Source of the DNA: Pseudomonadota bacterium
Lineage (GTDB): Bacteria > Pseudomonadota > Gammaproteobacteria > Burkholderiales > Rhodocyclaceae
DNA: 64,000 nucleotides
Reading direction: 5' to 3'
Assembly (NCBI GenBank): GCA_018262235.1
Contig: JAGTRY010000006.1
Location: 3,632 to 67,631 of the forward strand
Shown here piece after piece: positions 1 through 64,000 of this stretch. Both the position numbers and the translations under genes were made by a program. Under the pieces are notes generated by a model. The model was given only the letters and a program-made list of their open reading frames with translations, did no database searches and was not told the origin of the DNA. The first letter of the stretch is position 1. Each line of letters opens with the position of its first letter.

Positions 1-12
1 ACCCAAACGATC

Positions 13-1461
13 ATGGAATGGCTCGCCGCACCGCCATGCACTGATCTGACCGATGAGGCGGCCAAACTCAATCAGCAGCTTGATGCGCTGCACAGCCCGA
101 CCATCCAGAGCTCCCAGTTTCACAACTGCATCGAGCTGTTTTATAGCAGGGTCCTGCGTCTGTGTATTGAGCATCGCCGCGAGTTGCGCAGCCAGTCGCT
201 ACCACTACAGGCGGCATTACTGAACCGGGCACGCAATGTCGCCGACGGCCTCAAGCGTGTTGCGCTGGGTTTTGAGCGCGTTCTCACCGACACGGATGCC
301 CGTGCAGGTACGCCGCAGAAGCGCCTGAACGAAACGGCATCGGCACGCGCATTGCGTCTGCTCGGTGAGCATTTTTTGACCATGTCCCAAGCCGGCATGG
401 ACATGGAACCCGAGATCTGGCGTATTGCCTATCGTCTGTACGCCTTGTCCCGTGTCGAACTCGGGACACTGGAGCCTGCCGGCAGTCCGGTCGAAACCGC
501 TCTGTTTGCATACAAGCGCGTACTGGCCATGGTTTCGCTTGAGCCGCAAGGACTCTCTCCCGGTGAGCTGGACTGGGCCGCCGAGTATTTGGCCCGCATC
601 AGCGGCCAAGTGCACGTACAGGAACAGCGGCCACCGGGCACAGATGGCGCTTGGTATTGGCTGGATCCGTACAGTGGCGCAGAGCCTCAGGCCTGTGTGA
701 GGCGTGACCCCCCCGAAGGTAAAGCCTTGCTGTTTTTCTCGACTACAGGACTTGCCCGTCGGGCAGGTGAACAGCTCGCTCGCCACGAAGGGGGACGCGG
801 CGACAACGAACTGGGCATCGACCCCAACTTTCCCGGGGTACAACCCGCCTCCCTGCTGGAACGTCTACGCCAACGCTGGGCGTCGCCCCCCAAACGCGAG
901 CAGTCGCGCCGCAAACAGGATTACCAGGTAGAAGCTTGCGTCGGGTTGCCAAACATCTGGGCGGTGCTCCACAGCAAGGATAGCCATCCTCAGTCTCTGG
1001 TTTCGCACTGGACCGTCATCAATGAGAGCCCTGGTGGCTATGCCATCATGCAGTTGCAAGGACGCTGCAGCGGACTTTCTGCCGGCATGGCGGTCGCCCT
1101 GCGTCGCGATGCCGGCGACCCGTGGCATCTATGCGTAGTCCGCTGGATCCGCAGCGATTCCGCCGAACATGTCGAAATCGGCTTGCAGATGGTTTCGCGC
1201 GGAGCGATTCCTGTTCAAGTCGGCTTTCGCAGTAGCGAGTCAGCCAGCAGCATGTCTTGCGCGCTGGTCCTGCCGGTATTGCCGGCCTTGCGCCAGCACC
1301 AGGCGATCATGGCGCCAGCCGGAACCTATATTTCGCGCCGCTTCTCGCTGGTATCGGATATCGATCGCATCTACATCGCCCAGTGCCGTCTGCTCACGCT
1401 GGATCTGCAGACATCCAATATCGAATTGTTCCAGTTCGAGATCGATCCCTATCCAATCTGA
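13..1461 (+). CDS. PilZ-domain protein with large uncharacterised N-terminal region
   Basis: 482-aa ORF with ATG at 13. The C-terminal third carries both PilZ c-di-GMP signatures, RxxxR (REQSR) and (D/N)xSxxG (NESPGG). I recognise no motif in the N-terminal ~300 aa. Confidence 0.55.
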   Translation: MEWLAAPPCTDLTDEAAKLNQQLDALHSPTIQSSQFHNCIELFYSRVLRLCIEHRRELRSQSLPLQAALLNRARNVADGLKRVALGFERVLTDTDARAGTPQKRLNETASARALRLLGEHFLTMSQAGMDMEPEIWRIAYRLYALSRVELGTLEPAGSPVETALFAYKRVLAMVSLEPQGLSPGELDWAAEYLARISGQVHVQEQRPPGTDGAWYWLDPYSGAEPQACVRRDPPEGKALLFFSTTGLARRAGEQLARHEGGRGDNELGIDPNFPGVQPASLLERLRQRWASPPKREQSRRKQDYQVEACVGLPNIWAVLHSKDSHPQSLVSHWTVINESPGGYAIMQLQGRCSGLSAGMAVALRRDAGDPWHLCVVRWIRSDSAEHVEIGLQMVSRGAIPVQVGFRSSESASSMSCALVLPVLPALRQHQAIMAPAGTYISRRFSLVSDIDRIYIAQCRLLTLDLQTSNIELFQFEIDPYPI

Positions 1462-2669
1462 GCCAGAAGCGCGACAGGGCTCGCCATCGCCTTGCGCATC
1501 TGGCCAACGGTCACTTTGAGCAAGCGCTGATCTTCCTGCGTGATACCGGATTCACGACTCTGCTCTTCTGCAACGCCCACCACCACTTTGGCCATCAAGT
1601 CCCCCAACAGGATCGCGTCAGCCACCACACACAGCATCCACGCGCCGTCATCGGTTCGCACGACCCAACCCGCCTGGCGCATTTCTTCGAGCATGAGCTC
1701 GGTACGCGGGTGTGTTTCACGACAAGCTTGCGCCAGCTCCTGCAATTCGACAGCCCCCCCTTGACGCTGGGCATCGATCAACGCCAAAGCCAGGCGCACG
1801 GCCACCAGGATTCGTCCGGCTGGCGTGTGCGGCAAGGTGCGGTGACGCCCTTCAAAATCAGGCAATACCGCCGCAACCGTCGCCCCCAGCAAAATCACGA
1901 ACCAGGAGAGATAGACCCAGATCAGGAAAATCGGCACAACCGAAAAGGTGCCGTAGATCAACGTGAAGTTGGGTAGCTTTGTCAGATAGAAGCCGAACAT
2001 GCGCTGTACCAGCACAACGCCTATTCCCGCGATCAAGCCCCCAGCCACGCTATGCCAAAGATTCAGGCGCCGATTCGGAATGGCGTGAAACATGAAGGTA
2101 AACAAGGCGGACAGCAAAACTGCAGTCATCAAGCGATCCAGCAATGCGCGCCCCCAGGCGACCTCTGCTACCACGCCTGACGAAATGGCCAGCAACTGGC
2201 TACCCGCCGCAATACTCACCGCAAACAGGACGGGTCCAAGCGTCAATGCCAGCCAATACACCGGAATGCGGACATACCAGGCACGCGGCCGCCGCACACC
2301 CCAGATACTGGCAAATGTCCGATCAATCGTGGCAAACAGCATGACCGCCGTCACCACCAGAAAGATACTGCCGACAACCGTCAGGCTTGAAGCTTTCTCG
2401 CTGAACTGCAAGGCATACGTGGCCACCACCTTGCCCGCCCGCTCGGGCAGCAAGTTTTGCAGGAGAAAACCGCGCATGCCCTCGCCCAGTTTCATGAATG
2501 GCGAAAACTGTCGCATCACCGTGAGGACCACGGTGATCATGGGCACCAGAGACAGCAGCGTGGTATAGGTCAGCGATCCCGCAGTCTGGAGCACCCGAAC
2601 CTCAAAGAACTTGCGCTGAACAAGTTGCACCAGATCCAGCATCGGTGGGGAAACAAAACGGGTTCTCAT
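1449..2669 (-). CDS. yihY: YihY/BrkB family inner-membrane protein (former ribonuclease BN-like) with C-terminal soluble extension
   Basis: 406 aa. The N-terminus AGSLTYTTLLSLVPMITVV plus multiple TM segments is typical of YihY. A ~110-aa non-membrane tail follows. An alternative ATG lies at 2642. Confidence 0.8.
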   Translation of the reverse strand: MRTRFVSPPMLDLVQLVQRKFFEVRVLQTAGSLTYTTLLSLVPMITVVLTVMRQFSPFMKLGEGMRGFLLQNLLPERAGKVVATYALQFSEKASSLTVVGSIFLVVTAVMLFATIDRTFASIWGVRRPRAWYVRIPVYWLALTLGPVLFAVSIAAGSQLLAISSGVVAEVAWGRALLDRLMTAVLLSALFTFMFHAIPNRRLNLWHSVAGGLIAGIGVVLVQRMFGFYLTKLPNFTLIYGTFSVVPIFLIWVYLSWFVILLGATVAAVLPDFEGRHRTLPHTPAGRILVAVRLALALIDAQRQGGAVELQELAQACRETHPRTELMLEEMRQAGWVVRTDDGAWMLCVVADAILLGDLMAKVVVGVAEEQSRESGITQEDQRLLKVTVGQMRKAMASPVALLAQIG

Positions 2670-2773
2670 CGCCTGTCCAAGGTTCGTATAATGCAGACCA
2701 TTCTAACGGGTCGCTTGTCTCGACATACAAGCGCCCCGATCAACGACAGCCGGCCCCACTTACGGACTCTCCC

Positions 2774-3124
2774 ATGCGACTGCATCATCTTCGCCACGCC
2801 GCGCTGGCTTGCCTGCTCCTGCTGATCGCCGTCTGCATAGCAACGGAACTCTGGCTCGCCCCCGTACGACCGGGCGGCTCATGGCTGGTACTGAAAGTAG
2901 TGCCTTTGCTGCTCGCTTTGCGCGGGTTTCTGTATGGCCGCCGCTATACCTTCCAGTGGATGAGCCTGCTGGTCTGGCTGTATTTCACAGCCGGGGTGCT
3001 ACGCGCCTGGGGAGATCACGGCGACGCCGCACTTCTGGGCGGTACCGAATCAGGGCTCTCACTCCTGCTGTTTGCCTTGAGCTGCGCATTTGCGTTCTAC
3101 TCCGCCCCCTCACGCCAGGCTTGA
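2774..3124 (+). CDS. DUF2069-like small membrane protein
   Basis: ATG at 2774 within ORF 2645..3124. The ~116-aa product has 4 hydrophobic segments (MRLHHLRHAALACLLLLIAV...). Its position next to yihY matches what I recall for DUF2069 in Betaproteobacteria. Confidence 0.55.
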   Translation: MRLHHLRHAALACLLLLIAVCIATELWLAPVRPGGSWLVLKVVPLLLALRGFLYGRRYTFQWMSLLVWLYFTAGVLRAWGDHGDAALLGGTESGLSLLLFALSCAFAFYSAPSRQA

Positions 3125-3164
3125 ATCCACCCGGCCAGGCCGGCCATCACGCCCCAATGCATGG

Positions 3165-3204
3165 GTGATGCCTCCGGGGCATCACGAACAGAAGCGTTCT
3201 GTTC
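3165..3204. terminator. Two adjacent hairpins between convergent genes
   Basis: GTGATGCC/GGCATCAC (3165-3185) followed by GAACAG/CTGTTC (3186-3204). Neither has a strong U-tract. Confidence 0.3.
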
Positions 3205-3240
3205 CGGGGAAGGCCTGACAGCCCAGAGCACAACTGCACG

Positions 3241-4023
3241 TTACTTTTGCGCAGGAGTGCGGCACTTGCGCAGACGGCGCACCGCCGTCATGGCATACCC
3301 CGACAAACCGTAACAGACAAACAGGCCGAACAGCACGCCAGGTGGATAGCTGCTCACTGCAGCCAGCACGCCCACAATCAGCAAGGGCACGGCAAACGGC
3401 ACGGCACGGCGGAGATTGATGTCCTTCCCACTCCAGAACAGCACATTGGTCACCATGCTGATCCCGGAAAACATCGCAAAACCACACGCCAGGTAGCGCA
3501 CCGGGATCCCGATGAAAGTCTCTGCGCCACTGAAGCCGTTATCGATCATGACCCACACAAAGCCGGTCAGCAATGCCGCCGCCGCGGGGCTCGGCAAACC
3601 CTGGAAAAATCGTTTGTCGACCACAGCAATATTGGTATTGAACCGCGCCAGGCGCAGTGCGGCACTGACGCAATAGATGAACGCAGCAATCCAGCCCAGC
3701 TTGCCCAGATCCTTGAGCGCCCACTCGTAAGTCACGAGAGCTGGCGCTGCGCCAAAGGCCACCATATCCGACAGGGAGTCGTACTCGGCCCCGAATTGAC
3801 TCTGTGTGTTGGTCAGGCGCGCAACACGGCCATCCAGTCCATCCAGCACCATCGCCACGAAAATCGCGACTGCAGCCTGCTCAAAAAACCCGTTCATGGC
3901 CTGGACGATGGCGTAAAAGCCGGCGAACAGCGCCGCCGTCGTAAATAGATTCGGCAGAATGTAAATCGCACGGCTGCGATGTTTATCTTCAGATTCATCC
4001 ATCAGCGGAAGCTGTTCACTCAT
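3241..4023 (-). CDS. pssA: CDP-diacylglycerol--serine O-phosphatidyltransferase
   Basis: 260 aa with the CDP-alcohol phosphatidyltransferase motif DGLDGRVARLTNTQSQFGAEYDSLSD and multiple TM helices. Confidence 0.9.
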   Translation of the reverse strand: MSEQLPLMDESEDKHRSRAIYILPNLFTTAALFAGFYAIVQAMNGFFEQAAVAIFVAMVLDGLDGRVARLTNTQSQFGAEYDSLSDMVAFGAAPALVTYEWALKDLGKLGWIAAFIYCVSAALRLARFNTNIAVVDKRFFQGLPSPAAAALLTGFVWVMIDNGFSGAETFIGIPVRYLACGFAMFSGISMVTNVLFWSGKDINLRRAVPFAVPLLIVGVLAAVSSYPPGVLFGLFVCYGLSGYAMTAVRRLRKCRTPAQK

Positions 4024-4176
4024 ATCATTCCCTCTGCCTGCTCAACGCAGGCCCAGAACGACTCCACGCACCGGCAAACCTGCCGGACATCTCGCGAGTC
4101 GGTTACCAGAATACAACGAGGGGGCAGAAACCGGTGCAACCAGCTCCGGCCTCTTCCCCCTCCAGGACCTGCCAGA

Positions 4177-5268
<1,092 letters not shown>

Positions 5269-5760
5269 CTAAATTTTCAGTACGCGGTCACCACGGCCTA
5301 TGCCGCAAACACCGGAACGCACGGTTTCAAGAATCAGCCCGCCATCCAGAGCCCCCAGGAACGAGTCCAGTTTTTCCTGGGTCCCGGTCAGTTCGATGAC
5401 GTAGCTGGCATCAGTCACATCAATAATGCGGCCACGGAAGATGTCCGCCATCCGCTTCATTTCTTCACGCGCAGCCCCAACCGCCCGAACCTTGACGAGC
5501 ATGAGTTCGCGCTCGATATGCGCAGCCTCCGACACATCGATCACCTTGACCACGTCTACCAGCTTGTTGAGCTGCTTGGTGATCTGTTCGATAACCTCGT
5601 CAGAACCGGAGGTCACGATGGTCATGCGCGACATCGAGGCATCCTCGGTCGGCGCCACCGTCAGGGATTCAATATTGTAGCCACGGGACGAAAACAGCCC
5701 CGACACGCGCGACAGCGCGCCAGCTTCATTTTCCAGCAAGAGAGAGAGTACGTGTCGCAT
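5269..5760 (-). CDS. ilvH: Acetolactate synthase small (regulatory) subunit
   Basis: ACT-domain start MRHVLSLLLENEAGALSRVSGLFSSRGYNIESL. The ATG at 5760 is preferred over the GTG at 5784 used by the ORF track. Confidence 0.92.
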   Translation of the reverse strand: MRHVLSLLLENEAGALSRVSGLFSSRGYNIESLTVAPTEDASMSRMTIVTSGSDEVIEQITKQLNKLVDVVKVIDVSEAAHIERELMLVKVRAVGAAREEMKRMADIFRGRIIDVTDASYVIELTGTQEKLDSFLGALDGGLILETVRSGVCGIGRGDRVLKI

Positions 5761-5780
5761 GGCAGTCCGCCCAGTCGAAG

Positions 5781-7490
5781 TCACAGGTCTTCAGAAGACA
5801 GGATCATCTCGTTGAGACCCTTGCCCCCTTGAATCATCGGATAGACATTCTCGGTCTGGTCGATCCGGAAATCCAGGAAGACCAGATCATCCTTGCGCTT
5901 GAAGGCCTCGCGCAAGGCACCTTCCACGTCACCCGGCTTGGTGATCTGCAGTCCGACGTGACCATACGCCTCTGCCAGTTTCGCAAAATCCGGCAACGAG
6001 TCCATATAAGACTCCGAATACCGGTTGCCGTGGAAGATTTCCTGCCACTGACGCACCATGCCCAGATAACGGTTGTTCAAACTGATGATCTTGATCGGCA
6101 GGCGATATTGCTTGCAGGTCGACAACTCCTGGATACACATCTGGATCGACCCCTCTCCTGTGATACAGGCGACAGGAGAACCCGGGTGCGCCAGTTGCAC
6201 CCCCATTGCTGCAGGCAGACCAAAGCCCATGGTACCCAGGCCGCCAGAGGTTACCCAACGACGCGGCTTGTCGAATTTGTAATATTGCGCAGACCACATC
6301 TGGTGCTGGCCCACATCCGTGGTGATGAACGCATCCCCTCCGGTGATCTCCCAGAGCTTCTGAACCACGAACTGCGGCTTGATGATTTCGTTGGAGTTCT
6401 TGTAGCCAAGACTGTCACGACTGCGCCACTCATCAACCTGCCGCCACCAGGCGGCCAGGCATTCTGCGTCTGGCCGTTCGCTGCCGGCTTCCAGATACGC
6501 GATCATGTCGTCCAGCACATCGCCCACATCGCCCACGATGGGCACATCAACCCTGACCCGTTTGGAAATCGAGGAAGGATCAATGTCGATATGAATGATC
6601 TTGCGCGGTTCCTGCGTGAAATGCTCGGTATTTCCGATCACCCGGTCGTCAAACCGCGCACCGACCGCCAGCAGCACATCGCAGTAATGCATGCCCATAT
6701 TGGCCTCATAGGAACCATGCATCCCCAGCATGCCGACAAACTGGCGATCCGAAGCGGGAAAACCACCCAGCCCCATGAGTGTATTGGTACAGGGAAAGTT
6801 GAGCAGCCGGGCCAGCTTGGTCAGTTTCTCTGCCGCATTCGAGAGCACCACCCCGCCGCCTGAATAAATCATCGGGCGACGCGCTTCGAGCAGCAGTTGC
6901 ACAGCCTTGCGGATCTGGCCTGAATGTCCCCGGGTAACCGGATTGTAAGACCGCAAATTGACCGTTTCGGGATAAGCAAACTCACAGCGCTGGGCCGTGA
7001 CATCCTTGGGGATATCCACCAGCACAGGGCCTGGACGGCCAGTACTGGCAATCAGGAAAGCCTTCTTGAGCGTTGCCGCTATATCCCGCGCATCCCGAAC
7101 AAGGAAATTGTGCTTCACGCACGGACGGGTAATGCCGACCGTATCGACTTCCTGGAATGCATCCAGCCCTATCGCCGCGGTCGGGACCTGGCCACTGATG
7201 ATCACCAGCGGGATCGAATCCATATAGGCCGTCGCAATCCCTGTCACAGCATTGGTCGCTCCGGGACCGGAAGTCACCAGCGCAACCCCGACCTTCCCGG
7301 TCGTCCGTGCATAACCATCCGCTGCATGCACTGCGGCCTGCTCATGGCGAACCAGCACGTGACGGACCTTGTCCTGCTTGAATAATTCGTCGTAAATGAA
7401 GAGAACGGAGCCACCAGGATAGCCGAACAGATATTCGACCTTTTCTTCCTGCAAGCACCTCACTACAATTTCCGCACCGGTCAAGACCAT
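5781..7490 (-). CDS. ilvI: Acetolactate synthase large (catalytic) subunit
   Basis: ThDP enzyme. It has the N-terminus LTGAEIVVRCLQEEKVEYLFGYPGG and a GGLGTMGFGLPAAMG ThDP-binding region. Start taken at ATG 7490; the ORF track start is 7514. Confidence 0.95.
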   Translation of the reverse strand: MVLTGAEIVVRCLQEEKVEYLFGYPGGSVLFIYDELFKQDKVRHVLVRHEQAAVHAADGYARTTGKVGVALVTSGPGATNAVTGIATAYMDSIPLVIISGQVPTAAIGLDAFQEVDTVGITRPCVKHNFLVRDARDIAATLKKAFLIASTGRPGPVLVDIPKDVTAQRCEFAYPETVNLRSYNPVTRGHSGQIRKAVQLLLEARRPMIYSGGGVVLSNAAEKLTKLARLLNFPCTNTLMGLGGFPASDRQFVGMLGMHGSYEANMGMHYCDVLLAVGARFDDRVIGNTEHFTQEPRKIIHIDIDPSSISKRVRVDVPIVGDVGDVLDDMIAYLEAGSERPDAECLAAWWRQVDEWRSRDSLGYKNSNEIIKPQFVVQKLWEITGGDAFITTDVGQHQMWSAQYYKFDKPRRWVTSGGLGTMGFGLPAAMGVQLAHPGSPVACITGEGSIQMCIQELSTCKQYRLPIKIISLNNRYLGMVRQWQEIFHGNRYSESYMDSLPDFAKLAEAYGHVGLQITKPGDVEGALREAFKRKDDLVFLDFRIDQTENVYPMIQGGKGLNEMILSSEDL

Positions 7491-7556
7491 TCCAGCCACC
7501 CAGCAACCCAACAAAAGAACCTGCTACCATACCGACGCGCTAATGATTGGTCAAGG

Positions 7557-8159
7557 TTGCGACAGGCACGCACACTCAGAACAGGTCAGACTCTGGCATC
7601 CCGCATCGAACTCTCTGACTTTCTCGCCGCCGTTGAACGGCGAGCCTATCGGCAGGCGCAATTTGCTTTGCGCGACGAGGAATCCGCATTGGATGTGGTG
7701 CAGGACGCCATGCTCAGCCTTGCCGAAAAGTACGGCCACAAACCGCCCGAAGAACTGCCGATGCTGTTCCAGCGCATCCTGCAGAACGCGATCCGCGATC
7801 ACATGCGCCGCTCAAAGGTACGGAACCTTTGGGTCACATTGTTGTCTGCGTTCGGTAGCAACAATGACGACTCCGCCAGTGATCCACTGGAAAGCATCGA
7901 AGCCGACGATTCCGGCTGCATCCCGAACAGCCCGCATGGACAACTGGAACAAGCCCAGATCCTGAACTCGATCGAGCGGGAAATCGAAAAGTTGCCGGCA
8001 CGTCAACGTGAAGCCTTCCTCATGCGTTATTGGGAGGAAATGGATATTGCCGAAACCGCTGCTGCAATGGGTTGTTCCGAAGGCAGCGTAAAAACGCATT
8101 GCTCGCGCGCAACGACCACCCTGGCAGCAGCCTTGCGCGCAAAAGGAATCGAATTATGA
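7557..8159 (+). CDS. ECF-type RNA polymerase sigma-70 family factor
   Basis: Region 2 (DVVQDAMLSLAEKY) and region 4 (LPARQREAFLMRYWEEMDIAETAAAMGCSEGSVKTH) are present. The start is TTG at 7557 and is uncertain. Confidence 0.85.
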   Translation: MRQARTLRTGQTLASRIELSDFLAAVERRAYRQAQFALRDEESALDVVQDAMLSLAEKYGHKPPEELPMLFQRILQNAIRDHMRRSKVRNLWVTLLSAFGSNNDDSASDPLESIEADDSGCIPNSPHGQLEQAQILNSIEREIEKLPARQREAFLMRYWEEMDIAETAAAMGCSEGSVKTHCSRATTTLAAALRAKGIEL

Positions 8160-8551
8160 ACAAGCCCCACATCGACGAACGCGAACTCGGTCAATTCATA
8201 CGCAACAAGCTCAATGGCAGCCTGATCCATCTGGACAAGCCGGTGCTTGACCGTCTGCATCTCGCTCGTCAGGCTGCCCTGGCCCGCCAACCAGCCCTGT
8301 CGGCCCAGTTCTCGCTCGCTGGAGCCGGGCGCCACACCTGGGTCTGGTGCGAAGACAACCTGCGTCCTTTCCTGGTAGCGCTCAGTCTGGTTGTAGCCAT
8401 TCTCGGTGTTAATCAGATCATGTCCATGCAACGCATTGACGATCTGGAAGATATCGATTCCGCCTTGCTGACCGACGATCTCCCCATCAACGCCTATCTG
8501 GATACCGGTTTTCATTCATGGCTGGCTGCAGACGCCTCGTCACAGCGCTGA
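8156..8551 (+). CDS. DUF3619-like single-pass membrane protein (candidate anti-sigma)
   Basis: ATG at 8156 overlaps the sigma-factor stop as ATGA. The 131-aa product has one TM (LRPFLVALSLVVAILGVNQIM). Confidence 0.6.
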   Translation: MNKPHIDERELGQFIRNKLNGSLIHLDKPVLDRLHLARQAALARQPALSAQFSLAGAGRHTWVWCEDNLRPFLVALSLVVAILGVNQIMSMQRIDDLEDIDSALLTDDLPINAYLDTGFHSWLAADASSQR

Positions 8552-9081
8552 TCCTGCTGCTGGCCGCGCTTTCTGTTCAGGCCCAAAGCCTGGCGCAACA
8601 GCCTGTCTGGAGCCAGCTCAACGCACAGCAACGCACAGCGCTGGCTCCGCTGTCCAGCGAATGGAACAGCATGTCTGACGCACGCAGACAGAAATGGCTG
8701 GGGATTGCCCGTCGCTACGCCTCGCTAAGCCCGATCGAACAAGCCAGAATGCAGGACAGAATGCGCGAATGGGTCGCTTTGACACCAGCTCAACGCGAAC
8801 TTGCCCGCACCCAGTACAAGAAATTGCGCTCGGCGCCGGCTGCGCAGAAAGTCGAGCTGGAACGCAAATGGCAGGAATATGAAGCGTTGTCGAGTGAAGA
8901 GAAGCAACGCCTGCAAGCAAAGCCGGTCACCCGCATCACCGTTTCGGCCGGCGCTTCCCAGCCTGCAGCCCCTTATGCCACAACGGTTCCAAAGCTGCTG
9001 ATCCAGGCACCACCAAGCACCAAATCCGCTCGCGCGCTGGCTGCCGTGTCTCCCGTCCCCTCAAGCGATCAATCCCGCTAA
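8518..9081 (+). CDS. DUF3106-like secreted protein
   Basis: Signal peptide MAGCRRLVTALILLLAALSVQAQS. Repeated helical motif (RRQKWLGIARRYASLSPIEQARMQDRMREW / LTPAQRELARTQYKKL / LSSEEKQRL). It overlaps the upstream gene by 34 nt. Confidence 0.6.
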   Translation: MAGCRRLVTALILLLAALSVQAQSLAQQPVWSQLNAQQRTALAPLSSEWNSMSDARRQKWLGIARRYASLSPIEQARMQDRMREWVALTPAQRELARTQYKKLRSAPAAQKVELERKWQEYEALSSEEKQRLQAKPVTRITVSAGASQPAAPYATTVPKLLIQAPPSTKSARALAAVSPVPSSDQSR

Positions 9082-9101
9082 GCTCTTCCCGTGCGCCTCA
9101 C

Positions 9102-9581
9102 ATGAACCTGCCTCTCGCGGCCGCAGAACGCCAAGTCGTTGCCCCTGCTTCCATACGTCGCCGCCTGGCCAGCATGCTCTATGAAAGCCTGCTCTTGCTC
9201 GGCGTACTGGCGGTCGGCTTCATCGCTCCATTGACCGCACTCGGGGTGCTGTTTCATATCCAGATCCCGGGTAGCGTGGAGTGGCTGCTGCTATTTGTAT
9301 TGTTCGGAATCTATTTCATCGGTCTGTGGCGACGCAACGGACAGACCTTGGCCATGCAGACCTGGCAGTTGCAGCTGGTGGATGTACAGACTGGCAAAAC
9401 ACCCGGTTTCAGCCGCTGCCTGCTGCGCTACGTACTGGCCTGGCCTTCCTTGTTATTCATCCTGAGCGGGTTCGGTCTGCTCTGGGCCGCATTCATTGAT
9501 CGAGACAGACAGTTCCTGCACGACCGGCTGGCAGGCACTTGCCTGGTCTACAACCCGCATCGCGCGCAGGAAGTCAGCTGA
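9102..9581 (+). CDS. RDD family membrane protein
   Basis: 159 aa with three TM segments. The C-terminal FLHDRLAGTCLV is typical of RDD-domain proteins. Confidence 0.7.
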   Translation: MNLPLAAAERQVVAPASIRRRLASMLYESLLLLGVLAVGFIAPLTALGVLFHIQIPGSVEWLLLFVLFGIYFIGLWRRNGQTLAMQTWQLQLVDVQTGKTPGFSRCLLRYVLAWPSLLFILSGFGLLWAAFIDRDRQFLHDRLAGTCLVYNPHRAQEVS

Positions 9582-9589
9582 ACGTCTGC

Positions 9590-10663
9590 TCAGCGCCGGT
9601 CCACGGTCCACATCATGCCGACCGCCAGCAGGAAGAAGATCACACTCGGAGTCACCGCACTCAGAATGGGATGCCAATTGTTGATGATGCCCAGGTTCGA
9701 GAACAAGGCATTCAGCAAATAGAACCCGATCCCCAGCATCACTCCGGTCAGAACCCGCGTTCCTACATTCACCGTCCGCTGGTTACCCAGAGAGAACGGC
9801 AAGGCCAGCCCCATCATCACCAAGGCGGCAAGCGGGTAGACCAGTTTTTTCCAGAAAGCGACTTCGTAACGCCCGGTGCGTTGCGCGTTTGCTTCCAGAT
9901 GCTTGGTGTATTGGTACAAGCTGCCGATGGCCATGCGCTCCGGCGTCACCATGACCACGCTGATCATTTCCGGCGTCAACTCCGAAGCCCAACGCAGCGT
10001 TGGCAGTCTGGACGACTCGATCCGCTGGTCCATGAACCGGGTCTGCACCACATCGCTCAACAGCCAGCCCTGATCCTTTGAATACGCACCTTTCTCGGCC
10101 AGATTCATCGAGAGCAGATGATGCTGTGCATCGAATTCGAAGATCTTGACCTTTTCCAGACTGGCATCCGGCAACACCCGGCGGACATTCACAAACAGAC
10201 GCCCATCCCGCATCCACATCCCGGTCCGCAATTCCTGTGGCACGCTGGCGTTCGTACTGCGCAGACGCCATTTCTGCGCCACGCGTTCCAGAGGCGGGGC
10301 AACATATTCCCCGATCACGAAAGTCAGCACCACGAAGATCAGGCCCGTCCTCAACACGGCGCCCAGCAAGCGCATGGTGGAAACACCAGCGGCACGCAAT
10401 ACGGTCAGCTCGGAATTGCGGGCAAACTGGGTCAGTGCATACAGCGTACCAATCAGCACCGCAATCGGCATGATTTCATAGGTACGGCTGGGAATCGACA
10501 AGGCGACAAAGATGAAGGCGTGCTTGATCTGGTAGCCACCTTTGCCCAGTTCTTCGAGTTCAGCCAGAAAATCGAAGAAGGTGAACAGGCACAGGAATGC
10601 GCCCAGCACCAGCATCGTGGCGCCAACGATTTCGCGACGCAAATAGGCGGAAGCAGTTTTCAT
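9590..10663 (-). CDS. lptG: LPS export ABC transporter permease LptG
   Basis: 357 aa with YjgP/YjgQ permease topology. Its ATG overlaps the lptF stop as ATGA (10660-10663). Confidence 0.85.
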   Translation of the reverse strand: MKTASAYLRREIVGATMLVLGAFLCLFTFFDFLAELEELGKGGYQIKHAFIFVALSIPSRTYEIMPIAVLIGTLYALTQFARNSELTVLRAAGVSTMRLLGAVLRTGLIFVVLTFVIGEYVAPPLERVAQKWRLRSTNASVPQELRTGMWMRDGRLFVNVRRVLPDASLEKVKIFEFDAQHHLLSMNLAEKGAYSKDQGWLLSDVVQTRFMDQRIESSRLPTLRWASELTPEMISVVMVTPERMAIGSLYQYTKHLEANAQRTGRYEVAFWKKLVYPLAALVMMGLALPFSLGNQRTVNVGTRVLTGVMLGIGFYLLNALFSNLGIINNWHPILSAVTPSVIFFLLAVGMMWTVDRR

Positions 10664-11733
10664 CGGACGCGTCGCAAATGAGGGAGCATGCGCCAGACGA
10701 ACATCGTCAGGAGCAGCAGGAGCATCGCTCCATGAACCATCCAGCCTCCATGGACGGCATCCAGCCGGCCCTTGGCAATCCAGGCCTGGCTCAGGCCCAG
10801 GAGGTTCAGATATACCGTGAAGGTCAGCACCGCGAACACCAGATTATTGGCGCGCCCACCACGCGGGTTCACAAAAGACAACGGAATCGCCAGCAAGGAC
10901 AGCACCAGTGCGGCCAAAGGGATCCCCAGACGCCAGATCAGTTCAGCCTTGTTCGGATTGGTCGGGACGAGCAGCAGATTGGCTGTCGACAGGGTACGCG
11001 GCGTAACCTCGATGGCCCCGATTTCCTTGGGTTCGATCCGGACCGCGTAACGCGCAAAATCCATCACCCTGAAGTTGGCCGCACCTGGCTCACCGTCATA
11101 CCGGCGCCCATTCAACAGCACAACAAAACGATCCCCGTTCGGCGCAGTTTCCACGAACCCGTCGGCAGCAACGGTCAAACTCTGTTTGCCGGGCAGTACG
11201 GAATTGATGAATACGTTGCGCACGCGACCTTCCGTCCGGTCCACCGACTCCACGAAGAACACCCGCTGTGAAGACACCGATTCGCGAAAGACTCCCGGCG
11301 ACACACGCGAAACCTCATCCCGGTTCTCCAGCCGTTTGCGGTACTCCAGCGCCTTACCCTGCGCCCAGGGCGAAAGGGACAGAGACAGAACCGCGATCAC
11401 CACCACGATGGGCAGCGAAAATTGCAATACCGGACGAATCCATGCCGTCAGCGGCACACCGCTCGAAAACCACACCACCATTTCCGAATCCCGATAACTG
11501 CGCGACATCGAGAGCAGAATCGCCACGAATACCGACAATGCAAGCAGGACAGGAAGATGGTTCAGGGCAGAAAATCCGATCAGCGCCAGCACCGCATCGG
11601 CCGGCACACGCCCCCCCGCAGCCTGCGAGAGCAGCCGCACCAGGATCACGGTGACCATGATGAAGAACAGTGCGATGAAGATCGCCACTGCGGTACTTGC
11701 GAATTCGCGCATGGCTGCGCGGCGGAAAATCAT
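10660..11733 (-). CDS. lptF: LPS export ABC transporter permease LptF
   Basis: 357 aa. A paralogous YjgP/YjgQ permease immediately upstream of lptG and divergent from pepA, which is the conserved arrangement. Confidence 0.85.
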   Translation of the reverse strand: MIFRRAAMREFASTAVAIFIALFFIMVTVILVRLLSQAAGGRVPADAVLALIGFSALNHLPVLLALSVFVAILLSMSRSYRDSEMVVWFSSGVPLTAWIRPVLQFSLPIVVVIAVLSLSLSPWAQGKALEYRKRLENRDEVSRVSPGVFRESVSSQRVFFVESVDRTEGRVRNVFINSVLPGKQSLTVAADGFVETAPNGDRFVVLLNGRRYDGEPGAANFRVMDFARYAVRIEPKEIGAIEVTPRTLSTANLLLVPTNPNKAELIWRLGIPLAALVLSLLAIPLSFVNPRGGRANNLVFAVLTFTVYLNLLGLSQAWIAKGRLDAVHGGWMVHGAMLLLLLTMFVWRMLPHLRRVR

Positions 11734-11752
11734 GTTTTGCTATCGACTCACT

Positions 11753-11782
11753 TTGACGGCGCCAAGCCGCTGCGGGGATAAT
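11753..11782 (+). promoter_or_regulatory. Candidate sigma-70 promoter for pepA
   Basis: TTGACG (11753-11758), an 18-nt spacer, then GATAAT (11777-11782), about 50 nt upstream of the pepA ATG. Confidence 0.3.
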
Positions 11783-11834
11783 CACCCGATCGCAACCCCG
11801 GCGCATGCGCCGACCGTATCGTCTGGAAAAGGCC

Positions 11835-13319
11835 ATGGAATTTAGCATAAAAGCAGCACTTCCCGAGAAACTCAAAACCGATTGCCTGATCCTGGCCCGC
11901 TTTGCCGACGGGGAAGCCGGCCCGCAACTGGCCAGTGTCGACACCGCCAGCGCCGGTCTGCTTGGCAAATTGATCAAGCGTGACCTGGACGACAAGGCCG
12001 GCAGCCTGCTCGCTCTGCCCACCCTGCCTGGCATCGCGGCAGATCGCGTGCTGATCGTCAGCCTTGGCAAACACGCCGAACTCACGGATAAAACCTTGCG
12101 TACGGCCCTCACTGCCGTGGGCAAATGGCTCGCCAGCAGCAAGGCGAAGAATGCCGCATTCGGTGCCACCGACCTCGTCGCCGGCGGGCTGGAACTCCCC
12201 ACTGCCCTGCGCACGGCCACGGTCCTGCTGGCGGATGCCTGCTACCGTTTCGAAGCTTTACGCAGCAAGCCCGACGACAAGCCTGCCGGCCCTGCCAGGT
12301 TCGAGTACCTGCTGCAAGGCAAGAGCGATGCGGCCACCCGGACCGCCGTCGAACAAGGTGCGGCGATTGCCGCGGGTCAGGCGCTGGCCCGCGACCTGGG
12401 CAACCTGCCCGCAAATTACTGCACGCCCAGCGTCTTGTCGGATACCGCAAAGAGCCTTGCCCACGAATACAAGTTGAAGGTCCAGGTTTTCGACCGTGAA
12501 GGCATCGAAGAGCTGGGCATGGGCAGCTTCCTCGCCGTAGCCCAGGGCACACGCGAAGAGCCGCGTTTCATCGTGCTCGAATACAAGGGCGGCAAGGCCA
12601 AGGCCGCGCCCGTCGTGCTGGTCGGCAAAGGCATCACCTTCGATTCCGGCGGCATCTCGCTCAAGCCCGGCGAAGGCATGGACGAGATGAAGTTCGACAT
12701 GTGTGGTGCCGCTTCGGTGCTCGGCACCTTCCGTGCAGTCGCCAAGATGGGCCTGCCGATCAACCTCGTAGGCCTGATCCCGGCGACCGAAAACCTCCCC
12801 AGTGGCACGGCCGTCAAACCGGGGGATGTGGTCACTTCCCTGTCCGGCCAGACCATCGAGATCCTCAACACCGACGCCGAAGGCCGCCTGATCCTGTGTG
12901 ACGCGCTCACCTACGCTGAACGTTTCAAACCCGCCGCCGTCGTCGACATCGCCACCCTCACCGGCGCCTGCATCATCGCGCTGGGCCACCACACCAGCGG
13001 CTTGCTCGCCAATGACGACGCACTGGCCGCCGAACTGCTCACAGCCGGTCAGAAAAGCGGTGACCGCGCCTGGCAACTGCCGCTGTTCGACGAATACCAG
13101 GAACAGCTCAAGAGCAACTTCGCCGACATGGCCAACATCGGCGGTCGCCCCGCCGGCACCATCACCGCGGCATGCTTCCTGTCACGCTACGCCAAAGCCT
13201 ACAAGTGGGCGCATCTGGATATCGCCGGCACGGCCTGGAAGAGTGGCGGCGAAAAAGGTGCGACCGGCCGACCGGTCCCCTTGCTCACCGAGTTCCTGCT
13301 GGCCCGTACCACCGGCTGA
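11835..13319 (+). CDS. pepA: Leucyl aminopeptidase (M17)
   Basis: Start MEFSIKAALPEKL at ATG 11835. M17 signature NTDAEGRLILCDAL and VGKGITFDSGGISLKP. Confidence 0.93.
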   Translation: MEFSIKAALPEKLKTDCLILARFADGEAGPQLASVDTASAGLLGKLIKRDLDDKAGSLLALPTLPGIAADRVLIVSLGKHAELTDKTLRTALTAVGKWLASSKAKNAAFGATDLVAGGLELPTALRTATVLLADACYRFEALRSKPDDKPAGPARFEYLLQGKSDAATRTAVEQGAAIAAGQALARDLGNLPANYCTPSVLSDTAKSLAHEYKLKVQVFDREGIEELGMGSFLAVAQGTREEPRFIVLEYKGGKAKAAPVVLVGKGITFDSGGISLKPGEGMDEMKFDMCGAASVLGTFRAVAKMGLPINLVGLIPATENLPSGTAVKPGDVVTSLSGQTIEILNTDAEGRLILCDALTYAERFKPAAVVDIATLTGACIIALGHHTSGLLANDDALAAELLTAGQKSGDRAWQLPLFDEYQEQLKSNFADMANIGGRPAGTITAACFLSRYAKAYKWAHLDIAGTAWKSGGEKGATGRPVPLLTEFLLARTTG

Positions 13320-13756
13320 TGGACGTCAAGTTCTACTACAACGCACCAGACCGCCTGCGGGCGGCCTGTGCCATCACGGCCAAAGCCGTGGCACAAGGTC
13401 GCAAGATCGTGGTCTTCGCGCCGGATCATGGCGCCGCCCAGCAGTACGACATGCTGTTGTGGGCAGCCCAGCCGCTATCGTTCGTGCCGCATGTCATGGC
13501 AACCTCGCCGCTGGTGGATCGCACCCCGGTCGTCATGGCACAGGCCTTGAGCAACCTGCCCCATGATGACGTACTGATCAACCTCGCGGATGATTTGCCC
13601 ACCGGCTACGAACGCTTCAAACTCTTGGTGGAGATCGTCAGTGGTGACGACACCGGGCGCGACGCAGCACGCCAACGCTGGCGGTTCTACAAAGAACACC
13701 AGCACGTGGTGCAAGCCTACGATCTGGCCAAAGACCGAGCACGAACGCCATCATGA
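13319..13756 (+). CDS. holC: DNA polymerase III chi subunit
   Basis: ATG at 13319 shares 1 nt (TGATG) with the pepA stop. The 145-aa product begins MDVKFYYNAPDRLRAACAITAKAV. The pepA-holC-valS neighbourhood is conserved. Confidence 0.8.
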   Translation: MDVKFYYNAPDRLRAACAITAKAVAQGRKIVVFAPDHGAAQQYDMLLWAAQPLSFVPHVMATSPLVDRTPVVMAQALSNLPHDDVLINLADDLPTGYERFKLLVEIVSGDDTGRDAARQRWRFYKEHQHVVQAYDLAKDRARTPS

Positions 13757-14523
13757 CAAATCCAGGCAGCGACGACCCGATCCTCGACAAGGCCCTGCTC
13801 ACCAAGGCAGACGCCCTGATCCGCCGCAATCGCCCGGATGGGGTGAGCAGCGATGTGGATGAACTGCCGCTGCTCACCGATGCCGTCGATGAAGACCTGC
13901 CCGAGCTCACCGATACGCTGCTCGATATCCATGCCCTCACGGTTGAGCACACGCCGGAACGCCCCGGCCCGCCACCGGTCATCGCACCGGATTTCGACCT
14001 TGAGGATCACACCCCCACCGGCCAGTTCCAGCGTCTCAGCCCGTTGCCACCGCGCGAAGTCATCGAGAACGCGGTAGACGAAGCAGTCGAACGCACCCGC
14101 CAGGAAATGCTTGCCGAGCAGAAGCAGGCGATCCAGGAAGCCGTCACCCGGGCCCGTAGCGAAGCCTTTGCAGACGCCCATGCCCAGCAGCAGCGCGCTG
14201 TGCAGGCCGCGCTGGCACAAGGCCGCGAAGAAGCCGAGATCAATCAGTGGCCGGCACTGCAGGACGCCCGCAAGGAAGCTACCGAAAGTGCGGCCATGGC
14301 CATGAGCGAGCGTCTGATCGAGCTGGACGCACAGATCGCCCAGAGCATCAATCAGTGGCTGGCCAAGGAACTGCCTTCACTGGTCGCGGGCGAATTGCTG
14401 GGGCTCTCCGAACGCCTGCGCGTGCAGACTGCTGCGCACATGCGCGCCACCTTGCTGCCGGAGCTTTCCGAACAGATTTCCAGAGTGCTGGACAGCGCGT
14501 TCAAGAACGACGAGCAGCGCTGA
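13753..14523 (+). CDS. Hypothetical acidic protein: tandem (D/E)LPxLTD motifs, Pro-rich linker, coiled-coil-like C-terminal half
   Basis: 256 aa. Its ATG overlaps the holC stop as ATGA (13753-13756). Codon usage is consistent with neighbouring genes. I recognise no family. Confidence 0.6.
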   Translation: MTNPGSDDPILDKALLTKADALIRRNRPDGVSSDVDELPLLTDAVDEDLPELTDTLLDIHALTVEHTPERPGPPPVIAPDFDLEDHTPTGQFQRLSPLPPREVIENAVDEAVERTRQEMLAEQKQAIQEAVTRARSEAFADAHAQQQRAVQAALAQGREEAEINQWPALQDARKEATESAAMAMSERLIELDAQIAQSINQWLAKELPSLVAGELLGLSERLRVQTAAHMRATLLPELSEQISRVLDSAFKNDEQR

Positions 14524-14559
14524 GCCGCCCGCACCATCAACCTTCGCCCAGACACAGCC

Positions 14560-15318
14560 ATGCTCCAGCACCTGATCCGTGCCCTCGCCACACTCAGCGC
14601 CCTCGCCCTGCTGCTCGGCTGCGCCACGCCGCCTGCTGCCAGTTCGGCGCACAGCCCCACCGGCCTTGGCAGCCCGAAGAACGATGGTGGCATATTCCAG
14701 AGCAAACACGCCGCTTTCCTCCGCCGTGCCCAGGAAGGCCCGGTCGACCTGCTCTTCATTGGCGACTCGATCACCGAAGGCTGGGCCCACCGTGCGCCCG
14801 CACTGTGGCAGCAACAGTACGGCCGCTACCACCCAGCCAACTTCGGCATTGGCGGCGACCGCGTCGAGCACCTCCTGTGGCGCCTCGACAATGGTGAGCT
14901 GGAACACATCCGGCCGCGCGTCATCGTCCTGCTCATCGGCACCAACAACAGCGCTTCGCAGACCGCGCCACAGATTACTGCCGGCATCCGTCAGATTCTC
15001 GATCTCATCGCCAGCAGACAACCACAGAGCAAGGTGCTGCTGCTCGCCGTGTTCCCGCGCGGCCCGCGCAAAGCACCGGACGGGCGCTTCGAGGACAATG
15101 CCCAGCGCATGCAGGTCATCCATGCAGTAAATGCGGCGCTGGCCCGCTTCGACGACGGCCAGCGCGTACGCTTCCTCGACATCGGCGCGCACTTCCTGCG
15201 CGATGGCCAGATCCCGCCCGAGCTCATGCCCGACCAGCTCCATCCCTCGCTTGCCGGTTACCGGATCTGGGCCGAGGCGATGCAACCGCTGCTGGGCGAC
15301 ATGCTGGCGCAGCCCTGA
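14560..15318 (+). CDS. SGNH/GDSL hydrolase lipoprotein (PAF-acetylhydrolase-like)
   Basis: Lipobox LALLLGC. Block I FIGDSITEGW, block II GIGGDR, and block V DQLHPS. Confidence 0.8.
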   Translation: MLQHLIRALATLSALALLLGCATPPAASSAHSPTGLGSPKNDGGIFQSKHAAFLRRAQEGPVDLLFIGDSITEGWAHRAPALWQQQYGRYHPANFGIGGDRVEHLLWRLDNGELEHIRPRVIVLLIGTNNSASQTAPQITAGIRQILDLIASRQPQSKVLLLAVFPRGPRKAPDGRFEDNAQRMQVIHAVNAALARFDDGQRVRFLDIGAHFLRDGQIPPELMPDQLHPSLAGYRIWAEAMQPLLGDMLAQP

Positions 15319-15463
15319 GCGAAGCGGAGTTCCAGCCCCCTGCGCACGCAATGCCCTTGGGGCACTTGGCCCCCACCCAACCATCCATGCTGCTTTGCCG
15401 CCCGGCACGAGGCCTTGAGCCGGTATAATCACGCCCTTCCCCAGAATTTTCTCCAGGTTTCCT

Positions 15464-18319
15464 ATGGAACTCGCCAAGAGCTTTGAGCCGGCCGATATCG
15501 AATCGCGCTGGTACCCGCAATGGGAACAGTCCGGTTATTTCGGCGCCGGACTGGATACCAGCAAGCCCGCCGACCAGTCTTTCGCCATCCTGCTGCCGCC
15601 GCCGAACGTGACCGGCTCGCTGCACATGGGTCATGGTTTCAACCAGACCATCATGGATGCGCTCACCCGCTACCACCGCATGAGCGGCGTCAATACGCTG
15701 TGGCAGCCGGGCACGGACCACGCCGGCATCGCCACCCAGATCGTGGTGGAGCGCAAGCTGGAAGGCGAAGGCATCAAGCGCCTGGATCTGGGCCGCGAGA
15801 AGTTCCTCGAAAAAGTCTGGGAGTGGAAGGAGTACTCCGGTGGCACGATCACCCAGCAGATGCGCCGCCTGGGCACCTCGCCGGACTGGTCGCGTGAACG
15901 CTTCACGATGGACGCGGGCTTGTCCAAATCTGTCACCGAAACCTTCGTACGCCTCTACAACGAAGGCCTGATCTATCGCGGCAAGCGTCTGGTGAACTGG
16001 GATCCGAAACTCGGCACCGCCGTGTCTGACCTCGAAGTGGAAAGCGAAGAGGAAGACGGCTCCCTGTGGCACCTGAAGTACCCGCTGGCCAATGGCGCAG
16101 GCTACCTCACCGTGGCCACCACTCGGCCGGAGACCATGCTCGGCGACACCGCCGTGATGGTTCACCCCGAAGACGAACGCTACAAGCACCTGATCGGCCA
16201 GAACATCCGCCTGCCGCTTTCCAGCACCTCGGGCGATGCGCTAGACGCTGCCCAATGGCGGGAGATCCCGATCATTGCAGACACCTATGTCGACAAGGAA
16301 TTCGGCACGGGCTGTGTGAAGGTCACGCCTGCGCACGACTTCAACGACTACGCCGTCGGCCAGCGTCACCACCTGCCGATGATCTCCGTGCTCACGCTGG
16401 ACGCCAAGATCAACCACAACGCCCCGGCGCGCTACCACGGGCTGGACCGTTTTGAAGCCCGCAAGCAGATCGTGGCGGACTTTGAAACCCTGGGCCTGCT
16501 GGAAAAGGTGGAAAAACACCGCCTGAAGGTGCCGCGTGGCGACCGTACCGGCGTGGTACTCGAACCCATGCTCACCGATCAATGGTTCGTGGCCGTCAAC
16601 AAGCCCGGCCCCGATGGCAAGAGCATCGGCCAGAAGGCTATCGAAGTCGTCGAATCTGGCGAGATCAAGTTCGTGCCCGAGAACTGGGTGAATACCTATT
16701 ACGCGTGGATGCGCAACCTGCAGGACTGGTGCATCTCGCGTCAGCTCTGGTGGGGCCACCAGATTCCCGCCTGGCATAGCACCGACGGCCGCGTATGGGT
16801 CGCCCATAACGAAGCCGAGGCCATGGCGCTGGCAGCCAAGGACGGTTATACGGGTGCGCTGCGTCGTGACAACGACGTGCTCGACACCTGGTACTCGTCT
16901 GCCCTGTGGCCTTTCAGCACCCTGGACTGGACGCCGGACTATCCGGCGCAATCCAACCCGGCGCTGGACCTGTATCTACCGTCCTCAGTGCTGGTCACCG
17001 GCTTTGACATCATCTTCTTCTGGGTCGCCCGGATGATCATGATGACCAAGCACATCACCGGCAAGATCCCCTTCAAGCACGTCTACGTGCACGGCCTGAT
17101 CCGCGACGCGGAAGGCCAGAAGATGAGCAAGTCCAAGGGCAATGTGCTGGACCCGATCGACCTGATCGACGGCATTGGTCTGGACGCGCTGATCGCCAAA
17201 CGCACCACGGGGCTCATGAACCCGCGCGACGCAGCCAAGATCGAGAAGAAGACGCGCAAGGAATATCCGGAAGGCATTCCCGCTTTCGGCACCGATGCAC
17301 TGCGCTTCACCTTCGCCAGCCTTGCCTCGCCGGGACGCGACATCAAGTTCGACATGCAGCGTTGCGAGGGCTATCGCAACTTCTGCAACAAGCTGTGGAA
17401 CGCCACCCGCTTCGTGCTGATGAACTGCGAAGGCAAGGATTGCGGGCTGGAGAACCACAAGGCCAGCGAATGCGATGGCAACTACCTGTCATTTTCTTTC
17501 GCCGACCGCTGGATGACCAGCCGCCTGCAGCGCGCCGAAGCCGAAATGGCGCAGCACTTCAAGGAATACCGCCTCGATCTGGCCGCGCGCACGATCTACG
17601 AACTGGTCTGGGACGAGTACTGCGACTGGTATCTGGAACTCGCCAAGGTGCAGATCCAGAACGGCTCCGACGCTCAGCAGCGCGGCACGCGCCGTACGCT
17701 GGTGCGTGTGCTGGAAACCATCCTGCGCCTGGCACATCCGCTGATTCCCTTCATCACCGAAGAACTGTGGCAGACCGTATCGGTCGTCGCCGGGCGCAAG
17801 GCCAGTGACTTCATCGGCACCGCCGGCTACCCAACCTGCGCGCCTGAACGCATCGACGAAGCCTCGGAAGCCAAAGTTGCGCAGCTCAAGGAACTGATCA
17901 ACGCCTGCCGCAGCCTGCGCAGCGAGATGAACCTCTCGCCCGCCACCAAGGTGCCACTGCTGGTCGCCGGTGACGAAACCACGGTCGGCCAGTTCGGGCC
18001 TTACCTGGCTGCGCTGGCCAAGCTCAGCGAAGTAACGGCGGTCGGCACCGCGCTGCCGCAATCGCCGGCACCGGTGCAGGTCGTTGGCGAGTTCCGCTGC
18101 ATGCTCAAGATCGAGATCGATCCGGTTGCCGAGCGCGAACGGATCGGCAAGGAAATCGCCCGCATCGAAAACGAAGTCGCCAAGGCACAAGCCAAACTTG
18201 GCAACGAAAGCTTCGTGGCGCGTGCGCCGGCAGCAGTGGTCGAACAGGAAAAGAAACGTCTGGCCGACTTCGGCAGCACGCTGGAGAAGCTGCGTGATCA
18301 GCTGGGCCGTCTGGGCTGA
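15464..18319 (+). CDS. valS: Valine--tRNA ligase
   Basis: 951 aa with the HIGH-type motif [20 protein letters not shown], and a C-terminal coiled coil. Confidence 0.98.
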
Positions 18320-18342
18320 ACCGCACCGCGCGCAAAAACTTG

Positions 18343-18374
18343 AAGGGCATGCCAGCGATGGCATGCCCTTTTCG
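18343..18374. terminator. Bidirectional rho-independent terminator (valS / rhlE convergent)
   Basis: 12-bp perfect stem AAGGGCATGCCA/TGGCATGCCCTT with loop GCGA. It is flanked by an A-run upstream and TTTTCGTT downstream. Confidence 0.8.
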
Positions 18375-18381
18375 TTGCGGC

Positions 18382-19728
18382 TTACCGCCCGCGCGGTTTG
18401 GCGCCTGGCTTGCCTGATCCTGGACGCGCTTTTTTGCCTGGACCGGTAGCCTGTTTCGCCGCAGCACGTGCTCCGCTGCGACCTTGTTTGGGCGGCTTGC
18501 GTTGCGGGGCTGTCGCGCCCGCCGTTTTGGGTTTCTTGGGCCGACGCACCGGTTTGGCTTGCTGGCCTTCCGGGGCGGTTTGCGGCACACGGTGTTCGGG
18601 CAGGAAGCCCGGTTCTTCGATGCGCTTGATCGTTTGCCGGATCAAGGCTTCGATATCGCGCAGCTGGCCGACCTCGTCTGCACAGACCAATGACATGGCC
18701 ATTCCGCTGGCCCCCGCGCGGCCGGTTCGCCCAATCCGATGGACATAATCTTCAGCTACAACGGGCAGATCGAAATTCACGACCAGCGGCAAATCGTCGA
18801 TATCCAGTCCGCGTGCCGCAACATCGGTGGCCACGAGCAATTGTACTTCGCCGGTCTTGAAACGATTCAAGGCACGCAGGCGCTCGGTCTGGGCCTTGTC
18901 GCCGTGAATGGCATCCGCCCGGAAGCCTTGATGCAACAGGGTTTCAAGCAAGGCATCCACGCCATGCTTGGTGCGGACAAAGATCAGGGCTTGCCCCCAG
19001 CGATGCTTCTTGAGCAAGTGGCTGAAGAGTTCGGTCTTGCGCTTCTTGTCGCAGGTAACCAGCCATTGCTTGACGCCTTGCACGGTGGAATTGCGCGGAC
19101 TGACTTCGATACGCACGGGCGCTTGCAGCAGCTTGGTCGACAAAGCCCGGATCGCGTCCGAGAAGGTCGCCGAGAACAGCAAGGTCTGATGCTGGCGCGG
19201 CAAGGCAGCAAAGACCTGTTCAAGCTCGCGCGAGAAGCCCAGATCCAGCATGCGGTCAGCCTCATCCAGCACCAGCGTGTGCAGTTCGTCGAAGCGCACA
19301 GCATTTTGCCGATGCAGATCCAGCAAGCGGCCAGGCGTGGCCACCAGCACATCGACCCCGCGCTGCAAGCGTGTGACTTGCGGCGCCAGGCCCACCCCGC
19401 CATAGGCGGCGGTATAGCGCAACGGCAGGAAGTGGCCGTAATCGCAAAAACTCTCGAAGACCTGCTCGGCCAGCTCACGCGTGGGCACCAGAACCAGCAC
19501 GCGCACGCCACGATTCGCCACTGGCGTGGTCGCTTCGGCCAACCGCTGCAACAGTGGCAGTGCAAACCCGGCGGTCTTGCCGGTACCGGTCTGGGCGGCC
19601 GCCATGATGTCATGCCCCGCCAGCACGGCCGGGATCGCCTGCGCCTGGACCGGTGTAGGCGTCACGTAGCCGAGGACATCCAGTGCGCGCAGCAGGGGTT
19701 CGATCAGGTCGAGTTCAGTGAAGGTCAT
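18382..19728 (-). CDS. rhlE: ATP-dependent DEAD-box RNA helicase
   Basis: Q-motif, AQTGTGKT, DEAD (LVLDEADRM), SAT and HRIGRTGRAG motifs, with a basic K/R/G/P-rich C-terminal tail. Confidence 0.92.
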   Translation of the reverse strand: MTFTELDLIEPLLRALDVLGYVTPTPVQAQAIPAVLAGHDIMAAAQTGTGKTAGFALPLLQRLAEATTPVANRGVRVLVLVPTRELAEQVFESFCDYGHFLPLRYTAAYGGVGLAPQVTRLQRGVDVLVATPGRLLDLHRQNAVRFDELHTLVLDEADRMLDLGFSRELEQVFAALPRQHQTLLFSATFSDAIRALSTKLLQAPVRIEVSPRNSTVQGVKQWLVTCDKKRKTELFSHLLKKHRWGQALIFVRTKHGVDALLETLLHQGFRADAIHGDKAQTERLRALNRFKTGEVQLLVATDVAARGLDIDDLPLVVNFDLPVVAEDYVHRIGRTGRAGASGMAMSLVCADEVGQLRDIEALIRQTIKRIEEPGFLPEHRVPQTAPEGQQAKPVRRPKKPKTAGATAPQRKPPKQGRSGARAAAKQATGPGKKARPGSGKPGAKPRGR

Positions 19729-19832
19729 GGGATATTCAGGAATGGAGCGTTAGGGGCAAGCCCGGGCAATGGCGCAGTGTGCCAGATCAGGCGGGCTTGT
19801 GTTGCCGGCCGAAGCCACGCACAACGGTGGAA

Positions 19833-19876
19833 GCGACGTCCACGTCGCGAAGATGATTTCGCGACGTGGACGTCGC
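19833..19876. repeat. Perfect 19-bp-arm inverted repeat with nested palindromic arms
   Basis: GCGACGTCCACGTCGCGAA (19833-19851), loop GATGAT, TTCGCGACGTGGACGTCGC (19858-19876). Each arm is itself GCGACG-N4-CGTCGC. It lies between the yciH stop and the rhlE start. Confidence 0.9.
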
Positions 19877-19891
19877 ACCCGCAAATTCGTT

Positions 19892-20251
19892 TCAACCACC
19901 CGCGCGCTTGACCGTATACCCCTGCGCCTTGAGCTTGCTCATCACCAGCTCGCAATGGTCGCCCTGGATCTCGATGACGCCGTCCTTGGTCGTCCCACCC
20001 GTGCCGCACGCAGCCTTGAGCGTCTTGCCCAGTGCGGCGAGCGCCACGGCATCCAGCGGCACGCCCTTGATGACGGTGACGCATTTTCCGCCACGGCTCT
20101 TGGTGTCACGCGACACGCGCACGATCCCATCGCCTGCCGGAACGACAACCTGCTTGCAGGTACACGCCGCCACGGGCTGACGGCAGCTGGGACAAGTCCG
20201 GCCATGCTCGGTGGAATACACCAGTCCGCCCTGGTTATTTTTAGATTTCAT
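19892..20251 (-). CDS. yciH: Translation initiation factor SUI1-family protein
   Basis: MKSKNNQGGLVYSTEHGRTCPSCRQP... followed by a SUI1 fold region. The ATG at 20251 forms an ATGA overlap with the upstream gene's stop. The ORF track start is 20260. Confidence 0.85.
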   Translation of the reverse strand: MKSKNNQGGLVYSTEHGRTCPSCRQPVAACTCKQVVVPAGDGIVRVSRDTKSRGGKCVTVIKGVPLDAVALAALGKTLKAACGTGGTTKDGVIEIQGDHCELVMSKLKAQGYTVKRAGG

Positions 20252-20574
20252 GCTTGCCATACTCCGTAACCCGCCTCGCGCAGAGCGATCCCCAGTTCCA
20301 CTTCCATCTCGCAGGCGGCATCATAAGGCATCGGGTTGTAGCACTCATACAGCGCGGGCAGCAGGCGCAGGCCGTACTGCGTGACAAAACGGTTGGCCCG
20401 GATGCCCGCCTTGTGCTTGTCAAAACGCTCATCCGGTAACAGCCCGGTCATGCCCACATACACACAGGGCTTGCCGGGCTGGTAATCCGGATTCGATTTC
20501 ATGAAGCGCGGCTCCAGCAGCACGTCCCACGACAGTTCAATGACATAAACATGGTGGTGGTGCCGCCGGGCCAT
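20248..20574 (-). CDS. Small hypothetical protein, tentatively GIY-YIG-like
   Basis: 108 aa from ATG 20574 (MARRHHHHVYVIEL...KPCVYVGMTGLLPDERFDKHKAG). The pattern HVY...YVG...R resembles GIY-YIG, but the spacing is long. The call is tentative. Confidence 0.45.
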   Translation of the reverse strand: MARRHHHHVYVIELSWDVLLEPRFMKSNPDYQPGKPCVYVGMTGLLPDERFDKHKAGIRANRFVTQYGLRLLPALYECYNPMPYDAACEMEVELGIALREAGYGVWQA

Positions 20575-20581
20575 ACCTGGA

Positions 20582-22231
20582 TCAGCCTGCGCGTTCCTCG
20601 CGCATCGCCCGCTTGTTGATCTTGCCGACACTGGTCTTGGACAGCGCCTTCACGAACACGATCTGAAGCAGCACGCCATGTCGCGAGATCCCGGTCGTTT
20701 CGATGAGATGCGCCGAGAAATTGCGGATGGCATGCTCCGTGACCTGGCCTTCGAAATCCGGTTTGAGCACCACCAGGGCGACCGGCCGCTCGCCCCACTT
20801 CGGGTCCGGCATGCCAATCACCGCCACTTCGTGCACCGCCTCGTGCTTGGCCACCACATCTTCAAGCTGCAAAGACGAAGTCCACTCGCCGGCCGTCTTG
20901 ATCACGTCCTTGATGCGGTCGGTGATTTTCAGGTACCCACGCGGATCGATGTTGCCGATGTCCGCTGTATGCAGATAGCCTCCGTCCCAGAGGTTTTCGG
21001 CGGCTTCGGGGGCTTTGAGATAGCCCTGGGTCAGCCAGGGCGTACGTACGACCACTTCGCCGGTCGTCTGCCCATCGTGCGCAACGTCGCGCATTTCCGG
21101 ATCCACGATGCGCAGATCGACCAAAGGCATCGGCCGACCGGTCTTGCTGCGCAGCACCGCTTGCGCTTCCGGTGTGTCCTGCAGATCGTCCAGGGTCAGA
21201 TGAGCCAGCGTCAGCACCGGACAGGTTTCGGACATGCCGTAGCCGGTAAAGATGTCGATCCCACGCTTCATGCCAGCCAAGGCCAGAGCCTGCGGCAAGG
21301 CCGAGCCTCCGATCACGACTTTCCAGCGGGAGAAATCCACCTCGACGGAATGTGGACTGGTCAACAGCATATGCATGATGGTCGGCACACAGTGCGAGTA
21401 AGTCACCTTCTCTTCGCTGATCAGGCGTAACAAGGTATCGGGCATGTACTTGCCGGGATAGACCTGCTTGACGCCCATCATCGTCGCCAGATACGGAAAC
21501 CCCCAGGCGTGCACGTGAAACATCGGCGTGATCGGCATGTACACGTCTTCACGATGAAAGCGTCCCTGCCCGGCTGAGCCGCCCATGGCAGCAGCAAGCG
21601 CGAGGGTGTGCATCACGAGCTGACGGTGACTGAAGAACACGCCCTTGGGATCACCGGTCGTTCCGGTCGTGTAGAAAGTGGTGGCCTGGGCGTTTTCGTC
21701 GAAATCCGGAAAATCGAAGTCGGGGCTGGCCGCAGCGAGCAAGGCTTCGTACTCACCGGCAAGACTCACCGGCACGTCCTTGGGCGCGCCTTCATCCGTA
21801 ATCAGGATGAACTTGCGCACGGTCGTGAGGCGCTCGGCAATCGCGGCGAGAATCGGGAAGAATTCGCGATTGACCAGCACGACCTCGGCACCGGCATGGT
21901 TCAGGGTAAACAGGATCTGTTCGGCAGACAGGCGCACGTTAACGGTCTGCAGGATGGCCCCCATCATCGGCACCGCGAAGAAACATTCGAGGTAACGATG
22001 GCTGTCCCAATCCATCATCGCCACCGTCTGGCCGGACTCAACCCCAAAACCCGCCAGGGTATTGGCCAGACGCCCGATCCGCTCGAACAGGGTCCGGTAG
22101 GAATAACGCAGCTTGCCCTGATAAGTGATTTCCTGGTCCTGCGCATACATTTTCGGTGTATGCAGCAGATGCTTGATCAGCAGGGGATAGTTGTAGGCGG
22201 AAGGCGTGGGCTGGATGAGCTTGACGGGCAT
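20582..22231 (-). CDS. AMP-dependent synthetase / fatty-acid--CoA ligase family
   Basis: AMP-binding motif FYTTGTTGDPKGV and a C-terminal TSVGKINKR. ATG 22231 (MPVKLIQP) is preferred over TTG 22264. Confidence 0.85.
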   Translation of the reverse strand: MPVKLIQPTPSAYNYPLLIKHLLHTPKMYAQDQEITYQGKLRYSYRTLFERIGRLANTLAGFGVESGQTVAMMDWDSHRYLECFFAVPMMGAILQTVNVRLSAEQILFTLNHAGAEVVLVNREFFPILAAIAERLTTVRKFILITDEGAPKDVPVSLAGEYEALLAAASPDFDFPDFDENAQATTFYTTGTTGDPKGVFFSHRQLVMHTLALAAAMGGSAGQGRFHREDVYMPITPMFHVHAWGFPYLATMMGVKQVYPGKYMPDTLLRLISEEKVTYSHCVPTIMHMLLTSPHSVEVDFSRWKVVIGGSALPQALALAGMKRGIDIFTGYGMSETCPVLTLAHLTLDDLQDTPEAQAVLRSKTGRPMPLVDLRIVDPEMRDVAHDGQTTGEVVVRTPWLTQGYLKAPEAAENLWDGGYLHTADIGNIDPRGYLKITDRIKDVIKTAGEWTSSLQLEDVVAKHEAVHEVAVIGMPDPKWGERPVALVVLKPDFEGQVTEHAIRNFSAHLIETTGISRHGVLLQIVFVKALSKTSVGKINKRAMREERAG

Positions 22232-22464
22232 GGGTTTGTCTCGTGAGTAATTGGTCTGCGGCAAGCCTCTTGGGCGCCGCGCAGCGCGATATTACCTCGC
22301 CCGGGCATTCTCCAGTCAGCAATCAGGGGTATTCAGGAAAAGCGATCACGCTCAAGCAACCTTTGCAAACAGGCTGCCGTGCCCCCTGTCACAAGGGCAG
22401 TTTTACCCTGATGGCCCGGCGCTCCACCAGATACTAAGATCGATGCATCAGAGAGAAAATCACC

Positions 22465-22902
22465 ATGAGCCACGCCATCCAACATCAGGACCGCGCCTAT
22501 CTTCGCCACCCCTCCGAAATGCCCATCCGCATTCATTGTGAAGGGCAACTGGGCAAGGCCATGCGGCGCCTGCGCAATGTGAGCATCGGCGGGCTGGCCT
22601 GCCATTCTGAAGAACCACTCGAAGTCGGCAGTGAAGTTTCGGTGGAGATCCCGATCGGCCTGCCACCTTTTCACGCACGCGGGGCTGTTGTGTGGTGCCG
22701 GCACGCCCATTCCTGTTATGAACTGGGCATCCAGTTTGTGGCACACGAAGATGCCTTTGCCGCACGCATGGTCGAACAACTCTGCTACATCGAGCGTTAC
22801 CGCCGTGAAGTACGCGAAAAGGAAGGCCGCGAACTCGATAGCACCAGCGCGGCGACCGAGTGGATCGCCAAATATGCGGCCAACTTCCCGCGTATCGACT
22901 GA
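22465..22902 (+). CDS. PilZ domain-containing protein
   Basis: 145 aa with RxxxR (RAYLR) and NxSxxG (NVSIGG) about 30 aa apart. Confidence 0.7.
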   Translation: MSHAIQHQDRAYLRHPSEMPIRIHCEGQLGKAMRRLRNVSIGGLACHSEEPLEVGSEVSVEIPIGLPPFHARGAVVWCRHAHSCYELGIQFVAHEDAFAARMVEQLCYIERYRREVREKEGRELDSTSAATEWIAKYAANFPRID

Positions 22903-22935
22903 TCCCGCCAGCGCACCTCGCGATGCAAGGCTAGC

Positions 22936-24300
22936 TCAAGTCTTTTTCTGCTTCACCGGCCGCGACCAGCCACTCAGACTGATCTGGCGCGCGCGCGAAA
23001 TCGTCAGCGAATCGGCGGGCGCATCCTGCGTCAGCGTGGTCCCGGCACCCAGCGTGGCCCCTTTCCCCACACGGACCGGCGCAACCAGCTGCGTATCCGA
23101 ACCAATGAAGACATCATCTTCAATCACGGTGCGGTGCTTGTTGGCGCCATCATAGTTGCAGGTAATGGCACCGGCACCGATATTGACGCGACTGCCAACG
23201 GTTGCATCGCCAACATATGCCAGATGATTGGCTTTCGAATGCGCGGCAATCTGGCTGTTTTTCACTTCCACGAAATTACCGATGTGCACGTCTTCCGCGA
23301 GCAGAGTCCCAGGGCGCAGTCGGGCATAAGGTCCCAGCACGCCGGCCACGCCGATCTCTGCGTCATCAAAGTGGCAGAAGGGAGCTACCCGCGTATCCGC
23401 GCCGATCTTCACGTTTTTCAGCACGCAGTGGGCGCCGATTTTCACGCCATCGCCCAGCTCGACACGACCTTCAAAGACACAGCCGACATCAATCTCCACG
23501 TCGCGTCCGCACACCAGTTCGCCCCGGATATCGATACGCGCAGGATCCAGCAAAGTCACGCCAGCTTCCAGCAGGGCGTCCGCCTGGTTGCGCTGGTGGA
23601 TGCGCTCGAGCTCGGCGAGTTGGGCTTTGTTATTGACGCCCAGCACTTCCCACTCGTGAAGTGGTTGCTGGCCGACAACCTCAATCCCGTCAGCCACCGC
23701 CATCGCGATCACATCGGTCAGATAAAACTCGCCTTGCGCATTATTGTTCTCCAGCCGCCCGAGCCAGCCCCGCAACAAAGCCGCCGGCGCACACAGGATG
23801 CCGGTATTGACCTCCCGGATGGCCCGGATTTCGGTGGAAGCGTCTTTTTCCTCCACGATGGAAACGATCCGCGCATTCGCATCACGCACGATCCGGCCGT
23901 AACCCTTGGGGTTGGCCAGATTGACGGTAAGCAGTGCCACGCGGGAGTTTCCCGCCGCGGCCACCAGATCGTGCAGGGTTTGCGCGCGGATCAGCGGCAC
24001 ATCACCATAGAGCACCAGCACCGCACCTTCATCGGAAAGCCGGGGCATGGCCTGTTGCACGGCATGCCCGGTTCCCAGTTGCTGCGCCTGTTCCGCCCAG
24101 ACGATATCCGGGGCGTCCAGCGCCGCGCGGACTTGCTCGCCGCCATGGCCATACACCACGCACAGAGCCTGCGGCCCCAGCGTGCGCGATGCCGTCAACA
24201 CGTGATCGAGCATCGCCCGGCCAGCAATGGGTTGCAATACCTTGGGCAAGCGGGAGTTCATGCGCTTGCCCTGACCCGCAGCGAGAATCGTGATTTGCAT
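22936..24300 (-). CDS. glmU: Bifunctional GlcNAc-1-P uridyltransferase / GlcN-1-P acetyltransferase
   Basis: Start [24 protein letters not shown] at ATG 24300, followed by left-handed beta-helix hexapeptide repeats. The 656-aa track ORF is an upstream read-through artefact. Confidence 0.95.
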
Positions 24301-24384
24301 GGTTAAACTGTGCCGATCAAGAGTTGGCGTTCCGCCCAGCGGAACCGCGAAGGGCGAAATTCTAGCATTCGTGACCTGAATCCC

Positions 24385-24963
24385 CGTATTGCGGCAGCGC
24401 GGCATAATTCCCTGCCGGATTTGATGAACATCACCAAAAGGGCTGGCTACGATAGTTACTATTGATGTCAAAGGATCAAGGCCATGGATAGCATCAATCC
24501 GCCGCTCGACATGCTGGAAAACACTGCTCACGACGAGATCAAGCTCGACGATGCGGTGGCCTTGTCGCGAATCGTGCGCCCTGAAAGCATTCCGCAATGG
24601 GCGGCAGCCGAAACCATCTCGCCCCGAATGTCGTCTAGCCTGAATGCTGCCGCTTTGTGCAGAATGTTGGCCTCTGGTGGAACCAAGCAGAGCTGGAGTG
24701 CGGCCCTGCAGAGACTCGACCGGCCCATCTCCCGCGGCATCGCAAGGACGCAAAGCAAGGCTTCGGAAGTTTCCTGCCGTGCCGATATCATCGTGATGCC
24801 GGGACCGGAATCCGGCAAGATGACCGCCAAACAACCTGAATACCTCGCCGGCGGAGTGCTCACCGGTGTTGTGATGGACGCCTGTGTGCCCATCGTACTG
24901 ACCCATCGTGCAGTCCGGGCGAAGCCCGTTCCGCGTCCTGCGCTATCGTCAAGCGTCTCGTAG
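24385..24963 (+). pseudogene. pta: Truncated, frameshifted remnant of a phosphate acetyl/butyryl-transferase (PTA_PTB family)
   Basis: ORF 24484-24963 aligns by eye with the C-terminal half of PTA_PTB enzymes. Matching segments are [12 protein letters not shown].., [17 protein letters not shown], and [23 protein letters not shown]...VPIVLTHRA against the consensus ADILVVPDLEAGN..AKQL.YLA...VPIVLTSRA. Conserved residues are replaced. Upstream homology ([10 protein letters not shown]; [15 protein letters not shown]) lies in two different frames with a stop at 24463. The N-terminal ~150 aa are absent. Confidence 0.5.
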
Positions 24964-25012
24964 CCCACCGCCTTGCTGCGGCAATTGTGTAAATTTTGGA
25001 GAAACATCAATA

Positions 25013-26212
25013 ATGAAATCCCTCTTGATCATCAACGCCGGCTCTTCCAGCCTGAAATTCGCTGTATTTGCCCTCCCCTTGACTCAGGATGCCCCCTCGA
25101 TCTACCGCGGTCAGATCGACGGGATTGGCGCCAACACCCAATTCGTTGCCAAGGATATCGATGGCAAGACGCTGCTCGATACCTTCATCAAATCGCCGGA
25201 AGGCACCCCGCTCGAAGCTCAGCAACAGCTCGCCCTTGATGCGCTGCTGAACTGGATCGAATCCCAGAACGTCCAGCTGGCAGCCGTGGGCCACCGCGTG
25301 CTGCACGGTGGCAAGGAATTCTGTGCACCGGTACAGATCACCCCGGAAGTCCTTGCCAAGCTCGAAACCTTCATCCCGCTGGGCCCCCTGCATCAGCCGC
25401 ACAACCTGCGCCCGATCCGCGCCCTGGCCAAGAAATACCCGAGCCTGCCGCAAGTTGCATGTTTCGACACGGCCTTCCACCGCACCCAACCCTGGGAAGC
25501 CCAGACCTACCCGATTCCGCGCAACTTCACAGACGAAGGCGTGATCCGCTGGGGCTTCCACGGCTCATCCTACGATTACATCGCACGCCAGCTCGAAGGC
25601 GTGATCGGCAAGGAGAAGGCTCACGGTGCTGTCGTGATCGCTCACATGGGCAATGGCGCCTCGATCGCCGCCACGCGCGGCCTGAAGTGCGTTGCCACGA
25701 CAATGGGCTTCACCGCCGCCGAAGGCATGATGATGGGCACGCGCTGCGGCACGATAGACCCCAGCATCATCCTGTATCTGGTTGAAAAGCACGGTTACAA
25801 CGCAGCCCAGATCTCCAGCTTCATCTACAAGGAATCCGGCCTGCTCGGCGTCTCCGGCGGCCTCAGCCAGGACATGCGCACACTCGAAGCCTCCGACGCT
25901 CCGGAAGCCAAGGAAGCGCTCAAGCTGTTCTACTACCGTGCCGCCCGCGAAATTGCTTCCCTGACCGCTGCCGCGGGTGGTCTGGATGCGCTGGTCTTCA
26001 CCGGCGGGATTGGTGAAAACTCCTCTGCAGCACGCAAGGCCGTGACCGATTACTTCAGCTGGATGGGACTCAAGCTTGATCCCGAACTGAACAAGGTCCG
26101 CGGCAAAGCCCACTGCATCCATGCAGCCGACAGCAAGATCGCCGTAGCCGTGATCCCCACCAACGAAGAGTGGATGATCGCCTACCACACAACCAGCCTG
26201 CTCAGCCTGTAA
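25013..26212 (+). CDS. ackA: Acetate/propionate kinase family protein
   Basis: MKSLLIINAGSSSLKFAVF, VGHRVLHGG, ACFDTAFH, WGFHGSSY and GGIGENS motifs. ATG at 25013. Confidence 0.9.
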   Translation: MKSLLIINAGSSSLKFAVFALPLTQDAPSIYRGQIDGIGANTQFVAKDIDGKTLLDTFIKSPEGTPLEAQQQLALDALLNWIESQNVQLAAVGHRVLHGGKEFCAPVQITPEVLAKLETFIPLGPLHQPHNLRPIRALAKKYPSLPQVACFDTAFHRTQPWEAQTYPIPRNFTDEGVIRWGFHGSSYDYIARQLEGVIGKEKAHGAVVIAHMGNGASIAATRGLKCVATTMGFTAAEGMMMGTRCGTIDPSIILYLVEKHGYNAAQISSFIYKESGLLGVSGGLSQDMRTLEASDAPEAKEALKLFYYRAAREIASLTAAAGGLDALVFTGGIGENSSAARKAVTDYFSWMGLKLDPELNKVRGKAHCIHAADSKIAVAVIPTNEEWMIAYHTTSLLSL

Positions 26213-26230
26213 GCACAGCGCTCAACCAGC

Positions 26231-26261
26231 AAAAAGGGCCATCCTCGGATGGCCCTTTTTT
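26231..26261. terminator. Bidirectional rho-independent terminator (ackA / hemerythrin-like convergent)
   Basis: AAAAAGGGCCATCC..GGATGGCCCTTTTTT: a 9-bp GC stem flanked by an A5 run and a T6 run. Confidence 0.85.
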
Positions 26262-26275
26262 CAGCTCCTGACGAC

Positions 26276-26695
26276 TCAAACGCTAGCCGCTTTATCCGGC
26301 TCAGCCACTGTCGTTTCGAGCGCAGCGTCCAGCACGTCCCATACTTCGCTTTCTTCAAGCTCCACATGCTTTTCAAGCATATGTACAAAATCGACCAGCA
26401 GACTGGTCGTAGGCGTGTCCATTGCCTTATCCATCTCGCGCATCTTCTCGTGCTGCGCAAAGATTTCATCGGCCAGCGCCGCCTGGCCCACTTCTCGCAG
26501 CATCGGCAGGGCATAACGCTCTTCTTCGACGAAGTGCGGCTCCAGATCGGAAGCAAATACCCGGCGCATGCGCTGCGCAATTTCCGGCAGATCGGCTTCT
26601 GTTTCCGGACTGACTTCACGAATGGCGGAAACGAAATGCATCACCGCCTGATGCTCCTGCGCCAGATGCTTGAGTCGAAGGCTTAGTTTTCTCAC
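26276..26695 (-). CDS. Hemerythrin-like (HHE cation-binding) domain protein
   Basis: 139 aa with spaced H/E pairs (LAQEHQAV, EPHFVEEERYALP, LEKHVELEESEVW). GTG start at 26695. Confidence 0.6.
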   Translation of the reverse strand: MRKLSLRLKHLAQEHQAVMHFVSAIREVSPETEADLPEIAQRMRRVFASDLEPHFVEEERYALPMLREVGQAALADEIFAQHEKMREMDKAMDTPTTSLLVDFVHMLEKHVELEESEVWDVLDAALETTVAEPDKAASV

Positions 26696-26881
26696 GATCT
26701 CTGTCTCACAAAATGTTCATGTTGTTGGGCTGGCATGCCGGAGCATTGCCGGTTTGTGGTGAGCCAAGCTAAGCACACATATCAACAACAGCCGTTGATG
26801 CCCATCAACCCAAACCGCTCAAACGGCGTACAAGTTGCTCGGTTACACTGTACCCAACTCATTCTCCTGCACATACCAGAA

Positions 26882-29563
26882 ATGTCTGCCACCCCTGCAA
26901 CCATCTATCTCAAGGACTACACGCCGCCTGCATATTTTGTCGACACCACCTCGCTCGATATCGATATCCGGACAGGCTTCACGCGCATCACCGCCAGCCT
27001 GGCGCTGCGCCACAACCCGGCTGCTTATGGCGGGCCGCTGATCCTCAACGGTGAGGACCTGATCCTTGAGTCCCTGAAACTCGATGGGTGTCTGCTGCAC
27101 GAAGAGGACTACACCTACGTCAACGACACGCTCACGATCACCAACGTCCCGACGGCTTTCCAACTGGAAACTGTCGTGCGCATCGAGCCCGACAAGAACA
27201 CCCAGCTCTCCGGCCTGTATCGCTCCAAGGACGGCTATTTCACGCAGTGCGAAGCACAGGGCTTCCGCCGCATCACCTTCTACCCCGATCGCCCCGACGT
27301 GATGGCAACCTTCACCTGCACCCTGCACGCAGACAAGACGGCCTTCCCGATCCTGCTTGCCAACGGCAACCCGGTCGCCCAGGGAGAGGAAGACGATGGG
27401 CGCCACTGGGCCCGTTGGGTGGACCCTTTCCGCAAGCCGGCCTATCTGTTCGCCTGCGTCGCAGCCCGGCTGGACGTGCTAGAAGACTACTACGTCACCA
27501 CTTCGGGCCGCCGCGTGCGCTGTGCCGTATATGTGGAGCCCGGCAAGCTCGACCAGTGCGATCACGCCATGGCCGCGCTAAAGAAGAGCATGAAGTGGGA
27601 CGAGGATGTGTTCGGGCTGGAGATGGACCTCGACCACTACATGATCGTCGCGGTCGGCGACTTCAACATGGGGGCGATGGAGAACAAGGGGCTCAACATC
27701 TTCAACACCAAGTACGTGCTCGCCCGCCCGGACACTGCAACGGATACCGACTACCAGAACATCGACCGCGTCGTCGCCCACGAATACTTCCACAACTGGA
27801 CCGGCAACCGCGTGACCTGCCGCGACTGGTTCCAGCTCTCACTGAAAGAAGGTCTCACCGTCTTCCGCGACCAGAACTTCGGCATGGATGTGCACTCGGC
27901 GAGCGTGACGCGGATCCAGGAAGTACGCACCCTGCGCACCGCACAGTTCCCTGAAGACGCCGGCCCCATGGCGCACCCGATCCGGCCGGAGAGCTACGCC
28001 GAAATCAACAATTTCTACACCGCCACGGTGTATGAAAAAGGGGCCGAAGTCATTCGCATGATTTACACCCTGATCGGCAAGGAAGCCTTCCGCCGGGGGA
28101 TGGACCTTTACTTCGCGCGCCACGACGGTCAGGCCGTCACCTGCGAGGATTTCGTTGCAGCCATGCAGGATGCGTCAGGGCTGGATCTCACCCAGTTCAA
28201 ACGCTGGTACCGCCAGGCCGGCACACCCAGGCTTGTCGTGCGCAGCCACTTCGATGCTGCCGCGCGCCGCTACACACTGGAAGTGGCGCAAGACTTCGCC
28301 CCGACGCCTTACGAAACCCGGATGGCCAAAGATGGCCTGGATCTCCCGCGTGGTCCCTACCATCTGCCCATCGTACTCGGTCTGCTTGATGCTAATGGTC
28401 AGGAATTGCCGCTGCAACTCGCCGGCGAGAACGCCCCGACGGGTACCCAGCGCACCCTGCAATTGCGTGAGGCAAAACAGGTTTTCGTGTTCGAGAACAT
28501 CGCGGCCGAACCCGTTCCTTCACTATTACGCGGCTTCTCGGCACCGGTCATCCTGGACTATCCCTACACAACAGCCGCACTGACCCACCTGATGGCGTAT
28601 GACCGCGATGCGGTGAATCGCTGGGAAGCCGGTCAGCGCCTGGCTACCGACATCCTGCTTGCCGGCGTCAGCGCATTCCAGCAAGGCCAGGGCGAAACCG
28701 CCAACTGGATTCCGCAGGACTATGTGCTGGCCGTGGCCCGCTTGCTGGGTGCGGCCTTTGTTGAAGGGGGCGACCCGGCACTCGTAGCCGAAGCGCTGGT
28801 ACTGCCCTCCGAGAATGTGCTCGCCGAGCAGATGGACGTTGTCGACCCTGACGCGATCCACGCCGCGCGATTGACGCTGCGCCGCGTGCTCGCCCGCGAA
28901 TTGCGTGAAGCCTTGCTGGCCGCCTATCTGGAGCTGAAGACCGAAGCCCCCTACTCGCCAGAAGGCGTCCAGGCCGGTTGCCGTGCCTTGCGCAATGCGT
29001 GCCTGGGCTATCTGGCCGAGCTCGAAGAGCCTAGCGCGCAGGCCCTGGTCATCGGCCATTTCGAACAGGCCGGCAACATGACCGACTGTATCGCGGCACT
29101 GGCAGCCGTGGCCAATCTCGACATTCCGTCCCGCCACACCCTGCTCGACAGCTTCTATACCAAGTGGCGTGACGAGGCGCTGGTCGTCGACAAGTGGCTG
29201 CAGGTTCAAGCCACCTCACACCTGCCGGGCACCACGGCCGATGTACGTGCCCTGATGACCCACGACGCCTTCGACATCCGCAACCCGAACAAGGTATATG
29301 CCCTGGTACGCGCTTTCTGTTCCGCCAATCCGAAGCACTTCCATGCGGCAGACGGCAGCGGTTACAAGCTCGCAGCCGATGTGATCCTGCAACTTGATCC
29401 GATGAACCCGCAGGTCGCCTCGCGGATTGCCCGCTCGTTCGACCGCTGGAAGAAATTCGACGCCACACGCCAACACCAGGCACGCGAACAGCTCGAACGC
29501 ATCCGCATGCAAGCCGACCTGTCAAGCGACGTTGCCGAGATCGTCAGCAAGGCACTGGGCTAA
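26882..29563 (+). CDS. pepN: Aminopeptidase N (M1)
   Basis: Start MSATPATIYLKDYTPPAYF at ATG 26882. GAMEN motif (GAMENKGLN) and zinc site HEYFHNWTGNRVT...LSLKEGLTVF. Confidence 0.95.
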   Translation: MSATPATIYLKDYTPPAYFVDTTSLDIDIRTGFTRITASLALRHNPAAYGGPLILNGEDLILESLKLDGCLLHEEDYTYVNDTLTITNVPTAFQLETVVRIEPDKNTQLSGLYRSKDGYFTQCEAQGFRRITFYPDRPDVMATFTCTLHADKTAFPILLANGNPVAQGEEDDGRHWARWVDPFRKPAYLFACVAARLDVLEDYYVTTSGRRVRCAVYVEPGKLDQCDHAMAALKKSMKWDEDVFGLEMDLDHYMIVAVGDFNMGAMENKGLNIFNTKYVLARPDTATDTDYQNIDRVVAHEYFHNWTGNRVTCRDWFQLSLKEGLTVFRDQNFGMDVHSASVTRIQEVRTLRTAQFPEDAGPMAHPIRPESYAEINNFYTATVYEKGAEVIRMIYTLIGKEAFRRGMDLYFARHDGQAVTCEDFVAAMQDASGLDLTQFKRWYRQAGTPRLVVRSHFDAAARRYTLEVAQDFAPTPYETRMAKDGLDLPRGPYHLPIVLGLLDANGQELPLQLAGENAPTGTQRTLQLREAKQVFVFENIAAEPVPSLLRGFSAPVILDYPYTTAALTHLMAYDRDAVNRWEAGQRLATDILLAGVSAFQQGQGETANWIPQDYVLAVARLLGAAFVEGGDPALVAEALVLPSENVLAEQMDVVDPDAIHAARLTLRRVLARELREALLAAYLELKTEAPYSPEGVQAGCRALRNACLGYLAELEEPSAQALVIGHFEQAGNMTDCIAALAAVANLDIPSRHTLLDSFYTKWRDEALVVDKWLQVQATSHLPGTTADVRALMTHDAFDIRNPNKVYALVRAFCSANPKHFHAADGSGYKLAADVILQLDPMNPQVASRIARSFDRWKKFDATRQHQAREQLERIRMQADLSSDVAEIVSKALG

Positions 29564-29575
29564 ATCTGCTCTCGC

Positions 29576-29606
29576 CCCACCGACGCTGCCGCGCAGCGCC
29601 GGTGGG
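29576..29606. terminator. Imperfect hairpin between convergent pepN and the GGDEF-EAL gene
   Basis: CCCACCG..GCTGC-CGC-GCAGC..CGGTGGG, with no U-tract. Confidence 0.3.
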
Positions 29607-29639
29607 ACCTGCCAACCGGGAAGGTTATTCGCGTGGGTT

Positions 29640-32246
29640 TCAGGCCGGCTTGCCCGCCTGCCGCGCGATCCAGGCCCGACCGGCATCCGGCAACAAGGGG
29701 GCGCTCAAGCAATCGCCCTGGATGTAATCGACCCCGAGATTGCGCAGCATCTCCAGTTGCGCCACGCTTTCGACGCCCTCCGCAACCACACGACAGCCAA
29801 AGCCATGCGCCATGCCGAGAATCGCGCGCAACATCTGGTCACCCTCGGTATCCGCTGCCTGAACGAAGCTGCGGTCAATCTTGATGGTGTCGATGGGCAA
29901 GCGACTGAGATACGACAGCGAAGAATAGCCCGTTCCGAAATCGTCGATAGCAATGCGTACACCGAGTTCACGCAAGGTTTCGAGCACACGGGCGATTGCC
30001 GCGATGTCGTGGACGAACACGCTCTCGGTCAACTCCAGTTCGAGTCGTGAGGCGGGCAAGCCTGTTTCATGCAGGGTGGCATTCACATCATCCAGCAACT
30101 CGCCGGACATCACCTGCAGTGCCGAGACATTGACGGAAATCACCGTCTCATCACACCAAGTGAGGGCCTCGCGACACGCATTCATCAACACCCAGCGCCC
30201 GAGCTTGCCGATCAACCCGGCATCCTCTGCAATCGCAATGAATTCCCTGGGCGACACGGCGCCCCGCACAGGATGCTGCCAGCGCAGCAAAGCCTCCATT
30301 TTCGGCGTGAGGCCCGGCATTTGCGGCACCAGCGGTTGAAACAGGACATTCAGGGCCCCCCGTTCCAGTGCCTCCCGCAAAGCCTGCCCAAGCTCATGCA
30401 AACGGCGTAACTGGTCACCCATCGCGTTCTCGTAAACCTGCGACCCCGAACGCCCCTTGAGCTTGGCCTGATACATCGCGACATCCGCCTGGCGAACCAG
30501 CACCTCAACATCACGCCCCTGCTCGGGGGAAAGCGAAATGCCGATGCTGGCATCGATCCGCACCTCATTCCCCCGCACACAAACCGGTTTGGACAGACTC
30601 GCACGGATCACGGGCACCAGATTGCGCCCCGCCACGGTCGGGACCACCGCGACGAACTCGTCGCCCCCCCAGCGCGCGACCAGTGCCGGCTCCGGCAAGG
30701 CACGGCGCAAGCGCTCGGCGACCTCGATCAGCACCTGATCCCCCACGAAATGCCCTTGCACATCATTAACTTCCTTGAACCGGTCCAGATCGATGAACAA
30801 GACCTGTACGTCCATTCCCACGCCCGTTGCACGCGCCAGGATCTCATCCATTTGCTCGGACAGAGCACGCCGGTTCAGCAAGCCCGTCAACGGGTCATGC
30901 AAGGCCATTTCCTTGAGCTGTTCGGCATATTTCTCACGTGCATCTACCTCAAGCTCAAGCATGACCGTGCGCTCATGAACCCGGTCCTCCAAGGTCGTGT
31001 TGAGATTTTCAAGCTCCAGCTGGCGCGTGACCGACTCCTCGGCCAGGCGCTTGTTCTCCCGGCTCAGCAACAAGGCCGAAAGGGTGATGCGCCGTGCACT
31101 GCTGCTGGAATAGATCAGCAGACCGAAGGTCCCAGCACACAGCACTGCAACCGTCATATCGATACGCGAGCCGGACAGGGCGAAAAAACCAACCTGTGGC
31201 AGCAACAACAATGACAGGTACAGCAAGGAGACCCGGCGCGCCGACGCGAGCACAGCGCTCCCCGCGCCAGCCATCGCCACATAAACAAAAGCCATGGCCA
31301 TGCGCTGCACCTGGGTCGCTTCCGCAAAAAACAGGAACGGGAATACCGCCCAGGTCAGCGCCGAAGCGATACTGCCTGCCCCAAAGTTACGGATGGCGAC
31401 AAGCCCAGGAAAATCCGTTTCCCGTACCCGGAACCAGCGCAGATAACCGGCCAGGCGCGTAGCTAGGACTCCGAGCGACACGGCCCACCAGGAATACAGC
31501 AGCAAGCGGCTGGGATGCCCGAGGAACACAGCAACCAAAGCAGCGGAAGTCACCAGCGAAGCAAGGATGACGCTGCCCGTATAGCCGTGCATCATCAGCG
31601 CGATTTCGCGCGACACCAGAACATCCTCACCGGGCAGGATCAGGGCAGCCACCGAGGGCAGCAGCATCTGGCGCAACGCAAGCCCGAGCAGAATCCCGAT
31701 CAGGCAATAGGAAAACAGGGTCAATCCGCCGTAACTGAGCCGCTCGTCCAGCGCTTTCTGCTGGGCCAGCAAATCCCGCCGGACACCTTCGACATACGCC
31801 GACATGTTCTGCTCGGCAGGCATGACTTCTGCGTAAATCAACGCCACCGCTTCGTTCTGCCGCCCCTTTTGTGCAACATTGGCCACATCGTTTACGGCAC
31901 CGTAAAACGCCGACGAGACCTCATCCAACGAGGTCGAGTTCATCCCCAAGCCTCGCAAGCCGCTCACCGCAGCGGACAAACGACCGATGTGACTGCCTAC
32001 GCGCTCATGCAGAATGCTGCGCGGCCCCTCTTCCTTCTCCATCGCCATGGCCAGCAAAAGCGAGCGCACTTCCTTGAAGTTCGCGCTGATGTCGCTGACC
32101 GCCAGAAGTGCCGGGACCGAATGCTGATTCATGACATCCACATCCGTGCGCATACTGGTCCAGGCAATCATTCCGCCCAATCCGAGCAGAATGAACACCG
32201 CCATGGCAAACACGATGAAGATGGAGCGAAACGGAGTTCCCGGCAT
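29640..32246 (-). CDS. Membrane sensor with diguanylate cyclase (GGDEF) and phosphodiesterase (EAL) domains
   Basis: 868 aa. It has an N-terminal periplasmic helical sensor between two TMs, about 6 further TMs, a coiled coil, GGDEF (RWGGDEFVAV, no RxxD I-site seen), EAL (EALLRW) and DDFGTGYSSLSYL. Confidence 0.9.
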   Translation of the reverse strand: MPGTPFRSIFIVFAMAVFILLGLGGMIAWTSMRTDVDVMNQHSVPALLAVSDISANFKEVRSLLLAMAMEKEEGPRSILHERVGSHIGRLSAAVSGLRGLGMNSTSLDEVSSAFYGAVNDVANVAQKGRQNEAVALIYAEVMPAEQNMSAYVEGVRRDLLAQQKALDERLSYGGLTLFSYCLIGILLGLALRQMLLPSVAALILPGEDVLVSREIALMMHGYTGSVILASLVTSAALVAVFLGHPSRLLLYSWWAVSLGVLATRLAGYLRWFRVRETDFPGLVAIRNFGAGSIASALTWAVFPFLFFAEATQVQRMAMAFVYVAMAGAGSAVLASARRVSLLYLSLLLLPQVGFFALSGSRIDMTVAVLCAGTFGLLIYSSSSARRITLSALLLSRENKRLAEESVTRQLELENLNTTLEDRVHERTVMLELEVDAREKYAEQLKEMALHDPLTGLLNRRALSEQMDEILARATGVGMDVQVLFIDLDRFKEVNDVQGHFVGDQVLIEVAERLRRALPEPALVARWGGDEFVAVVPTVAGRNLVPVIRASLSKPVCVRGNEVRIDASIGISLSPEQGRDVEVLVRQADVAMYQAKLKGRSGSQVYENAMGDQLRRLHELGQALREALERGALNVLFQPLVPQMPGLTPKMEALLRWQHPVRGAVSPREFIAIAEDAGLIGKLGRWVLMNACREALTWCDETVISVNVSALQVMSGELLDDVNATLHETGLPASRLELELTESVFVHDIAAIARVLETLRELGVRIAIDDFGTGYSSLSYLSRLPIDTIKIDRSFVQAADTEGDQMLRAILGMAHGFGCRVVAEGVESVAQLEMLRNLGVDYIQGDCLSAPLLPDAGRAWIARQAGKPA

Positions 32247-32370
32247 GTCGATCTCAACGAAACGGATTAAGGCAGAACAATGCCGGATTCCTGCGAAAAC
32301 TCAAGCGCTTGACGCTGGTCGTCGGCCTCGCGACAATCAAACGCGTGCCATGACAAGCGCACAAAAAGCC

Positions 32371-33291
32371 CTAGTCACGAGAAGGTCTCAATGCAGTTCC
32401 CAGTACACCATCCAGAAACCGCAGGAAGGCCCGTACCGGTGCGGAGTTCTGGCGACCACTCGGATACAAGGCCAGAACCGCCGGCCCTGGCCGCTTCCAG
32501 TCCGGCAGAACACGAACCAGCTTGCCTTCCTGTAGATGTGGCCGCAACAGGAAATCGAAATCCTCATAGATACCCAGGCCAGCCAACGCACAGGTCAGTC
32601 CGGCACGCGCGTTATCCACGGCAAGATCGCCATCGGCCGTCACGGTTATTTTTTCCCGCCCTTTGACCAGCACATAATCAATCGCACGTCCCGCGTCTGC
32701 ATCGAAAAAATCGATGGTCTGGTGTCGCAACAGATCGTTCGGATGCAAGGGAACGCCATAGCGCGCTAGATAGGCCGGACTGGCCGCCATGACAAAACTC
32801 ACCTGCCCGAACCGTTTGTAGCGGTAAGCAGAATCCTTGTTGTTGGAAAGCCGCAAGGCGACATCAATCCCCTCTTCTGCCAGATCAGGGGCCCGCTCGG
32901 ACAAGGAAATCCGCAAAGCCAGATCCGGATAAGGCCGCAAGAATTCCGCCATGCGTGGCAGGACAAGCGTATTCGCAATGGATTCCGTCATCTGCACATG
33001 CAGATGCCCTGCCACCCGCCCGGCCCGCTGCGAAAACTCCGCCTGCAACTCCTCCAGCCCACTGACCAGCACCGCCGCACGCGTGGCATACCGCTCGCCA
33101 TCCGCCGTCAGCGAGACATGCCGGGTTGTACGGTGAAACAAGGGAAAGCCGAGAGACCGTTCCAGCGTCTGGATCTGTGCGCTGACTGTCGAACGCGCCA
33201 AGCCCAGGCGTTTTGCGGCAAGCGAGAAGGACCCCAGCTCGGCCGCCACAAGGAAAGTCTGCAATTCAGCATAGTTGTTCGCTGACGACAT
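32371..33291 (-). CDS. LysR family transcriptional regulator
   Basis: The N-terminal wHTH ELGSFSLAAKRLGLARSTVSAQIQTLE plus a LysR substrate-binding domain of appropriate length. Confidence 0.9.
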   Translation of the reverse strand: MSSANNYAELQTFLVAAELGSFSLAAKRLGLARSTVSAQIQTLERSLGFPLFHRTTRHVSLTADGERYATRAAVLVSGLEELQAEFSQRAGRVAGHLHVQMTESIANTLVLPRMAEFLRPYPDLALRISLSERAPDLAEEGIDVALRLSNNKDSAYRYKRFGQVSFVMAASPAYLARYGVPLHPNDLLRHQTIDFFDADAGRAIDYVLVKGREKITVTADGDLAVDNARAGLTCALAGLGIYEDFDFLLRPHLQEGKLVRVLPDWKRPGPAVLALYPSGRQNSAPVRAFLRFLDGVLGTALRPSRD

Positions 33292-33383
33292 TGTCTATTC
33301 CTGTCGAACAATGAATTAGCCCCATTCGACCAGAACCGCACCTATAGTTCAAGCATCCAGCTTCATCATCAAGAGGTGACCCC

Positions 33384-33524
33384 ATGTCCAACCGCATTTC
33401 CAGCGGGGCAAGCGCAAGGCGCCTGACGGCATTCAACCGTTTCCTTGCCTTGATTCCGAGCGAATTGTCGTTCCGTGATGCCGCGATGTGCCCCGAGCCA
33501 TCGTGCAGCGCCGTAACGCACTGA
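33384..33524 (+). CDS. Candidate small ORF (46 aa), divergent from the LysR gene
   Basis: ATG preceded by AGAGG 6 nt upstream. Third codon positions are G/C-rich, like the genome. Product: MSNRISSGASARRLTAFNRFLALIPSELSFRDAAMCPEPSCSAVTH. It is below the ORF-track length cutoff. Confidence 0.3.
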   Translation: MSNRISSGASARRLTAFNRFLALIPSELSFRDAAMCPEPSCSAVTH

Positions 33525-33607
33525 CATTTCCCTCATCACCGGTTCGTTTCCGCCATGCCGTTCTTCCCTGTACGGCAAGTGCGCACGTGCCTAGCAAGGA
33601 GTCGATC

Positions 33608-33757
33608 ATGAAACTCGTCCTTCATTCGCCACATTACACGCCATTACACCTTTCCCGCAAAATGCGCGAGCTCTTGCTTGCCACAGGATACGTCCTGATC
33701 CCCTACCTGGTTGCCGCCATCTTGGTGTTCGCTTACCAAAGACAATGGTTCATGTGA
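33608..33757 (+). CDS. Candidate small membrane protein (49 aa)
   Basis: Strong SD AAGGAG 7 nt upstream of the ATG. The product has a single C-terminal TM (LLLATGYVLIPYLVAAILVFAY) and is followed by an AT-rich stretch. Confidence 0.35.
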   Translation: MKLVLHSPHYTPLHLSRKMRELLLATGYVLIPYLVAAILVFAYQRQWFM

Positions 33758-33942
33758 ATAAAATCCGTTCAAATCATCTGCCATTAACATAAATACAAAA
33801 AAGGAGCCTCTTGCCATAAAGAGAATAGCGAATATGTAAATGCTCGCATGGACACTCGCTAGCATTTTCCCTACCATTGGACACCGTACCGCCTCGTATG
33901 TGTCGAGGTGAAAATTTTTCATTCTTTCGGAGAAGCGATCCA

Positions 33943-34710
33943 ATGCGTGCAATCCACTCCATCGCCCTTGCCATCGGGCTTGTTTGTGCAGCAACGGCCG
34001 TCCAGGCTCGCGACTGGGCAACCATCAAACAGTCCGGCAGCATTGTCGCCGCCAGCGAAGGCGCCTACCCCCCGTTCAATTATTTCCACGGTTCCAAACT
34101 CACGGGTTATGAAATCGACGTAATGGAAGCGGTGGCCAAGAAGTTGGGGTTGCAGGTTGAATGGCGCGCGCTGGCTTTTGATGCACTGATCGCAAGCATC
34201 CGTCAGGACCGTTTTGACGTTGCCATCGCCAGCCACGGCATCACCGAAGAACGTCAGAAGTCGGTTGATTTCACCACCCCGCACTATTGTTCCGGTGGCC
34301 AGATCGTTGCCAAGGCCGGTGGCCCGCTCAAGGCAAACGAATTGAGTGGCAAGACTCTGGGCGTACAACTGGCAACGACCTATGCCGATGCAGCCAAGAA
34401 AGTCAGCGGCGCCAAGGAAGTAAAGACCTACCCGAAAGACACCGATGCACTGCAAGCCTTGCTGGGTGGCCGCGTCGATGCCTGGATTACCGACCGTTTC
34501 GTCGCCAAGAATGCCCTGGCCAAGAATGCCTCCGAAGGCCTCAAGGCGGGTGACATGGTATTCGTGGAGCGTGACGCAATGATCCTGCGCAAGGGCAACA
34601 ACGAACTGCGCGAACAGCTCAACAAGGGTCTGGCTGAAATCAAGGCCGATGGAACGCTCAAAGCCATCTCCGAAAAGTATTTCCAGGAAGACATTTCCTG
34701 CTCTAACTAA
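33943..34710 (+). CDS. Polar amino-acid ABC transporter substrate-binding protein
   Basis: Signal peptide MRAIHSIALAIGLVCAATAVQA, then family-3 SBP features (YPPFNYF, GYEIDVMEAVAKKLG). Confidence 0.88.
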   Translation: MRAIHSIALAIGLVCAATAVQARDWATIKQSGSIVAASEGAYPPFNYFHGSKLTGYEIDVMEAVAKKLGLQVEWRALAFDALIASIRQDRFDVAIASHGITEERQKSVDFTTPHYCSGGQIVAKAGGPLKANELSGKTLGVQLATTYADAAKKVSGAKEVKTYPKDTDALQALLGGRVDAWITDRFVAKNALAKNASEGLKAGDMVFVERDAMILRKGNNELREQLNKGLAEIKADGTLKAISEKYFQEDISCSN

Positions 34711-34737
34711 GCTGGTCCTGATTCCTTGCTGAAGCAG

Positions 34738-34757
34738 CGGGCACCCATGGGTGCCCG
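34738..34757 (+). promoter_or_regulatory. Perfect 20-nt palindrome (intercistronic stem-loop) between the SBP and permease genes
   Basis: CGGGCACCCATGGGTGCCCG is its own reverse complement. As RNA it would form an 8-bp stem with a CAUG loop. Confidence 0.6.
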
Positions 34758-34773
34758 TCGACTTGTTGAAGAC

Positions 34774-35529
34774 ATGATCCACAAACTCAAAGATCGCGAC
34801 TCACTGATCCTCGTCGGCTCAGTCATGGGCCTGGGCCTGATCCTGTGGCTGATGGCCCTGCCGCTGGCAACACTGCCGGCCCCCATCGGCCCGGCAGCGG
34901 CACAGTTTTCCGCTGGCGCCCTGACCACCATCGAGCTGACCCTGTGGGCCAGCGTATTCGGTCTGGTACTAGGTATTCTCGCCGCATTGGGCAAACGCTC
35001 ACACATCCCACCTGCACGCTGGGTGGCAGACCTTTATGTATGGGTCATTCGCGGCACCCCCTTGCTGCTGCAGATCCTGTTTTTCTTCCTCGCAGTGCCA
35101 GCGATAGCTCCGCAGTTACAGCTCTCTGAATTCTGGACGGCAGTCATCGCCTTGTCGCTCAACGTCGGCGCCTACAATGCCGAAGTCATCCGCGCGGGAA
35201 TCAATGCTGTTCCCACCGGTCAGGTCGAAGCCGCCCGTTCCCTTGGACTGAGCCTTGTCTATACGTTTTGGGACATCGTCCTGCCACAGGCTGTACGCAT
35301 TTCCCTGCCCCCCTTGGCCAACAACATGGTCGCGCTGCTCAAGGACTCTTCTCTCGCGTACGCCATCGGCGTAGTAGAGCTGTCCATGGTCAGCTCGCGG
35401 GTCCAGGCAGAGAGCTTCCAGCCGGTCCCCGTCTTCATGACCGTGGCGGCGATCTATCTGCTGCTCACCACCACCTTCACTCAATTCGCTGCTGCGCTGG
35501 AGCGCAAGCTGGCAGTAGGCAAGCGGTGA
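34774..35529 (+). CDS. Amino-acid ABC transporter permease (His/Glu/Gln/Arg/opine family)
   Basis: EAA-type loop region [22 protein letters not shown] and 5 TM segments. ATG 34774 is chosen downstream of the palindrome. Alternative starts are 34726 (TTG) and 34747. Confidence 0.85.
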
Positions 35530-35534
35530 ACACC

Positions 35535-36287
35535 ATGCAAAACGGCACTCCCATCATTCGCGTTGAGCACGTATATAAAGCCTGGGGCGCGTTTACCGCC
35601 CTCAATGACGTATCGATCTCCTTCAACGAAGGCGAGGTCGTGTGCATTATCGGGCCGTCCGGCTCGGGCAAGTCCACCCTGCTGCGCACCATCAACCGCC
35701 TCGAGCGTCAGAATGCCGGGCGCATCGTCGTCGACGGCATCGAACTGGATGATGACCTCAAGCACATCGATGCCGTGCGTACAGAAGTCGGCATGGTGTT
35801 CCAGAGCTTCAACCTCTTCTCGCACATGACCGTGCTCGACAACATCACCCTGGCTCCGCGCCGGGTACGCAAATGGTCCGCCGACAAGGCACGCCAGGTT
35901 GCCCTCGAACTGCTCGAACGTGTCGGCCTTTCTGCCCACGCCCAGAAATACCCCAGCCAACTCTCCGGTGGCCAGCAACAACGGGTGGCGATCGCCCGCG
36001 CACTGGCCATGCAGCCGAAGATCATGCTGTTCGATGAACCGACCTCGGCACTCGACCCGGAAATGGTCAATGAAGTGCTGCTGGTCATGCGTGATCTGGC
36101 GGAAAGCGGCATGACCATGTTGATTGTGACCCACGAAATGGGTTTCGCCCGCGAGGTTGCCGACCGAGTTATCTTCTTCGATCACGGTTGTATCGTTGAA
36201 GAGAGCAGTGATCCACAGCAGTTTTTTTCTAACCCCACTCACCCACGTGCCCAGGCCTTCTTGAAGCAGATCAAGCACGCGGCCTGA
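35535..36287 (+). CDS. Amino-acid ABC transporter ATP-binding protein
   Basis: Walker [10 protein letters not shown], signature [15 protein letters not shown], and Walker [12 protein letters not shown]. Confidence 0.93.
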
Positions 36288-36323
36288 CACTTCAGCTATC
36301 CACCTTGCAAGGGAGTACGACCC

Positions 36324-37643
36324 ATGAAAATGATGAACAAACGTGTTCTAGTTGCCGCCGTCGCTGCAGCCGTGAGCTGTTCGGCATTTGCTGCCGCCGA
36401 CCCGGTTCTCGACAAACTGGAAAAACAAATTGCCGAGCTGCAAAAGCAGGTCCAGGAACTCAAGGCGACTCAAGCCAAGGATGCCGAAGCCCGCAAGGAA
36501 CTGGCCAACCAGCTTGAAGCACAGGGCAAGGAAGCCGTCGTCAAGGGCGACGTTCCGGGCTCGATCCGCCGCAGCGGTGAAGAAACCTCACTGCACATCT
36601 ATGGCTTCGCCCGCCTGGATGCCGTGCATAACTTCGGTGGCCGCAACAACGCAAGCACCGGTGATTACGCCGCTTATCAACCTTCGATCGCGCTGACCGG
36701 TTCTTCCGATGCCGCCCGTCGCGGTGAAACCTACATGTTCACCAAGACTTCCCGCCTCGGCGTGGAAGCCTTCACGCCGACCAAGTTCGGTGCACTGAAC
36801 ACCAAGGTTGAAGGCGATTTCTACAATACGACCGGCAGCGGCCTGTTCCGTCTGCGTCACGCATACGGCCAGTTGGGTTCGTGGCTGGTGGGGCAGACCT
36901 GGTCGACCTTCATGGATCTGGACTCTACGCCCGAGACCGTCGACTTCAATGGCGCGACCGGCAACACCTCGCTGCGTCAGCCCCAAGTGCGTTACACCTA
37001 CGTGACGCCTAACCTCGGCAACTTCATTGCCGCCATTGAAACCAAGGCCAACGGCGGCGCCACCAGTGGCGACGAAATGACCCGCACGCCGGATCTGGTC
37101 CTGCGCTGGGAGAAAGCCGCCGAGTGGGGCCATGTCGCCCTGCGCGGAGTGACCACCGAGAACGCCATCAAGAGTGATGCCACGACGGCTTCCAAGCGTG
37201 GCTATGGCATTGGTCTGGGTGGCCACTATGTCGTGACCGATACAACCGCCCTGCTGGCCAGCACCAGCTATGGCCAAGGTATGGGCCGCTTCTTCAACGA
37301 ATCGGTCGGTGCTGTTACCGACAGCGGCATCGGCAAGGTCTATCTGCCGACAGAACTGGGTCTGGTCTTCGGCGTGCAACAGAAGTTCTCCGACTCCCTG
37401 CGTGGCAGCGTGACCTACGGTCAGCAACGTACCTACAACGGCGACTATGCGGCCTACGTCAACAAGAACAGCATCACCACCAACCGCTTCGTACAGTCCG
37501 GCACCGTCGGCCTGATCTGGGCGCCGGTGGCCAATGTCGAACTGGGCGGCGAATTCATGCTGTCACGTCGCGAAACGCTGGACGGCCGCAGTGGTACCGA
37601 ACCGCGTCTGAACTTTGCCGCGACCTACTCGTTCGGCAACTGA
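36324..37643 (+). CDS. Outer-membrane porin with N-terminal coiled coil (DcaP-like)
   Basis: Signal peptide ending AFAAA, then a ~50-aa heptad region (LDKLEKQIAELQKQVQELKATQAK), then an alternating beta-strand-like sequence. SD GGGAG. Confidence 0.55.
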   Translation: MKMMNKRVLVAAVAAAVSCSAFAAADPVLDKLEKQIAELQKQVQELKATQAKDAEARKELANQLEAQGKEAVVKGDVPGSIRRSGEETSLHIYGFARLDAVHNFGGRNNASTGDYAAYQPSIALTGSSDAARRGETYMFTKTSRLGVEAFTPTKFGALNTKVEGDFYNTTGSGLFRLRHAYGQLGSWLVGQTWSTFMDLDSTPETVDFNGATGNTSLRQPQVRYTYVTPNLGNFIAAIETKANGGATSGDEMTRTPDLVLRWEKAAEWGHVALRGVTTENAIKSDATTASKRGYGIGLGGHYVVTDTTALLASTSYGQGMGRFFNESVGAVTDSGIGKVYLPTELGLVFGVQQKFSDSLRGSVTYGQQRTYNGDYAAYVNKNSITTNRFVQSGTVGLIWAPVANVELGGEFMLSRRETLDGRSGTEPRLNFAATYSFGN

Positions 37644-37663
37644 TCGGTTTCACCTGCAGCATG

Positions 37664-37689
37664 AAAAAGCCGGCGCAAGCCGGCTTTTT
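37664..37689. terminator. Bidirectional rho-independent terminator
   Basis: AAAAAGCCGGC-GCAA-GCCGGCTTTTT. Confidence 0.85.
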
Positions 37690-37730
37690 CACTTTCAGGC
37701 GCAGTCAATCGCCGCGCCAGCGTACTGCGC

Positions 37731-38846
37731 TCAGCGCAAACCCAGACGCCACAAAGTTGTCATTTCATCCGCACGTGCAACATGCAGCGGGTCCGTTGCA
37801 TCCTTGCTGCGTGGATGTTGCGGACGGATATTGTGGCGCCCCAAAACCCGCAAACCGCCCACCGCGATCCATTCAAGCAACTGCTCACGCGTGCGCAAGC
37901 CCAGATGCTCGGCCAGATCGGAAAGAATCAACCAGCCCTCGCCCCTGGGCGTGAGATGGTCTGCCAAGCCACTCAGGAAGCCACGCAACATCTGGCTGTC
38001 CGGATCGTATACCGCGGTTTCGAGCGCAGAACTTGGCCGCGCCGGTAGCCAGGGCGGATTGCATACCACCAGCGGAGCACGCCCAGGCGGAAACAGATCG
38101 GCTTCGATCACCGCCACCTTTTTGGCATATCCCAGGCGGGCTATATTGTCCCGCGCGCAGGCCAGCGCGCGCGGCGCCAATTCGCTTGCCACCACCTGTG
38201 CCACGCCACGCTTGGCGAGCAGGGCGGCGATCACGCCAGTCCCCGTACCAATGTCGAAAGCCAGTTCGGTACTGGGCAGATCGGCCTTCTGGATCAAGTC
38301 CAGATATTCACCGCGCACCGGCGAAAACACTCCGTAATGCGGATGGATCCGCGCACCCAACGGCAGGATCATCACGCCCTTCTTACGCCATTCGTGCGTG
38401 CTGATCAGGCTCAACAGCTCGCGCAGAGACACCACCGAGTCTTCGCTGCCGGGCCCATAGGCTTCCTGGCAGGCGAGCTGGACATCCGGCGCACGACGCA
38501 ACGGAATACTGTAATCCGCAGCCAGCGGCACCAGCAGCATGCCAAGCGTACGCGCCCGTTGTGCCTGTGCCTGGCGATGCAGGTGAAAAGCCTCGGGCAT
38601 GGCCGTAACGGTCTTGCGTGGTTTGCGCTCGACGCGACGCTTCAACGCGTCCAGCAGCAGGCGGGCATTCTGGAAATCCCCGCGCCAGAGCAGCCCGGTC
38701 CCCTCACAGGCGAGACGAAAGGCCGTATCCGCACTCAGGTTGTCATCCGCGATTTCAATCCGCCGGGGCGGCGATGCGCCATTCTCTGCGCGCCAGCACG
38801 CAGAACAGGCTTGCCCGCCCTCCTGCCAATTCAGAAGGTTCGACAT
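37731..38846 (-). CDS. Class I SAM-dependent methyltransferase with NPPW motif
   Basis: SAM-binding DIGTGTGVIA and catalytic VVCNPPWLP, which is N6-adenine/N5-glutamine MTase-like. A ~190-aa N-terminal domain of unknown function precedes them. Confidence 0.75.
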   Translation of the reverse strand: MSNLLNWQEGGQACSACWRAENGASPPRRIEIADDNLSADTAFRLACEGTGLLWRGDFQNARLLLDALKRRVERKPRKTVTAMPEAFHLHRQAQAQRARTLGMLLVPLAADYSIPLRRAPDVQLACQEAYGPGSEDSVVSLRELLSLISTHEWRKKGVMILPLGARIHPHYGVFSPVRGEYLDLIQKADLPSTELAFDIGTGTGVIAALLAKRGVAQVVASELAPRALACARDNIARLGYAKKVAVIEADLFPPGRAPLVVCNPPWLPARPSSALETAVYDPDSQMLRGFLSGLADHLTPRGEGWLILSDLAEHLGLRTREQLLEWIAVGGLRVLGRHNIRPQHPRSKDATDPLHVARADEMTTLWRLGLR

Positions 38847-39331
38847 CAGCGAAAACGTACCGTTTTTTCAATCCGGACGACGCCATCCGCAACAGGATGG
38901 AGTTGAACGGAAATGACCGCGGCGGCAAAGCCATCACTGCCCTGTTCCAGTGGCCATTCCCAGATGTCGCCCCCCGTCACCCCGTCTTTGGCGACATAGC
39001 GCGGATTGCCAAGAATGCGTTTGACCTCCATGCGGGTCATGCCCGTACGGAGCAGCGCCATGTTTTCGAGCGTAATCACCTCGCGCACCGCCGTCAGCAT
39101 GCCTTTGGCGTCGAAATCGAGCATCACGTTCTGCGCGTTGTCAGGTCGTGCATCGTATTCCAGGCTCAGGGTGCCATCGGTGTTCTTCCATTCGGCCGCT
39201 GGCTTTTCCTTGGCGCGCACCTGCTCGATGCTGATCGTGCCGGGTTTCAAGTGCTCCACCCCCATCAGGCTGACGCACGCAGCCAGACTGACTCCTGCCA
39301 ACGCGCACACCATCCACTTTCCTGCGTTCAT
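38846..39331 (-). CDS. BamE/SmpA-OmlA-like lipoprotein
   Basis: Lipobox SLAAC and the OmlA-type segment GMTRMEVKRILGNP. Its stop overlaps the methyltransferase ATG by 1 nt (TGATG). Confidence 0.6.
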   Translation of the reverse strand: MNAGKWMVCALAGVSLAACVSLMGVEHLKPGTISIEQVRAKEKPAAEWKNTDGTLSLEYDARPDNAQNVMLDFDAKGMLTAVREVITLENMALLRTGMTRMEVKRILGNPRYVAKDGVTGGDIWEWPLEQGSDGFAAAVISVQLHPVADGVVRIEKTVRFR

Positions 39332-39410
39332 TTCAACTCTCCTTAGCCAAGGTGCAATGCTAACAGGCCGGCACACTCAGATCCCGCCTGCACACCGTAA
39401 AATGCCGGGG

Positions 39411-40433
39411 ATGAACACTGCCGCCCTGCCTCCCCGCCGTCTGTCTGTCGCGCCCATGCTGGACTGGACCGACCGCCACTGCCGCCACTTCCACCGCCTG
39501 CTGGCCCCTCACGCCTGGCTGTACACCGAGATGGTCACGACCGGTGCTTTGTTGTTTGGCGATGTGCCACGCCATCTGCGTTTTGGCGAAGCCGAGCATC
39601 CCGTCGCATTGCAGCTGGGTGGCAGCGAACCGGCAGATCTGGTACGTTGCGCCGAGCTTGCTGAAGAATGGGGTTATGACGAGGTCAATCTGAACTGTGG
39701 CTGCCCGAGCGAACGCGTGCAGCGTGGCGCTTTCGGCGCCAGCCTGATGCACGAGCCACAACTGGTTGCTGATTGCGTGGCGGCGATGCGCGCGGCCACC
39801 AGGCTGCCGGTCACGGTCAAACACCGCATCGGGATCGACCAGATCGAGAAGTATGCCTTCGTGCACGACTTTGTCGCGACCGTCGCAGCAGCCGGTTGCC
39901 AAACTTTCATCGTGCATGCCCGCAATGCCTGGCTCAAAGGGCTCTCCCCGAAAGAGAACCGCGAAGTTCCCCCTTTGCGCTATGACGTTGCACACCAGCT
40001 CAAGCGCGATTTCCCGAAACTCGAAATCCTGCTCAATGGTGGCCTCGCAAGCACCGCGGCAATGGCCGAACAACTCGAACATGTGGATGGCGTCATGATC
40101 GGGCGCGAGGCTTATCACAACCCCTGGGCCCTTGCCGAGTGGGAACGAAGCTTCTGTGACCCGGCCTGGCAGCCCACGCGTGAATCCATCATCGCCGGCC
40201 TGATCGACTACGCCGAACGTGAAGCACGCGAACACGGTACGCCTTTGCGTGCGATCACCCGCCACATCCTCGGGTTCGCCAACGGCCTGCCTGGTGCCAA
40301 AAGCTTTCGGCGCCTGCTCTCCGAGCCACATGAACTGAAAGATGCAAAGCCGGAGCTGCTGCGCCGCGCCTGGGAACAAATCCCTTTGCAGGCCCACCCG
40401 GCCTCCGCAGACGATTCCGTCGGACCAGCGTAA
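39411..40433 (+). CDS. dusA: tRNA-dihydrouridine(20/20a) synthase
   Basis: LSVAPMLDWTDRHCRHFHR and EVNLNCGCPS motifs. An alternative ATG lies at 39402. Confidence 0.92.
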   Translation: MNTAALPPRRLSVAPMLDWTDRHCRHFHRLLAPHAWLYTEMVTTGALLFGDVPRHLRFGEAEHPVALQLGGSEPADLVRCAELAEEWGYDEVNLNCGCPSERVQRGAFGASLMHEPQLVADCVAAMRAATRLPVTVKHRIGIDQIEKYAFVHDFVATVAAAGCQTFIVHARNAWLKGLSPKENREVPPLRYDVAHQLKRDFPKLEILLNGGLASTAAMAEQLEHVDGVMIGREAYHNPWALAEWERSFCDPAWQPTRESIIAGLIDYAEREAREHGTPLRAITRHILGFANGLPGAKSFRRLLSEPHELKDAKPELLRRAWEQIPLQAHPASADDSVGPA

Positions 40434-40544
40434 AGGTCCTCCACTCCACTCTTCCGATGAAGCGCGACGGAACGGCGGTCGCGGCCAAGCACATCACCCT
40501 GTGTGCAGCCTGCGACACCGGATCAGGGCATGCGTACATGCACG

Positions 40545-41099
40545 TCATAACACGCGCATCAACTCGCTGATGCTGATTTCCAGATCTTGCACTGCGGCGA
40601 CCGTTTGGCCTTCCCGTCGAGCAGGGATAAAGGCCGTAGCAAGAAACAGTTCGCACAAAGGAGCCCATTCATCCTTGTTCGCCCCCCCCAGCACGCGCAC
40701 CTCATCCACCCAGCCACCGGCATTGATGAACAGCCGTAAATGCACCGTCGCGGCCGGAAAGACTACCGCACCCAAACGATTCACATCCGGAGCCGACACG
40801 GGAACCGGCTGTTGATCGAGCGATTCAGCAGACCAGTAAATCCGTCCGGACGGCACTGCACCACGCCCCCTGCCGGATTCCGGCACATCCTTGGTAGAAA
40901 GTTGATGGGCTACATCAGGGATGGGCTTGACGGCTGCATCAGGCTCATGTGCCACGGGCATAGGCGGGCGCTGCAAGCGTGCCATCAGCGGGCCAGACAT
41001 CACTTGGCCACCCCTGCCATCACTGGACAGCCCAAACAGGCCGAGCAGATGCAAGAGTACCGACAGCCCAAGAGCCAGGCGTAGTGCAGTGGATTGCAT
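40545..41099 (-). CDS. Short TonB-family protein (TM with SxxxH, Pro-containing linker, TonB_C-like domain)
   Basis: 184 aa from ATG 41099, which is 5 nt after the pilY1 stop. TM LSVLLHLLGLFGL (S-V-L-L-H). The C-terminus VHLRLFINAGGWVDEVRVLGG...FIPARREGQTVAAVQDLEISI fits the TonB C-terminal pattern. Confidence 0.5.
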   Translation of the reverse strand: MQSTALRLALGLSVLLHLLGLFGLSSDGRGGQVMSGPLMARLQRPPMPVAHEPDAAVKPIPDVAHQLSTKDVPESGRGRGAVPSGRIYWSAESLDQQPVPVSAPDVNRLGAVVFPAATVHLRLFINAGGWVDEVRVLGGANKDEWAPLCELFLATAFIPARREGQTVAAVQDLEISISELMRVL

Positions 41100-41104
41100 G
41101 CGAC

Positions 41105-44100
41105 TCAATCAACGGTCGGCACCACGCGCCAGTTGAGGCGCTTGAGCGAGCCACCGCTCGAAAAACTGCCAGACAGATTGACGACGGAGCCCGTCGCGGA
41201 ACCGACCAGCAGACGCGTCTTGCCGGCGACATTGACGAAAGCGATATCGGTCGTGACCGACGTCAAGGCCAAGGAGGCCACCAGATTTCCGCTGCTATCC
41301 GTGAGCAGACTCGTCCCGGTCGACAGGCTCACCGCGAAAGCACGCGAGGTACCGGAGGGTGAGCAGGCTTCGCCATTGGGCAGATTGGCAGAAAAAGCCA
41401 CTACGCCATTGTTGGCGGTCGGGGTGACATTGATACGTTCGGCCACACCATTGGTCGCGGAGGACAGATCGAAATACCAGCCCATGACTTTACCCGGGTT
41501 GCTGCCGATACCACTGAGCAGATCGCTGTTTTCCTGGAGCACAGAACGGGTGACTGGAAAACTCACGCCATCGGGCAGACTGGTACTGCCACCGTAGAAC
41601 GCACCGCTCGTACCCATCCCGTCGATGAGGGCATAGAAGGTCTGGATCTGGGTACTGGAGATATCGCTATCAGCAAGCAGGCGTCCTGTGCCGATCAGCA
41701 CATAACGCTTGAGCGAATCCGGTTCGATCTCGACCAGCGGTTTGGTGGTCACCGGCTGAACTGTCCCGCTGCTGTCCTTGAGAATGGCAATCCGGGTCGG
41801 CGCAGCGTAGTTACCCGAAGTCGGCGTGAGGTCGAGACGCCACACATTGCCCTGCAGGTCACCGGCATAGACCGCATCAGCGGTACCATCCTTGTAGTTC
41901 GGCACGAAGGCCGAGGCATGGGCAAGGTTCAACGGCGCTGACGTCGAACCTTCGGAGGTCACGACCGTTTCCAGCAAAGCGCCGGTACGCGGATGGACGA
42001 AGAAGAAGTAACCCTTGCCATCGTCATTGTTGTACCCGGAAGTCAGCACCACGACCCAGCCATACTTGGCGGTCTTCACCACCTGGGCATCACCGTAGCT
42101 GTAGCCCATGTGTGAATGGCTGAATTCCCACAGCACCTTGCTGGCAACCAGCGTGTCGCTGGTCCAGGCACTGGGGTCGGTCACGTCGATTGCGTAATAG
42201 CCCTTGCCGCCCTTGCCCAGTCCGCCCACCAGCAGGCTGTGCCAGTCATTGGTCGTGGCAATGGGGCTCGGAGTCTTGTAGAAATCTACATCGAAGACAT
42301 TCGGCGTACCGTCGACCAGAAAGTGGTGGCTGAAGCTCGGACTTCCCAACGATGAGAGTCCTCCATCCGCCGTATCGAGGCTGCTGTCGCTATAGATGAG
42401 ACTGGGAATGTAGGCGAAGAGTTCGCTGCCACCGCTTGTACTGGTGACCGAACCATCGAAGGCATGCAGCATGCCGTCGTTGGCGCCCACATAGACCACG
42501 GTCTTGCGACTCGCGTAATTGCGCTTGAAACTGCTATAGCCCAGGTTGTAGAGGTCGGTGAGATTGGCGTCAGGCGCGGCGACAGCGGTCACCTTGGAAT
42601 CGACGATGTCACCAAGCAGGCTGCTACGGGTGCGATACTTTCCTCCATTGGCGAGTTCCTTGGTCCGATCACCACGCAGATAGAGGATGTAGTCGGAAGC
42701 GGACTGACTGCTGACACCGGTCACGTAGTTGAAGGAACTGTTGCATGACAAGCCCGTATTGAACGCCACGGCTCCATTGCCACACCAGGTCACGATCTTG
42801 CGGGTAGTCTGAGCCATGCTGTTAAGCAGACTGCCCGCACTCCACACATCCGTGTAAGTCGGGTTACCGCTACTGTCATAGCTCACGGTCTGTCCCTTGA
42901 GGCTACCGGTCCAGGTCGATGGATCATAGCTCGCCACATAGTTGGCGTTGCCACTGGTGGTCTGACGTGGCGAGGGAGAGGACAGTGCGGTAGCGGTAGC
43001 TGCGGCAGCTTCCGCAGCGATTTTGGCAAAGGCCTCGGTCAAGCCCGATTTCATCGTGGACGGCGAATTGCCCGGAAAGTAGTTCGACGGTCGCTTATCA
43101 CATTTGCTGGAAATGCCTCCGGTCAACGTCGAGCAGTCTGTATTGCTATCGGTTGAATAGGAAAGCTCGTTCGACGTCGCGTAGGACGTTCCGGAAAAAG
43201 GTACGTAGGAGCTGGTCGCCGCCCAGGCAGTATCAACCAAAGTCGAAGTACCGTTGGTCCCTGCATAGGTCGAGAATCCGCTGGGGACTTCGAATCCGCC
43301 ATATTTTGTGGCAAGCCAGTACTGGTTCTTGTGCTCGTAGTAGGCGTTCTCATGCACATCGAGCCAGTAGGTGTTGATCGTTTGCGTACCCGTCAGATCA
43401 GAGCGGATGTCCCGAGTATGTGCATCGTAGGCCAGCCCCGCGATATAGAGAGTGTTGCTGCGGTCACTACTGTTGTATTTTGAACCAAGATTGCCGGAGT
43501 AGCCCTCAAGCTGCCCCACCATATTGGTCGCAGCCTGCACATTGACTTTGTCCTGGGTAGCCGGAGTACCTTCCGGCGCAGCATCAGCAGAAACTTCGCT
43601 GGGAAGAGAGGATGAAAGGGTAGACCCCGGCAACTCTCTGTCATTCCAGGCATAAGTATCACCGATTCCCAGGATGAAGTTTTTCTGGCAGGTATAGAGA
43701 ATCGGATCGTCCCAGGTTGCTATAGCCGGAAAACCATCCAGCCAGATGGCTGCTGTCGTTGAGTTACCCGCACCGCTCAGACTGCTATAGGAGGCCACGT
43801 TGCCCTTGTTGCGGAAATAACGCGTTGCCGCGTAATACAACTCACCGACCGGATCCTTGGACTTGTAGTAGTGGCCGCTGCTCGCAAAACCAAGGGAACC
43901 AAACTTGTTCAGGTAGTTCATGACCCCGCTGTTGGTAATCGATACCGTCCAACCGGAGGATTTTGCAAAAGTCTGGGTGGCAGTGGCATCGCTGCTATCC
44001 GGATTCTGGACCATGATGCCGGTCGTGCTGCTCCATTCGGTCAGCGAATTCGTGATTGCGGATGAACTCGGCACCGGTTGGGTCGGTCCGATGTATTTCA

Positions 44101-45088
44101 TCCGCGCACGCATCACGCCACCATCCGTGCGATTGTCATCGTGGTAATAGCCAAACGCGGAATAGCGAAGCTTCGAGGCATAGTTCTGCAGCAAACCTTC
44201 GGGCTTATAGATGGTCGGACTGGTGCTGCCAAGCGGGTAACCAACGCAGTTGTCTTCGACCTTTACACTGCTATCGCAGACCTTGACGTTGATGAAGATG
44301 CGATACACGACAGTAGGGTCCGCATATAGAGGATTGCTTGTCGTGGTCTGGTTTCGGCCCGAGCCGGTTGTTACTGTCGAGGTGACGTAGCTGTTCTGCC
44401 CGTTGTAATCCGTTCCGGTAGCGGTTTTGCTGGCAGGGTCTGTGTAGTCCGTCCAGGCGGACGCACTGATACCGGAGTTGGTGAAGTAAACGGCCGTTCC
44501 CGCATAACGGACCCGACTGTTCCAGGCCGTCCACTTTAACGGTGTGGCACCGGCGAGCGTCGTAGCGGCCGACGAAATGCTCTTATGCGGCATGACAGTC
44601 GAGTTGTAGCCCGCAAAAGTCTTGGTCAGGATCGTATCGCTGCTGGAGTCAGTACTCCGATAACCACCGGTCAATACCCAGCGAAAAGTATCCAGGGTCT
44701 GCATCGACACCCAGTTGAGAAAGTTGCCACTCCACAGTTGCAGGCTCGCACTGCTGCTACAGGTGTGACTTCCCGAGCTGCTGTAGCTGTAAGGCGTAAA
44801 GTAGCTGTTCGCGGGGATCGTCGAGTTATAGACGTAGGTGTAGCACTTTACCGGATCGAAGTAGCCGAGGAAGGTACTGCTCGCGGAATAGCTCGTGGTG
44901 TATGCCGGCGTCGTCGCCGTTGGCCACTCTACTGACAGCGTCAGCGCCAGATTGCCCGGCACCGTCACGGAAGAGAACAGTGGCGAGTCGGCCAGATCAA
45001 TACTGGTTGCGTGAGCAGAAACGCTGTACAGCAAAGTAGCTGTCAGCAGGACGCACATGGAACGGTAGATACGATTCAGTTCATGCAT
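41105..45088 (-). CDS. pilY1: Type IV pilus tip-associated protein PilY1/PilC family
   Basis: 1327 aa from ATG 45088, with signal peptide MHELNRIYRSMCVLLTATLLYSVSAHA. C-terminal propeller signatures VYVGANDGMLHAFD and DGTADAVYAGDLQGNVWRLDL. The track ORF extends 71 codons further upstream. Confidence 0.85.
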   Translation of the reverse strand: MHELNRIYRSMCVLLTATLLYSVSAHATSIDLADSPLFSSVTVPGNLALTLSVEWPTATTPAYTTSYSASSTFLGYFDPVKCYTYVYNSTIPANSYFTPYSYSSSGSHTCSSSASLQLWSGNFLNWVSMQTLDTFRWVLTGGYRSTDSSSDTILTKTFAGYNSTVMPHKSISSAATTLAGATPLKWTAWNSRVRYAGTAVYFTNSGISASAWTDYTDPASKTATGTDYNGQNSYVTSTVTTGSGRNQTTTSNPLYADPTVVYRIFINVKVCDSSVKVEDNCVGYPLGSTSPTIYKPEGLLQNYASKLRYSAFGYYHDDNRTDGGVMRARMKYIGPTQPVPSSSAITNSLTEWSSTTGIMVQNPDSSDATATQTFAKSSGWTVSITNSGVMNYLNKFGSLGFASSGHYYKSKDPVGELYYAATRYFRNKGNVASYSSLSGAGNSTTAAIWLDGFPAIATWDDPILYTCQKNFILGIGDTYAWNDRELPGSTLSSSLPSEVSADAAPEGTPATQDKVNVQAATNMVGQLEGYSGNLGSKYNSSDRSNTLYIAGLAYDAHTRDIRSDLTGTQTINTYWLDVHENAYYEHKNQYWLATKYGGFEVPSGFSTYAGTNGTSTLVDTAWAATSSYVPFSGTSYATSNELSYSTDSNTDCSTLTGGISSKCDKRPSNYFPGNSPSTMKSGLTEAFAKIAAEAAAATATALSSPSPRQTTSGNANYVASYDPSTWTGSLKGQTVSYDSSGNPTYTDVWSAGSLLNSMAQTTRKIVTWCGNGAVAFNTGLSCNSSFNYVTGVSSQSASDYILYLRGDRTKELANGGKYRTRSSLLGDIVDSKVTAVAAPDANLTDLYNLGYSSFKRNYASRKTVVYVGANDGMLHAFDGSVTSTSGGSELFAYIPSLIYSDSSLDTADGGLSSLGSPSFSHHFLVDGTPNVFDVDFYKTPSPIATTNDWHSLLVGGLGKGGKGYYAIDVTDPSAWTSDTLVASKVLWEFSHSHMGYSYGDAQVVKTAKYGWVVVLTSGYNNDDGKGYFFFVHPRTGALLETVVTSEGSTSAPLNLAHASAFVPNYKDGTADAVYAGDLQGNVWRLDLTPTSGNYAAPTRIAILKDSSGTVQPVTTKPLVEIEPDSLKRYVLIGTGRLLADSDISSTQIQTFYALIDGMGTSGAFYGGSTSLPDGVSFPVTRSVLQENSDLLSGIGSNPGKVMGWYFDLSSATNGVAERINVTPTANNGVVAFSANLPNGEACSPSGTSRAFAVSLSTGTSLLTDSSGNLVASLALTSVTTDIAFVNVAGKTRLLVGSATGSVVNLSGSFSSGGSLKRLNWRVVPTVD

Positions 45089-45119
45089 GGCAATCTCTCG
45101 CAGAAGGTGGCGCAGGGGG

Positions 45120-45719
45120 TCAACGAGACAGGGTGGTCTGCAGGAAGACCTGAGTGTTGCGCGGCCCGCTGACCCGTACGCTGATGCGATACACCGGCAC
45201 GTATTCAGCACCGGCTTTCTTGAGCCAGTTGGTCCCCCCCGCATCGGAAGAACCCGGCACGTAAACACAGGTAGTCGCATCGAAGCTGCCCGCTGCGGCA
45301 CACTGGCGGTCGATCACGGTACGGATCTTCACCCCGGTACTGCTATCGGTAATGTCCGTTGCACTCATTCCTTTACTGGCAAAAGTGCTGTCATTGACCA
45401 ACACCAGTGGAATGCCACGCGCATTCACCGCAAGAATGGAGGCCGAATAGTTGCTGGCGGGAACATCGGCGGCACGACTGCTGTCCGTTGCCAGCGCACC
45501 ACTATTGAAGAGCGCGATGGCCGCCGCCATGCCCCGCTCTCCCTCATTGACCAGATCCCGCTTGAAGGCAAGGTTGCCGGAGAGCAGTAACGACGTATCG
45601 AAGGAGCGGATCAGTGCGACAGCCGAAATCAGCAGGATCACCATGGCCAACAAGGTAACCAGCAGGATCAAGCCTCGTTGCTGTCTACGTCGTGCCTGCA
45701 GGAATGCCATTTTGCGCAT
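45120..45719 (-). CDS. pilX: Type IV pilus minor pilin-like protein PilX
   Basis: N-terminus QRGLILLVTLLAMVILLISAVALIRS, consistent with a PilX_N-type hydrophobic helix. Operon position between pilW and pilY1. Confidence 0.7.
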   Translation of the reverse strand: MRKMAFLQARRRQQRGLILLVTLLAMVILLISAVALIRSFDTSLLLSGNLAFKRDLVNEGERGMAAAIALFNSGALATDSSRAADVPASNYSASILAVNARGIPLVLVNDSTFASKGMSATDITDSSTGVKIRTVIDRQCAAAGSFDATTCVYVPGSSDAGGTNWLKKAGAEYVPVYRISVRVSGPRNTQVFLQTTLSR

Positions 45720-45723
45720 CGCC

Positions 45724-46887
45724 TTACTCCAGCATCATCACGCTACGCAGAGGCACGGTGATTTCCACCGTACGATAGCGGTATTTCTGCTCGGTCGCGC
45801 TGAGGGTTCGCGTGAATTGCAAACTGCTGCCGAGATCGGCAAAGAGATTCAGGTTGACAGCACTCACTGCACTTTTCTCGGCCAGTTCAGTACGCAGGAT
45901 CAATCCCACCCGCACAGCCTTGATCGTGGCAATCAGGCCTGCCGAGTTGGTGCTGCCATCGCTCAGGGCACTATAGGCATAGCTCCCGCTGGGTTTGACC
46001 CAACTGTCGATCTTGCCATCGCCGCTGGTATCCAGACCGTACAGCGCGTGCAGTTCAAACACCCCATTGGCTACAGCCTGCATCGGCGTCGAAGAAGTCT
46101 GCAGCAGGTCGTAGGCAAACAAGGTGTTGTTGTCACCCACGCCAATCACCTGGAACGTAGGCGGATTCGCCTGCGCCACATTTCCCATCGCGAAGGCCAC
46201 GGCACTCTTCGAAAAACCGGCCACACTCACCGCATTGATCTCGGCGGAGTAATAGCTGCCGGCCAGCGGCAGGCTGCCGGCCCCGGCCTCACTGAAGCTA
46301 CTGCTGACCTGACTCAACAGACAAGGCGCGATCGCCCCGCTTTTGGCCTCCTGATCCGCCAGCAACAGGAGATCACTGGCAGCAAAGGACAGGGTGTTCT
46401 TCAGGGTCAAGGTCGCGGCCGCCGGATAATCCGTCAGATAGGCGGGCGCATCGGCACGTCCTGCAGCACCACTCATGATGACAAGGACATCCGACGTGGA
46501 TCCACTCAAGCCCGGTGTTGTCTGATCCGCGGCGATCAACGCAGGCGCGAGGCGGAAGCTGGTGCTCAAACTGGCAAATGGCGCAGGCAGCGCTGCACTG
46601 CGCGGCAAAGTCTGACTGCCATTGGTAGCCTGCAGCGTGCAGCCGAAGGCATATTCAGCGGACTGGGCAAAGCCCGCACCGGCGTTGCGCAGCCAGTTGT
46701 CGAGCATGTAAACCGCGTAATTGCCGGCCTGATCGATGTCATTGACCGAGGTGGCCCCACGCTTGCGAGCTTCGAAACCGATCATCACCGTAGAAACCGC
46801 CAGCACCAGCAAGGAGGCGATGACGATCGCAACCATCAGTTCCACGAGTGTCACACCACGCTGACGGAGAACGGGCGACTTGCTCAT
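45724..46887 (-). CDS. pilW: Type IV pilus minor pilin PilW
   Basis: Prepilin N-terminus RQRGVTLVELMVAIVIASLL. 387 aa. ATGA overlap with the pilV stop. Confidence 0.8.
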   Translation of the reverse strand: MSKSPVLRQRGVTLVELMVAIVIASLLVLAVSTVMIGFEARKRGATSVNDIDQAGNYAVYMLDNWLRNAGAGFAQSAEYAFGCTLQATNGSQTLPRSAALPAPFASLSTSFRLAPALIAADQTTPGLSGSTSDVLVIMSGAAGRADAPAYLTDYPAAATLTLKNTLSFAASDLLLLADQEAKSGAIAPCLLSQVSSSFSEAGAGSLPLAGSYYSAEINAVSVAGFSKSAVAFAMGNVAQANPPTFQVIGVGDNNTLFAYDLLQTSSTPMQAVANGVFELHALYGLDTSGDGKIDSWVKPSGSYAYSALSDGSTNSAGLIATIKAVRVGLILRTELAEKSAVSAVNLNLFADLGSSLQFTRTLSATEQKYRYRTVEITVPLRSVMMLE

Positions 46888-47273
46888 GGGATGATCACCT
46901 TGGTCACGTAGCTGTTGGCCTGCTCGGCACTTTTACGCCACGGAGCTTTCCAGGTAATCGTTACCGTGGCCAGCCCGGTACTATCCACACTGACACTACC
47001 GTTGCCTGAAGGCAATCCACGGCTGCTGGAACTGACCTGTGTCTGCCAGCTGCTGGTATCTACGCTGGTGCTTTGCTGGGCCCACATCTGACTGACGATC
47101 TGATTGGCCAGCAAGGCGGCACGGCTACGGTCTTCGGAATCCACCGAGAACTGCGAAGCCTTGGCCTGCAATGCAACAACGCCCAGCACGCCGATCGAGA
47201 ACAGCAAGATGGAAACCAAGGCTTCGAGCAGCGCAACACCAGCCTGACGCCGGCATGTCCGGGGGCGTTTCAT
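46884..47273 (-). CDS. pilV: Type IV pilus minor pilin PilV
   Basis: RRQAGVALLEALVSILLFSIGVLGVVALQ. The ATG at 47273 forms an ATGA overlap with the fimT stop. The track start is GTG 47282. Confidence 0.8.
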   Translation of the reverse strand: MKRPRTCRRQAGVALLEALVSILLFSIGVLGVVALQAKASQFSVDSEDRSRAALLANQIVSQMWAQQSTSVDTSSWQTQVSSSSRGLPSGNGSVSVDSTGLATVTITWKAPWRKSAEQANSYVTKVIIP

Positions 47274-47860
47274 GCGGTGCACCCATCAGGATGACTGGCA
47301 GACAGGGTTTTATTCGGATCACACATCCGCACCTTGCCACCGATATAGACCTGCACCGCAAGCTTGCGATCCGCCCCCGTGGTATTCAAGGTATAGGTGA
47401 CACTCTCTGTCGGCGCAGTACAAACAGCTCCCAAACCCGTCGCAGTGTTGCTGACGAGCCGCCCTGCCGAGTTGAAACACAGCACGGCACTCCCGCCGCT
47501 GATACTGACCCCATACTGGCGGGCGAGCGTCTCGCCACGCACGAAATCACTGCTGCTGGCCATTTCCGAGCTGCCGGTCAGCGGCAAACTCTGGATGTAC
47601 CAGTTCGGGCCGCTGCTGCTCGGCGTGGCAGACAGGGCGGGACTTGCCGCAGTCAGCACGAAACTGGCCTGACGGCTACGCTTGATAGCTTCCACCTGGG
47701 TCTGGCGCAAGGCGTTCTGCAATGCTTCCGCGACAGTCCGTACGCGATTGTTCGCAAGCCATGTCGTCAGATTTGGCACAGCAATGAGCATGAGTATGCT
47801 CATCACCACCACGATGACCATCAACTCGATCAGCGAGAAGCCTGCCTGGCGTCTCAGCAT
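47270..47860 (-). CDS. fimT: GspH/FimT(FimU)-family minor pilin
   Basis: MLRRQAG|FSLIELMVIVVVMSIL has a 7-aa leader from ATG 47860. The track start is GTG 47887. Confidence 0.75.
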   Translation of the reverse strand: MLRRQAGFSLIELMVIVVVMSILMLIAVPNLTTWLANNRVRTVAEALQNALRQTQVEAIKRSRQASFVLTAASPALSATPSSSGPNWYIQSLPLTGSSEMASSSDFVRGETLARQYGVSISGGSAVLCFNSAGRLVSNTATGLGAVCTAPTESVTYTLNTTGADRKLAVQVYIGGKVRMCDPNKTLSASHPDGCTA

Positions 47861-48330
47861 GCCTGCCCTTTGCGCTGCACCCAACACCCGGTCTGCGGAT
47901 AAGAGCCCCAGCCGCTGGGCAGCGTTACGGTTTTCTGGGTGCCATCCTGATCGATGCTGTAGACGAAACCAGCCGTCGTCCCGCTACCGGTCGCAGTGAT
48001 CACATACGCCGTATCCGACAGGTCGCCACTCTTGCATTGCACGCTGAAGGTGCCGGCCGTCTGAGCTGTCGCGCAAGGGGACGTGTAGCCCGTCACGCTG
48101 ATATAGGTCCGGTTGTCCTGATAATGCTGCTCCATCTTGGCGCGCACCGTAGCCAGGGCATTGGTCGCGTCAACCAGACGTCCACGCGTTACATAATCGG
48201 AATAAGCCGGCAGCGCGACTGCTGCCAGAATGGCGATAATCGCCACCGTGATCATCAGCTCGATCAACGTAAATCCCAGGGAAAACGCCCGCTGCGTGCG
48301 CAGCAAGAGGGGAGTGAAGGCTATGTTCAT
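47854..48330 (-). CDS. pilE: Type IV pilin-like protein PilE
   Basis: G|FTLIELMITVAIIAILAAVALPAYSDYVTRGR is a canonical class III signal and pilin N-helix. The start is ambiguous among ATG 48330, TTG 48339 and an internal TTG. Confidence 0.75.
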   Translation of the reverse strand: MNIAFTPLLLRTQRAFSLGFTLIELMITVAIIAILAAVALPAYSDYVTRGRLVDATNALATVRAKMEQHYQDNRTYISVTGYTSPCATAQTAGTFSVQCKSGDLSDTAYVITATGSGTTAGFVYSIDQDGTQKTVTLPSGWGSYPQTGCWVQRKGQAC

Positions 48331-48619
48331 CAGCGTCAATCCAGTCAGGTTTTGCTGGCTCGGACAGACCTCGGATCCGTCAAGCCGCTGCTATGCATTG
48401 TCCCGACTGAAGTGCAAAACGGTGTCAAGAAAAATTAATCCGCCTCAGTTGCGACGAACGGTAATCCGTCACGACCTGACACCACTCGGCTTGGCCTCCT
48501 TCCAGAAAAACGTCCATCCCGCAAGAACCATTCTGCCCAGGCTCTGAACCTCAGCCCCAAAACTCGGACGTGGTGCAGGTATACTGCGTCCCCCTTTCAC
48601 GCATCGCGAGCCGAAGTCC

Positions 48620-48961
48620 ATGTCCGCCATTCCCGCCTGCCCCGTCTGTTCCATGGAAAACACCTACCCGGACGGTGAGAACTACGTCTGTGCCGACTGC
48701 GGCCATGAATGGCCCCAGGTCGCGGCCGCGAGCAGCGATGAGGACGCGCGTGTCGTACGCGATTCCAACGGCACGGTTTTGCAGGATGGGGATGCCGTGG
48801 TGCTGATCAAGGACCTGAAGGTCAAGGGTTCGTCGATCACCCTGAAACAGGGCAGCAAGGTCAAGAGCATCCGCCTGGTGGGCGATGGCGATCACGAGGT
48901 TGACTGCAAGCTCGACGAAGGCAAGTTCATGCTCAAGGCCTGCTTCCTGAAGAAGGTCTGA
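48620..48961 (+). CDS. yjdM: Zinc-ribbon protein PhnA/YjdM
   Basis: CPVCSMENTYPDGENYVCADCGHEW plus IKDLKVKGSSITLKQGSKVKSIRLV, closely like E. coli YjdM. Confidence 0.85.
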   Translation: MSAIPACPVCSMENTYPDGENYVCADCGHEWPQVAAASSDEDARVVRDSNGTVLQDGDAVVLIKDLKVKGSSITLKQGSKVKSIRLVGDGDHEVDCKLDEGKFMLKACFLKKV

Positions 48962-48990
48962 TCCGCTTAGCGCACAACAGCCCGGCTCGT

Positions 48991-49893
48991 TCAGGCGCCC
49001 AACAGCGCCTGGCAGCGCTGCTGCACGAAATCGCGCAGCAGGCTCACCGCCGGGCTGAGTAGCCGACGATCAGCGCAGACCAGGAACAGCGGCGTCGTCT
49101 CGCCTTCCCAGTCCGGACACACCCGAACCAGACGGCCCTTGGCCAGATCGTCCGCAATGTCCAGATTGGATTTGTTGGCGATCCCCAGGCCGGAGACGGC
49201 CCAACGGCGCACGGCGTCGCCATCGTTGGCCACGTGGCCGCCACGGACCCGCACCACCACACGCTCGGCACCACGCCGGAAGCGCCAGCGGTCATGCACG
49301 TCTTCGCCGGTCATGAAGCACAGGCAAGCGTGCTGCGCCAATTCCTGAGGCATGACCGGTATGCCGGCACGCGCCAGATACGCCGGAGAAGCACACAGGA
49401 TGCGCCGGTTGCCCGGCGCCAGCGGCAAGGCGATCAGGTTGGAGTCGGCCGGTTCACCGTAGCGGATGGCGATATCGACAGGCTGGCGGTACAGATCCGC
49501 CACGCGATCCGACAGATGCAGGCGAAAACGGATTTCCGGATATTGCGCTGCAAATTCCTCCAGCCAGGGCAACAGGACGTTGCGCCCCAGGTCGGACGGC
49601 ATGGCGATCTGCAGGCTCCCCCGGATCATCTGGCGTTCGGACGAAAGCGCGACCTGCCCGTCACGCAACGCATCCAGCGCCACCCGGCAATACACCAGGA
49701 AACGCTCACCCTCACCAGTCAGGCGCATGCTGCGCGTGGAGCGCACGAAGAGCGCCACCTGCAGCTCGGCTTCCAGACGCTTGAGCGCAGCACTCGCCGC
49801 GGCCGGCGTGAGGTCCAGCGCACGGGCGGTGGCCGACAGACTGCCGGATTCCACCGTGCGGACAAAGATCTCCAGATCTTGCAGCGCCTTCAT
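48991..49893 (-). CDS. LysR family transcriptional regulator
   Basis: MKALQDLEIFVRTVESGSLSATARALDLTPAAASAALKRLE from ATG 49893. Confidence 0.88.
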   Translation of the reverse strand: MKALQDLEIFVRTVESGSLSATARALDLTPAAASAALKRLEAELQVALFVRSTRSMRLTGEGERFLVYCRVALDALRDGQVALSSERQMIRGSLQIAMPSDLGRNVLLPWLEEFAAQYPEIRFRLHLSDRVADLYRQPVDIAIRYGEPADSNLIALPLAPGNRRILCASPAYLARAGIPVMPQELAQHACLCFMTGEDVHDRWRFRRGAERVVVRVRGGHVANDGDAVRRWAVSGLGIANKSNLDIADDLAKGRLVRVCPDWEGETTPLFLVCADRRLLSPAVSLLRDFVQQRCQALLGA

Positions 49894-49921
49894 TCTCAAT
49901 CCATATTTGAATATCGCTTCA

Positions 49922-49944
49922 ATTCTGCGCCTGTTTTTCAGAAT
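49922..49944. promoter_or_regulatory. Candidate LTTR operator dyad
   Basis: ATTCTG-N11-CAGAAT in the divergent LysR / dehydrogenase intergenic region. Confidence 0.35.
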
Positions 49945-50014
49945 CAAAAATCCCCGGATCATGGCGTCACCCCTCCCCCAACACGCTGCTCCTGCACGCG
50001 GTAAAGGAATCTTC

Positions 50015-51028
50015 ATGAAAGCCATCGCCTACACCCAGCCACTGCCCATCGATCATCCTGACGCATTGCGCGACATCACCCTGCCCGAGCCGGTCGTCAG
50101 TGGGCATGACCTGCTCATCGAAGTCCGCGCGATTGCGGTGAATCCGGTCGACACCAAGGTCCGCCGCTCGGCCGCCCCGCCGGCAGGTGAATACAAGGTG
50201 CTCGGCTGGGATGCGGTAGGCATCGTGCGGGCAGTCGGCCCCGACGTCACCCTGTTCAAGCCGGGCGCGCGCGTCTGGTACGCCGGCTCGATCACCCGGC
50301 CCGGAGCCAATGCCGAACTGCATCTGGTGGACGAACGCATCGTCGGTCATGCGCCGGATACGCTCTCGGATGCCGACGCAGCCGCCCTGCCGCTGACCGC
50401 GCTGACCGCCTGGGAAATGCTTTTCGACCGCCTCGAAGTGCCGCCCGGCAAACAAACCGGGGATGCGATCCTGATCATCGGCGCAGCCGGCGGAGTGGGT
50501 TCCATCCTGACCCAGCTCGCGCACCGGATGACCGGACTGACCGTGATCGGTACGGCCTCGCGGCCGGAAACCCAGGCTTGGGTGCGTGAGCTGGGCGCCC
50601 ACCACGTCATTGATCACAGCCGCCCGCTCAGCGCCGAACTGCAACGCATCGGCATCCCACAGGTCCGCTACGTCGTCAGCCTGAACCAGACCGACGCGCA
50701 CTTCGCCCAGATCGTCGAATCCCTGTTGCCGCAAGGCCGTTTCGGCTTAATCGACGATCCCAAGGCGCTGGACGTCACCGCACTCAAGCGCAAGTCGGTT
50801 TCGCTGCACTGGGAGTTCATGTACACGCGCTCGATGTTCGGCACGCCAGACATGATTGCCCAGCATCACATCCTCGAAGAACTCGCTGCACTGGTCGATG
50901 CAGGCCTGATCCGCACCACCCTGGGCGAGCACTTCGGCACCATCAATGCCACCAACCTCAGACGCGCCCACGCCCTGCTCGAATCCGGCAAGGCACGTGG
51001 CAAGATCGTGCTCGAAGGCTGGGCGTAA
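50015..51028 (+). CDS. Zinc-binding alcohol dehydrogenase family (MDR/quinone oxidoreductase-like) protein
   Basis: MKAIAYTQPLP...LLIEVRAIAVNPVDTKVR and the GAAGGVGS nucleotide-binding motif. Confidence 0.85.
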   Translation: MKAIAYTQPLPIDHPDALRDITLPEPVVSGHDLLIEVRAIAVNPVDTKVRRSAAPPAGEYKVLGWDAVGIVRAVGPDVTLFKPGARVWYAGSITRPGANAELHLVDERIVGHAPDTLSDADAAALPLTALTAWEMLFDRLEVPPGKQTGDAILIIGAAGGVGSILTQLAHRMTGLTVIGTASRPETQAWVRELGAHHVIDHSRPLSAELQRIGIPQVRYVVSLNQTDAHFAQIVESLLPQGRFGLIDDPKALDVTALKRKSVSLHWEFMYTRSMFGTPDMIAQHHILEELAALVDAGLIRTTLGEHFGTINATNLRRAHALLESGKARGKIVLEGWA

Positions 51029-51093
51029 GGCAGAGCGGAAGCTGGTCACTTCTCCGATCTTGCGGCATGATTCCCGAGTCAAGGAGAGTCACC

Positions 51094-51714
51094 ATGTTCC
51101 AGATCCAGAACTACGCCAGCTTCATTGCCGCCATCCTCGTTTTCCAGCTCATCCCCGGGCCAGGCACGATTGCCATCCTCAATGCCACGGCACGCAATGG
51201 TCTGGGCGCCGGTTTCGGCGCCGTGCTGGGGACCTTGCTGGGTGACTTTGTCTTCATGCTCGCAGCCGTGGCCGGTCTGGCTGCGGTGATGAACACCCAC
51301 CCGCTCCTGTTTGCCGGCCTGCAGTGGTTCGGCGCGGCCTATCTTTGCTGGATGGGCATCCGGCTGCTGCGCGCGAAGCTTGACGCCCGACACGAAACCG
51401 CCGAGCCGGCGCGCTCCGGCTGGGTGTACTTCCGCCAGGGTTTCGCCGTGAGTCTGACCAACCCCAAGGTCATCCTGTTCTTCGTCGCCTTCTTCCCGCT
51501 CTTCCTGCGCCCCGATTCACCCCCCAGCACGCTGGCGGCGATGATGGCCCACGTCACCGGCCTGTGCCTGCTCTATCAGACGGTGCTGGTGCTGGCCGGC
51601 AATGCCCTGGCGAAGAAGTTGCGTGCGCTGCCGTTTGCCCGTCAATGGGCCACCCGCCTGGCAGGCATTGCGCTGGTCGGCTTTGGCCTCAAGCTGGCCT
51701 GCAGCAGTCGATAA
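51094..51714 (+). CDS. LysE/RhtB family amino-acid efflux protein
   Basis: N-terminus FIAAILVFQLIPGPGTIAILNA. About 206 aa with 6 TM segments. Confidence 0.8.
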   Translation: MFQIQNYASFIAAILVFQLIPGPGTIAILNATARNGLGAGFGAVLGTLLGDFVFMLAAVAGLAAVMNTHPLLFAGLQWFGAAYLCWMGIRLLRAKLDARHETAEPARSGWVYFRQGFAVSLTNPKVILFFVAFFPLFLRPDSPPSTLAAMMAHVTGLCLLYQTVLVLAGNALAKKLRALPFARQWATRLAGIALVGFGLKLACSSR

Positions 51715-51726
51715 CCCGTAACCGCC

Positions 51727-52560
51727 ATGAGAACTGTCCGGCTGCCTGATGGCAACTCACTGCCCGCACTGGGCCTCGGCACCTGGAACATGGGTGACGC
51801 CCCCGCCCGGCGGGAAGAGGAAATCGCCACGATCCGCCTCGCCCTCGATCTTGGCGTACGCCTCATCGACACCGCTGAAATGTATGGCGAAGGCCAGTCC
51901 GAATCCCTGATCGGCGCCGCGATTGCCGGGCGCCGTGACGAAGCCTTCCTGGTCAGCAAGGTCTATCCCCACAATGCCTCGCGACGCGGTGCAATCGCGG
52001 CCTGCGAGCGCAGCCTCAAACGCCTGGGCACCGATCATCTGGATCTTTACCTGCTGCATTGGCGCGGCGCGGTTGCCCTGGAAGAAACCCTGGAAGCCTT
52101 CCTGAGGCTGCAGGCAGCCGGCAAGATCTGCTACTTCGGCGTCAGCAACCTTGATCTCGATGACATGCAGGCCTGGTATGCACTCACAGGTGGCGACGGC
52201 GTGGCGACCGATCAGGTGCTCTACAACCTGACCCGCCGCGGGATCGAGCTCGATCTGTTGCCCTGGCTACGCGCCCGCCATATTCCGCTGATGGCGTATT
52301 CGCCGGTCGAGCAGGGACGCCTGCTGCGCGAACCACGCCTGATCGACTTCGCCCACCGTCACGGAATCTCTCCCGCGCATGCCGCGCTGGGCTGGCTGCT
52401 CGCGCAAGAAGATTTGATTGTCATTCCAAAAACGTCCCGCCGCGCGCATCTTCGCGAAAACCTGCACGCCCTGGAAGCCCCCTTGAGCCCGGCACAGTGT
52501 GCCGAACTCGATGCCTTGTTCCCGGCACCACGCCAGCCCGTGCCACTCGCGATGCTCTGA
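51727..52560 (+). CDS. Aldo/keto reductase
   Basis: LGLGTWNMG, IDTAEMYGEG, DLYLLHW and a GVSN-type segment. Confidence 0.88.
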   Translation: MRTVRLPDGNSLPALGLGTWNMGDAPARREEEIATIRLALDLGVRLIDTAEMYGEGQSESLIGAAIAGRRDEAFLVSKVYPHNASRRGAIAACERSLKRLGTDHLDLYLLHWRGAVALEETLEAFLRLQAAGKICYFGVSNLDLDDMQAWYALTGGDGVATDQVLYNLTRRGIELDLLPWLRARHIPLMAYSPVEQGRLLREPRLIDFAHRHGISPAHAALGWLLAQEDLIVIPKTSRRAHLRENLHALEAPLSPAQCAELDALFPAPRQPVPLAML

Positions 52561-52603
52561 ACCACACCCCCGAGTCGCTCACGGCGGGCATGGCGCGCCA
52601 CGG

Positions 52604-54502
52604 CTAGCGCGGCCCACGCTCATCCTCTCGCCTGCCTCTGCGCTCACCATCCTTCCGGTTGTCTGGCTGACGCTGTTGTACCGGCTGTTCCCGCTGGGAA
52701 GATTGTGAATCCTCCTGCCGGCGCGTCTCCGGTGGCTGTGCGGGTTGCTGACGCTGTTGCTCCTGTTGGCGCTGCTGATCCTGCGCCTGACGTTGCTGCT
52801 CTTGCTGTTGCCGCTGCTGTTCATGTTGCTGGCGTTGCTGCTGATCTTGCTGACGTCTTTGTTCCTGCATCGACCTTTGCTGGTCTTGTTGCTGGCGCTG
52901 TTGATCTTGTTGCTGCTGTTGTTGCGCTTGATCCTGCTGCTGACGCTGTGGATCTTGTGGACGGCGTTGCGCTTGCTGGCGAGGCAGGTCGGCTTGGCGG
53001 GCATCGGGCGTACGGAACGACGGCGTTTCGCGACTTGCGCCATTGTTGGCGGGGCGCTCATCGCCACGAGCGCCCGGCTCACGCCCACCGGCTTCCCGTC
53101 GACCCGGCGGCTGTTGTCCGACAACGGACTGACGGAAGACCCGTTCCGGCGGTGCGGCCTGTTGCGAACCTGGCGCACCGCTGCGGCTTTCCCGCGTGGG
53201 AGAAACCGGCAGCCCTTCGCGCACCTGCATGCGGGAGAAATCCTGGCCACGCAACGCCGGCGCATTGCCCGGGCGCATCGGTGCCCCGCGGACGAAATCG
53301 CGTTCCGGCATCACCGCCACAGCATGCGGCACCCGCTGGTTGACGTAGATATTCACGTTCCGGTTCACCGTGATGTTGTGATTGATCCGTTCGACATACA
53401 CAGGATTGTGCGCATAGGCCGGCCGATAAGCTTCGCCGGGACCGAGCGCAAACCATGCCACTCCGCCGAGACCTGTCGATAACGAGACACCCCAGCTCAC
53501 GCCGCCGCTACGCCCTTCGCCGACAAACGCCACGAGTGCCGGTGCATAGACAGGGCGCCGCATGACCGGCCCCGGCACCCAGCCCCAATAACCGTCGAAG
53601 TAGGCCCAGCGTCCGTAGTGGAAAGGTGCAAAGCCCCAGGGCGCATCATCCACCCAGGTCCAGCCCCAGGGCGCAATCCAGGCCCAGTGGCCATAGTGAT
53701 AAGGCGCCCAGCCGCTGATCGTGACACGTGGCACCCACACCGCGCCGTAGCCGTCCACCTGACGCCAGTCACCGTTGCCATCCAGATCTTCGTAGCCGGT
53801 CATGTCACGCGACACGTAGCGGGCACTCTGCGAGGCATCCTCGCGATCATCACGCTGTGCGCTCCAGCGATCCAGCTCATCACGCGGCCCGGTGCTGCCG
53901 GATTCGCGTACGAACAGGTCCTTCCCGTCAAAGCGCATGCGCTGGCCCGCCGCGATGCGCACGGGTTGCCAGGCAGGATCATCGCCGTAAATCGATCCCA
54001 ATCCACGGCGCACGCTGACGATGGTCGTATCCCGGTCCGGGTCGACATCAAAGCGGTACTCCCCCGGATCCCGGACCGAAAAACCCAGGTTGGGGGTGCT
54101 GACGGCAATGTCTTCGTCATCCGGATAATCACGCACCCGGATCGAGAAACTCCCCTGGGTCAGCTTGAGCCGCAGGGTATCGTCGTTCAGGGCCAGGACT
54201 TCCAGACCGGTCGAACCCGCCACGCGCATCGCCGTCGAACCCACGTGCAGCTCGGCCCGCCCGCCCTTTTCAACCCAGAGCCGGTCGCCCTCGGTCAGCG
54301 GCCGGTTCAGCACGGCACTGACCCAGTCATCGGTACCCGCCGGCGCAAAGCTCACCGTCCCGTTCGTGTAATTCAGCCGTGCCACACGGGCTGGCGGATC
54401 GCTGGCATCTGCGGCATGGGCAGGCATCGTCAGAAAGCCCGAGAGCAGAAGCAAGCCGGCCAGCACAAACCGGAAATCCAGGACGGGGCGAAACATCAAC
54501 AT
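52604..54502 (-). CDS. Secreted protein: FecR-like beta-sandwich, W/G/Y-rich repeat core, Gln-rich low-complexity tail
   Basis: Signal peptide ...LTMPAHA. FecR-like LTEGDRLWVEKGGRAELHVGS. Core HYGHWAWIAPWGWTWVDDAPWGFAPFHYGRWAYFDGYWGWVPG. A ~110-aa Q/R/D/E tail follows. Start taken at ATG 54502. Confidence 0.6.
   Translation of the reverse strand: MLMFRPVLDFRFVLAGLLLLSGFLTMPAHAADASDPPARVARLNYTNGTVSFAPAGTDDWVSAVLNRPLTEGDRLWVEKGGRAELHVGSTAMRVAGSTGLEVLALNDDTLRLKLTQGSFSIRVRDYPDDEDIAVSTPNLGFSVRDPGEYRFDVDPDRDTTIVSVRRGLGSIYGDDPAWQPVRIAAGQRMRFDGKDLFVRESGSTGPRDELDRWSAQRDDREDASQSARYVSRDMTGYEDLDGNGDWRQVDGYGAVWVPRVTISGWAPYHYGHWAWIAPWGWTWVDDAPWGFAPFHYGRWAYFDGYWGWVPGPVMRRPVYAPALVAFVGEGRSGGVSWGVSLSTGLGGVAWFALGPGEAYRPAYAHNPVYVERINHNITVNRNVNIYVNQRVPHAVAVMPERDFVRGAPMRPGNAPALRGQDFSRMQVREGLPVSPTRESRSGAPGSQQAAPPERVFRQSVVGQQPPGRREAGGREPGARGDERPANNGASRETPSFRTPDARQADLPRQQAQRRPQDPQRQQQDQAQQQQQQDQQRQQQDQQRSMQEQRRQQDQQQRQQHEQQRQQQEQQRQAQDQQRQQEQQRQQPAQPPETRRQEDSQSSQREQPVQQRQPDNRKDGERRGRREDERGPR
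52740..52990 (-). repeat. Imperfect CAG/CAA-rich low-complexity coding repeat
   Basis: Encodes QQAQRRPQDPQRQQQDQAQQQQQQDQQRQQQDQQRSMQEQRRQQDQQQRQQHEQQRQQQEQQRQAQDQQRQQEQQRQQ. The + strand reads as CTG/TTG-rich. Confidence 0.8.
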
Positions 54503-54771
54503 GGCAGATCTCCTCTGACCCATACAGGTCGTCTCCTGCAATCAACGTTACAGGGGTACCGAAAGTTGGCACAAAAATGTAACAGTTCGTAATCAGGCCC
54601 AAGCCGGCACAAGCGTGAGGCCAGCGCCATTTTGCTCATTCTTGTCGGAAGCGGTCCCGTAAATCCATGCTCAACCCGTAGAAAAGCGCCAGACCTCGGC
54701 CTTTGATGCCGCGAATCCTCCGGCAAGGTCTCGCTATACTTCGGACGCTTACATATCGTTTCGGCCCTTCG

Positions 54772-56292
54772 ATGACTCTGGCGTTCCCGCCTCTGGCGAT
54801 CTTTCTGTGCGTCACTGCTGCACTTTGTCTGTCACTGGGCATCCATGCACTGAAGCAGCAAGCCACGGCTTTCGCGCGCAACTATGCCGGGCTGATGTTC
54901 AGCAGCACGGCGTATACACTGGGCTATGGACTGGAACTGTGCACACCGGATCTGGCCCACATGCAGGTCATGCTGCGCATCCAGTATCTCGGCGTCCCTT
55001 TCATTCCCTATTTCTGGATCGGCCTGGCCTGGGCCTACCTGCAGCCAAGCGGCATGCCGCTGCGCTGGAAAAGCCTTTTGCTGAGTCTGTCGGGCGCGGT
55101 CTTCCTGGTGTTCCAGACCAACGACCTGCACCACCTTTACTACACCAGCATCACCTACACACACGATGCGGACATGAGCCTCTCCATCCTGGAAAAGGGG
55201 CCGCTCTACTGGCTGAACATCGCCTACATCAACCTCGGCACGGCAATCGGCGTCCTGCTCCTGTTCCGGGCCTGGCACCAGACCGTCCCGCTCTACCGCC
55301 AGCAAGCCCTGATACTGCTCGGCGGATCCCTGCTCCCCTGGCTTTTCCATCTGCTCTATCAGATCGGCCTGTCACCCCGGGATATTGACCTGAGCCCGTT
55401 CGGCATGGCCGCCGCGGGCATCGTCTATGCCCTCGGCGCCCTGCGCCATCGTGTGCTCAACATCCTGCCGCTGGCACGCGATATCGTCTTCGACAGCATA
55501 GCCGAGGGCGTCGTCGTACTCGACACCCGGCGCCGCATCATCGATTTCAATCACGCGGCCACCCTGTTCTATCCCGGCCTGGATCTATCGATGATCGGCG
55601 CGGACAGTTCTGCCCTGATTGATGCGGCGGTCTTTACCGCCCCCGACACACATCCCTTCATCGACCATCGCGACACACGGCAACTCGAAGTCCATTGCTA
55701 TCCGCTGCGCGACAAGCGCGGCGCCTTTCTGGGCACGGCACTGCTGATCCAGGACGTTTCCGAGAAATTGGCCCTCCTCGACGGGCTACGCCAGCTGGCC
55801 AGCATTGATGAACTCACCGCTTGCAGCAACCGGCGTCACCTGATCGAACAATCCACGCGCGAAGTCTTGCTCGCTTCACGCCATCCGGCCCCCCTCGCCC
55901 TGATCATTCTGGACATTGACGACTTCAAAACCATCAACGACACCCTCGGCCACCTCGCCGGGGACGAGATCCTGCGCAAGGTCGCCAGCATCCTGCGCCA
56001 GCGCTTGCGCAGCACCGACATCCTGGGACGCTACGGCGGTGACGAGTTCATCATCACCTTGCCGGAGACCACCGGTGCCGCTGCCTGTGACATCGCGCAA
56101 ACCTTGCTGGAGCACTGCCAGACCCACTGCGGCGTCAGCCTGAGCCTGGGCATTGCCGAACTGACGCCCGGCGAAAAGGACTTCAACGCGCTGCTCAAGC
56201 GCGCCGATCTGGCGCTGTACCAGGCAAAATCGAGCGGAAAACACCGCGCCAGCCTGTATCAGGCCGATGCAAGCATTCCGGCCAGACTTTAA
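54772..56292 (+). CDS. Diguanylate cyclase with N-terminal 7TM sensor region and PAS-like domain
   Basis: About 7 TM segments, a PAS-like segment (DSIAEGVVVLD), GGDEF (RYGGDEFIITL) and an RxxD I-site (RSTD) at the canonical spacing. ATG 54772 is preferred. Confidence 0.85.
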   Translation: MTLAFPPLAIFLCVTAALCLSLGIHALKQQATAFARNYAGLMFSSTAYTLGYGLELCTPDLAHMQVMLRIQYLGVPFIPYFWIGLAWAYLQPSGMPLRWKSLLLSLSGAVFLVFQTNDLHHLYYTSITYTHDADMSLSILEKGPLYWLNIAYINLGTAIGVLLLFRAWHQTVPLYRQQALILLGGSLLPWLFHLLYQIGLSPRDIDLSPFGMAAAGIVYALGALRHRVLNILPLARDIVFDSIAEGVVVLDTRRRIIDFNHAATLFYPGLDLSMIGADSSALIDAAVFTAPDTHPFIDHRDTRQLEVHCYPLRDKRGAFLGTALLIQDVSEKLALLDGLRQLASIDELTACSNRRHLIEQSTREVLLASRHPAPLALIILDIDDFKTINDTLGHLAGDEILRKVASILRQRLRSTDILGRYGGDEFIITLPETTGAAACDIAQTLLEHCQTHCGVSLSLGIAELTPGEKDFNALLKRADLALYQAKSSGKHRASLYQADASIPARL

Positions 56293-56316
56293 GGACATGA
56301 TGCTGCATGCGCCGGC

Positions 56317-57219
56317 TCAGGCAGGGTGCTGCATCGCGTCGCGCATGGCCTCGACAAAGCTGCGCAGCTTGGCCGGATAGAACGCCGCATACGGATAGGT
56401 GATATAGATCGGCATCGCCTGCGCCTGCCAACCCGGCACCAGATGCAACAGTTCGCCACTGGCGAGCGCCTCGCGTACCACCCATTGCGAGCTCACGGCC
56501 ACGCCCACCCCGCGCTGCACCGCACTGCGCAAGGCGTACAGGCTGTCAGTCGTGAGCCGGGGCGAAATCGCCAGCACATGCGCTTCGCCCGTGCGCGAGA
56601 ACAGCCGCACCTCCTTGCGGTAGTACGGCGTCAGCGCCAGCCAGGGCAGCTCATTGAGCGCTTCCGGTGTTGCCGGCAGCGCCCGCCCGGCCAGCAATGC
56701 CGGCGCCCCAACCACGATGCGCGGCACTTCACCGATCCGGATCGCCACCACAGCGGGGTCCGTGACCTCCCCCACGCGGATCGCACAATCGATGCCCTCG
56801 GCGAGGAAATTCGGCGCGATGTCATGCAGCAGCCACTCCACCGAAACCTTGGGGTTGCGCGCCAGATAATCCGCCAGGGGCGTGACCAGATGATGCTGGC
56901 CGAAAGCATGTGGCGCTACCACGCGCAGCAAACCCTGCGGTTCATCCACCGCGCCGCGCAAATCGGACTCGAATTCGCTCCAGGCCAGCGCCAGCTCGCG
57001 TGCCCGGGCGTAATAGCTGGCCCCGGCTTCGGTCAGGCGCAAGGCATGCGTAGACCGGATCAGCAGACTCAAGCCTAGCGAGCGCTCCAGCGCCTGCAGA
57101 CGGCGACTCACGGTCGGCTGGGTGGCGTTCATCTGCACTGCGGCGGCAGACAGGCTGCCGGCTTCGACGATGCGGATGAAGGTCTGGGTCAGGAGAAATC
57201 GGTCAAAAGCGGGCTTCAT
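56317..57219 (-). CDS. LysR family transcriptional regulator
   Basis: FIRIVEAGSLSAAAVQMNATQPTVSRRLQALE. Confidence 0.88.
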   Translation of the reverse strand: MKPAFDRFLLTQTFIRIVEAGSLSAAAVQMNATQPTVSRRLQALERSLGLSLLIRSTHALRLTEAGASYYARARELALAWSEFESDLRGAVDEPQGLLRVVAPHAFGQHHLVTPLADYLARNPKVSVEWLLHDIAPNFLAEGIDCAIRVGEVTDPAVVAIRIGEVPRIVVGAPALLAGRALPATPEALNELPWLALTPYYRKEVRLFSRTGEAHVLAISPRLTTDSLYALRSAVQRGVGVAVSSQWVVREALASGELLHLVPGWQAQAMPIYITYPYAAFYPAKLRSFVEAMRDAMQHPA

Positions 57220-57224
57220 GCGTT

Positions 57225-57239
57225 AACTGTATAACAGTT
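57225..57239. promoter_or_regulatory. 15-nt palindrome in the LysR/MFS divergent region (candidate LTTR site)
   Basis: AACTGT-ATA-ACAGTT, 5 nt upstream of the LysR ATG. Confidence 0.3.
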
Positions 57240-57319
57240 CTACTGGACATGCGTCTTCCGTTGAACGAGGTGAGCCCGCACACTGCACTCACCCTCTCCC
57301 AACAAAAGAAAGTCTCACC

Positions 57320-58525
57320 ATGAACACGCCCTTGACCGCGACCGCCCCGGTACCTCCCGCCGCGCTGGACATCCTCAGCCCTGCCCTGGTCTTCCTGCTG
57401 GCCTGCGCCACCGGCCTCACCGTCGCCGCGCTGTATTACAACCAGCCGATCCTCGGCATCCTGTCCAGCGAATTCGGCGCTTCGCCCACCGAGATCGGCC
57501 GCATCCCGACCCTTACCCAGCTCGGCTACACCGCCGGCATCCTGCTGCTCGCACCGTTGGGCGACCGTTATGACCGCCGCCGCGTGATCCTCGTCAAGCT
57601 CGTGTTGCTGGCCGTCGGGCTCTTCGCGATGGCACTGACCCAATCGCTGGCCCAGTTGTGCGCAGCCAGCGTGGTGATCGGTGCGGCCGCCTCGGTCGCC
57701 CAGGATTGCGTACCCGCTGCCGCTACCCTGGCGCCGGAGGCACGCCGTGGCAAGATCGTTGGCCACGTCATGATGGGCCTGCTGCTGGGTATCCTGCTCT
57801 CACGCGTGATCAGCGGCAGCGTGGCAGAAGCCTTCGGCTGGCGCACCATGTTTGTCGGTGCAGGCACGCTGGTCGTCGCACTCACCCTCGTGATGCAGCG
57901 CCGCCTGCCGGCTTTTGTGCCCACCACCACACAGGCCTACAGTGCGCTGCTGGGCTCGCTGTTCACCCTGTGGCGCCGCCATTCCGGCCTGCGCCGCGCG
58001 GCGATTGCCCAGGGCTTCCTGTCCGCAGCCTTCAGCGCCTTCTGGTCGACGCTGGCCATGATGCTGCACCAGCCGCCGTTCGGCTTCGGCAGTGCCGTGG
58101 CAGGCGCTTTCGGTCTGGCTGGCGCAGTCGGCGCACTGGCCGCGCCGCTGGCTGGTCACTTCGCAGACCGGCGTGGGCCGGAGCCGGTCACCCGCCTGGG
58201 CGCCGTGCTGGTGTTGCTCAGTTTTGTTGCCTTTGCCATCGCCCCGCACAGTCTGTGGCTGCTGATCGCCGGGACCCTGCTGTTTGATCTGGGCGTGCAG
58301 GCCTCGCTGATTGCACATCAGAGCATCATCTACGGGCTGGAGCCGGCCGCCCGCAGCCGTCTGAATGCCTTGCTCATCGGCGGTATGTTCGCCGGCATGT
58401 CCGCCGGTTCGGCACTGGGGAGTTTTGCCCTGGCCCAGGGTGGCTGGCGCGGGGTCAGTCTGTTTGCAGCCGCCTGCGGACTCGCCGCACTGCTCACCCG
58501 CATCTGGCCAGGACGCCAAGATTGA
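57320..58525 (+). CDS. MFS transporter
   Basis: 401 aa with 12 hydrophobic segments and an MFS loop motif (LAPLGDRYDRRRV). Confidence 0.85.
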   Translation: MNTPLTATAPVPPAALDILSPALVFLLACATGLTVAALYYNQPILGILSSEFGASPTEIGRIPTLTQLGYTAGILLLAPLGDRYDRRRVILVKLVLLAVGLFAMALTQSLAQLCAASVVIGAAASVAQDCVPAAATLAPEARRGKIVGHVMMGLLLGILLSRVISGSVAEAFGWRTMFVGAGTLVVALTLVMQRRLPAFVPTTTQAYSALLGSLFTLWRRHSGLRRAAIAQGFLSAAFSAFWSTLAMMLHQPPFGFGSAVAGAFGLAGAVGALAAPLAGHFADRRGPEPVTRLGAVLVLLSFVAFAIAPHSLWLLIAGTLLFDLGVQASLIAHQSIIYGLEPAARSRLNALLIGGMFAGMSAGSALGSFALAQGGWRGVSLFAAACGLAALLTRIWPGRQD

Positions 58526-58573
58526 CGCGCTTGGCATTGCGACAGACAGGGCTGGCGCGGTACGATACCGGCC

Positions 58574-58621
58574 ATGATCCAACTCACCCCCATCCGTTTG
58601 CCGTCTTGGTGGCGCCGCTGA
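58574..58621 (+). promoter_or_regulatory. Candidate trpL-like leader peptide ORF (MIQLTPIRLPSWWRR) upstream of trpS
   Basis: ATG 58574 to TGA 58619-58621. Tandem TGG TGG at 58607-58612 is followed by CGC CGC TGA. The Trp-codon segment can pair with 58659-58667, which is also one arm of hairpin 58657-58677. Confidence 0.4.
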
Positions 58622-58725
58622 TTCCGCGCGGCACGTGAGCAGTTTTCAAATCTCAGGGGCCGCCAGACTGGTGGCCCTGTGCGTTCCAGCTGGCAGCTCC
58701 TGCTAAATCTTCCGGAGCAGATTGA

Positions 58726-59739
<1,014 letters not shown>

Positions 59740-59779
59740 ACCACGCCCGGCCATCTCCCTTTATCACTCAAGGAACACC

Positions 59780-60154
59780 ATGTCCCGTACCCAACCGACT
59801 TCTCGCCGCTGTATCCGCCGCCTCAATACGCGCCAGCGCAAGAAGCTCTGTGTCGCTGAATTCCAGGAACTCGCCTTCGAACTGGCCCTGGTCTTCAAGT
59901 CGCCTGTCGATGACACCGCTTATGAACAGTTCATCCATGCCTTCATCGACTTTGCCGAAACCCGCCACCTGGCGCTCAGTGCATTCGGCGGTCGCCTGCC
60001 GATCGAGAAGACCGACGGGCTGGTCACCGCACAACGCGGTTCGACCAGCGAAGAAGATCGCAGCGCACTGAGCGCATGGCTGCAAGCCCGTGCCGAAGTG
60101 GCCTCCGTCACGGCCGGCCCGCTGCGCGACGGCTGGTACGGCTGGGATTTCTGA
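59780..60154 (+). CDS. yggL: YggL family (DUF469) protein
   Basis: RRLNTRQRKKLCVAEFQELAFEL resembles E. coli YggL RSRRLRKKMHIDEFQELGF. ATG at 59780. Confidence 0.75.
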   Translation: MSRTQPTSRRCIRRLNTRQRKKLCVAEFQELAFELALVFKSPVDDTAYEQFIHAFIDFAETRHLALSAFGGRLPIEKTDGLVTAQRGSTSEEDRSALSAWLQARAEVASVTAGPLRDGWYGWDF

Positions 60155-60170
60155 GCACAGCACGGCAAGC

Positions 60171-60197
60171 GGCGGGGCAACCGGCCCCGCCATTTCT
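60171..60197 (+). terminator. Candidate intrinsic terminator after yggL
   Basis: GGCGGGGC-AACCG-GCCCCGCC followed by ATTTCT. Confidence 0.5.
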
Positions 60198-60211
60198 CGA
60201 ACCGGTTCGAG
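60196..60211. promoter_or_regulatory. Perfect 16-nt palindrome upstream of yebC
   Basis: CTCGAACCGGTTCGAG is its own reverse complement. It lies 25 nt upstream of the yebC ATG. Confidence 0.4.
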
Positions 60212-60235
60212 TACGACACGCTAGGAGCATGCGTC

Positions 60236-60949
60236 ATGGGCGCACAGTGGAAAGCCAAACACAAGGACATCGCCGCCAACATCAAAGGCAAGGTTTTCGG
60301 CAAACTGGTCAAGGAAATTCTGGTCGCCGCGCGCGGCGGTGCCGATCCGGCGATGAACTCGCGCCTGCGTCTGGCGGTGGAGCAGGCCAAGAAGGCCTCA
60401 ATGCCCAAGGACACACTGGAACGCGCGATCAAGCGCGGCGCCGGCCTCACCGACGAACCGGTCAACTTCGAGCACGTCATCTACGAAGGCTTCGCGCCGC
60501 ATCAGGTGGCGGTAATGGTCGAATGCCTCACCGACAACGTACGCCGCACCGCGCCGGAAATGCGCGTGCTGTTCCGCAAGGGCCAGCTCGGCACCTCGGG
60601 CTCGGTCGCCTGGGATTTTGACTACCTCGGCATGATCGAGGCCGCGCCGCTCAAAGCCGGTGCAGACCCCGAAGAAGCCGCCATCGAAGCCGGCGCACAG
60701 GATCTGGAGCCAGGCGACGAAGCAGGAACGACCCTGTTCTACACCGATCCGACCGAACTGGATCTGGTCAGCAAGGCGCTCGGAACACACGGTTTCAACG
60801 TCCTCTCCGCCAAACTTGGTTACAAGCCCAAGAACCCGATCAGCGCCGCCAGCCTCAGTCCCGAGGCGCTGGAAGAAGTCGAAACCTTCCTTGCTGCGAT
60901 TGACGAGAACGACGACGTGCAGAACGTGTATGTCGCGCTGACGGCTTAG
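60236..60949 (+). CDS. yebC: YebC/PmpR family DNA-binding transcriptional regulator
   Basis: 237 aa starting [28 protein letters not shown], a YebC/PmpR-type N-terminus. SD AGGAG. Confidence 0.9.
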
Positions 60950-60998
60950 TGCGCCGGCGGCCGGTCATCGCCGGGAATTCGGTGGCGGCGCGGCGTGC

Positions 60999-62357
60999 TT
61001 ACAGTTGCTCGGCCGCCAGCGCCGCCACCTTGGCCCGCAGTTCAGGCACAGGGTAGAACTCGTAGGCTTTGCCGCGTTTGGCTTTGATGAACAGGCCAAG
61101 GGATTCGAGATCCAGCAGATCCGCGCGGGCGGTCTGGTACACAACGCCATGGGTGTTCTGGTGGGCGTCGATGCGCAGCGCAGCATCCGGGTGCTTCAGG
61201 GCGCTTTGAAGCAAACCAATCTGGCGGTGGTTGAGCCGGAAACGCAGCTGTGGCGTGTTGGCCGCCAGCAAGCGCTCGGCATCCTGTTTTTCTGCCGTCT
61301 TGCGTGCGATGTACGCGTGCAGCGCAGAGATGGCGCGGCGGATGGTCGTGAGCTGGTGAAGGAGAAAGTAGGTGGTATCTCCGTAATCCGTCTCGGTCTG
61401 CAGGTAGGCCCGCACGTATTTGGCCGGGGCCTTCTTGATGATGTGCGAAATCGACACGAACTCCATCAGCCAGTAACCGCTGCGTGCCATGGCCCAGTAG
61501 AACAAGGCACGCGCAGTACGGCCATTGCCGTCCACGAAAGGATGGTCGTAGCCGATCATGAAGTGCAGCAGGATCGCACGCAGCACTGGATGCACGAAGG
61601 GCTGAGCCCCCTCGTCGGCGTTGGCAAAAGCGCAGAGCGCCTCAAGCCGCTGCGGCAAATCCTGAAAGTCGGGGGGCGCGTGCAGGATGCTGCCGTCACG
61701 CTGGTCAATCACCTCCACATCGTTGCTCGTCCGCAGACGCCCGGCATCGTCCGGATTCTCGAGGGTATCGAGCGTCAGCATGCGGTGCAGTTCGAGGACG
61801 CGAGCGGGCGTGATGGATTCATTGCGCAATTCCCGCAAGTGTTCCATCGCGCAGTAGTTGTTGTAGATCATCTGCTCGCCGTGATCCCGTGGCCGCCGCC
61901 CTGCGCGCAACATTTCAGCGGCGACCTTGCGGGTCGTCGCAGCGCCTTCAATCTGGCTGGAGGTAATGGCTTCTTCGATGAGCGAGGCAAGCAGATAAGG
62001 CTGCCTGTTTTCATGAATGGATGCCCCTTCGGGGGCACGGATCTGCCCAGCCGCATCGCGGTCGATGTGGTGCAGGTCGATCAACACGGGCTGCGGCGTC
62101 GCAAAACGGAAGGGCTCACCGTGCTTGTCGCGCAACGGCAAGGCCTGCAGCAAGGGCACACGCCCCAAGCAGGTAGCAGCCCACCACTGCGCGTGGTTCA
62201 ACCCTTCCGGCGGGGTACGGTAACGGAGGTCCTCATGATGCAGGTAGCGCCCTGCAGGCAAGGGGCTGGCATGCTGTGCCAGCAAGCGGAGCGACTCCGG
62301 CTCGCTCAGCGAGGAAAGGATTTCATGCAGGGAAGGCGGGGTGCGAGGAATGCGCAC
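60999..62357 (-). CDS. Fic family protein (Fic_N + Fic core + C-terminal wHTH-like region)
   Basis: Canonical Fic motif HPFVDGNGRTAR and an N-terminal inhibitory-type motif SSQIEG ((S/T)xxxE(G/N)). GTG start at 62357. Confidence 0.88.
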   Translation of the reverse strand: MRIPRTPPSLHEILSSLSEPESLRLLAQHASPLPAGRYLHHEDLRYRTPPEGLNHAQWWAATCLGRVPLLQALPLRDKHGEPFRFATPQPVLIDLHHIDRDAAGQIRAPEGASIHENRQPYLLASLIEEAITSSQIEGAATTRKVAAEMLRAGRRPRDHGEQMIYNNYCAMEHLRELRNESITPARVLELHRMLTLDTLENPDDAGRLRTSNDVEVIDQRDGSILHAPPDFQDLPQRLEALCAFANADEGAQPFVHPVLRAILLHFMIGYDHPFVDGNGRTARALFYWAMARSGYWLMEFVSISHIIKKAPAKYVRAYLQTETDYGDTTYFLLHQLTTIRRAISALHAYIARKTAEKQDAERLLAANTPQLRFRLNHRQIGLLQSALKHPDAALRIDAHQNTHGVVYQTARADLLDLESLGLFIKAKRGKAYEFYPVPELRAKVAALAAEQL

Positions 62358-62359
62358 AG

Positions 62360-62440
62360 CTACTAATCTCGTATAAAATTAGTAGAAAATTAGCACACAG
62401 ATCAGGATTGCGTCCACTAAATCAATACTGAATTAGTAGA
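62360..62440. promoter_or_regulatory. AT-rich fic upstream region with three copies of an ATTAGTAG motif
   Basis: CTACTAAT (62360-62367) is inverted relative to ATTAGTAG (62378-62385). A second ATTAGTAGA lies at 62432-62440 and a half-copy ATTAGCA at 62389-62395. Confidence 0.4.
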
Positions 62441-62465
62441 CGATCAACCGTCAGCCCTCGCCCAT

Positions 62466-63341
62466 TCAAGTCTTGGCCAAGGCCAGCAGCACAATCGCCA
62501 GGATCGCCAGCGCGATGGCTGCGCGATTGAGGCGCGACAACGGTTCCTTGAAGGCCAGCACGCCGACCAGCGTGCCCAGCACCACCACGCCGATATTCAT
62601 GCTTGCGAACACCACGGCCGGCTGGCCCGGCAACGCGCGATGGGCCTGCACATAAAAGAGGATATTGCCGAAGTTGATCGCCCCTAGCAGCAGACCGGCT
62701 GCGCAATTACGCAAAGTCAGCCGCCCTTGCCCCGATTTTCTACCTGCGACGGCACGGATGATCAGCCACACCGCCATGCCAGCAAAAGCCAAGCCGAAAC
62801 ACACCAATAGGGAAGCGGAGAAAGGTGTGCCGGCTGCCGCGATGTGCTTGAGCATCACATCAACCAGCGCGAGCCCCGCCCATACCGTCAGCAGCACAGG
62901 CCAGGCGCGTTCCCCGTTGGCCGCCCCGGAGCTTTGCGGTCGCCACAGGATACCCAGCACGGCCAGCAAGCCCAGCGCCAACCCGCCGAGCTTCAGGGCA
63001 CTGGCCGTTTCACCGAAAAGCAGGAAAGCTGCCAGCAGTGACAACAAGAGCGACAGCCGCTGGGCGATGTCCGTCAACACGATACCGGCACGGCGTACGC
63101 TCGTGGCCAGCACCAGAAACAATGTCGGCAACACAACAGCCAGACCCAGCAGCGAAACCCAGGGCGCGCCAGGTTGCATGAGCGTTGTCAGTGAAGGCTT
63201 GAGCAACAAGGCGCAGAGAACGGAAGCCGCCAGGTAATTCCAGCCGATGGCCTGTGCCACGTCGATATCATGGCGACGGGCGAGTTTGAGCAGCACGGAG
63301 ACCAGCACGCTGCAACAGGCAGCCAGCAGAACATTGATCAT
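62466..63341 (-). CDS. DMT-superfamily (EamA-like) 10-TM transporter
   Basis: 291 aa of almost entirely hydrophobic helices in a two-half arrangement. The family call is tentative. Confidence 0.55.
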   Translation of the reverse strand: MINVLLAACCSVLVSVLLKLARRHDIDVAQAIGWNYLAASVLCALLLKPSLTTLMQPGAPWVSLLGLAVVLPTLFLVLATSVRRAGIVLTDIAQRLSLLLSLLAAFLLFGETASALKLGGLALGLLAVLGILWRPQSSGAANGERAWPVLLTVWAGLALVDVMLKHIAAAGTPFSASLLVCFGLAFAGMAVWLIIRAVAGRKSGQGRLTLRNCAAGLLLGAINFGNILFYVQAHRALPGQPAVVFASMNIGVVVLGTLVGVLAFKEPLSRLNRAAIALAILAIVLLALAKT

Positions 63342-63426
63342 GGGGGACTATCCGGAAACACGAAGGCCGCCATTGTGCCGCAAGCTGGGCGCGCGCCCCG
63401 CCTTCGCTGCATACGGCAGCGCACGG

Positions 63427-63450
63427 AAAAAAGGGCCGCTTGCGCGACCC
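63427..63450 (-). terminator. Intrinsic terminator after metK
   Basis: On the minus strand: GGGTCGC-GCAA-GCGGCCC followed by TTTTTT. Confidence 0.75.
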
Positions 63451-63479
63451 TCTCGTTCATGCCGGACATTCCGGACGGA

Positions 63480-64000
<521 letters not shown>

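Follow-up and report, generated by a model that had tools for sequence, protein, structure and literature searches.

Textbook cases of control at the aminoacyl-tRNA synthetase genes of Proteobacteria are thrS and pheST, and in pheST a low level of charged tRNA leads to more synthetase. To our knowledge, few proteobacterial genes of this class have a known control mechanism. A trpS attenuator was predicted in Streptomyces in 2005 (PMC1262725), in a paper that also cites the pheST attenuator. Experimental work on ribosome-mediated attenuation by Vecchione and Sello (2010) is cited in PMC4787780, and the trpL2 leader of S. lividans is reported to be leaderless and to have hairpins with no U-rich stretch (PMC8079986). 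In Caulobacter crescentus, the ribosome profiling data of one figure place a small translated leader CDS on the trpS mRNA (PMC4117421, Fig. 2B). A preliminary description of the locus studied here had named no codon-leader attenuation for a proteobacterial trpS, a statement that is partly right and that the Caulobacter leader CDS qualifies. Our literature search found no description of trpS cis-regulation in Betaproteobacteria, and an earlier one may be contained in Lopatovskaya et al. 2010 (Mol Biol 44:128) or in Vecchione and Sello 2010. Here, we analysed the region upstream of trpS in a 64,000-nucleotide stretch of DNA, hereafter referred to as the window. We conclude that this region probably holds a ribosome-mediated attenuator like that of E. 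coli trpL, which belongs to a conserved betaproteobacterial trpS leader and would sense charged tRNA-Trp.

Leader ORF and its conservation upstream of trpS

The trpS gene of the window encodes a TrpRS with 79% identity to that of Microvirgula. The mini-ORF upstream of it, with its adjacent Trp codons, can be read directly in the sequence as first described (Table 1). Its layout is that of E. coli trpL and the string TGGTGGCGC is common to both; the E. coli trpL sequence was confirmed in 5069 E. coli genomes. No Shine-Dalgarno sequence (SD) precedes the leader ORF, so the case for its translation depends on a leaderless start. Such a start is what the upstream motifs suggest. Among 60 leaders, 55 have a TTGAC whose first base is 35-37 nt upstream of the leader ATG, 54 have a hexamer NANNNT that ends 6-7 nt before it, and in 51 the base preceding the ATG is C. 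The family pattern can thus be written TTGAC-N17/18-NANNNT, with its 3' end 6-7 nt from the leader ATG, and this promoter-like geometry is fixed relative to the ATG despite differing upstream genes. The -10-like hexamer that the preliminary description had pointed out in the window, TACGAT, has the geometry seen in the relatives and is identical in L081, a 93% relative. In place of TTGAC the window has a weaker TTGCGA with an 18-nt spacer, a tentative assignment since the -35 region of the window contains extra bases. A consensus promoter scan made no call in the window or in the relatives because the -10-like hexamer (AACCAT, TACGAT) matches TATAAT at only 3-4 positions; the argument for a promoter is therefore one of positional conservation. 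From the conserved distance of this motif, transcription probably starts at or next to ATG 58574, as was proposed earlier, which would give a leaderless leader mRNA from which the ORF 58574-58621 would be translated.

Table 1 Features of the trpS leader region in the window.
Feature	Position	Strand	Remarks
Candidate -35-like hexamer TTGCGA	58537..58542	+	18 nt 5' of TACGAT
-10-like hexamer TACGAT	58561..58566	+	7 nt before leader ATG; positional conservation
Leader ORF MIQLTPIRLPSWWRR and stop	58574..58621	+	ATG 58574, TGA 58619-58621; 15 codons
CUCAC, 5' strand of outer region 1:2 stem (ORF codons 4-5)	58583..58587	+	Pairs with GUGAG 58635-58639 in the minimum-energy fold
Tandem Trp codons TGG TGG (putative regulatory codons)	58607..58612	+	Codons 12-13 of 15
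Region 1 core GCCGCUG (Arg codons and stop)	58614..58620	+	Pairs with 58625-58632 in the minimum-energy fold
Region 2, GCGGC core 58628-58632 and GUGAG	58625..58639	+	Partner of region 1 or of the hairpin 5' arm
Terminator-homologous hairpin (regions 3:4)	58656..58678	+	58656-58665 with 58669-58678; aligns with the terminator of relatives
Degenerate U-tract GUGCGUUCC	58679..58687	+	No T-run longer than 2
Segment H CCAGCUGGCAGCUCC	58686..58700	+	Pairs with 58656-58671 (hairpin X, 58656-58700) or with the SD via GCUCC 58696-58700
trpS Shine-Dalgarno GGAGC	58714..58718	+	Sequestered by GCUCC 58696-58700 in minimum-energy folds
trpS (tryptophan--tRNA ligase, 337 aa), proposed regulated gene	58726..59739	+	PF00579, E = 3.6e-56

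The mini-ORF is the window's copy of a conserved trpS leader, and its recurrence is real and far above chance. An ATG mini-ORF ending in WW(RR) and a stop, about 100-125 nt 5' of trpS, was found at 58 of 85 related loci, which bears out the conservation that the preliminary description had proposed to look for. The background rate of such WW mini-ORFs is about 0.2%, with 13 in 8500 dinucleotide shuffles and 18 in 8868 control genomic windows. Carriers of the leader include Oxalobacteraceae, relatives of Chromobacterium and of Chitinibacter, and a Burkholderia locus whose trpS is annotated as a second copy. The leader is absent from some Oxalobacteraceae and from all Methylophilaceae examined. 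The mini-ORFs mostly have 15-17 codons. In all 58 leaders TGGTGG is in frame with the ATG, at a distance divisible by three, while spacer lengths, unlike the reading frame, vary freely. The peptides lack conservation in their interior (53 unique sequences in a set of 63), and their fixed part is WW with one or two Arg residues; alignments A1, A2 and A3 all show TGGTGG without change. A few leaders have departed from this pattern. L055 has CGG in place of both Trp codons, together with an eroded terminator, and L018 and L076 keep a single Trp codon.

Comparison with L081 shows which parts of the leader are maintained in the lineage of the window. WWRR and the stop are identical at 15 of 15 positions (100%) and the spacer from the leader stop to trpS has 88.5% identity, versus only 67% for ORF codons 1-11 and only 71% for trpS third codon positions. 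The excess over these 67-71% synonymous-like positions argues for continuing purifying selection. Furthermore, the homology extends to the RNA. A covariance model, R1, was built from 42 Oxalobacteraceae leaders, from the Trp codons to the terminator, with the window excluded. Its sole match in the 64-kb window is 58598-58684, at full model length (35.7 bits, E = 4.6e-8), and it also matches L081, Microvirgula, Chitinivorax, Burkholderia and Jeongeupia. No Rfam family matches the region: for the leader and T-box models there was no match at E up to 10 in 58400-58900, including RF00513, and none at the gathering score in the whole window, and a scan of nine related loci likewise gave no match at E up to 1. 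Sub-threshold Rfam matches to microRNA and snoRNA families were taken as chance. A T-box reading was rejected because Rfam T-box matches are absent. The possibility that the element is the terminator of the upstream gene was also rejected, since the upstream genes differ between lineages and the leader is unchanged.

RNA structures between the leader ORF and trpS

The hairpin of regions 3:4 comprises 10 bp, including 2 G.U pairs, closed by the loop GAC (-22.2 kcal/mol), and confirms the hairpin first described. In relatives the corresponding structure is AACGCCGCC..GGUGGCGUU followed by a U-run, and a terminator scan calls true terminators in some of them, e.g. L020 and L082. As had been noted before, the hairpin of the window has no U-run after it, its tail being GUGCGUUCC, and the same scan makes no call there. 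The U-run of L081 is weak. An automated search for a hairpin plus U-run kept picking the larger hairpin X over the terminator. U-tracts were therefore counted from alignment A3, and the picks were used as evidence for X. By this count, a T-run of at least 4 follows the hairpin in 31 of 42 Oxalobacteraceae leaders and the U-tract is broken in the other 11.

Regions 1 and 2 form a duplex of -14.6 kcal/mol in the window. The outer 1:2 helix of the Oxalobacteraceae (CACAUC with GAUGUG) is 78% paired, with 4 pairs changed on both sides, and the GCGG of region 2 is invariant in alignment A1. The core of region 2, 58628-58632, lies 9-15 nt past the first base of the stop codon, and region 2 falls under a ribosome mask placed at the stop codon, both in the window and in 20 of 21 species. 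Region 2 could alternatively pair with region 3, the 5' arm of the hairpin. In the window this 2:3 pairing joins GCGGC 58628-58632 to GCCGC 58659-58663 by five G-C pairs (-10.9 kcal/mol), a duplex no better than those of shuffles (z = +0.3). The 2:3 helices of different lineages diverge yet stay complementary, as in Microvirgula (GCGGCGU with AUGCCGC) and Vogesella (CCCAGGUU with AACCCGGG), and 2:3 duplexes beat shuffles in six lineages. When a ribosome mask was placed on either Trp codon (W1 or W2), in transcripts ending before the 3' arm, 20 of the 21 species, which represent 4-5 lineages, showed region 2 paired with the terminator 5' arm; the window behaved likewise. Transcripts ending early were needed because in full-length minimum-energy folds with ribosome masks the terminator, as the more stable structure, persists in nearly every state. 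The segment 58560-58730 as a whole is no more stable than shuffled sequence (z = +0.57), with 143 of the 200 shuffles reaching an equal or better fold, so that single-sequence folding by itself says little. Moreover, RNAalifold on all 54 leaders recovered only the terminator hairpin, so the alternative helices were tested individually.

Downstream, segment H could close a larger hairpin, X, which at -24.7 kcal/mol is the most stable local hairpin. Helix X is 91.9% paired in Oxalobacteraceae, versus 26-48% in slid controls, with 23 compensatory cells compared with 7.1 in shuffles. Helix S, formed by segment H with the trpS ribosome-binding site (RBS), is 91.5% paired in the same family, and X and S both covary. 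The S helix of the window has only 5 bp, and L081 has a 9-bp version. The pairing of GCUCC with GGAGC, proposed in the preliminary description, is present in the minimum-energy fold. That description had not included the CUCAC/GUGAG pairing, hairpin X, which joins the hairpin arm to the anti-SD, or the strong conservation of the leader. In a thermodynamic test with the terminator and antiterminator states both enforced, the accessibility of the trpS RBS showed no difference between them; in either state the anti-SD of the window faces competition from a small local hairpin, GGCAG/CUGCU. The link from ribosome stalling to the opening of the trpS RBS is therefore inferred from a co-transcriptional argument only. 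The terminator arm with its loop, segment H and the start region would make up a three-way complementary set, the route of such a second layer.

Proposed mechanism and alternative readings

The mechanism could be described as follows. Transcription would start at or next to ATG 58574 and a ribosome would translate the 15-codon leader ORF of the leaderless mRNA. With plentiful Trp-tRNA the ribosome would reach the stop at 58619, its footprint covering region 2 at 58625-58632; after ribosome release region 1 would pair again with region 2 and the hairpin 58656-58678, an intrinsic terminator in most relatives, would form. With scarce Trp-tRNA the ribosome would stall with TGG 58607 or 58610 in its A site, region 2 would stay free to pair with the hairpin 5' arm at 58659-58663, and, with no hairpin formed, trpS would be expressed. 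In a second layer, segment H (58686-58700) would have two alternative pairing partners, the hairpin arm with its loop and the trpS RBS. Because the U-tract of the window has decayed, a read-out there through trpS translation, through Rho or through pausing is more likely than one through intrinsic termination; the earlier suggestion of a translational or Rho-dependent output is thus kept as a possibility. The direction of regulation in the window, as well as the type of output, is what sequence comparison and folding lead us to expect.

The closest alternative keeps the same sensor and holds that in the lineage of the window the hairpin no longer terminates at all, so that the read-out would occur only via trpS translation initiation or Rho. 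We give this a little less than an even chance. The missing U-run of the window, the weak one of L081 and the broken U-tracts of 11 of 42 Oxalobacteraceae leaders favour it, as do the paired SD of the minimum-energy folds, the stability of X and the covariation of both X and S; the S. lividans trpL2 attenuator, as noted above, is also reported to have no U-rich stretch. However, the RBS is equally accessible in both enforced states, GGCAG/CUGCU competes with the anti-SD in each, and the S helix of the window is short. The sites of such a read-out would be GCUCC 58696-58700 against the SD 58714-58718, with hairpin X as the alternative, or else Rho acting on untranslated RNA. Loss of the U-tract, together with a 2:3 pairing at chance level, would also suit a decaying relic, a leader inherited from a working attenuator whose regulation has been lost in the organism of the window. 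Decay of this sort is seen elsewhere, in the CGG codons of L055, the single-Trp leaders L018 and L076, and the leader-free Oxalobacteraceae and Methylophilaceae. A relic is nonetheless unlikely, as the conservation relative to L081 exceeds that of synonymous-like positions and the leader has kept its start codon, frame, stop position, hairpin and anti-SD intact.

The two remaining readings concern the sensor itself. The scheme of the preliminary description would make the Trp segment 58604-58613 the antiterminator or anti-sequestor, such that stalling would favour the hairpin and lower trpS expression. Its competing pair does exist: 58606-58613 pairs with the hairpin 5' arm in the no-ribosome fold of the window, and such pairing occurs also in those of L081, L083, L084, L020, L045 and L035. 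The Trp segment UGGUGGCG closely resembles the terminator 3' arm GGUGGCG in nearly all leaders, a resemblance explained by the double role of region 2, which must be complementary to region 1 as well as to region 3. However, a ribosome on the Trp codons covers this segment, so the pair would form only on untranslated RNA. Since the segment is covered by the stalled ribosome and by the stop-codon ribosome alike, it cannot tell the two states apart. The scheme would also yield less TrpRS in a shortage of tRNA-Trp, the opposite of all aminoacyl-tRNA synthetase control known to us (pheST, T-box trpS). We therefore regard it as very unlikely; conservation and ribosome geometry point to region 2 with the hairpin 5' arm, and not the Trp segment, as the antiterminator. 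A chance ORF, or an untranslated RNA element such as a protein or tRNA site, would suit the unremarkable single-sequence fold and an ORF with no preceding SD. It is exceedingly improbable given the presence of the ORF at 58 of 85 loci against 0.2% by chance, a frame kept in 58 of 58 leaders although spacer lengths vary freely, and the absence of T-box or other Rfam matches. The trpL-type attenuator thus remains the preferred reading, and the general proposal of the preliminary description is supported, namely that trpS is preceded by a trpL-like leader with Trp codons whose RNA can adopt mutually exclusive structures.

Significance and comparison with known systems

The leader adds a conserved and readily testable cis-regulatory family that is absent from Rfam. 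Natural variants are available for its study, namely the single-Trp leaders, a leader in which WW has become RR, and leaders that either have or lack a U-tract. The family also suggests that, in Proteobacteria, a regulatory leader peptide can be made by leaderless translation. Furthermore, it could explain inducible responses to TrpRS inhibitors, e.g. indolmycin, and it could act as a compact biosensor of tRNA-Trp charging. Tentatively, and with rather more doubt than confidence, we propose that in Proteobacteria a leader peptide translated from a leaderless mRNA operates an attenuator with two outputs, in which a stall on WW would act on the terminator and then on the trpS RBS. In lineages with a decayed U-tract, such as that of the window, the output would be purely translational or Rho-dependent. 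This would be an undescribed, widely conserved cis-regulatory RNA family that serves, in Gram-negative bacteria, a housekeeping aminoacyl-tRNA synthetase.

The kind of device is already known from E. coli trpL, pheST and Streptomyces trpS. Like the window, E. coli trpL has a 14-15-codon ORF in which CGC follows the tandem TGG TGG and the stop comes 2-3 codons later, and a region 2 that begins some 20 nt past the first Trp codon, where a ribosome at the stop codon would cover it. It has the 1:2 / 2:3 / 3:4 logic that is proposed for the window. Unlike the window, trpL controls biosynthetic genes; its 5' UTR includes an SD and its U-run is clean. The window has instead a predicted additional downstream RBS-sequestering layer, no U-run, and no match to RF00513 (E up to 10). 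The pheM leader of E. coli pheST is likewise a leader-peptide attenuator before a proteobacterial aminoacyl-tRNA synthetase gene; however, it has Phe codons, serves a different synthetase and is not known to be related in sequence. The Streptomyces trpS attenuators (trpS2/trpRS1; S. lividans trpL2) share a Trp-codon leader peptide before trpS, but they occur in Actinobacteria, control an auxiliary antibiotic-resistant TrpRS, and in S. lividans have a peptide with a single Trp (MMTRTCTQLWRAA). Homology between them and the betaproteobacterial family is unlikely. The Caulobacter leader CDS, as far as its figure describes it, resembles that of the window in being a small CDS before trpS in a proteobacterium, although one of the Alphaproteobacteria. 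Finally, the T-box of B. subtilis trpS has the purpose proposed for the leader of the window, the induction of trpS when tRNA-Trp is uncharged, but it senses the tRNA directly and uses no leader peptide.

Leader reading frame, its promoter-like motif and its conservation

The 200-nt gap between the MFS transporter gene and trpS contains the mini-ORF with tandem Trp codons that the preliminary description had placed there. Its peptide shares the string TGGTGGCGC with E. coli trpL, as had been claimed; the E. coli sequence is present in 5069 E. coli genomes in the database, where the annotation names it the leader peptide of the trp operon. Directly 3' of trpS, on the same strand, lies an ORF of the YggL family (50S ribosome-binding protein), which is followed by a YebC/TACO1-family gene. 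As listed, yggL begins within the 3' end of trpS; its real start probably lies more to the 3' side. The two genes may be co-transcribed, and hence both under leader control.

Features of the trpS leader region in the window
Feature	Positions	Detail
MFS transporter gene	57320-58525	PF07690
Three overlapping -35-like hexamers before TACGAT	58522-58542	TTGACG 58522, TTGGCA 58531, TTGCGA 58537
Leader ORF	58574-58621	ATG to TGA; peptide MIQLTPIRLPSWWRR
Region 1 extension	58583-58587 with 58635-58639	CUCAC with GUGAG
R1 match	58598-58684	35.7 bits, E = 4.6e-8
Tandem Trp codons	58607-58612	TGG TGG
Terminator-homologous hairpin	58656-58665 with 58669-58678	loop GAC, -22.2 kcal/mol
Helix X	58656-58700	-24.7 kcal/mol
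Helix S (anti-SD with trpS SD)	58696-58700 with 58714-58718	GCUCC with GGAGC
trpS	58726-59739	PF00579
YggL-family ORF	59699-60154 (+)	PF04320
YebC/TACO1-family gene	60236-60949	

Conservation was followed in at least 80 loci, among the matches listed, for TrpRS relatives sharing 71-76% identity, and in eight further loci found by exact-protein look-up: L081 (a metagenomic relative, 93%), Microvirgula (79%), Jeongeupia, Paludibacterium, Chitinivorax, Burkholderia vietnamiensis, L088 and the metagenomic L087. A mini-ORF ending in WW(RR), about 100-125 nt upstream of trpS, is found in 58 of 85 loci among these matches and look-ups, while a WW mini-ORF occurs in 13 of 8500 dinucleotide shuffles and, among control windows drawn from these loci, in 18 of 8868. 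In all 58 leaders TGGTGG is in frame with the ATG, at a distance divisible by three. The ORFs have mostly 15-17 codons, and the peptide interior is unconstrained (53 unique among 63 peptides), as seen in Massilia (MNFSYPHPVLTWWRR), Vogesella (MKPCYATSSFFFTWWRH), Microvirgula (MTTALQRTFHWWRRP), Burkholderia (METRPASPNLHRWWRA) and L081 (MIRLTSLRLRSWWRR). The L088 leader is of the Burkholderia kind; L087 has none. Genes upstream of the leader vary by lineage (MFS, PPDK regulator, TatD, TGT, divergent monooxygenase), so the element travels with trpS. Some Oxalobacteraceae lack the leader. In Methylophilaceae (L001-L004, L012-L016, L022, L037, L041) leader, promoter motif and terminator are all missing upstream of trpS, so these bacteria seem to use a different arrangement; the preceding ORF, which we take to be guaA, ends in ..PPATIEWE, some 40-60 nt short of the trpS start.

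Of 60 leaders, 55 have TTGAC starting 35-37 nt ahead of the ATG, 54 have a NANNNT hexamer that ends 6-7 nt ahead of it, and 51 have C as the base directly preceding it. TACGAT, 7 nt and ATG follow one another in both the window and L081. Compared with other leaders, the window carries some 7 additional bases from the conserved TTGAC position to the -10; its -35 is weaker (TTGCGA, 18-nt spacer), and L081 has TTGACA with a 19-nt spacer. The leader ORF has no SD. A consensus promoter scan called these motifs neither in the window nor in the relatives, so it is geometry that points to a transcription start at the leader ATG. Of the promoter and putative leaderless start proposed earlier, the -10 geometry is conserved; the -35 is weak.

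Proposed attenuator pairings

The covariance model R1 derives from 42 Oxalobacteraceae leaders, taken from the Trp codons to the terminator, with the window excluded. Its sole match in the 64 kb is the leader. L081 (E = 2.7e-7), Microvirgula (8e-7) and Chitinivorax (6e-6) are also matched, Burkholderia (7e-3) and Jeongeupia (1e-2) more weakly; Vogesella, Aquitalea and Silvimonas have diverged too far for R1, yet retain the architecture. The proposed comparison with Rfam leader models, run on the leader region and on the whole window, matched no family to this region. Directly upstream of the leader promoter of Massilia sp. SR12 (L020:2719-2786), a sub-threshold match to the plant microRNA precursor MIR8001 (44.8 bits, gathering score 90, E = 1.4e-5) is probably a palindromic repeat unrelated to the leader.

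The hairpin reported earlier is present in the window. Its tail is GUGCGUUCC, so no terminator was called by the scan, in keeping with the earlier caveat about an absent U-run; as a single sequence, the leader region shows no excess stability over shuffles (z = +0.57). In relatives, the homologous hairpin is a regular intrinsic terminator, e.g. AACGCCGCC-loop-GGUGGCGUU followed by U5-7, and is called in L020 and in another relative, L082. A T-run of at least 4 follows it in 31 of 42 Oxalobacteraceae leaders; the U-tract is broken in 11.

Transcripts cut just before the terminator 3' arm were folded with a ribosome mask that covered positions -15 to +12 relative to the first A-site base, an assumed size that follows established footprints. 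In 20 of 21 species, a ribosome on either Trp codon leaves region 2 paired with the terminator 5' arm. Region 2 starts 3-11 nt downstream of the stop codon's first base, and in the window and Oxalobacteraceae it includes a conserved GCGGC at +9 to +15. When the ribosome is on the stop codon, region 2 is within the footprint and the 5' arm is largely unpaired. The logic predicted by these folds is that of the classical 1:2, 2:3 and 3:4 attenuator, and the spacing matches that of E. coli trpL, with about 20 nt from the first Trp codon to the start of region 2. From lineage to lineage the 2:3 helices change in sequence and keep complementarity; they are better than shuffles in Microvirgula, Burkholderia, Vogesella, Chromobacterium and two Massilia groups. 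Region 1 is extended: ORF codons 4-8 pair with sequence 3' of region 2, also in the window; in Oxalobacteraceae this helix (CACAUC with GAUGUG) covaries. Variants whose ORF continues through region 2 (Janthinobacterium, ..WWSRTQRAATSM) are consistent with this logic.

The preliminary description had instead proposed that a ribosome decides whether the Trp segment pairs with the hairpin 5' arm. This pairing does form in folds without a ribosome, and the segment resembles the terminator 3' arm in nearly all leaders. As a switch it is unlikely, because the ribosome covers the segment both at the stall and at the stop codon, so that it cannot tell the two states apart. We regard it as a by-product of region 2 matching regions 1 and 3, or as confined to untranslated RNA.

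Natural variants also occur. In an Oxalobacteraceae-like metagenome-assembled 'Pseudomonadota bacterium' (L055:2845-2940), the leader ORF is intact, both Trp codons are CGG CGG (WW to RR), the terminator region is eroded and R1 still matches (E = 0.002). This leader could serve directly as a negative control when attenuation is put to the test. Two single-Trp leaders, L018:1372-1463 (..LHWRPR) and L076:2800-2897 (..LIWRRS), have intact terminators and U-runs and are the best R1 matches (70.6 and 61.4 bits). Thus, as in S. lividans trpL2, a single Trp codon may be enough.

Downstream helices and the state of the window copy

The earlier proposed pairing of GCUCC with the trpS SD is present in the minimum-energy fold of the window. 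In Oxalobacteraceae, a segment downstream of the terminator, H (GAUCGAGGC or GAUCGGGGC), has two partners: the terminator arm and loop (GCCUCGAU; helix X) and the trpS start region (CUCGAUG or CCCGAUG; helix S). Helix X is 91.9% paired, against 26-48% in slid controls; it has 23 compensatory cells, compared with 7.1 for shuffles, of which 0 of 500 come as high. Helix S is 91.5% paired, and 3 of 6 pairs have changed on both sides. The window has a like design in different letters. X, which encloses the terminator 3' arm and U-run in most Oxalobacteraceae leaders (e.g. L015:2815-2985) and spans the corresponding interval in the window, is frequently the most stable local hairpin. It is often more stable than the terminator (-20 to -28 against -15 to -20 kcal/mol), so in full-length RNA the latter would form transiently, favoured by kinetics. 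Terminator formation would leave H free to close the trpS ribosome-binding site (RBS), and on antitermination the loop would capture H first. Truncated-transcript folds suggest these steps, whereas an equilibrium calculation gave no difference in RBS accessibility; the link to the RBS is therefore inferred.

The window leader could be read as a non-functional relic: it has lost its U-tract, and the 2:3 duplex, with 5 G-C pairs at -10.9 kcal/mol, does no better than chance. The comparison with L081 argues against this: WWRR plus stop is identical at 15/15 positions (100%) and the spacer from leader stop to trpS ATG at 88.5%, whereas trpS third codon positions reach only 71% and ORF codons 1-11 67%. 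By this contrast in sequence identity, the leader RNA is under purifying selection. Such selection despite the lost U-tract favours a changed output in the window lineage (translational, Rho-dependent or pausing), and a like change may apply to the 11 of 42 Oxalobacteraceae leaders whose U-tracts are broken.

Comparison with known systems

Classical leader-peptide attenuation is textbook knowledge for trp operons and pheST, and the trpS leader is a real, new and well-conserved example of this kind. Two of its features, the putative leaderless start and the putative coupled RBS switch, are worth testing. Going by the title, Vecchione and Sello (2010; cited in PMC4787780) reportedly studied Streptomyces trpS attenuation by experiment. 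Our literature search found no description of a trpS leader in Betaproteobacteria; a 2010 survey might include one. The earlier statement that such control was unknown for proteobacterial trpS holds to this extent and is too broad for Caulobacter, where ribosome profiling gave a small translated leader CDS on the trpS mRNA (PMC4117421).

The 1.2-Mb replicon of Burkholderia vietnamiensis (CP053611.1, L084) carries a leader-bearing TrpRS of 337 aa, whose close homologue in B. lata is named 'Tryptophan--tRNA ligase 2' in its source. Next to this trpS lie a divergent flavin monooxygenase gene (PF13434-like) and RidA and DUF1028 genes. By analogy with Streptomyces, this TrpRS may be auxiliary and horizontally acquired. 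Attenuation of trpS has been predicted in Streptomyces (PMC1262725). A leaderless start is likewise reported for Streptomyces trpS leaders, and by RNA-seq trpL2 is leaderless and without a U-rich stretch (PMC8079986).
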